Source: Chiloscyllium plagiosum (Eukaryota). From it: a stretch of 41,879 nt of DNA. The position numbers and the translations under genes were made by a program. The stretch lies in assembly GCF_004010195.1 (NCBI RefSeq), contig NC_057719.1:47822093-47863971 (forward strand), written 5' to 3'. The notes beneath the pieces are model-generated. The model searched no databases. It was not told the DNA's origin and was given only the letters and a program-made list of their open reading frames with translations. Positions 1 to 41,879 of the stretch are shown here, piece by piece (the first letter of the stretch is position 1; the number at the start of each line of letters is the position of its first letter).

Positions 1-273
1 TAACACATCCCGAGCATGTAAGAGACTTAAATATACACCCTGGTTAGTTGTAGTTTAGATTAGTAGATAGTTGAGTTTTGTCTGTTTGTTCTTTTTTGTT
101 GTTTTTTTTTTCGGGTTTTTTTTTTGTTGTTTTGTTTTTTTTTGTCAAATTTTGGCTATTGTATATTTGAGCTAATTGTATATCAATGTTTATATCTGAG
201 AGTTTTGTTTATTTTTGTAAACTTGTAAAAATGTTAAATTTCTAATAAAAATATCTATATAATGAAAAAAAAA
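1..273 (+). mobile_element. 3' UTR and poly(A) tail of a LINE, probably L1/Tx1-like, abutting the R2 fragment
   Basis: T-rich tract, AATAAA at 244-249 and an A-run at 265-273, at the point where the R2 frame ends. Family assignment is inference. Confidence 0.5.
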
Positions 274-1797
274 TGCTCAATTTTATTTTTAATTTTTGTA
301 TTAAACCTTTCCTCTTTAATTTATTTTCTATCTTTCTTTTTAAATGATTGGTTTATAATCTCTTCCATAATTTAAGTATAATCATTTGTCAAAACCTGTT
401 TGTTTTTACTTATACTATCCTCAATAATATTTATTAATTCCAATGTGGATTTATTAATCGAATTTGTATTTCTCTCTCCCCTATAATTACCTACATTCCT
501 ATTTTCATTCAAAATTCCTTTGACTAATAATCTTCTCATGTCGGATATTTGCTTAGGGGTTTTAGTATCTAATCTTTCAGCGATTAATTTATTAATATTT
601 CTATGATCATTGAACTCCTTTTCGAATCTCTTTAACAATTCTACTTTGGAGCTGGACCAAACTCCTTGTCTACTTTTACTAGACTTTCCATGAGGACTAC
701 CTTAAATTCTCTTAACATTTCTTACCATGGGATGCATGTGTCTCTCATGCTGTCCCAGCCCAATGGACGTAGTAAATTTTAGTGGACATGATTCACGTTG
801 GAAAATATTATCTTCCCTGCTAACTTCTTTCTTACCCTTACATTTGACATAGTGACATGCAACCGCATGATAACTACTTTCCTAATCACATTTAACACAC
901 CTGACTCTAACCAATTTTATCCCCTTACATTGGTTCAGATGTTCATGAAATTGACCAGTCGTATTATAGATATTCTGCCAAAATTGGCATATAAAATTGT
1001 CTGTAGAATATTTAATAATTATATCTATTTTACAATTATTTTGTATAGTTGTAGTAATAACCGTAGCTTGTACAATCTCATTCTCTTGTTCTCTACTTAG
1101 ACTAAAATCGAAGGGCCCTTTAAAATTCAAGTTAAAAAATGTCTGATTGTCAAGAAGACAAGATCTGTGAGGGGCCATCTCACTAGATCTTTCAACTCGA
1201 CTCTCTCCACACTCGGCACCAAAACTGGTTACCTTGTGCCTGCCAGAGGGCAGCCGTGCCGAGAGTACTCTGAGGGTCTCATCCATTTGCGTAGAGATGG
1301 ACGATCGTTTCCTTGCTTGGCTAATGCATTTTGCACATGGAGCTGCCAAAAGCAACCGTGTGGGGCGGTTATTCTCCCGGTTTCCCACCCAACCAGAATT
1401 TAAAAAGTCTGACATAATCGCCCCTCTTCAAAAAAGGGTTTTACTCAAAATTGACCGTAGGTCACCAGCCATCTCATTTTTTCTAGGTCGTATTCACCGG
1501 CTTGGAAAGAGTAATACCATAGCAACAGAATAAACAGATTAAAACTATTCCCTGTAGTTAAATCTGACCCAGATAAAATCAAAGCTAAAATCAGAGCCAA
1601 TAAAACCCAGGTAAAAGCAGTTAAAATACCACTTATCCATTTATCGGGTTTCCTCTACCAAGCCGTTACCAGGGGGAACCACATGGAGGTTCAACCTACT
1701 TCGCAGCCGATAAAAATACGTAAAGACAACTGCGAAGGTGACTACACAGGCAGCCGTTGGGAGACCAACCAACAAAAAATCTGTAGTCACATCCCCA
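274..1797 (-). mobile_element. R2 non-LTR retrotransposon (A clade), 5' portion: 5'UTR with ribozyme plus N-terminal ZnF-ZnF-ZnF-Myb coding region; decayed
   Basis: ORFs 882..1415 and 372..638 are one reading frame broken by stops (882-884, 702-704, 372-374). Read-through gives FICQFWQNIYNTTGQFHEHLNQC / RCVKCD*ESSYHAVACHYVKC / FQRESCPLKFTTSIGLGQHERHMHPMVRN / VWSSSKVELLKRFEKEF..NINKLIAERLDTKTPKQISDMRRLL. These match the CCHH, CCHC, CCHH zinc fingers and Myb domain of vertebrate R2 proteins. Confidence 0.93.
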
Positions 1798-1798
1798 T
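1484..1798 (-). ncRNA. HDV-like self-cleaving ribozyme of the R2 5'UTR (probably inactive)
   Basis: Minus-strand pairings: P1 ATGGGGA 1798-1792 / TCCCCCT 1677-1671; P2 TAGGTTG 1698-1692 / CGACCTA 1490-1484; P3 ACC 1690-1688 / GGT 1680-1678 closing L3 TCCATGT; P1.1 GG 1670-1669; P4 CGGCTTGG 1665-1658 / CCAAGCCG 1505-1498; J4/2 GTGAA 1497-1493. Confidence 0.85.
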
Positions 1799-2150
1799 AA
1801 ACTGACTGGTGTGTAGTGCCAGGTTTACCTCCCTTTGATTTTGGTAACATCTTCAATCCTCTTGTCCTTATAGATCATCCTTGTACCGAAGGAGGATTTC
1901 AAGACCATGGCCAGCAACTCTTCATTTCTGCCCTGACTTCCCTCCTCGCTAGACTGAGTTACGTCTTTACCTCAGGTGGTACTAACCATCTTTGCACCCA
2001 CTTTTTTCTTTCTCACCTATTACCTGTCAACCTCATTTGCCAATGCTGTGGCAAATTGTTTTTTCTTGGTAAACGTTGAAGCAATGATTACATTCATTAC
2101 CTCAATGATTTCTACCGCCTCTACCAATGATGCCCATTTCTTGTGTACGA
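1799..2150 (-). mobile_element. Old CR1 LINE ORF2 fragment; the insertion site of the R2
   Basis: Minus strand gives degenerate EAVEIIEVMNVIIASTFTK and LAMVLKSSFGTRMIYKDKRIEDVTKIKG, then GGTAAACCTGGCACTACACACCAGTCAGTTTA, which resembles the CR1 KPGNYRPVSL motif and ends at the R2 5' junction. Confidence 0.65.
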
Positions 2151-2199
2151 CAGAGCCCCATAAACATCAATATGGAAATGACCAGATGATCTGTTTTTG

Positions 2200-2340
2200 T
2201 ACTGTAGATTGTGGGATAAATATGGACCAAGAGAGTGGGGGCAACTCCTTGATCTTCTTCAAAACAGTGACATTGGACCTTTTACATCCACAGCTAGGGC
2301 CTTAGTTTAACATCTCTTTTGAAAAATGACTCCGCCATTG
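2200..2340 (-). mobile_element. Deu-domain SINE fragment (DeuSINE/SacSINE1-like)
   Basis: aactccttgatcttcttcaaaacagtgacattggaccttttacatccac...gggccttagtttaacatctc resembles the reverse complement of the conserved Deu domain. Confidence 0.6.
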
Positions 2341-2865
2341 GAGTCCAACACCAGCATCTCCTCAACTCAAGTTAGTGTCAGCAATGCTAACTTGGTATTC
2401 CTTTGGTAGCATTAGCCTGAGCAACATGCTGCTTTAAACTTCTGTGCTGTATAGGAGGCCTTAGGAAAACACTTTGCAGACTGCATTACTATCCTGTTAA
2501 AGCCTGAATCCTTAATAAATCAGAAGTGCAGACTTCCAACTGAAGGCTCCTGATAATGAATGGCTCAGTGCTGGAGAACACTGGCAGTTCAGCAGTCTGG
2601 TGAGCAGTGTAGCCTCCAGGAGGGAAGTGTTACTCCATTTCGATTGGAGTCTGTCAGACTTTAACCTGAGGAGGGAGTGGTTTTACCTTATCAAAAAGCT
2701 TAATACCTTGAGTCTGGCAGACCACCTCCTGTCACTACTCAGGTGGATAGAAGAGTCTAGTTCCAACGTGGTCAAAATAATGACTGCAGATGCTGGAAAC
2801 CAGATTCTGGATTAGTGGTGCTAGAAGAGCACAGCAGTTCAGGCAGCATCCAAGGAGCTTCGAAA

Positions 2866-2900
2866 TCGACGTTTCGGGCAAAAGCCCTTCATCAGGAATA
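2866..2900 (-). ncRNA. Minimal hammerhead ribozyme core (PLE type)
   Basis: Minus strand CTGATGA-AGGGC-TTTT-GCCC-GAAAC-GTC. Confidence 0.7.
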
Positions 2901-3240
2901 AAGGCAGTGAGCCTGAAGCGTGGAGAGATAAGCTAGAGGAGGGTGGGGGTAGGGAGAAAGTAGCATAGAGTACAATGGGTGAGTGGGGGAGTGAATGAAG
3001 GTGATAGGTCAGGGAGGAGAGGGTGGAGTGGATAGGTGGAAAAGGAGATAGGCAGGTAGGACAAGTCCGGACAAGTCATGGGGACAGTGCTGAGCTGGAA
3101 GTTTAGAACTAGGGTGAGGTGGGGGAAGGGGAAATGAGGAAACTGTTGAAGTCCACATTGATGCCCTGGGGTTGAAGTATTCCGAGGCGGAAGATGAGGC
3201 GTTCTTCCCCCAGGCGTCTGGTGGTGAGGGAGCGGAGGTG

Positions 3241-3673
3241 NNNNNNNNNNNNNNNNNNNNNNNNNNNNNNNNNNNNNNNNNNNNNNNNNNNNNNNNNNNN
3301 NNNNNNNNNNNNNNNNNNNNNNNNNNNNNNNNNNNNNNNNNNNNNNNNNNNNNNNNNNNNNNNNNNNNNNNNNNNNNNNNNNNNNNNNNNNNNNNNNNNN
3401 NNNNNNNNNNNNNNNNNNNNNNNNNNNNNNNNNNNNNNNNNNNNNNNNNNNNNNNNNNNNNNNNNNNNNNNNNNNNNNNNNNNNNNNNNNNNNNNNNNNN
3501 NNNNNNNNNNNNNNNNNNNNNNNNNNNNNNNNNNNNNNNNNNNNNNNNNNNNNNNNNNNNNNNNNNNNNNNNNNNNNNNNNNNNNNNNNNNNNNNNNNNN
3601 NNNNNNNNNNNNNNNNNNNNNNNNNNNNNNNNNNNNNNNNNNNNNNNNNNNNNNNNNNNNNNNNNNNNNNNNN
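3241..3673. other. Assembly gap (N run)
   Basis: Run of N. Confidence 1.
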
Positions 3674-3692
3674 CCCTTCAGGCTCTCTGCCT

Positions 3693-3730
3693 TTATTCCT
3701 GATGAAGGGCTTTTGCCCGAAACGTCGATT
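3693..3730 (+). ncRNA. Minimal hammerhead ribozyme core (PLE type)
   Basis: CTGATGA (3699-3705), stem II GGGC-TTTT-GCCC, GAAAC (3719-3723), GTC cleavage triplet. Stem I pairing is weak. Confidence 0.7.
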
Positions 3731-3859
3731 TTGCCTGTCCTCGGATGCTGCCTGAATTGCTGTGCTCTTCCAGCACCACTGATCCAGAATCTGGTTTCCA
3801 ACATCTGCAGTCATTGTTTTTACCTCGTTGATGGAAACCGCAGAAAAGTCAGGCAAAAA

Positions 3860-5030
3860 ACAAGGCTGAAGCATTTGCAACCATTTTCAACCAGAAATGC
3901 CAAGTGGATAATTTATGTAAGTCTTCTCACCAGCACCACAGTGTGAATCTTCAGTTAATTCAATTCACTTCATTTGATACCAAAGAATGGCTGTAAGCAC
4001 TGAATTCTGACGAAGGCTACCGACTCTGACAACATTCCAGGATCAGCACCAAGACTTGGGCATTGAAATTAACTGCACAGCTCAGTTATCTACAAGATGC
4101 ACTGCATCATCTCATCAAGGTTCATTCAAAAGCACCTTTCACGACTGTGACCACTAGAAGGACAGAAGATTCATGTGAGTCTCACTGGATTAAAATTTCC
4201 CTCCAAGCCACATATCATACTGACTTGGAAGTGCAGATGTTTGTTGATTATTATACAATGTTTATCACCATTCACAATTCCTTAAATAAAGAAGCAGTCC
4301 ATGCCCTTTTGCCATAAGACCTGGTCAACATTCAGGTTTAGGCTGGTAAGTGAGTGACAAGAAACAGTCACAGTACACAACTGCCAGGCATTGACCATCT
4401 CAAGCAAGAGAGAATCTATCAATGTCCCCTGGGCATGTAATAGCATTATAATTCCTGAATCAACATCCTGGGAGTTACCGCCGACCAGAAACTGAAAAGT
4501 TTTCCACAGAAATACTGTGGTTACAAAAATATGTCAGAGGCTGAAAATTCTGCAGTGAGTACCATATTTCCTAACTAATGAAAGTCTGTTCCCCCACCTA
4601 CAAGGTACAAGGGAGTGTATTTGAATATTCTCAACATGCTCAGATAAGTGCAGCTTCAAATAACATTCAAGCAGCCTTGCATCATCAAACAAAAAGAAGC
4701 CTGCTCGAAACACTGAACCAAAATAATTCATAAAAACTATTTTGACAGCATCTATCAAACATTTCTGGATAATTCCCACCGCTTCGAAGGAGAGGGTAGC
4801 AGCTACATGGGAACACTATCAGCTGAATATTCTGCTCCAAGCTAGACACCATTCAGATTTGGAACTATATCATTGTCCCTTCATTGCCTTCACTAACTTA
4901 GAACATTCTTCCTAACATCAAATCATATAGAATCAAATCAAGAAGGTGACTGACCACTACTTTCAATCAGGCAATGTGGGATGGGCAATAGTAACAGCTG
5001 TGCCAGTGATCTCGCATCCCTTAACAAATA
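3860..5030 (+). mobile_element. Old LINE (CR1/L2 superfamily, second family), degenerate ORF2 plus 3' tail
   Basis: KAEAFATIFNQKC-like start, gacctggtcaacattcagg RT-region piece and 3' tail gggatgggcaata...catccc. The same tail recurs at ~18414-18522 and ~19800-19965. Confidence 0.6.
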
Positions 5031-5614
5031 CATTTATTTAAAAAGTACTTAAAAGTGAATGTCAACAGGATCAGTTGACACTATCACAATGAAAGGTCAA
5101 AAGCAATAACCCTGTTTCTTTCTTTGCAGCTGTTGCCTGACCTGCTGAGTATTTCCAACCTTTTCTGTGTTAATTGGTGATATCCTCCATGGTTGTCAAA
5201 TGCTGACATTCACTTACAGGCATTTGTGAAACCGTATTCCAGCAAGTTAGGAGTGGTCACAAACATACGTTTATTTACACCTTCAGTTCATTTGGAAAGT
5301 AAAAATATTCTTAATAACGCTGTTTAACATTTACCTATAGGAATATGGGGATTTACCAAAGAACATTACAAAAGGAGTGAATATGTTCTAATTCTGGCTC
5401 AAATACCTTTTTGTTACAGAACCTGAATCAACATCAATTTCAAAGCAATATATTTTTAAATGATGGAAAGAACAAAAATTCTGAAAGTGGTCATGAATTA
5501 CTTATCATTTTACATTATTGTGTTTTTATATTTACAAATCTAGTCCGGCCTTAGATTTCTTCTTGGATTCATTGCATAATTTGCTCTTGTAATTGATGTG
5601 GACATTTATTTATG

Positions 5615-6470
5615 GAAACATAGAAATTAAGAATATAAGGCCATTTGACCCATTGAGCCCACTCCAGCATTCAACGTAATCATGCTGATCCCCTCTTAAT
5701 GCCATACTCCTGCTGTCTCTTTAAACCCTTGATGCATTTAGCTTCTAGAAATCTATCTTTTTTTTCTTAAATGTGTTTGATGACTTGGCCTCCACATCCT
5801 TCCATGGCAGAAAACTCCATTGGTTTAACATTCTCTGATAAAGAAATTTCTCTTTAGCTCAGACTAAAATGTATTAATGTTGAATTTCAACATGATCAGC
5901 TCATATCAGTCTCTCATCTCGCATATCCTGAAACGGTCACTTCTAGTTTTACTACCAGCCAGGAGAAACACCTTCCCTGCATCTGTGTCCAGTTCTGTCA
6001 GAATTTTACACATTTCAATAAGGTCCTGTTTCATTCTTCTAAACTCCAATGATTACAGCAAGATCTAATCTCCTTTCAAATCACAAAACTGCCATCCCAG
6101 AAATAAGTCCGGTGAACCTTCACTACATTTTTTTGGAAATAGATCTTTTCTTCCATAAGCAGACCAAAACCGCACACAATACTCCAGTTGCGTTCTCACC
6201 AAGGGCCCTGTACAGCTATAGTAAGACCTCCTAGCTCCTGTATTCAAACACCCTTTGAATCAAAGCCTACATACCACTTGTCTTACCTGCAAACTGCATG
6301 CGTCCTTACAATGATTGATGTGCAAAAGCACCCCTTTGTACATCAACATTTCCCAATGAATAACTGTTTAAATTATATTCTGCCATTCCGAAGTAGACAA
6401 CATTTGTCCACATACTACATCTGCTGACTCATTCACCTTGTCTAAATCATCCTGAAGCCTTTTTACGTCC
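5615..6470 (-). mobile_element. Old CR1 LINE 3' fragment
   Basis: Minus ORF 6065..6247 contains LVRTQLEYCVRFWSAYGRKD (CR1 ORF2 C-terminal motif); CR1 tail aaggccatttgaccc at the left end. Confidence 0.8.
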
Positions 6471-7556
6471 ACGGGTCCTTATCAACTTATGGAGTTGACT
6501 TTTCTCCAAATGGCTGCTCCCAGGATTGAATCCCAAGCATTTTGGATGCAGTCAGAAGGCAAATATGCATCAGCATTCATGCATTTTGAGCATAGGTTGG
6601 ATACACAGGTTCCAACACTGATCTGTAGATTAGAACATTAGAGTTTAAAATTAACATAGACGTCCATCTCAATAATAGGTATAAAACAGATGAGTCATAT
6701 TCACTTGACAAATGCCAGTCAGATATTTCTAACATTGAAATTATTTTAACAAAAGTAATGTGCTTCTCTTTATTTACTCTTTTCATTTTCTCCCCACCTT
6801 TTACCGGAGAGGGCAAACAGGACTATGTTTAGGTTCTGAATTGAGAACAATATAGTACTTGAATTTCTGCAATCAAAGGAAACTTGCACGCTTCATATTG
6901 GTCTACTTTTTTTCACTTCTCAGCCTTCTGATTTCTCTTCCATTTTGTCAGCTTTTCTGGCTTCCATTTCAAATTTGCCCTGGTCTAATCCACCACCTCA
7001 GCTACTCACCTGTTGTCTGAAAAATGGAAAGTACTGGATATAATCAGCAGGTTAGGCTGCATTTGTGAAAAAAATGTAACGTTTGATTGATCTTCATAAG
7101 TACACTATTTCTTGAATATACTGGGTGATTTGTTTAATTATATTTACATTATGTTAATATCACTAAAAGTTAGCTTATGTTTGGAAGCAGTTTAAGGAGC
7201 GTCCCTCTCTTTTGTATATATGTCTTTTCCTCTTTGATGTGTAATTTCACCCTTACAGACGCTGACTGACATGACGGTGTTTCCAACATTTTCTGCTTTG
7301 ATTTAGTCCAAAATATTAGGTTGCCTACGTCTTCTCAATAGATTTAAAAGATGCCATGTTGGTACCATTTTATAAACTGCTCAGTCCATTTGTATGGAAC
7401 ACTCGTGATTTACATTTATCAGAGACTGTGTAGCATTTTCCAAACAAGTAGACTGAACAGAACGCGAAAGTTTGATGAAGAACCAGATCAAGCCAGACTT
7501 TAAACAAACAGGACAGTCCTTTCTCCGTTCACAGCACCATTTAATACCATCAGTCC

Positions 7557-7943
7557 AACATCGGAGGCCTCCTCAGCGCGCAGCGCCCTGGGACATCGGA
7601 AGTCTCCTTAGGCACAGCATCCTGGGATATCGGAGGCCTCCTCAACGCGCAGCACCCTGGAATATCGGAAGTCTCCTTCGGCACCGCATCCTGGGATATC
7701 GGAGGCCTCCTCAGCGCGCAGCACCCTGGGATATCGGAAGTCTCCTTCGGCACCGCATCCTGGGATATCGGAGGCCTCCTCAGCGCGCAGCATCCTGGGA
7801 TATCGGAAGTCTCCTCAGGCACAGCATCCGAGGATATCGGCAGTCCGATATCAGAAGCCTCCTCAGCGCGCAGCATCCTGGGATATCGACAGTCCGATAT
7901 CGGAGGCCTCCTCAGCGCGCAGTACCCTGGGATATTGGCAGTC
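7557..7943. repeat. GC/CpG-rich minisatellite with a 69-bp unit made of two related 34-35-bp halves, about 5 units
   Basis: Alternating GGGATATCGGAGGCCTCCTCAGCGCGCAGCACCCT and GGGATATCGGAAGTCTCCTTCGGCACCGCATCCT; gives the 23-aa periodicity in ORF 7472..7954. Confidence 0.95.
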
Positions 7944-7949
7944 TTGTGG

Positions 7950-8146
7950 CCTAAAGTGCGGGAGGAGTGGCAGTGTTGTTGGAGGTATCGGCGGTAATAA
8001 CAGCAGCAGTGTTGGGTGGCTGTAAACCGAAAAAAAAAGCACTCTGGGTGTGAAGCCCAGGAGGGGTATTGCTAGTCCCGGTCCCTCCTATGAATTCTAA
8101 ATCCGATTCCGAGGGACCGGTACAAGGCTCGATATCCCGAATCCAG
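7950..8146 (+). other. Putative first exon of the host gene (start approximate)
   Basis: Unique sequence within the CpG island ending in a consensus donor CAG|GTGAGT; ATG at 8090 is open to the donor. Confidence 0.6.
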
Positions 8147-9985
8147 GTGAGTTTTTCCTTTTTTTTTCCGCCACGTCCCGGGTGTGAGCGGCCCAGGGTT
8201 TGGGGGCGGGGTGCGGTTGACCTGTGATTTTTGCGTCCGAGTCGAGTTTAACGCGTTTAATCGGATGCCTTTAAACCTTTGAACGTGGGAAGCTCAGAGG
8301 TAGGCCGCAGCCTCGGGTTCTGTTGTCAGTAAGTTCCCGCCTGTTGGTAATTGGACTGTGCGGCAGTTTATGGGGCCAAGAGTTTTTATTTGCCTCTTCT
8401 TGCCTGTGACCGGAACGGTAGCTGTCATTGACATACTGAGGGAAATACTGAACCCCGAATGTCGATCCAAATATCTAGAGGTCAATAGCTGCAAATGTTT
8501 TATAGCCAAATTCAGGCCAAACCTTTCTAATTTGATCAGAGTTCGTTCCAACAGCCTCTCCTAGCCTCTCTTTGTACATTTCGTACATAATTTCCTACAT
8601 TCTGTTCCACTTTATTTGGCCTTATAATTACCAATTTAAGAACTGTATACGATCTAATTCTGCAATAAGAAATATTCTGTTGTTGCTAGAGTTATGTAGG
8701 TGTTGGTGCTAATTTGATAACATTGCACCTCTTCATGCTGAACTGGATGTTCTCAGTTTAAGTTATGGTGAGGGAAACTAGAAGATCCTTCCTTATCAAT
8801 CTTCCATGCCCACTGTACAGTGTCTGATTTGTTGAGAAGAAATGTTCATGTGTTACTGGAACTAAATGTGCTCTTGTTACTAAAATTGTTTAAAAAAAAA
8901 ACCACCCTATGCAGTGTTTGATTGGGCATTTTTTCTGTTGGTGATGTTTTGTGGAGTGTATTCTATGTAGTCAACAATTGTGTGTTTGCACTTTTGCCTC
9001 TAGTTTAAGAGTTTGTAAATTCAAAGCTTAGGTTACATGTTAAAACATGGTGCGTGTTGTCATTCAGTTTGAGAGTGTTAACATAGGATGTTAGGTCCTA
9101 TAGCACTGTTCAAAAAGCCGTTGGCTAGGTCACAACATTCTTTTCTCTTCCAACATCACCAAAAAAAACCTGGTTATTCATTCATATTTGGGATTGTAGG
9201 TGAAGTCTGGCAGTTGCATTTGCCAACACAAGTCACTGAAAATAGTTGAGTAAATCTTGACAGCTTGTGACAATATGTTCTACTATAGTGAGATGTTGCA
9301 AATCTAGTTGCGTTCTCACTGGATATTTGAGATTTGTGGACGAGCTGGAGTCATTGGATAATGGTGAGGAGTTGTAATTCTTGATTTTTAAAATCTTGCA
9401 CATAGAGATCAATGTATCTATAGTGTAATTTGTTTGTGAGAATGCACAATTTTGAAGAATATCAGATTATTCGGGATGTGAAATGTTTGATTTGAAATCA
9501 AAACATTCAAGGTTGAAATGCTATTATTACATTGCACTGACAACTGAAATTATATTAGTTCAGCTCTGAGAAGCTGTAGCCACAGCATGTTGTAATAGTG
9601 TACAAGTGGCAAGAAACTGATATATATTCACTGGAAACAAGACCCACCTCAAGATTTTTTTGCTACTTCATGAGAGTATGATGCACTGACATCCACTGCT
9701 GAACAGTATTAGAAAATATGGATATTCAGGAAGATGCTGGTTTGTTGCTATTCTGCTGTGACAGCAGTTTTTGCATACTGGCTGTTGTATTTTATCTATG
9801 TGTAGAGAAAGCAAGGAGACAGAAATATCATGGACATATGCAAATATATTCTTTTGCCTGTATAGAGTCATAGAGATGTACAGCACAGAAACAGACCCTT
9901 CAGTCCAGCTCGTCCATGCCAACTAGATATCCTAAATTAATCTCATCCCATTTGCCAACACTTGGTCCCTATCCCTCTAAACCCT

Positions 9986-10187
9986 GGAGGAAGTGAGGAC
10001 CGGAGCTGCTGGAAATCAGAGTCAAGAGTGTGGTGCTGGAAAAGCATAGCAGGTCAAGCAGCATCCAAAGAATAGGAGAATTGACATTTCAGGCAAGAGT
10101 CTTTCAGCTGAAGGGCTCTTGCCCAGAGCGTCAATTCTACTGCTCCTCAGAAGCTGCTGTGCTTTTCCAGCACCACACTCTTGTCTC
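9986..10187. mobile_element. ~200-bp palindromic PLE-derived mini-element with a 14-bp TSD
   Basis: Arms aagagtgtggtgctggaaaagca / tgcttttccagcaccacactctt; degenerate hammerhead ctgaagggctcttgcccagagcgtc at the centre; TCCCTCTAAACCCT duplicated at 9972-9985 and 10188-10201. Confidence 0.8.
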
Positions 10188-10860
10188 TCCCTCTAAACCC
10201 TTCCTATTCATATACCCATCCAAATGCCTTTTTATATGTTGTTGTAATTGTACCAGTCTCCACCATGTCCTCTGGCAGCTCATTCCATACACGCACCACC
10301 TAGGTTGCCCCTTAGGTCCCTTTTAAATCTTTTCCCCAAACACCCTAAACCTATGCCCTGTAGTTCTGGACTCTCCCACCCCAGGGAAAAGACCTTGTCT
10401 ATCTACCCTATCCATGCCCTTCATGATTTTTATAAACCTCTATAACCTCTGCTTCCGACACTCCAAGGAAAACAACCTCAGCCTGTCCCTATAGCTCAAC
10501 CCCTCCAACCCTGGCAACATCCTTTCAAGTTTTACAGCGTCCTTCCTATGGAAGGGAGACCAAAGTTGAACACAATATTCCAAAGGTGGCTGAACCAATG
10601 TCCTGTACAGCCACAACATGACCTCCCAACTCCTATACTCAATGCTCTGACCAATAAAGGACAGCATATTAAACACCTTCTTCACTGTCCTATCTACTGC
10701 AGTTTCAAGGAACTATAAACCTGCACTCCACACCAACCTTCCCCATGACTTTACCATTAAGTGTATAAGTCCTGCTCTGATTTCCACAATGCAGCACCTC
10801 GCATTTATCTAAATTAAACTCCATCTGCCACTGCTCAGTCCATTGGCCCATCTGGTCAAG

Positions 10861-11743
10861 AGACGGAGTGTGGTGCTAGAAAAGCACAGCAGGTCAGGCA
10901 GCATCCGAGGAGCAGGAGAGTTGACGTTTCAAACAAAGCTCTTCATCAGGGATGAGGGGGTGGCCCAAGGGGCCTGAAAGATTAATGGGAGTGGAGCTAG
11001 GGGGCAGTTAGCTGGGAATGTGATAGGTAGATGAAGGTGATAGGTCAGAGGGGCGGGTGGAATGGATAAGTTGGGAAATTGGTGAAATCCACATTGATTC
11101 CATGTGGTTGGAGGGTTTGGCGGTGGAGGAGGCTTAGGACTTGCATGTCCTTGGCAGATTGGGAGGGAGAGTTAGTGTTCGCCCACAGGATGGTGGGTTG
11201 TTTAGTGCGTGGCCCAGAGATATTCTCTGAAATGTAGATTGGGGAGACAGAATGCCAACATACAAGTACTGGGCTGCCTCCACTGCCAGACTCTAGGTAC
11301 CATATGCCTGGAGGAAGAAGTCCTCATCTTTTGCCTTGGGACCCTCTAAGCACATGGGATCAATGTGGATTTCATCAGTTTCCCATTTCACCTCCACCAC
11401 CTTATCCCAGATTCAACCTTCCAACTCAGCACCACCCTGCTTGTCCATCTTCCTTCCCACCTATCCGATCCACCCTCCACTCCAACCTATCACCTTCACC
11501 CCCACCTTTATCTCCCTATTGCATTCCCAGCTTACCCCCCCCCCGCCCAAAACCTCTCACCACCAGCCCCACCCCTCTCCCACTTATCTCTCAGTCCCCT
11601 TGGGCCACCCCCTTATTCCTGATGAAGGGCTTATACTTGAAACATCGACTCTCCTGCTTCTTGGCTGCTGCCTGACCAGCTGTGCTTTTACAGCACCACA
11701 CTTTTCAACTCTGATCTCCAGCATCTGCAGTCCTCCCTTCGAT
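10861..11743. mobile_element. PLE-derived element with long inverted arms and hammerhead cores, nested in CR1
   Basis: 10867-10975 is the reverse complement of ~11596-11703. CTGATGA-AGGGC..GAAAC at 11619-11643 and a minus copy at ~10921-10950. Internal GIY-YIG C-terminal remnants (LEEEVLIFCLGTL) occur on both strands. Confidence 0.85.
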
Positions 11744-13552
11744 GTGATCAAGATCCCATTGTACTCTTTGCTGTCGACTACATTTCCAATTTTGGTGTTA
11801 TCTGCAAACTTACAAATTATACCTCCCATGTTCACATTTAAATAATTTATTTCAGTGGAAAAAGCAGTGGTCCCAGCATCGATCCTTGTGGCACACCACT
11901 GGTCACAGATGTCCAGTCTTAAAAAGCAACCCTCCACCACCATCCTTTGTCTCTACCTTCAAGCCAGTTCTGAATCTCAATAGCTATTCTCATGATCTAA
12001 CCTTGCTAACCAGTCATCTATGAGGAACCTTGTCGAACGCCTTAGTGAAGTCCATATAGATCCCGTCCACTGTTCTGCCCTCATCGATCCTCTTTGTTAC
12101 TTCATCAAAAAAATTCGATTCAAGTTTGTAAGACATGATTTCCTACACACACAGCCACGTTGATGAACCATAATCAGTCCTTGCCTTTCCAATTACATGG
12201 AAATCCTGTCCCCCAGGATTCCCTCCAAAACTTTCCCACCTCCGATGTCTGGCTTGGTCTATAGTTCCCTGGCTTGTCCTTACCACCTTCCTTAAATAGT
12301 AGCACCACGTTAGCCAACCTCCAGTCTTCCAGCACCTCATCTATAACTATGAGTCAAATATCTCCGCAAGGGGCGTAGCAATCACTTCCCTAGCTTCCCA
12401 CAGAGTTCTAGGGTACACCTGATCAGGTCCTGGGGATTTATCCGCCATTGTCCGTTTTAAGACATCCAGCACCACCACCTCAGTAATATGGGCATGTTTT
12501 CAAGATGTCATCATCTGTTTCCCCATATTCTGTGTCTTCCAGGTCCTTCTCCACAACAAACACTGATGCAAAATCCTTGCTTAGTATCTACCCCATCTCC
12601 TGCAGTTCCACACACAGGCTGCCTTGCTGATCATGTTTGTGACAGTGATTTGAAAATTCTAAGGCTCTGCATTCAAAAAGCTTTGCACTATCTTACAGAC
12701 CATGACTTTTATCATAAATGTTTAGTGTATTGATATCAATACATTAAATGAAAATTACACTTACTCTGGTTTTGTGTAATGCTCCTCCGATTAAAAGCAC
12801 TAACATGACAACTCATCATTATTTCAGGTTGCTCTACCACCAAAAATAGCAGACTAGTGGGCAATGCTAATTTTTGAATCTACCTTTCAGCAGCCCTTTT
12901 AAGCTCAGAAGCTTAACCTGTTTGAATTGCTATGTTCTTCTGTTTGAATTTGTGGGTGGCATCTTGGCGTATGACAGTGGCTGTGACTAACTTTTCTTTT
13001 GAACATTTTGACATTAACTTAAAAATCGATGTCTTTGGGTCTACTTCCCACTCTTTCTCCTTTTGCTCGTCAGAGGAAGCAAAAACGTGTGTGTTTTATT
13101 GAATCCCTTTTGGAAGTGAATTAAAATTTATTTCCATTTTATAGACTCCATCTTTTTAAGATGTCTGACGAAATCTGACTGGTTTTTTGGTATTACTTTC
13201 GGAATTATTACAATCACTGTGTATCCAACTAAGTTATTTTAGTACGTTCATTTCCCAAACCTGGGTGCAAAGTTGCAGTGGATATTTCTTTTTACAAGAT
13301 TTGTTGGTGTGTTGGCATGTTAGTAATGTGCTCTTCCAGGTTTAAAATTTAGTAATCACAGTATTAGTAAATATCTGAGAAACCTTCATAATAACTAGAG
13401 TTTTTGTTCTCTTTCTGATGATTTTAGTGGGAAAAATCAATTTTAATGTTCTATTTGGACTGTAATATTCAGCAAGGAGCACATTTGGGGTCAGTCTTAA
13501 CTTATTGAATAATCAATAAATGAATAGTTTTATCAAACATGAGGTCTGTAAG

Positions 13553-13830
13553 ATACTAAAGGAGATTTGAGGTATATAAGATATTAAATGGAGTAAACAG
13601 AGTAGATATAGAGAGGATGTTTCCTCTTGTGGGGCAATCTGGAATAAGCAGTTGTAAATTTAGGATAAGGGTAGTAGATTTAAAACTGAGATGAGGAAAA
13701 ATTGCTTTTTCGTGTATTTTTTTATTTAATAAGGTTATAGCATTTGCACGTTTGCAATGCCCCATATCTAAGAAGGATTGGAAGATTATTACGAGTGCCA
13801 CCATAATTTCCACACATACATCTTTTAGTG
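13553..13830. mobile_element. Old CR1 fragments (a plus-strand 3' ORF2 piece followed by a minus-strand piece)
   Basis: ggagatttgaggtatataagatattaaatgg...gaggatgtttcctcttgtgggg; minus ORF LRTLKDVCVEIMVALVIIFQSFLDMG. Confidence 0.65.
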
Positions 13831-13877
13831 TCCTTAGACATTTTCTTGCTGCTTTGACCTTGAACACATTTTGACTG

Positions 13878-14780
13878 CTAGATCATATTAAACATATTTT
13901 TTAACTTCTGTGTGGAGTGTCTTGAGTTTTTTTTTCTGTTTTAAAGGTGCTATAAAAATGTAAGTGTAGTGTGCCTTGCAAAGTGCACTGAATTTATACT
14001 TAATCGTGTTTGTCATAGAGTCATAGAGATGTACAGCATGGAAACAGACCCTTCGGTCCAACCCGTCCACACCGACCAGATATCCCAACCCAATCTAGCC
14101 CCACCTGCCAGCACCCGGCCCATATCCCTCCAAACCCTTCCTATTCATATACCCATCCAAATGCCTCTTAAATGTTGCAATTGTACCAGCCTCCACCTCA
14201 TCCTCTGGCAGCTCATTCCATACACGTACCACCCTCTGCGTGAAAAAGTTGCCCCTTAGGTCTCTTTTATATCTTTCCCTTCTCAGCCTAAACCTATGCC
14301 CTCTAGTACTGGACTCCCCGATCCCAGGGAAAAGACTTTGTCTATTTATCCTATCCATGCCCCTCATAATTTTGTAAACCTCTATAAGATCACCCTCAGC
14401 CCCCGACACTCCAGGGAAAACAGTCCCAGCCTGTTCAGCCTCTCCCTATAGCTCAAATCCTCCAACCCTGGCAACATCCTTGTAAATCTTTTTTGAACCC
14501 TTTCAAGTTTCACACCATCTTTCCGATAGGAAGGAGACCAGAATTGCACACAATATTCCAACAGTGGCTTAACCAATGTCCTGTACAGCCGCAACATGAC
14601 CTCCCAACTCCTGTACTCAATACTCATCTTTTTTTAATTTTCCTTGTTACACTGTGCATTAAATAGTTGAGCAAAATATTGGCAAAAATCATCAAAAAAA
14701 CTTTTCTGTTAAGAGCTCCTAATATCAATTAGATAATCATCTGGCAGCAGTTGGGTATTTACTCTTTTTTTTAAAAAGGA
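13878..14780 (+). repeat. Copy 1 of a diverged ~250-300-bp duplicated block, split by a CR1 insertion
   Basis: Shares ctagatcatatt, gtgtggagtgtcttga, cttgcaaagtgca, cttgttacact and ttagataatcat, in the same order, with 19131-19372. Confidence 0.8.
14013..14625 (-). mobile_element. Young 5'-truncated CR1 LINE
   Basis: Near-intact IEYRSWEVMLRLYRTLVKPLLEYCVQFWSP...GDLIEVYKIMRG...FFTQRVVRVWNELP and a (catagagt)2 tail; near-identical to 33410-34302. Confidence 0.95.
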
Positions 14781-16239
14781 GTATGTTTAATGTTAAAAAT
14801 GGGTGACATTAGTGTCTGCTGCTGTGTTCCCAAAATAGGTGCAGCACAGTTATTATGATAATAAAGGTTCCTTTGCACTGCCCTCCAGTATAGGTGGGAA
14901 GCTCAAGTGTCCTTTTACCTTTATACTGCATGTTGTGCCTTCTGTATGATATTATTTGTTTAGTGTTGAACTGAGGGGATTTCTCTGCTCTGGACCCATA
15001 CACAATAGGAATTAACATGAGGCCACCCACAATCTTATTTCACTTGAGACTTCATAACCAGCATAAGGAGCAGGTATTCATTCCATCATACTGACTTGGT
15101 GAAAGATGTGTTAAGCCTAGTATGAAATCCAGTTCCTTTTAATGGCATGTCTTTAAAGTAATTCACTTAAAATCACACTAAAATCTCTTTCTACAAATAA
15201 TATCCTGGAGTGAAAGGCAATATTTTAACCTAATCAAAGGTTTTAAATGTTCTGTACTCTTGTGTCCAAAGAATGTTAGCAAAGAAATGTCAATGAGAAG
15301 TGTGGAAATTGGCCAAGATTTATCCAAATGCAGTACAGGTGCACTGAGAATTCATTTCAATCAATGGTAATTCTTGGTTACTATTTGAAGAGAAGCTGTT
15401 TTATGAGAGTAATAATCATAAAATTAGTACACTTTAAAAAATGAGAAGTCATTATTACTTGTACGAGGATACTTTATGTTGTCTGAAAGATGCTTAATGT
15501 TTGTATAAGAGACTAGTTAATAAAATTAGTGCATAATTTTAATGGCTGTATGGCAGCAATAAAAAGGACTGTTTACGTCAGAATGCAGAGAATAATGTTT
15601 AACGTTTTTAGACTACAGGAATCTAAGGAACACTTTTTTTTCAGAGGTCAGTGTGCAAAATAGCATTGATTTCCTGCAAGGGTGCTGTCAGCGACCTCCA
15701 AAGTTCCCACAATGATTGAGCAATTGCTGTGGTATGGTATTCCATTTTCATTAGTGGCACTTTTAAATCTGGTGTTATGTCAAGGGATGGCTTGGCTGCA
15801 GCAGCAGTAATATCAATTAACAGGTTGACAGCCAATCTCATTGAACGATTCACAAACATACTAGAAAGTTAAAAATTTTCAAAACTTATCACTTTTTTTT
15901 AAAAAAAATTTCAGATGGCAAAATAAATGAATGTGTTTAGGTTAAGGTAACTCATAAAGAAACTTTTTAAAAAATGAAATATTTGGAATTTTTAGTCACT
16001 CTGGCAAAAGTTGATATTCTAAAACAAAATACAAAATTAGCTTTTCAGGAACCGTGAAGGTGTTTAGTATTAATTGTGCAATTCATACATGTTTTAAAAA
16101 TACAATTACAACTCAGTCAACAAAGTCTGACTTATTCAAGGGATTATTTAGCAAGAACAACAACATGAGTGAAAATTGTCTTCGGTGTGCAGATGCTTGA
16201 GCAGCATAAAATACTGAGCTTGCAGATGAATCCATGTCA

Positions 16240-17290
16240 AGAACAGAAACAGGCCATTCAGCCCTTTAAACCACTCCGTAAGATCATGGTTGATATGTGT
16301 CTGACTTCTACGTTCCCATCTGCCAGTGTTAAGTTCTTGATTTCTTTGCCCAACAAGGATCTTTCAATCTCTGTCGTAAAGATATTCAGTTTTCCCTCTC
16401 CTGAGACAGTGTTCCAAAATGTCTCAAACCTTAAATCAGTGTCTCCTTTGTTCTGCAATCACCCACAAGAGTAAACATTCTTTCCACATCCACCTTGTCA
16501 AGACCATTGATAATCTGATAAACATTGAATTCAGCAGTTTCAGACCATGAACTCTGTTTTGATTACACTCCACAGTACCTTGTTTATGTGGGTTTGTTCT
16601 GCTAAAAACACTGGGGGAAGAGTGTTTTGAATGAATTAGAACAGTGGAACAATTCTGTTGTCATTTCTAATAGTTATTTGGATTCTAACACAAACTGGAA
16701 GGCATTTTTCCCCAAAGAGTTTTACTGAAGGGCTTACTTGTACATTTAAAAGACATATCAATAAATGCATGAATAAGAAGTGTTTAGGATGATATGGGGT
16801 GAGGGACTTTGGGTAGTATGGTCAGCATAGACTGGTTGGACTGAAGGGTCTGTTTCCATGTTCAATAATTCTTAAGTATACAAGAGGGAATATTGGATGC
16901 TTGTGATAAAAGGACAACAATAATCATGGGTTATTTTAATCTACGTACGAACTGGAAACCAGATTGGGTATACAGAATGATAAAATAGTTTTAGAGCAGC
17001 ATGTTCTGGAACCAACTAGAAGGTGGGCTGTATTAGACTTGATTTTGTGTAATGTGGTAGGATTAATGACCTTAGATTAAAGGCACCTCAAGGAAGCAGC
17101 AATGATCATTTGAAGGAGAGCAGAAGTGTCTTTAAGATGTGTATTTTAAATTTAAGTAAGGAAACTTGCTGGGCATTAAAGCTGAAGTGGCTGGCTGGAA
17201 TACTGCAAGATAGAGAAGCAGTGACAAATATTTAGAGATATTCTAGACTATTCAGAATATTTTTCTTTCCTATAAAGAAAAATCCCACTC
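16240..17290. mobile_element. Cluster of old CR1 fragments (3' end minus, 3' end plus, endonuclease piece plus)
   Basis: ggccattcagccc tail at ~16251; ttggactgaagggtctgtttccatg at ~16836; IIMGYFNL..EQHVLEPTR..AVLDLILCN endonuclease motifs at ~16920-17055. Confidence 0.65.
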
Positions 17291-17331
17291 TTCAGTTTAG
17301 GAGTAATTAATGTAGATGATGGAATCAGTGC

Positions 17332-17443
17332 TGAAAACAACCAATGCTGGAGATCACAGCAAGTCAGACAGCATCCATGGAGACAGAGTGAGCAAGCTCT
17401 GGACACCATCTGACCTACAGGTCTTCAGCATTGGCTGTTTTCA
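17332..17443. mobile_element. Short palindromic PLE-type mini-element (degenerate)
   Basis: tgaaaacaaccaatgctg...cagcattggctgttttca inverted termini; related to 31487-31607. Confidence 0.55.
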
Positions 17444-17759
17444 CCCACCATCAGTGGTTGAAGAAGGAAAAAAATGAGTAGTGGTCTTGGTTAGAAATTT
17501 AGTGAGTATTTCCCCTTGCAGTCTTTTATAAGTAAAAATTGATTTTTAGTTTGATTTAAGAACGAAACAATGAATATGGTACATATTTAATATTCATTAC
17601 ATAGAGTCATATACAGCATGGCAACAATATGAGAGGGAGTACACAGAATAATTTAAGGGGAAGATATGGCAAAGCAGCTCAGCCAAGCAGTATAGTCCAC
17701 CTGTGTGACATGGGAAATTGGGGATACTTCCAGTGACCAGGTGCCTGAACTGCCTCTCT

Positions 17760-19050
17760 AGCTACCCAGCTGCTTCCACTCTCCAGCCCTATCTCTGTAG
17801 CCCTTTAACTTGATTACTGTAAAATATATATTCAGTTGTCTTTCGAAACCACCTATTGATTTCACCTCCCCCATTCTCCCAGGCAGCACATTCCAAATCC
17901 TAACAACTGAGTAAAGAAGTTCCTCATCTCATTCCTCATCCTCTTGCTGACAGTGTTCAAATTGTGACATACCAATCATGAAAACACAATATCCTTCTTT
18001 ACCCTGTCAAAATTGCTGATCATTTTGAAAACCTCAATAAGGTCATCTCTTAATCTTCTCTGCTCCAAGGAGAATAAGCCCAATCTCTCTCAATTTTCCT
18101 TGTATTTAAAATCGTTCATTCCTGGTATCAATCTAATAAATGTCCTTTGAACTCTCTCCAGGGTTTAACGTCCTTCCATAAATAAGGTGGCCAGAAATGA
18201 ACACACTACTCCAAATGTGGTCTGACCAATTATTTGTAGAGGTATAGTATCGCTTCTTTACTTCTACACTCTTTGCCTATATTTATAAACCAAAGGATCC
18301 TATAAGTGTTTGTAACTTTTTCAGCTTGCCTGCCCACCTTCAGAGAGTCATGCACATGAACCGTGAGGTCACTCTTCTCCTGGAATTCCCTCCTTCATTG
18401 TATTGTAGGTCAACCCACAGAACATGGACTGCAGTTTACCACCACCTTCTCATGGGAAATTTGGGACGAGCAATAAACACTGACCAGCCAGCAGTGTCCA
18501 CATCCCACAGATGAATCAAAAAGGAGTACCACCCTCAAAGTTAGACTTCTGAGCCTGTATTGTTTCTTCTACCAAAATGCATCTGTGTTCTCTGTGTTGA
18601 AATTCATCTGCCGAGTGTTTGCCCATTGGCGAATTTTTCAGTTTTCCTTTGGAGTCACTCAGCATCATCCTCACAATTCGCTATTCTCCCTAGCTAGTAT
18701 CATCTACAAATTTAGATAGTTTGCTGTCAAAACCCATTTCTAAATCACTATATAAGTTTGAAAAAAGCAAGGCTCACAAAACCAATCCCTAGGGAACATC
18801 ACTTTCAATTTGAGAAATCTGGAATGCCCATCTATACCTACCTCCGGTTTCCTGTCTTTTAGCCTGTTTCTAATCCATGCTGCCAAGGACCCATCAATCC
18901 CAATCAATTCTGTTTTGCTAAATAACCTACCATGTGGCACTGTATCAAATGCTTTCAGAAAGTCCAAATATACAACATCCACAATGTGTTGCCTTGTCAA
19001 AGAACTGAATTACATTTTTCACCCATAACCTTCCCTTGACAAGGCCATAT
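17760..19050 (-). mobile_element. Old CR1 LINE with RT region
   Basis: ORF 18740..19000 has VDVVYLDFLKAFDTVPHGRL..GIDGSLAAWIRNRL; LVRPHLE motif at ~18210-18230. Confidence 0.85.
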
Positions 19051-19130
19051 TAACTTCTAGTGTGTAACATTTTTTTCTGTCTGTATACTCAACTTATCCC
19101 ATTTTATGGCTGCTTAAAACTTCTTAATCT

Positions 19131-19372
19131 CTAGATCATATTCAAATATTTTAACTCCAGGTGTGGAGTGTCTTGATATTTTCTATCTTAAACGTGTTAC
19201 ACAAATGCAAGTATGGTGTGTCTTGCAAAGTGCATTGAACTTACACTTGTGTTTCTGTCCTTTTTAATTTTTCTTGTTACACTATTTAGTGCATAAAATT
19301 GTTCTGCAATCTAAACTCTTGATATATTTTAGATAATCATTTGTCTATAGGTGGGTGCTTTTTTTTAAAAAT
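19131..19372 (+). repeat. Copy 2 of the duplicated block (no CR1 insertion)
   Basis: Collinear with 13878-14012 plus 14626-14780. Confidence 0.8.
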
Positions 19373-20383
19373 AAATTTATTCCACTATACTGTGGTTCAC
19401 GTGATTATCTGGAGATGATTACTGTTATGATTCTGCTTTTTCATTTGATATTTAACTTCCTATAATCCCTCAGCGCAACTCTTTCTTTTTTCCCTCATTC
19501 CACCTGTATTGTTGGTGTCAATATGGAGTAAAAAACTGGATCCTCCCCTCACCACTACAAGTTCTTCTCTAACTCATGCATAGACTGAATTCTAGCACCA
19601 GGCAGACAACAGCAGCACCTGGGCTCTTGCAGCCTGCTGCAGAAAACTATGTAAATCCTCCACATGGTCCTCTACCACCACTACATTCCTTTTCATTTCC
19701 CCCCACATGAATGGCTTCCAGTACTGCAGTGCCATAGCCTGTTAGCGTAACTACTATTTTAAAAGTCAAAATGGTCAGTGGAGATATTCTACTGTTGGGT
19801 CAAAATTCTGGAATTCCGTCCCTTACAGCACAATGGGAATACCTACATCAAAAGAACTGAATTGGTTTGAGAGCAGTTCATTATCACAGCTTCAAGGCCA
19901 AATATGGATGGGCAATAAATACTGGAGCATTCAGCTGAGTCCACATCCCCTAAGTGAACAATAAAGGTTGTCCAATGGTCCAACTGCAAATAAGGGGAGC
20001 TCCAAAAAATTCCTGCAGCACCAAACCTGTTCTCTCTATGAAAATCATGAATCCCAATCTGAATAGACAATTTATCTTGGATACCAGATTTAATTTTTCT
20101 TGCTGAAGACACCACTGTGTTTCATTGTATTGAGTGCATGTTTGTGTTAAAAATGCCTCCATGCTTTATTTCTGAATGGCAAGATGATTGTACAAGAGAC
20201 TCGGTATCAAGGACATAATAGTCCGAGTTAAGGTCCTTCCTAGAGCAGTCAGGGGCTAGCAAGTCCCACATAGCTGTGCCCCAGCAATGCTTCCTGCCCA
20301 TTCTGCACTGTGCCTGACACGCACTGTGCCATGTGTTAAGTCACGTCTTTTGTGCTGCTGTTCCACAGTATACACCTGCTCAC

Positions 20384-20539
20384 TCAGTCACTCGAACTCT
20401 GGTGACTTTCTGCGTTTTTATGTCTGTTCCAGTCAATTGGGATGAACTGGCTGGTGTCGATAAAGCGTTCCACACAGTTCACAAAGCAGGTTTCTGTTCT
20501 GCTGTAGAGCCATTGGCCTGGTTTATCCATACATTTATC
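20384..20539 (-). pseudogene. TIMM8A: TIMM8A (small Tim chaperone, DDP1) exon-2 pseudogene fragment, non-processed
   Basis: After acceptor tcctctcccttggcag| the minus strand reads [33 protein letters not shown] (cf. [33 protein letters not shown]). A 1-nt deletion follows, with the ancestral frame reading N*LEQT*K, and the exon ends ..SD*. AATAAA on the minus strand at 20165-20170. Confidence 0.9.
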
Positions 20540-20807
20540 CTGCCAAGGGAGAGGACAATAATCAACTGGACAGGAGTGATGTGTTGGGACCTGATAAAAT
20601 TTGACTTATCAAAGGAATCTGAGGGAAGTGGGGAACATTTCTGGCCTGTAGTGACTACTTTCAAATAGAGACACAATAAACTTGCTTGTTACATTTACAT
20701 TAAACATCTGTAAGGGGAAATTCTGGACTCTTTCAAGGTCAAATCATTCAATTTTTGCACAACAAAGTAATGGGAAGCAGTCAACAAGAGAAAGTAACAT
20801 ACATGAG

Positions 20808-21050
20808 GCTCGGTGGTTAGCACTGCTCCAGTTGCTCCAGTTTCCTTCCACAATCCAAAGATGTGCAGATTAAATGAATTGCACATGCGATGTTGCCCAT
20901 TGTGTTCAGGGATGTGTAGGTTAGGTGCTTTAGTCAGGGAAAAATGTAGAATAATGGGGAATGGGTTTGGATGGGATGCTTTTCAGAGGATTGGTGTGGA
21001 CTTCTTGAGCCAAAGGTCCTGCTTCCACACTGTAGAGATTCTATATGATA
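20808..21050 (+). mobile_element. V-SINE (HE1-like) with internal deletion
   Basis: gctcggtggttagcactgct head, ccacaatccaaagatgtgcag core and CR1-like tail. Confidence 0.8.
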
Positions 21051-24000
21051 TCAGCACAAATGATCCAATTCAATATACTTCATATTTCAGTGATCTTTCC
21101 AACCTAATGCATCTTGCACGATTATCTATACTTTAATGGGACAGAGATTTGATGATCAAAAAAAAGAAACGGGTGTTTTACTCTCAAATATATCTAGTTG
21201 GAAAAAAATCAATTTTTTATGAAATCAATAACAAAAGGAACTCTAATCGAACATAGCTTCAAGTGATCATGCAGCAGGGTGGAGTTCAGGCCACCGTCCA
21301 GTCAAGCATGATTTTATTGAATAACAGTAGGCATGAACGTCTATATTGTTCACACTGGCTCCTCATGTGGTGTAGTGAAGACTCCATTAATTTTGATTGG
21401 TTTTATATTGTGGATGTAGTTGCTAATAAAAACATTGTTTGCAAATATAGTAGTGTAATTTATCTGAGTAGATAAAGAAATAAATTAGCAAGGGACAGTA
21501 TGTGCATGAGAAGACTATCACCATTTAATAAGCTCACTTCCAAGTTGTGCCTGTTTCTAACTAGAAAATAAATTGCTTTTATTTTTTTGCAGCTGGTGCA
21601 AAATACTGGAATTCACTGTGCAAAACTACCATAGGAGTACCTTCTGTGGTTCAAAAAGCTTCTCCACCTTCTCAATAGGTATTAAGTCGAGGGCAGCGTC
21701 AGAGACACCGGATCTCAAGAATTTTTAAGAAATCCCTTCTTGCCTAATACAAATGATTAAATCTTGGCAAATAGTTTTGTAATATTTGGAACTGTCTTAA
21801 AAATATGTCCAATAATATTAATCTGCACATGTACCAAATGTCTTCCTATAAAGAGTACAATTACACATCATACAGTGTGTTGATGGTAGATAACCTCACA
21901 AGCTTGCAACGGAAGTTGCACATGTGCCAGATCGATGAGATAAGGCATATTCTCTGAAAGGTATTATTGATCCAATTAACTTTCAGCAATAATCTGTTAG
22001 CTTGCATGATTTATTTTTCTGCTGTCAGCCCATGTTATCATATTCTTTTGAATTTTGGTGGAATTCAACCTGCATTTACTTCCTGGTGTAGATTAATAAT
22101 ACCAGCCCTCTGAAGAGCATCCCACCCAGACCCATCACTCATCCCTAAACACAGTTGCCACTCTGTGCCCATGGTAATCATGTGTCAGAGCAATTTTGCT
22201 GTTTCTTAGATCATGAATGCTACCAGATTAGTAAAAGTTTTAAAAACTGTACTTGGTTCACTAGATTAGTTGCAATAGATACCAAGACTGAGACGATGCA
22301 AATTGAGAATTTTTGTATTCTGGTTAATGTGTATTTTTGAGTTTTTGTAATTCCTCCACAAATTTATCCACGAAAAATGAGTAAAACAGGACAGAAAGAT
22401 CCCAAGTCCTTTGATAAATCAGACAGTTTTTCAAAATAAAATCATAGGACATGGACATGACTGGTAAGGCCTTGAGAAAGTAGTGATGAACAACCTTCTT
22501 GAGAACTAAGATCATTTCAGCGATTAGTTAACTCACCCATGATTATGGAGCTGGAAATGGAAAAAGGGCGATTTCCTTCCCTAAAGAATGTTAATGAACA
22601 TGATGCTTTTTAACGAATAAAATGATAGTTACAAGATCATTAGTTGCAGAATCTTTGCAGTTTTTTTCATTTTTTTTCAGTTTACAAAATATTCCAGCAT
22701 CCTTGCATTCTTGTTTATGCATTTGCCATCACGTTAATTTTACCAGTGATATAGATAACGCTCAGAGTTAGGTTTATGTATCATGGGTAATTGTCAGCTA
22801 TTCCTGCTGCCTATCTCGCAGTTGCAGCTCGCTGGTGTTCAACATGGGTTTTAAATACTCAAGATAGTGTGTTTTTAAATTCTTGTAAGAGAATCATTTC
22901 TGCCAGTCAAAATTGCTTTGCTTTACCCTTCTAAATGCACTGTGTATTTGCCCAGGCTGTTTCCTTCGGTTTCAAAACATCTGCCTATATGCTTCAGGAA
23001 TTCACTCATTATCCGTAGAAAACTTCTCTGATAATGATGCATAAATTTAATGGGCTCAACCTATCAACTTGTTCTGTTTTCCTTTGGCCATTTCATTTGT
23101 TTTGCTACCTTTTCAAACAACTCCACATCCTTTCCGTCAAATTTTAGTACGGCTTGTACAAATTTAAACATTTCCTTCCTCGACTTTAGATTATGGAATT
23201 GTATTCTCATCAGAGCCTGTTTCTTATGAAGTCACCTTTTTTTATTTGAACTCCATCTGCCTAAGCTTGTTTCAGTTCTGTTAAAGGACCTACTTGAGAT
23301 GGCCAAGGGAATCCCTGATGGACTTGACTTGTAAGCCTTTCTTGGTTTGTCCCAAAGATTGTACTCTGTGGTAGTCTGGGATATAAAACTCTTATAGTTT
23401 AGTTTAAATTATTACCTTTTACTTCCCAATGGCGTCAATGTTACACTATAACATTGATACTTACAAGCCAGGCTTGAGCTAAGGTTCTAAAACCATTAGC
23501 AGAGTAGTAGTGCCAGCTCTTAGCCCTAAGAGCTCTCTCAGGCTACTCTCCTAATTGCTGCAAACAAGCTGTCTTTATACAAAATTTGGTATTAAAATTA
23601 CAAAAACACCACATGTCCTTAATCAGATAAGCAGCAATAAAAAGGCAAAAAGTTAGTCGAGTAAGCGAAACTCATTGACAGGTCTGAGTACACTTGACTA
23701 ATTAAGCTACGTGCTCATCATAGTGGGAAATCTTGATCCAGCCAGGCCCCAAATGGCCAGTTCCTTTGGCTAGATAACTCTTCCCTTTTAACAGGACATC
23801 ATACCGAGGGCCTTGTCTCAACTATATGGGAAAGGTAAGAAGGTAACCCCACTCAGCTCACATGTCCAGTATCATGTCTTAGAAAATGGCTTTTTCTTTC
23901 AAAATCATCTTGGATCTCTAGAATGTAAACTAAATTCATAACGTTCCCTGGAGCTCGAGATCCAGGAATAGTGCACACAGACATTCAATCTAAGACAAGC

Positions 24001-24869
24001 CACTGTTCACTCAAATCAGACCACAGAGTTAATCTTTCCACAGGCTTCCATCCCCTCCCCCTCCCCCTCCCCTGAACCCTTCACTCAGTGAACGTAATTT
24101 ACAGAGGAATGTTCTTTTTTTCTCTCTCTTGCTCTCCCGCGCGCGCTTGTTCTCTCACACACAGGCAGCCGCACACAGACAGCCGCAGATCTTCCAACTT
24201 CCTTACTATGTTAGTTTCAGCCTTTGTGTTTTCCTAGCCTGTAAGGGTAATGAGACATTCACCATTCCAGAACAATCAGGACAAGGGAGCTGAGATTCAT
24301 AAATTCAAATCTGCTCAGTGTGGTATATGTGAAGGTATATCAGGATTGTTCTATTACATGCATATTCCACTTAGCTTATTAAATTGCAAGATCTTTTTCT
24401 ATTGAGTATGAGTTATGTTAAGAGTCTTTGATAGAACCATAATTTTAGTTATCAGACATCCTATTGTGAAATATGCACAATCTTCCAGCCCCCTGTGTGA
24501 GAAGGAAGTACTGCCATACATTCCACAAGTAAACAAATGTTATCGTCTTATTTATGCCGATCCATTGACACTAAGAACAGATGTTCCCAATTCTTCTGAA
24601 CAAATGGGCCTTCCCCACCGTGGTCAAGTGTTTCCCGCGTGTCAAGTAGCAAATGTGTCACATGTAAGGCTACAAGCTTTCTCCGTTCCATTGCCCTATC
24701 CTTTTTACTTTGCTGAATATCTAGCTCCAACCTCTTGAGTGCTCACTGTTTTTCTTTCTGTCTCCTGAAATTCAAGTCTTGAAGTTAAAGTTCACCTATT
24801 TCCCTTTCTTTGCAATTTCAATGTATTTTCTTTTCTATTTCTAGCTGCATTATCTATTTTGCGTGACGA

Positions 24870-25290
24870 ATTTGATTTGATTAATCATTGTCACGTGCCG
24901 ACTTGGTGAAACTATTGTTTTGCATGCTTTAGACATGCAAAGTGCATCAGGTAGCAGAAGAGTTCCAGAATACAGTGTTAGAGCTGCAGAGAAAGAGGAA
25001 TCAACATTAACATTTGAGAAATCCATTCAAACGTCTGATAGCAGGGAAGAAGCAGTTTTTGAATCTGTTTGTATGTGTATTCAAACTTTCATATCTTCTA
25101 CCTGATGGAAAAGGGTGGAAGAGAGGGGTCTCTGATTACATTGGTTGCTTTCCTGAGGCAGCGGCAAATATAGATGGAGCCAATGGATGGAAGGCTTATT
25201 TTTGTGATGGTCCGGGCTGTGTTCACAACTCTGTAGTTTCTTTGTCTTGGGAACAGAAATTGCCATAGCATACTGATGCACCCAGATAGA
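24870..25290 (-). mobile_element. Rex1/Babar LINE, 3' part (interrupted by CR1)
   Basis: Joins 27655-27895 to give minus-strand RLHFLRKQRKFDMSTRTLTNFYRCIIESI|LSGCI, the Rex1 post-RT motif. Confidence 0.75.
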
Positions 25291-27650
25291 CCATTAGATA
25301 GGAGCAGAAATTAGGCCATTCAACCCATTGAGTCGGCTCTGCCATTTAATCATGGCTGATGAGTTTCTCAACCCCATTCTCCTGCTTTCTTCCTGTAACC
25401 CTTGAGTAATTTGATACTCAAGAACCTATTTATCTCAGTCTCAAATATACTCAGTGACCTGGCCTCCACAGCTTTCTGTGGCAATGAATTCCATAGATTC
25501 ACCACTCTCTGGCTGATGAAGTTTCTCCTTATCTGGTCTAAAAGATCTTCTCTTTACTCTAAGGCTGTCTTAGTCTTTCTTACCAATGGAAACATCTTCC
25601 CAACACATACTCTGTCCAGGCCATTCAGTATTCTGTATTTTTCAATTAGATCCCCCCCTCATCCTTCTAAACTCTTATTGAGTGTAGACCCAGAGTCCTC
25701 AAACGTTTCTCATATGTTAAGCTATCCATTCCTGGAACCATTCTCGTGAACCTCCTCAGAATCAGCTCCAGGGCCAATACATCCATGCTGAGATATTGGG
25801 CCCAAAACTGCACACAATACTCCAAATGTGGTCTGACCAGAGCCTTATAGAGCCTCAAGTATATCCAAGCATTTATATTCAAGTCCTGTCAAAATAAATG
25901 TCAACATTGTATTTGCCTTCCTAACTACTGACTCAATCTGCAAGTTTACCTTGAGAGAATCCTGGACCAGAACCCCCAAGTCTCTTTGCGCTTCACACTT
26001 CTGAATTTTTTCCCCATTTAGAAAATAGTTCACACCACTACTTCCTACTAAGTGTATGACCTCTCATTTTCCCATGTTGTACTCCATTTACAACTCCTTT
26101 GCCTACTCTCTTAACCTGTCCAAATCCTTCTGCAGCCTCTTTGCCTCCTCAATGCTACCTATCCCTCCACCTATCTTTGTATAGTTTGCAAACTTAGCCA
26201 GAATGCCCTCAGTTCCTTCATCCAGATCATTAATGTATCAAGTAAAAAGTGATGGACCCAACACTGAACCTTGTGGAACACCACCTTGTTGCAGGTTGCC
26301 ATCCTGAGAAGGACTCTTTTATCCCCACTTGCTGCTTTCCACCAGACAGCCAAGCTTCTATCCATGCTAGCAGATTGACTCTGACACCATGGGCCCTTTG
26401 CTTACTCAGCAGCCTCCTGTGTGGCACCTTGTCAAAGGCCTTCTTGAAGTCCACAAAGATAACATTCATTAGCTCTCCTTGGTCTAACCTGTTCATTACT
26501 TCCTGAAAAAATTCTAGCAGATTTTTCGGGCATGACCTTCCCTTGATGAAACTTTCTCCTGTTTTGCTATATATTTCCAAGTAATCAAAAATCTCATCCT
26601 CCTTGATTCCAGGAACTTACCCACGATTGAGGTTAGGCTAATCAGTCTATAATTTTCTATCTTTTGCCTTGCTCACTTTTTAACAGGGAAGTCGCATTCA
26701 CAATTTAAGTTCTCTGTGGGACCCTCCCTGGTTCTAACGATTCCCGAAAGATCACCAGTAATGCCTCCGCTATCTCTTCAGCTATCTCCCTTAGAACTCT
26801 GGGGCATAATTCATTTGATCCACCTTTAGGCCTTTCAGTTTTTCTATAACAGCCTCCTTGTTGATGGCCACCATACTTAGTTCTGTCCCCTGACTCTGTC
26901 GAGTTTTTGGGTTATTACTCGTATCTTCCACCGTGAAGATTGAAGCGAAGTTATTCGAATCCTCAGCCATTTGCTTGTTCCCCACTATCACTCTGGCGTC
27001 ATTTTCCAGCGGCTCCATGTCCACTTCTGCCTCTCTCTTTTGCCGTTTATATATCTAAAGAAACTTGTACTGTCTTCCCTTATATTACTCGCTAGCTTAC
27101 CCTCTTATTTAATCTTCTCCCTCCGTATTTCTTTTTGTTGCTGTCTGTTGGTCTTTGTAAGCTTCTCAATCCTCTGGTTTCCCACTGTTCACTACTTTAT
27201 ATGCTTTCTCTTTTGCTTTTATGCGCTCCCTGACTTCCCTACTCCACCTCCCTGTACTATGCTTCTTTTTCCTCGGGATGCATCTCTGCTGTGTGTCCTG
27301 AATACTCCCAGAAACTCCTGCCATTGTGGTTCCACTGCCTTTCCTGCTAGGCTCCTCTCCCAGTCAATTCTACCCAGCTCTTCCCTCATGCCTCAGTGGT
27401 TGCCATTATTCAGTTGTACCACTGTTACCTCTGATTCTATCTATGAATTTACTCTGCAATTTGAGATCAATCATATTTTGATCACTACCTCCTAAGGGTT
27501 CCTTCACCTTAAGCTCCCTCATCAAGTCTGCCTCATTGCACAACACTAATTACAGTATTGCCTGTTCTCTAGTGGGCCCTACCACAAGCTGCTCCAAAAA
27601 AGCCATCTTGTAGACATTCCACAAATTCCTTTTCTTCCAATCCATTACCA
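25291..27650 (-). mobile_element. CR1 LINE, ~2.4 kb, degenerate ORF2, nested in Rex1
   Basis: FIKGRSCPKNLLEFF..IFVDFKKAFDKVPHRRLL; LYKALVRPHLEYCVQFW; tail ggccattcaaccc at the left. Confidence 0.92.
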
Positions 27651-27654
27651 TGAT

Positions 27655-27895
27655 TAGATGCTTTCTATAATGCATCTATAAAAATTGGTAAGAGTCCTTG
27701 TGGACATGTCGAATTTCCTTTGCTTCCTGAGGAAGTGCAGCCGTGGTTGTGTGCTTTCTTGATGGTTGTCTCCTTGTGCGTCGACCAGGACAGATTGTTG
27801 GTGATCGTCACTCACAGAAACTTGTCAACCATCTCCACCTTGGCACAACTGATGCAGAAAGGCATGCCTCCCAGTTCCTTCATTTTGCTGATTTT
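27655..27895 (-). mobile_element. Rex1/Babar LINE, 5' continuation
   Basis: Minus RLHFLRKQRKFDMSTRTLTNFYRCIIESI. Confidence 0.75.
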
Positions 27896-27907
27896 GATGG
27901 AGAGATT

Positions 27908-27993
27908 AAAAACTGTGGATGCTGTAAATCAGAAGCAAAAACAGAAATTGCTGCCAGACCTGCTGAACTTTTCCAGCAATTTTCTATTTTGTT
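27908..27993. mobile_element. Short palindromic PLE-type remnant
   Basis: aactgtggatgctgtaaatcagaagcaaaaacagaaattgctg...cagcaattttctattttgtt. Confidence 0.5.
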
Positions 27994-28100
27994 GTTGATT
28001 GGGAGTTTGTTGTCTTTAAACCATGCAGCTTTAACTAACTGCAATTGAATTCTTATTAATTCACGTAACTCACAACTTAGTATGCCTAGGTCCACTTGTA

Positions 28101-28460
28101 AAGGTGCACAATCCTTTTATCTGAAATGTTTGGGACCAGCTGGTTTTCGGAATTCAAAATTTTCCAAATTTCTGAATAAGTGACAGTTTGATGGTGAAAG
28201 TTTTTTAAATCTTACTGGAGGAGCACACGCACTGAGTAAAATGGGGCCTTTAAACAGAATTGAGGCCTGCCAGAGCTGGGCCAACCCCCCCCCCCCCCCC
28301 CCCCCCCCCCACCACCATGTCACATCTGAGTGACGCGCGGTGAGTGGATGTGAAGTTGGGTTAACTGTTTGCACGCCAAACAACCTTGCTAATGAGAAGA
28401 AAACTTCACAAAAAAAACCTTCGGACTTTGGAGCTTTTCGGATAAAGGGCTGTCTACCTG
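28101..28460. mobile_element. Tigger/pogo-type MITE (Tigger4/MER46-like termini) with an internal poly-C run
   Basis: TA|aaggtgcacaatccttttatctgaaatgtttgggacc ... ttcggataaagggctgtctacctg imperfect TIRs. Confidence 0.7.
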
Positions 28461-29274
28461 CATTCTCACAAGTCAGAACTGTTCTTAAATTTTAATTATT
28501 CCTGCTATCATATATTTTATTGAAAATTCCAGTTGTAACTCCTTTGTCAATTTGAGAGCCTCAGTCATGTCCTCTCTAAACGTCAGAGCTATCCCCTGTG
28601 TCTGCAGCTATTCCCAGTACCATTTTATTTTAAAATATAACTAGCCTTTGATCCTATCCCAATTGAACTTACTCCATGGCCAGTTTCAAGTCAATGTTCA
28701 AAGATCCCACACTGAGCTCCTAAATGTTTTATCATGTCTGTCACGAGAAGGTTGTGGCAAAGTCCCAATTGTCCATAGGTAATACAGTAATAAGGCACAT
28801 TACTAGCATGCTGCTGGGTTGTTTCCATTTTCTAGTGGTTACATTTGTCCATTGTACGAAGACTGGATCCTGATTCCATTTTTGATTTGCACACATTGTT
28901 AGTTAAGTATGATGTTGGTATTCAAGTGATATGTCATGAAATGTTGACTGTACTGACATATCATTGGAACTGTGAATAGGAAACATCACTGACTTCTAAA
29001 TTGTGGAGGATACTATTTAGCAGATCAAGTGCCATCTTTTGAGATGGAGCATTTTTTTCACGTATAGATTTGAATAGTTTGTGTGTTTTATGCTGAGCTT
29101 ATAAAAAATAACTAGAAAGCAATGCTTGTTTGACAACTAGTATATCACATAAATTGTTATGCATATAACCTTTGTTTAAAAAGAGATCTTTCTTAAATTA
29201 GGAAAGCCCATAGTTCAATATAACATTCATGTTGTAAAGAATAGGCAGGATGATGATACGTGAGTAATGATTTT

Positions 29275-29620
29275 AAAAATCCATTCATGGGATGTGGGTG
29301 CCACTGACTAGGCCAACATTTATTGCCATATGTCATTGTGAACCACATTGTTGTGAATTTGAAGTCGCATGTAGGCCAGTGAGGCAGCAGATTTCTTTGC
29401 CAGTTGGACATTAGTGAACCAGATGGTTTTTTTTTTACAAGAAATGACAATTATATCGACAATCAACAAAAAAAAGTTGGGCCAGCTTTTCAAATTCTGT
29501 TTCTTTTTAAATTGAGTTGAAATCTCATTATTTGCCATAGTGGGATTTGAATCCAAGTTGCCAGAGCATTTACCTGGGGTTCTATATTAATAGTCCACTA
29601 CCATTATGCCACCACCACAT
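29275..29620 (-). mobile_element. tRNA-derived SINE with a LINE-shared 3' tail
   Basis: Minus tggcataatggtagtggactattaat..ggattcaaatccc (A/B boxes), ccatctggttcactaatgtcc body and aataaatgttggcctagtcagtggcacccacatcccatgaatg tail. Confidence 0.75.
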
Positions 29621-30499
29621 TTTATTTATAAATTTTGGATTTCAAAAGCATTTTGACAGCAGTGAGAAAGGAAAATTTGAAGGTAAGCAATCCTATGTTT
29701 GACCTACTGAGAGATCATGAGTTGAGTGGGCTTTAGTACAGTGAGCGTCCGCTAAGTATAAATGAAGATGACGGAGTACGATGATGTTGAAAGATCAGCC
29801 TGGAATATACCATTGACTTTGGATGGCTGGTGCACAGTTTTACATCAGTTGTCGTGTTTGCCCAAACTTAAAGCAGATCTCAGCTAATGGTTTGCAAATA
29901 GTGCATGGGGCAAAAGTTATTTTAGGGTGTTAATTGATATTGTTAAGGACATGTGCTCATTTATCCATTTTGCTAGAAACCTTGATAGGCTTGCAGTGAG
30001 CACCTGATGTGCTCACCTGTGTCTTCATCTTCACCCACTATGCCCTAGGCCTCAATAAAATTATTCTCTGTCAACCTGGATATTCCCATTGTATGTACTT
30101 TATCTCCACACTCTTACATTCAACGGATACAGATTACAGTTACAAATCTGGCTAACTATCTGGACCTACTGTCATCTGGTACAACTGCTCATTACCCTTC
30201 CATTCAGAGATAAAACTGGAAGAGTATTTCCTCTAAATTGTGATAGTAAACCCAATTTCCCCTGTTTCTTCTATCCTCATCTCCACCGTTTTGTCTAGCA
30301 CCCCATTTTTGAGTTCCTCCAATCATGTTTCCACACTTTCTACAGTTTTGCAATGGCTCTTATCAAAGTCACACCTAAACTAATCTCTTTGTGTCTCAAG
30401 TGTTATGTTGTTTTGGAATGGCCTATGAGATAACTTTAATATTATTAATTTAATTAGTCGATTAGTATTTTTCACAATTTGAATTGAGCATTTTATTTT

Positions 30500-30975
30500 T
30501 TTTCACACAATATGCCTGTTCCTGGTTAAGCCATCATTTATTTCCTGTGCTGAGCTGCTATTTTAAACGACTGCAGTCCATGGAGGGTCTGTTCACCACA
30601 CCGTTGTTAGGAATGAGTTCCTTGATTTTGGCTTATCGCAAAGTAGAAACACAGCATTACCTCCATGTTTTGGATGATGTGTGGCTTGGAGGGGAGCTTG
30701 TGGGTGATGGTGTTACCATGTATCCATTGCCTTGGTCTTTCTAGGTGATAAAGGTTATGGGTTTGGAAAGTGCTGTCAAAGGAACCATAGTGAGTTGTTG
30801 CAGTGAATTTTGTAAATTGTATGCTCTGCTTGAATGAAGATGGTGAATGGTGTATCAGCTGAGCAAGCTGTATTATTTACTTGATGTTGAGCCTCTTCAG
30901 TTTAATGGAACTGCACTTATCCAGACAAGTGGAGGTTAGCTCATCACACTGTAACTTGTCTTGTAAATGGTGGAT
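30500..30975 (-). mobile_element. Old LINE 3' fragment (same family as 3860-5030)
   Basis: gcttggaggggagcttgtgggtgatggtgttaccatg...ctaggtgata...aggaaccatagtgagttgttgcagtgaattttgta. Confidence 0.6.
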
Positions 30976-31289
30976 AGCCGAAGTAGGTTCTTGTATTGGA
31001 ATTGAATTTGAACCTTGGGATAAAGCTATGTAAGCGCATTGGCTAAAAAGATTATGGAAAGAGATGATATTTTAGTAAGGGAGATATCGAGTAGTGAAAT
31101 AAAATATCTATACTTCAGTTATTGAAACATTTAAGCAAAGAGACAAAATAGTGTGTGAAAAAGACATCCCATGTTTTATATTATTAAATTTATTTTAAGG
31201 ATTACCTACACTTTTTGTAAGCATTTATAGAAGTCTGACAACAAGCTGAACAAAAATGGAACAATAAATTGGGATATAAAGACTGTAGC

Positions 31290-31728
31290 AGAGCCCAAAA
31301 CTAGGTTTAAGGTGAGAGAGGAAAGACTTCAAGGAGCAACTTTCACACACAGGGTGGTGCATGTATGGAATGAGCTGCCAGAGGAAGTGGAGGCTGGTAC
31401 AATTGCAACATTTTAAAGGTATCTGGATGAGTATATGAATAGGAACGGTTTAGACGGAGCAAATTACTGCTAATGCTGGAATCTACTGAAAACAACCAAT
31501 GCCAGAGATCAGAGTGGGTTGAAGAGTCATCTGGATTCAAGATGTTGGCTTGCTATCTCTCATGGATGCTGTCTGACCCACTGTAATTTTAACATTTGTT
31601 ATCTTCAGAGTTTGGAGGTACAGTATATGGGCCAAATGTTGGCAAGTGGGACTAGATTAATTTAGGACATTTAGAAACATGGATGAGTTGGACCGAAGGG
31701 TCTGTTTCCATGCTGTACAGCTCTATGG
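31290..31728 (+). mobile_element. CR1 3' end interrupted by a PLE-type mini-element (~31470-31607)
   Basis: NFHTGW..WNELPEEVEAG region and ttggaccgaagggtctgtttccatgctgta tail; insert aaaacaaccaatgcc...catggatgctgtctgacc. Confidence 0.8.
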
Positions 31729-32544
31729 TACTTTAAGGTAGGGGTTGCTGCTGAATGATGAAATAGATGAGGTATATTAGCGAAATTAGGATGAACAACT
31801 TGAATAATGAACATGTTATGAAAAGGTTTAGGAGCCAATTTGAAAGGGCAAATCGTCCTCATGAAAACTGGAACTCAACAATGAATTAGAGCAGATTGTA
31901 GAAAGGTGATGAGTGAGCTCGAACAAGATAAATCTGCACATAGCATTGTAGAGTTGCAATAGAATATTTCTAAAAGTAGTTTCTAAAGTATGGACTAACA
32001 GTGTTGGGTTAAAAATAAAGGAAGTAGAATAGTTCTTGGCAGTAAATAGGAATGTGGAATTTTGCAGTTCAAACAGATTAGTCATGATTGTGTTGGATGG
32101 CAGAGCTGGCTCGATGGGCTGAATGGTCCACTCTGGTCCCATTTAATACGTTTCAGTATGTATAAAACAAAAGATAGTAGAACTAATCAAAATTGAAGAT
32201 GATCTTTGGGGGTGTAATCATGGAAAAAATAATAAGATCTGAGAATAAAATGGAAACATTTTACAAATGTGAAAAGGGATATGCCAAAACGAGAAATTTT
32301 CAGTTTGCGGAATATCAAAAAATGTTAAAGGTATTTGATATGCAACATTAGTATTTATTAAGTAGAAGGATACTGGACAAGAAGTGACAGTGAACTGAAC
32401 AATATTTAGTTAGGTTTTTTCCTAAATGATCCTAAATGTTAACCTCAAAATCAAAAGAGCCATATCGGATCGATATGATAATCATAATGAAAGAAATTGC
32501 CAAGGCCCTAGGTAGTTATTTTTGAAACACCCTATTCAGCGATG

Positions 32545-32632
32545 TTATTATACACTTTTTGGAGCAGATGGGACTCGAACCTGGGTTTCCTGGCTCAAAA
32601 GGGGGGACACTACCACTGTGCTACAAAAGCCT
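32545..32632 (-). mobile_element. tRNA-derived SINE head
   Basis: Minus TAGCACAGTGG (A box) and GGTTCGAGTCC (B box); no convincing cloverleaf. Confidence 0.65.
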
Positions 32633-32955
32633 GAGGTATTCACTTTTCAGGGCTCTGTGATTGTGTATACATGACGGAGGGCTGGAGAGTGCCAATTTAG
32701 GACAAAAAAAATCTGAGATAATGCAGGTAATTTTAAGTCTGATACATTAATGTCTGTAGTTGGAATAATTCATTTATTGAGGTTAAAACTATGTACCCAG
32801 TTGAAAAGAAAATAGATCTGTTAAAAAGCACAGATTTCCAAATGGATAATTGTACTTGACAAACCTCGTGATGCTGTTTTTGATAGTAACAGATGTTAAA
32901 TGAAGGAAGTGCAAGAAATATCATGCATATGAATTGGTTGGGCAACTGTACTACA

Positions 32956-34302
32956 GAGGGTGGTGGTGGAGGGTTATTTTTCAGACTGGAGGCCTGTGAC
33001 CAGTGGAGTGCCACAAGGATCGGTGTCTTGATCCTCTACTTTTTGTCATTTACATAAATGATTTGGATGCGAGCATAAGAGGTACAGTTAGTAAGTTTGC
33101 AAATGACACCAAAATTGGAGGTGTAGTGGACAGCGAAGAGGGTTACCTCAGATTACAACAGGATCTGGACCAGATGGGCCAATGGGTTGAGAAATGGCAG
33201 ATGGAGTTTAATTCAGATAAATGCGAGGTGCTGCATTTTGGGAAAGCAAATCTGAGCAGGATTTCTACACTTAATGGTTAGGTCCCAAGGAGTTTGCTGA
33301 ACAAAGAGACCTTGGAGTGCAGCTTCATAGCTCCTTGAAAGTGGAGTCGCAGATAGATAGGATAGTGAAGAAGGCGTTTGGTATGCTTTCCTTTATTGGT
33401 CAGTGCATTGAGTGCAAGAGTTGGGAGGTTATGTTGCGGCTCTACAGGACATTGGTTAGGCCACTGTTGGAATATTGTGTGCAATTCTGGTCTCCTTCCT
33501 ATCGGAAAGATGTTGTGAAACTTGAAAGGGTTCAGAAAAGAGTTACAGAGGATTTACAGGGTCAGAGGATTTGAGCTATAGGGAGAGGCTGAACAGGCTG
33601 AGGCTGTTTTCCCTGGAGAGTCGGAGGCTGAGGGGTGACCTTATAGAGGTTTACAAAATGATGAGGGGCATGGATAGGATAAATAGGCAAAGTCTTTTCC
33701 TGGTGTCGGGGAGTCCAAAACTAGAGGGCATAGGTTTAGGGTGATTAGATTAGATTACTTAGTGTGGAAACAGGCTCTTCAGCCCAACAAGTCCACACCA
33801 ACCCGCTGAAGCACAACCCACCTAGACCCATTCCCCTACATTTACCCCTTCACCTAACACTATAGGCGATTTAGCATGGTCAGTTCATCTAACTTGCACA
33901 TTTTTGGACTGTGGGAGGAAACCAGAGCACCTGGAGGAAACCCATGCAGACACGGGGAGAATGTGCAAACTCCACACAGTCAGTCGCCTGAGGTGGGAAT
34001 TGAACCTGGGTCTCTAGCACTGCTGCCTCACTGTGCCACCATGCCACCCGTGAGAGGGGAAAGATATAAAAGAGACCTAAGGGGCAACTTTTTCACGCAG
34101 AGGGTGGTACGTGTATGGAATGAGCCACCAGAGAAAGTGGTACAATTGCAGCATTTGGATGGGTATATGAATAGGAAGAGTTTGGAGGGATATGGGCCGG
34201 GTGCTGGCAGGTGGGACTAGATTGGGTTGGGATATCTGGTCGGCATGGACGGGTTGGACCGAAGGATCTGTTTCCATGCTGTAACATCTCTATGACTCTA
34301 TG
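32956..34302 (+). mobile_element. Young 5'-truncated CR1 LINE with a nested SINE
   Basis: PLLFVIYINDLD..SKFANDTKIGG; LYRTLVRPLLEYCVQFWSP; tail ctctatgactctatg. Older CR1 debris lies upstream (~31860-32950). Confidence 0.95.
33745..34049 (-). mobile_element. V-SINE (HE1-like) inserted in CR1
   Basis: Minus A/B boxes, V-domain tgtgtggagtttgcacattctccccgtgtctgcatgggtttcctcc and (ctaat)n tail; gtga duplicated at both junctions. Confidence 0.9.
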
Positions 34303-36101
34303 TACTCTTGTGCTTGTGAAGTAACTTGTGAATTTATTAAGACATGCCATACAAATCCTTTATTAAATAAATATATATAGCTTCTAGAATTTGAGTATTG
34401 TCTGGATACTTTTTGCAGTTGTGGTCAGTTATCTGAAGTACTAAATATAACATATCTTGACATGCTTGTTTTGTAATCCTCATCAAAAATGAAGCAACAT
34501 TTTTATTCCCCCCAGATAAATGAATGCTGTGCAGTTTTAACTCTTTGCTCAGCTTACACTTTGGATGTTGCTGTGGTTGATCCTCAATTTCTCCAGGCTG
34601 AAATTGTAGGATTACATTTTCTGGTATCTGCCTTGTTGAAAATATACATGGGACAGAATTGAACTTGCTTGTGGTGCCATTATATCTCCTTGCCTAAGGT
34701 TAAATAGTCTGTAGGCACTTGCTTTATATATGTTGATAAATTTAAAAATTGCTACAATGATTGAGGTATCAAAGGTTTGCTGGTATACATGGAATTGTAC
34801 TGCAATCTGCTATTCCAAAGGCAGAATTTAGAGAAACAAGATCTAGTAAATGAAGTAATCTAGAAACTGTACGTGCTGCTCCTTTTTTTTAAATGTTGGA
34901 ATCAAAGCAGTTACGAAGACCAATAATATTTTTGTATTTATTGCAGTCTTTTGAGAATGTCCAAGTTTAACATTAGGAAATATTTTCTGGCACCTTATCT
35001 GCTGTAATAGTTTGCAGCATGTTGAAAAATCTGTTGGATGAGTAAGCAATTAATGGTGCCCTGCTGTAAGAGTTGGCTGACAGAGCAGTTAATCTTTGTC
35101 TCCAGCTCAGGGTTACGCCTAAAAGCAAATCAGCCATTAGTCAACTTTGTACAGGTTTGGGTCTTCATTTATCAATTTCCTTCTGAGAAATTCAAAGCCC
35201 ATTTTGGTTGAGCTATAGTTGAGTAATAAGAATATAATCTGTTTGCTGGGAGACAGTTACTTAGTGCAACAAATTGATTATTGGTCAGCTGAATCATGCA
35301 TAAAAGTTTGGTGCTTTATTGCATATGTTGTTGCATGCTTGTTGATCTTGCCTGAATTCATCTGTACAGTTTTAAGTTCAACTCTCAAAGTAATTGTGTT
35401 CTAAGCTTTTGCATTGCTGCAAGCCAATTAATACTGTGCTACAGGGATGTATCTATGGCTACTACAAATAGAAAAACTGATATGTTTCTTGGATAAAGAG
35501 CCTCTGCATAGATGTTTAATCAAGACTAGAATTTTTGAATAATATGTGGTTATATTCCTTTACGCTAGTTGTGAAATGCTGTCTTGTTCCTGCAGGTCTC
35601 CAGAGAGTACAACATAAAGCAATCTGTTGACAGCCCTGTACTTCAGTAATTGAGCCCTTCTCACTGAGCTCATGTTTTGTATTACTACCATTGCTGCTTT
35701 CTTGTGCTGCATGTATATATTTATTTCATTCGCTGTTGATCGTGAGAAAGTGCGACGAATACTGGTCAGTTCTTTGAATATTAATTTCAAATTCTAATTA
35801 TTTTTAATTGTGTAATTGTACTATTTGGTAATCTCACTAGTTGAATTTATATGTTAGCACAGTAAACTAATTTCCAAGTTACAGTCAACTTTCCATGGAA
35901 TGGAAAAGTACCATCTTGTTTCCTTCTAGTATAAATAAATTAATGGAGGTAATGAAACTTTTCTTCGTGTCTTGACAGTCTATCATCCTTTTATAGATAA
36001 TTGATAGCCGAGAATGGTATTAAAGAACTGACATTTGTTTGAACAGGTTTTTGTATTTCCGTGTGCATAATATAACATTTGCTTCCGGTTTTCTCTTTCA
36101 G

Positions 36102-36223
36102 TTTGTTTTTGAAGATGTGGTAAGGCCTTGTGGTGAGAAGTTATGCCAAGTCTCAGGATGTAGGAAGCAGTGGAGGAAGTGACGGCGTGCCTTACTTTGG
36201 AATTGCCTCTAGTGAGAATTTTA
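36102..36223 (+). other. Candidate internal exon of the host gene (probably 5'UTR)
   Basis: Polypyrimidine acceptor ttttctctttcag| at 36101 and donor A|GTAAGT at 36224 in unique sequence; stops in all three frames. Confidence 0.55.
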
Positions 36224-36427
36224 GTAAGTGCCAGCTTTTACAAGAGTATCAAAAAAAAAGTACAAATGTCATTAAGTTAAGCAATTAGTAAATAATATGT
36301 TCAAATGAGAACAACATCAGGAATATAAAATAGATGGGGAATGTCGGAGCAACTGAGGTCAGACAGAATCTGTTCAGAGAGAAAGTGAGTTGAAGTCCTA
36401 AATGACCCTACTTCAGAATTACATATA

Positions 36428-37801
36428 CAGAGAAACCTCGATTTTTCCGAATACCAATTATCTGAAAATCGGATTATCCAAAGGAGATCTCGAGGTCCCG
36501 ATGAAAACATTACATCAAAGACATGTTTCCAACAGTTATTGCGTCTTTTATTTAGTAATTAAACAGGCATCATCTCTAAATGACTGACTTCCCGCCCTCT
36601 CTCTCCGCACACTTTTTCCCTGGAGTTCTATACAGGGGTGTACCCTAAACCCTTGTTCCACACATAATCTCTCCAACATTGTCCTGTACAGGATAAATAT
36701 GGAACCTGTCAAAAAGTTGCAGTAAAAAGTTACGTGTGTGGCTGTGGCTGCGTGTATGTGCTATTTGGAGACTTACCCCACAAAGGGAACTGCAGCAAAG
36801 GTCTTGTTGGTGTCCAGTCTAGCTGCCCCGGAGAGGGGGTGGGTGGGAGGTGTGTTGGGCGGGGTTGAGTGCAAGGGGTGTGTTGCATGGTGATTTGGGG
36901 CGGGGGGAGGTGTTGCACGAGGATTGGGGTNNNNNNNNNNNNNNNNNNNNNNNNNNNNNNNNNNNNNNNNNNNNNNNNNNNNNNNNNNNNNNNNNNNNNN
37001 NNNNNNNNNNNNNNNNNNNNNNNNNNNNNNNNNNNNNNNNNNNNNNNNNNNNNNNNNNNNNNNNNNNNNNNNNNNNNNNNNNNNNNNNNNNNNNNNNNNN
37101 NNNNNNNNNNNNNNNNNNNNNNNNNNNNNNNNNNNNNNNNNNNNNNNNNNNNNNNNNNNNNNNNNNNNNNNNNNNNNNNNNNNNNNNNNNNNNNNNNNNN
37201 NNNNNNNNNNNNNNNNNNNNNNNNNNNNNNNNNNNNNNNNNNNNNNNNNNNNNNNNNNNNNNNNNNNNNNNNNNNNNNNNNNNNNNNNNNNNNNNNNNNN
37301 NNNNNNNNNNNNNNNNNNNNNNNNNNNNNNNNNNNNNNNNNNNNNNNNNNNNNNNNNNNNNNNNNNNNNNNNNNNNNNNNNNNNNNNNNNNNNNNNNNNN
37401 NNNNNNNNNNNNNNNNNNNNNNNNNNNNNNNNNNNNNNNNNNNNNNNNNNNNNNNNNNNNNNNNNNNNNNNNNNNNNNNNNNNNNNNNNNNNNNNNNNNN
37501 NNNNNNNNNNNNNNNNNNNNNNNNNNNNNNNNNNNNNNNNNNNNNNNNNNNNNNNNNNNNNNNNNNNNNNNNNNNNNNNNNNNNNNNNNNNNNNNNNNNN
37601 NNNNCACGGGGATTGGGGTGGGGGGGTGCTGAGTGCCGGGGCCTCATGCGCCATGTGCTGTAGCAGTGTCCTGAATGAGGAGCAGACCTTTTTAAAAACT
37701 CCAAGCCCCAGAGGAAAGGCATTTAATCAATTAACCAAATAATCGATTATCCGAACGAAATAGTGCCCGCCCGTCACGTTCGGATAATCGAGGTTCCACT
37801 G
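36428..37801. mobile_element. Tigger/pogo-type non-autonomous DNA transposon with TA TSD; spans an assembly gap
   Basis: TA|CAGAGAAACCTCGATTTTTCCGAA ... TTCGGATAATCGAGGTTCCACTG|TA, with subterminal GATTATCC repeats. Confidence 0.85.
36931..37604. other. Assembly gap (N run) in a G-rich tandem repeat
   Basis: Run of N flanked on both sides by cacgNggattggggt. Confidence 1.
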
Positions 37802-38798
37802 TATAGTGGGCATGTGGGAATGATTGTACTGTCTGAACTAGCAACTAGTGGTCGAAGTCTTTTGTAAATGTTGCACCAGACATTTGACACCTTAGCAATT
37901 TGAATTGCATTATTGATCAGACTTTCCACTCTTCCTATCCATTTCTCTTCTGTGCCTCCTTTCAAAACTCTTGTTTATTTTCTAATATCTTCCTGTAAGA
38001 ACTGTATCAGGCAAGGAGAAAAATACATTGTTATAATCCGTTTGAGACTGATGTTGAAAAGAAATCCAAACTTCTGAGTTATTGGCTATAAGGAATAAGA
38101 CAGCAAGAATTCCAATTGTAAGATTACTGTATCAAGTTACAGGGAGTGTTTCATTAATGCTGTTTTCAGTAGGCAATGTAATATAAACTGGAGAAAGGAA
38201 CATGCTACTTTTCTATTTCTCTCATTGCACTCTCCACAAAATCGCTTCTAGTGTGTTTTTGTTTGCTTGTTTCACCAATTAGTAACTTTAGGTCACCATT
38301 TCCAGGTGCTTCCAATTGTATTTGGGGAATTTCCCAAATCCAATGCCGGCAGTAAAGTCCACTGATTTGTTTTTCTTTCCTTGGCAATGCTAGAGTGAAT
38401 CTCCCCCTTTCCTATGGCTATGGAATAGGGTCTCTTGACAATCATCTCTTTGATTGGAGACCATTTCCTCCTTGCATTCACCATCACTGGCTCGCACAAA
38501 TCATGCACATTCCTTTCTATGTCAAAAGTTGTTGTCCTTCTTCTGGCAAAGTTGCCCATGCTGTTTAGACCATAAGACATAGGAGTGGAAGTAAGGCCAT
38601 TCGGCCCATCAAGTTTATTCCAGGTGTGACCTTGCTCACCCATTCCCTTAACTGAATTACACTTGTCAGGCTGAATTCAGAATACCACAGACTCCCTTAA
38701 TTTTTAACCTAAGTTTAAAGACAAAGCCTAAAGCATTATATCATCAGTTTATTTCAGCCTACATAACAGTCATTCCGGCAATGTTAGATACAATTTAG

Positions 38799-39142
38799 GG
38801 TAACAGGGTGGCTCAGTAGTTGGTGTCACTACCTCACAGCGCCACGGACCTGGGAGTTCGATTCCTGCCTCGGGCGACTGTCTGTGTGGAGTTTGCACAT
38901 TTTTCTCCCGTCTGTGTGGGTTTCCTCCAGGTGCTCTGGTTTTCTCTCATAATCCAAAGATATGCAGGTTAGGTGAATCGGCCATGCTAAATTGCCCATT
39001 AGTGTTCAGGGATGTGTCGGGTAGGTGCAAATGTCGGGTAATTGGGTAGGAGAATGGGTTTGGACGAGTTATTCTTCGGAACGGTGTGGAGTTGTTGGAC
39101 CTAATGGCCTGTTTCCACATTGCAGGGACTCCATGATTCTAT
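38799..39142 (+). mobile_element. Full-length V-SINE (HE1-like)
   Basis: gtggctcagtag A box, gttcgattcc B box, V-domain and CR1-like 3' tail. Confidence 0.9.
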
Positions 39143-39558
39143 AAATTGATAGTAATAGTTTGGAGGGAAGGAATAAATTTCACACCGGATATGGGAAGCA
39201 CAGTTATGTCGTTATAAGTCAGTACTTACTCCAAATGCCCACTATGCCACTGAAAACCAGTTTGAAACCCATAGATCTAGTTGATACAACGTGTGCAGGA
39301 TTTTCAAATTGCTTGACCTTTCCTGCATAAATCATAGATCTGGCTTAATGGTTTTATAGAATTTGGGTGTTTCAAAAAACATCCATTATACTGACCTAGT
39401 GAAAATGTAAATAATGAGGATATGTTGGGATCTTTGTGTCTCAAGATTAAAACCAATCTAATTTCAACAGTTCATTTAATGAAGTTTTAAATCATTAGGA
39501 TGTAAAGTATTTGATCTGTTTAAAACGAAAATTAATCAATATAACTAACTTGTATTGT

Positions 39559-39727
39559 TGCTGTGGTTCTGTTCGCCAAGCTGGAAGTTTTTGTTGCAAA
39601 CGTTTCGTCCCCTGGCTAGGAGATATCATGATGTCGCCTAGCCAGGGGACGAAACGTTTGCAACAAAAGCTCGGCGAACAGAACCACAGCAACAAGCACC
39701 CGAGCTACAAATCTTCGCACAAACTTT
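39559..39727. mobile_element. Young palindromic PLE-derived mini-element (second family) with a 13-bp TSD and fused hammerhead halves
   Basis: Near-perfect palindrome 39555-39695 centred on TCATGA (39626-39631); ATGA-TGTCGCCTAGCCAGGGGAC-GAAACGTT; TAACTTGTATTGT at 39546-39558 and 39728-39740. Confidence 0.85.
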
Positions 39728-40919
39728 TAACTTGTATTGTCTATATTTTTGCTTCCCTCCCATGCAGTAGTGTTATTACACCTTGCCATAAACCTGATAT
39801 CTCTATTCGCCATATGGTAGTACATGCCTAATGGACTGTACCATGTAGATCAATAAAACTTTTGATTTTCTTCCACCATAGCAATTTATGCTGTATTATC
39901 ATTGTTGTTTACCTCCGGGTTCTGTGTCGTATGGTTTTCAACCTGCACCTAAATTCAACCCTCACCCTCTGCACTCCACATCATCTGCTTTGCTATCCTC
40001 ATTCGACTCATTCTACATATAAGCTTTCTCTATTTCCCCACTACCTGTTGGGTCTCCACCTTTCCTGTTATTAAGACATTTAGGTTTTTTTATGTGAAAG
40101 GTAACCGAACCACGGAATTCCAAAAATCTTATTTCCTTTAATGCTTGTTTTTCACTCCTCTGCAACTCACTTTTCTATGATGCAAACACCACATGATCTC
40201 TTAAGGATGTCTGATTTTATTCTGGGTCGTGTGTGTAAGGTTAGAAGTAGCTCACGTTCTTCTGGAATTAAAAAAGATTTACAGAATTCCTGGGGTCATC
40301 TGTTTTTTTTCATTTGGTACTTGTACAGACTATTGAAGATTACATTTTGAGTATCTTGGAAATATGTTTTCCTGTTAAATCCTTTGTCTACTAAGCTTTT
40401 AAACCAAAGTAGCATTGTTATTTTTTATTTAAGACTTTTGCCTCTCTTCGCCAGGTAAACATTTTCCCCCATGTGCAAGTTCATTTTGATAAATTTATGA
40501 TTCCAAGAGATATGAAGGTGTAATCCAAAAGGCCATATTGTAAGGTATGTAGCAAGAACAAAAATAAACGTTCTCTGCAAATTTGCTTCTGCATTTGATC
40601 AGCTTGTTTGTAATTTATTTACAATTCTTCCTTAGTTTGGTGTTATCTGCAAACTTGTAGAGTTTTGCTGCTTTTCTATTTCATTTTAAGTACGTAATAA
40701 TCAACACTGATCTCCAAGGTACCTAGCAAATTATATTGTTCAATGCCTCTGTTTCTTGTGGTTCAGTTATATTTCTGTCAGTTGTAGAAGTCCTCCACCC
40801 ATACCAAGCACTCTGACATTGTGGTACAATCCCCTGCATGATACTATGTTAAATGTTTCACTAAAATCCAAAAAAAAATTCAAAGAGTTATTTCTATCCA
40901 ACTGGTTTATCTCAAAAGA

Positions 40920-41167
40920 CTGTGAATAGCTGTGATCCTATCACTGATCCCTGCAGTGTCCCACAAGTTACTGCTTGTCATTTGGAAACAGACCCAGACT
41001 CTTTGCTTGCTGTCAGCAAAACCAGTTTGCTTTCTAGCTCAATACACTACCCTCAGTATTGTGCTCTTTAGTTTTGCACACTAATCTTTTACATGGGGCT
41101 TTGGCAAAAGCCTTCTGAAAGTCCAAATAAACCACATTCACTGGCTCCTCATCAACTCTACTACTTA
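40920..41167 (-). mobile_element. CR1 RT fragment (inverted relative to the adjacent copy)
   Basis: Minus SRVDEEPVNVVYLDFQKAFAKAPCKRLVCK...LQGSVIGSQLFT. Confidence 0.8.
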
Positions 41168-41879
41168 CTATTTTTACAATATATGTTAATGATATAGAAG
41201 ATGGTATCAGCAATAACATTAGCAAATTTGCTGATGATACAAAGCTGGGTGGCAGGGTAAAATGTGAGGAGGATGTTAGGAGATTACAGGGTGACCTGGA
41301 CAAGTTAGAAGAGTGGGCAGATGCATGGCAGATGCAGTTTAATGTGGATAAATGTATGGTTATCCACTTTGGTGCCAAGAACAGGAAGGCAGATTACTAC
41401 CTCAATGGAATCAATTTAGGTAAAGGGGCAGTACAGAGAGAGCTGGGTGTTCTTGTACACCAGTCAATGAAAGCAAGCATGCAGGTACAGCAGGTAGTAA
41501 AGAAGGCTAATAGCATGCTGGCCTACATAACAAGAGGGATTGAGTATAGAAGCAAAGAGGTGCTTCTGCAGCTGTACAAGGCCCTGGTGAGACCACACCT
41601 GGAGTACTATGTGCAGTTCTGGTCTCCAAATTTGAGAAAAGACATTCTGGCGATTGAGGGAGTGCAGCGTAGGTTCACAAGGTCAATTCCTGGAATGGCG
41701 GGACTACCTTATGCTGAAAGACTGGAGCGACTGGGCTTGTGTACCCTTGAGTTTAGAAGACTGAGAGGGGATATGATTGAGACATATAAGATTATTAAAG
41801 GATTAGACACTCTGGAGGCAGGAAACATGTTTCCGCTGATGGGTGAGTACCGAACCAGAGGACACAGCTTAAAAATAAG
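41168..41879 (+). mobile_element. Young CR1 LINE ORF2 3' half, frame open to the window end
   Basis: FTIYVNDIEDGISNNISKFADDTKLGG...LYKALVRPHLEYYVQFWSP...RRLRGDMIETYKIIKG...RTRGHSLKI. Confidence 0.95.

What the first reader, a model, noticed from the sequence alone, without database searches (positions are those of the whole stretch)
274..1798. 5'-complete A-clade R2 retrotransposon inserted outside 28S rDNA in a shark-like genome
Seen: one minus-strand frame with three zinc fingers plus Myb, only a few stops and no frameshift, preceded by a ~380-nt 5'UTR. The 5' junction abuts a decayed CR1 (...CCAGTCAGTTTA|TGGGGATG); no 28S target (ACTCTCTTAAGG/TAGCCAAA) is present. Known: R2 is normally strictly 28S-specific, A-clade members carry three ZnFs, and off-target copies are usually rare or 5'-truncated. 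Inference: this is an off-target full-length insertion, or a cartilaginous-fish R2 lineage with relaxed specificity. The RT/endonuclease half may continue left of the window beyond the LINE tail at 1-273.
Basis: partly seen in the sequence, partly recalled or inferred. Interest (0 to 1): 0.8.

Follow-up and report, generated by a model that had tools for sequence, protein, structure and literature searches.

The report
Dead shark R2 copy outside rDNA
This is the front end of an old, broken, full-length copy of R2, a jumping gene that normally inserts only into ribosomal RNA genes; it sits in another repeat, likely landed there by a targeting error, and is one of dozens of such strays in this shark genome that record where R2 lands when it misses.

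Summary
Confirmed. Window 1797-274 (minus) is the 5' third of a full-length, three-zinc-finger (lineage A) R2 of the family published from bamboo sharks (R2-1_CPu, R2-1_CPl). The RT and endonuclease parts lie left of the window, split by four later insertions. The copy is dead (stops, frameshifts, mutated RT and zinc ligands), lies in a decayed CR1-type repeat, and is shared with a second species. It is no one-off: three 3'-UTR patterns give 103 matches genome-wide. Nor has the lineage simply lost specificity. Six relatives have 28S on both sides, this copy's nearest relative carries a 946-base 28S tail, and stray sites resemble the 28S target more than chance. A self-contained HDV-like ribozyme fold, supported by covariation, predicts the sharp 5' end the strays share. 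Best reading: leaky targeting by rDNA-resident masters, leaving a fossil series. One middle-aged group has no 28S tails (0 of 14), so a phase outside rDNA is not excluded. The scan has reported the same stray R2 family on at least eight other stretches of this genome; my paper searches found no published account of the strays.

The parts
274..1797 (-). 5' third of a full-length lineage-A R2 retrotransposon. The rest runs left of the window to G000:C10:47814100, split by four later insertions.
1485..1796 (-). Predicted HDV-like self-cleaving ribozyme. P1 1796-1792 with 1677-1671; P2 1697-1692 with 1490-1485; P3/L3 1690-1678; P1.1 GG 1670-1669; P4 1665-1659 with 1504-1498; two hairpins in a long J1/2; long P4 insert. 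The predicted catalytic C reads T at 1496.
   Evidence: alignment of 28 copies, structure string, pair counts and controls; activity not tested
1416..1797 (-). 5' untranslated region, about 382 nt
   Evidence: ATG at 1415 aligns with the start of P0003
276..1415 (-). N-terminal part of the R2 reading frame; in-frame stops at 884, 704, 374 and 323, no frameshift
927..992 (-). Zinc finger 3; second Cys reads Trp here. The family spacing is C-x2-C ... H-x3-C.
840..902 (-). Zinc finger 2 (CCHC); ligands kept, but a stop lies at 884
732..803 (-). Zinc finger 1 (CCHH); first Cys reads Arg here
525..659 (-). Myb domain
   Evidence: alignment to R2Tg and 9nl2; weak Pfam Myb hit, E 0.036, in the intact relative L226
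1..273 (+). 3' tail of a younger LINE (L1-like by recalled motifs; no Pfam hit) inserted into the R2. It holds a 3.2-kb assembly gap left of the window.
269..285 (+). Target-site duplication of that LINE (12 unambiguous bases plus up to 5 A), repeated at L031:6178-6194. It shows that the two R2 halves are one copy.
   Evidence: read directly
1798..1917 (-). Decayed CR1-type host repeat. Its last 33 bases match 28S positions -35 to -3 at 15 places. AGTTTA at 1803-1798 recurs beyond the far end of the element.

Best explanation
This is a dead, full-length lineage-A R2 retrotransposon that likely came from a parent in a 28S rRNA gene and was likely inserted by R2's own machinery at a site that only loosely resembles the 28S target. 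Steps: (1) an rDNA-resident parent was co-transcribed with pre-rRNA (inferred from 28S-flanked relatives and from known R2 biology). (2) An HDV-like ribozyme lying wholly inside the element cut at the first G of the 5' G-run (fold supported by covariation; cleavage not tested), which explains why strays start at the same base with no upstream 28S. (3) The R2 protein bound a partial target mimic inside a CR1 repeat, nicked it and reverse-transcribed the RNA there (mimicry shown statistically for the family, weak for this single site). (4) The copy was fixed before two related species split and then decayed, collecting stops, frameshifts, an RT motif change (FADD to FAHD) and four insertions (shown). 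Successive rDNA masters repeated this, leaving a ladder-like fossil series (tree shown; single-master reading inferred).
For: Identity. 28S link: 23 of 27 exact downstream-target matches follow an R2 3' end (22 by BLAST, 1 by eye); six copies have 28S on both sides; the nearest relative L222 (81.8% over 1012 nt) has a 946-nt 28S tail; 3 of 5 ends of this type have tails. Target mimicry: the upstream flanks of 29 independent stray sites score 2.15 against 1.71 in same-flank controls, p = 0.0006; TAG follows the end in 20 of 36 tail-less ends against 5.5% background; empty copies of one host repeat already carry TAGC at the junction in 10 of 11, so it comes from the target; a second host site was hit in 4 copies lying in three parts of the tree. 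Ribozyme: 91.3% of 1131 cells pair and 10 pairs change on both sides, against 28-46% pairing in slid controls. A second R2 lineage in the same genome instead starts about 28 bases up in 28S sequence in 5 of 7 strays, the common alternative cut site described in PMC3774820. Same-age strays are star-like, with internal branches of 0.002-0.006.
Against: Mimicry at this site alone is marginal (ungapped p = 0.075, gapped p = 0.016), and this copy lacks TAG at its 3' junction. A 6-base repeat (AGTTTA) brackets the R2 plus an adjacent 275-nt repeat fragment; no other copy has a duplication of 6 or more (0 of 28), and I could not tell which element made it. No single position of the upstream motif survives correction for 35 tests (best: A at -22, 21 of 29, p = 0.004), and 23 of 29 sites are not individually above the 95% control level. 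A middle group of subfamilies has no 28S tail in 0 of 14 chromosomal ends, against 16 of 34 in the rest (p = 0.002, grouping made after seeing the data). No rDNA-resident member of this copy's own subfamily survives to be inspected.
Confidence: 0.75

Rival explanations
1. For part of its history the lineage left rDNA and spread from dispersed copies, using host promoters and its self-contained ribozyme. It would be a relaxed or non-specific vertebrate R2.
For: 0 of 16 'middle' ends carry a 28S tail against 26 of 46 others (p = 5e-5; chromosomal only 0 of 14 against 16 of 34). The ribozyme needs no 28S bases. A stray copy, L226, keeps a 1196-codon stop-free frame. Two non-specific R2 families are known in flatworms (PMC5035012, passages).
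Against: The tail-less group sits between older and younger 28S-linked groups in a ladder-like tree, which would need a loss and a regain. Its members are star-like rather than nested. One copy with 105 nt of upstream 28S (L253/L255) is nearest to this group, though only at 75-78%. The window copy's own type has tails in 3 of 5. I found no stray that carried its own non-rDNA flank to a new site; shared flanks were long duplications.
Confidence: 0.15
2. R2 RNA made in rDNA was copied in trans by another LINE (CR1 or L1), as a processed pseudogene is.
For: The genome is rich in LINEs. Strays with long 28S tails, or 28S on both sides, look like retrocopies or orphons of co-transcripts. The AGTTTA repeat could be a LINE-type duplication.
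Against: Strays end at the exact R2 3' end with no poly-A and no duplication of 6 or more (0 of 28). Their sites mimic the 28S target, which another LINE's nuclease would not choose.
Confidence: 0.07
3. The copy was moved as DNA, by recombination or duplication out of an rDNA array, or is an assembly artefact.
For: Some relatives lie in long duplicated blocks (L240-L245, L223/L224). An N gap lies inside the locus.
Against: There is no 28S at either end, and both ends are exact. The host CR1 continues across the insertion. The LINE's target duplication joins the halves. The 5' junction is present in an independent study and in a second species.
Confidence: 0.03

Closest known systems
R2-1_CPu and R2-1_CPl, bamboo-shark R2 elements (PMC13188248, Table S2 rows 171-172; protein P0003, Chiloscyllium punctatum)
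   Same: Same 5' leader starting at a G-run and GTGACTACAG, same ribozyme core and same N-terminal peptide, by eye against the table rows. 41% identity over the N-terminal 416 columns; P0003 nests inside this genome's family in the tree.
   Different: Those entries are 28S-flanked and near intact. This copy belongs to an older subfamily, lies outside rDNA and is dead. The passages and sections I read do not mention strays.
Lineage-A vertebrate R2 proteins with solved structures: R2Tg (9dou, 9nl3) and 9nl2
   Same: Three zinc fingers, Myb, RT, zinc knuckle and endonuclease in the same order. The intact relative L226 matches 9dou_A at E 6e-187.
   Different: ZnF3 in this shark family ends H-x3-C rather than H-x4-H. 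The ribozyme's P1 is predicted to form inside the element rather than with 28S bases at -28.
Non-28S copies of R2Bm (PMC10499050, passage) and non-rDNA R2 copies in five Drosophila species (PMC2718515, passage)
   Same: Off-target copies of an rDNA-specific element; the Bombyx site keeps partial upstream and cut-site motifs.
   Different: These are described as rare, or as often incomplete and 1-2% diverged. Here there are dozens, many full length, spanning subfamilies only 65-75% alike.
R2NS-1_SMed and R2NS-1_CSi, non-specific R2 families of flatworms (PMC5035012, passages)
   Same: Many copies outside 28S.
   Different: Those are D- and C-clade families without 28S insertion. This family is lineage A, keeps 28S-flanked members and shows residual target preference.

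Membership tests
R2 non-LTR retrotransposon | Single ORF: zinc finger(s), Myb, RT, zinc knuckle, restriction-like endonuclease | tested here: met
   All segments are present in order in this copy, broken; RVT_1 E 2e-33 in the intact relative L226. Pfam found nothing in the two decayed R2 pieces of this copy that I scanned.
R2 non-LTR retrotransposon | Myb domain, which separates R2 from Utopia (PMC13188248, section 5) | tested here: met
   Window 659-525 aligns with the R2Tg and 9nl2 Myb.
R2 non-LTR retrotransposon | Insertion at the conserved 28S site (family level) | tested here: met
   23 of 27 downstream-target matches follow an R2 end; six copies have 28S on both sides.
R2 non-LTR retrotransposon | Insertion at the conserved 28S site (this copy) | tested here: not met
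   No 28S at either end; the host is CR1-like. The copy is filed under R2 by descent, not by its site.
R2 non-LTR retrotransposon | 5' HDV-like ribozyme fold | tested here: met
   Double-pseudoknot pairs hold in 91.3% of cells with compensatory changes; the predicted catalytic C is kept in 25 of 28 copies and reads T here.
R2 non-LTR retrotransposon | Self-cleavage and target-primed reverse transcription activity | not testable with these tools
   Needs bench assays; this copy is predicted inactive (RT FAHD, stops, frameshifts).
Lineage (clade) A R2 | Three N-terminal zinc fingers | tested here: met
   Three fingers align with R2Tg and 9nl2; two ligands are mutated in this copy and intact in most relatives; ZnF3 has a variant last ligand.
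Lineage (clade) A R2 | RT closer to lineage A than to lineage D | tested here: met
   L226 scores 627 bits with R2Tg against 225 with 8gh6_A, which I recall as the silkmoth D-clade protein. The tree had no lineage-D row.
Lineage (clade) A R2 | Co-folded ZnF3:2 | not tested
   No structure prediction was run.
Non-specific R2 (R2NS type) | No 28S-inserted members and no target preference | tested here: not met
   28S-flanked members exist and stray sites resemble the target.

The most novel reading that the evidence does not exclude
For a stretch of its history this shark R2 lineage escaped rDNA and propagated from dispersed copies, made possible by a ribozyme that needs no 28S sequence, and later lineages returned to the 28S site. 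It would be the first vertebrate, lineage-A R2 with a host-wide phase, and its fossil series would let the protein changes behind loss and regain of specificity be read directly.
Probability: 0.15. Interest if true: 0.8.

Novelty: new variant of a known kind. Interest (0 to 1): 0.48.

Why it matters
Lineage-A R2 proteins are being developed for gene insertion into human rDNA because of their specificity (PMC11204384, PMC13586686; passages). A vertebrate lineage-A family with dozens of natural, mostly full-length off-target insertions is a ready-made record of which target bases can be dropped in a germ line. Two host-repeat sites with empty and filled versions give direct test substrates. Because rDNA turnover erases old R2 copies, the strays also preserve a series of extinct subfamilies that is normally lost. 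The single copy in this window is an ordinary dead member of that series; the value lies in the set.

Tried and rejected
Pfam on the window read-through found no zinc finger or Myb, and nothing in the decayed pieces left of the window. Rfam found nothing in the window. A plain fold of the first 201 nt was only z = -2.0 and missed the pseudoknot. tblastx of the flanks against all fetched loci found no CR1, and a genome search with the 5' flank returned only itself, so the CR1 label rests on a small profile built from 12 seeds chosen by a recalled motif. Laying raw reads on the stray L226 to measure the share of young copies in rDNA was uninformative: host-repeat reads swamped the ends, and reads like human DNA are dropped. 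The idea that the four copies at the first host site are independent hits was not upheld: their flanks are 95-98% alike, so I counted them once. Utopia and a host zinc-finger gene were rejected (Myb present; all strong hits are R2). The large tree used FastTree because the IQ-TREE options clashed, and 33 of 99 rows were dropped for under 55% coverage. PMC338924 (Bombyx non-28S insertions) was not held. No dN/dS test and no structure prediction were run.

Full report
Observation. The minus-strand frame from window 1472 to 276 reads through with 5 stops and no frameshift. It matches three R2 proteins of solved structure (E 2e-31 to 4e-23) and nothing else below E 0.4. Three zinc fingers and a Myb domain lie at 992-927, 902-840, 803-732 and 659-525, and the ATG matching the start of the bamboo-shark protein P0003 is at 1415. 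The 5' junction is real: a contig from another study spans 1446-2400 without a difference.

The whole copy. The element continues left of the window to G000:C10:47814100. Six collinear blocks, 73-76% identical to the full-length relative L033, cover it end to end. Four later insertions split it. The first, whose tail is window 1-273, holds a 3.2-kb assembly gap, but its target duplication is present on both sides, so the halves are one copy. The copy is dead: 11 stops over 1008 aligned residues, several frame changes, RT motif FAHD for FADD, and one lost ligand each in ZnF3, ZnF1 and the zinc knuckle. It is old: a second species holds the same junction with 36 differences and 7 gaps in about 1030 bases, and its terminal branch is 0.39 against 0.01-0.08 for the youngest copies (frameshift noise inflates this).

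Family. The window stretch found 51 matches among 40 scored of 96 candidates, at 67-75% identity for the long ones; 29 other places start within the first 12 bases. Three 3'-UTR patterns gave 28, 66 and 33 matches, 103 distinct places by my count, some being duplicates on unplaced contigs; I saw sequence for 54 of the 66. The family is the one published as R2-1_CPl and R2-1_CPu (PMC13188248, Table S2 rows 171-172; compared by eye). P0003 nests inside this genome's copies. The tree of 66 rows is ladder-like, from old subfamilies to young ones (33 rows dropped for low coverage).

Link to 28S. Of 27 exact matches to the downstream target, 23 follow an R2 3' end, and 17 of the 27 lie on chromosome-scale contigs. 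Six copies have 28S on both sides, one with at least 1.5 kb each way. Among ends chosen without regard to tails, 28S tails follow 3 of 5 of this copy's type, 23 of 41 younger ones and 0 of 16 of a middle group (10 duplicates collapsed, 10 tandem and 7 endless rows left out). The nearest relative of the window copy, L222, has a 946-nt tail. So its parent most likely sat in rDNA. The empty middle group is the main result against this reading (0 of 14 against 16 of 34 on chromosomes, hand tally that includes two rows without a clean end, p = 0.002; grouping made after seeing the data).

Target mimicry. Upstream flanks of stray copies match 28S positions -35 to -1 better than control windows from the same flanks: mean 2.15 against 1.71 for 29 independent sites, p = 0.0006, with 6 of 29 above the 95% level. 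The best single position is A at -22 (21 of 29; not significant after correction), a base preferred by R2Bm in a published screen (PMC10499050, passage). TAG follows the end in 20 of 36 tail-less ends against 5.5% background. Empty copies of one host repeat carry TAGC at the junction in 10 of 11, so these bases come from the target. At a second host site all 4 filled copies have ACTA upstream, against 2 of 14 empty ones. For the window site alone the match is 15 of 33 with a 2-base deletion (p = 0.075; gapped p = 0.016), and a 2-base offset is the second-strand nick reported for lineage A (PMC12180492, passage). The host is a decayed CR1 that continues beyond the far end. AGTTTA brackets the R2 plus a 275-nt repeat piece that I recall as Penelope-like. 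Since 0 of 28 other copies have a duplication of 6 or more, it more likely belongs to that piece; this is unresolved.

Ribozyme. In 28 aligned 5' ends an HDV-type double pseudoknot pairs in 91.3% of 1131 cells, with 10 pairs changing on both sides (slid controls 28-46%; 27 of 500 shuffles reach the pair count). I drew the structure from these sequences, which favours it over the slid controls. P1 forms between the 5' G-run and a C-run inside the element, so the predicted cut is where strays begin. The predicted catalytic C is kept in 25 of 28 and reads T in this copy, at 1496, in a CpG context. A second R2 lineage in the genome starts about 28 bases up in 28S sequence in 5 of 7 strays, the commonest cut site in PMC3774820 (passages). 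Both patterns point to an RNA intermediate.

What is known. Off-target R2 copies are reported as rare in Bombyx (PMC10499050, passage) and as often incomplete in five Drosophila species (PMC2718515, passage). Two flatworm families are non-specific (PMC5035012, passages). Shark R2s are catalogued as 28S-flanked (PMC13188248: sections 5 and 14, passages, 15 supplement rows with cells cut at 400 characters; its other 15 supplementary files were not read). Searches, and term look-ups in two 2026 reviews, found no account of dispersed shark R2. The library lacks most subscription journals and Repbase, and I did not see the 2025 genome-wide survey of site-specific retrotransposons that one review cites. 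Eight earlier scan notes describe the same family elsewhere in this genome; I tested their main claims here and agree.

Verdict. A real, old, dead off-target copy of a known R2 family. The copy is ordinary; the scale and fossil depth of off-target insertion in a vertebrate lineage-A R2 is the interesting part. Interest 0.48.

Noticed in passing
L152, L153, L155, L157-L160, L162, L164, L165 (unplaced contigs): Head-to-tail tandem R2 junctions: a 3' end runs straight into the next 5' end, often with a short duplicate of the first bases. This could be template jumping or repeated insertion at one site.
   Followed up: partly
L226:1562-5149 (minus): A stray copy with no 28S at either end keeps a 1196-codon stop-free frame, so off-target insertion continued recently; the frame ends at the start of the endonuclease region.
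   Followed up: partly
L038 and L040; also L274, L276: Flanks are 95-99% alike but the R2 bodies of L038 and L040 are only about 72% alike and fall in different parts of the tree. Raw reads suggest this junction is multi-copy (9 reads in a run read at about half-fold cover). Repeated insertion into an amplified unit, or gene conversion.
   Followed up: partly
L256-L262: A second lineage-A R2 in this genome, resembling R2-1_STig by eye, also has strays, most starting with about 28 bases of 28S. L262 and the first-lineage copy L042 end at the same position of a CR1 motif.
   Followed up: partly
L054 and L056: Two dispersed 28S fragments without R2 begin only 9-14 bases upstream of the R2 site. 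Unexplained.
   Followed up: no
window 927-992 and relatives: ZnF3 in this family ends H-x3-C, against H-x4-H in R2Tg, 9nl2 and the second lineage: a CCHH to CCHC change.
   Followed up: partly
L213/L214 (G000:C5:117.58 Mb) and L125, L128: One R2 3' end with a short 28S tail runs into the 5' region of the second lineage; two very short 5'-truncated R2 ends sit directly in 28S sequence.
   Followed up: no
PMC13188248 Table S2 row 166: The white-shark R2 entry has an empty upstream-28S cell and starts with non-rDNA-looking sequence, a hint that strays occur in other sharks.
   Followed up: no
window 7523-7944: A GC-rich tandem array with a 69-base unit and open frames on both strands.
   Followed up: no
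window 2764-3830: A 155-base inverted repeat around an assembly gap, made of a very common repeat that also sits at the R2's 3' end; I recall it as Penelope-like with a hammerhead-like core.
   Followed up: no
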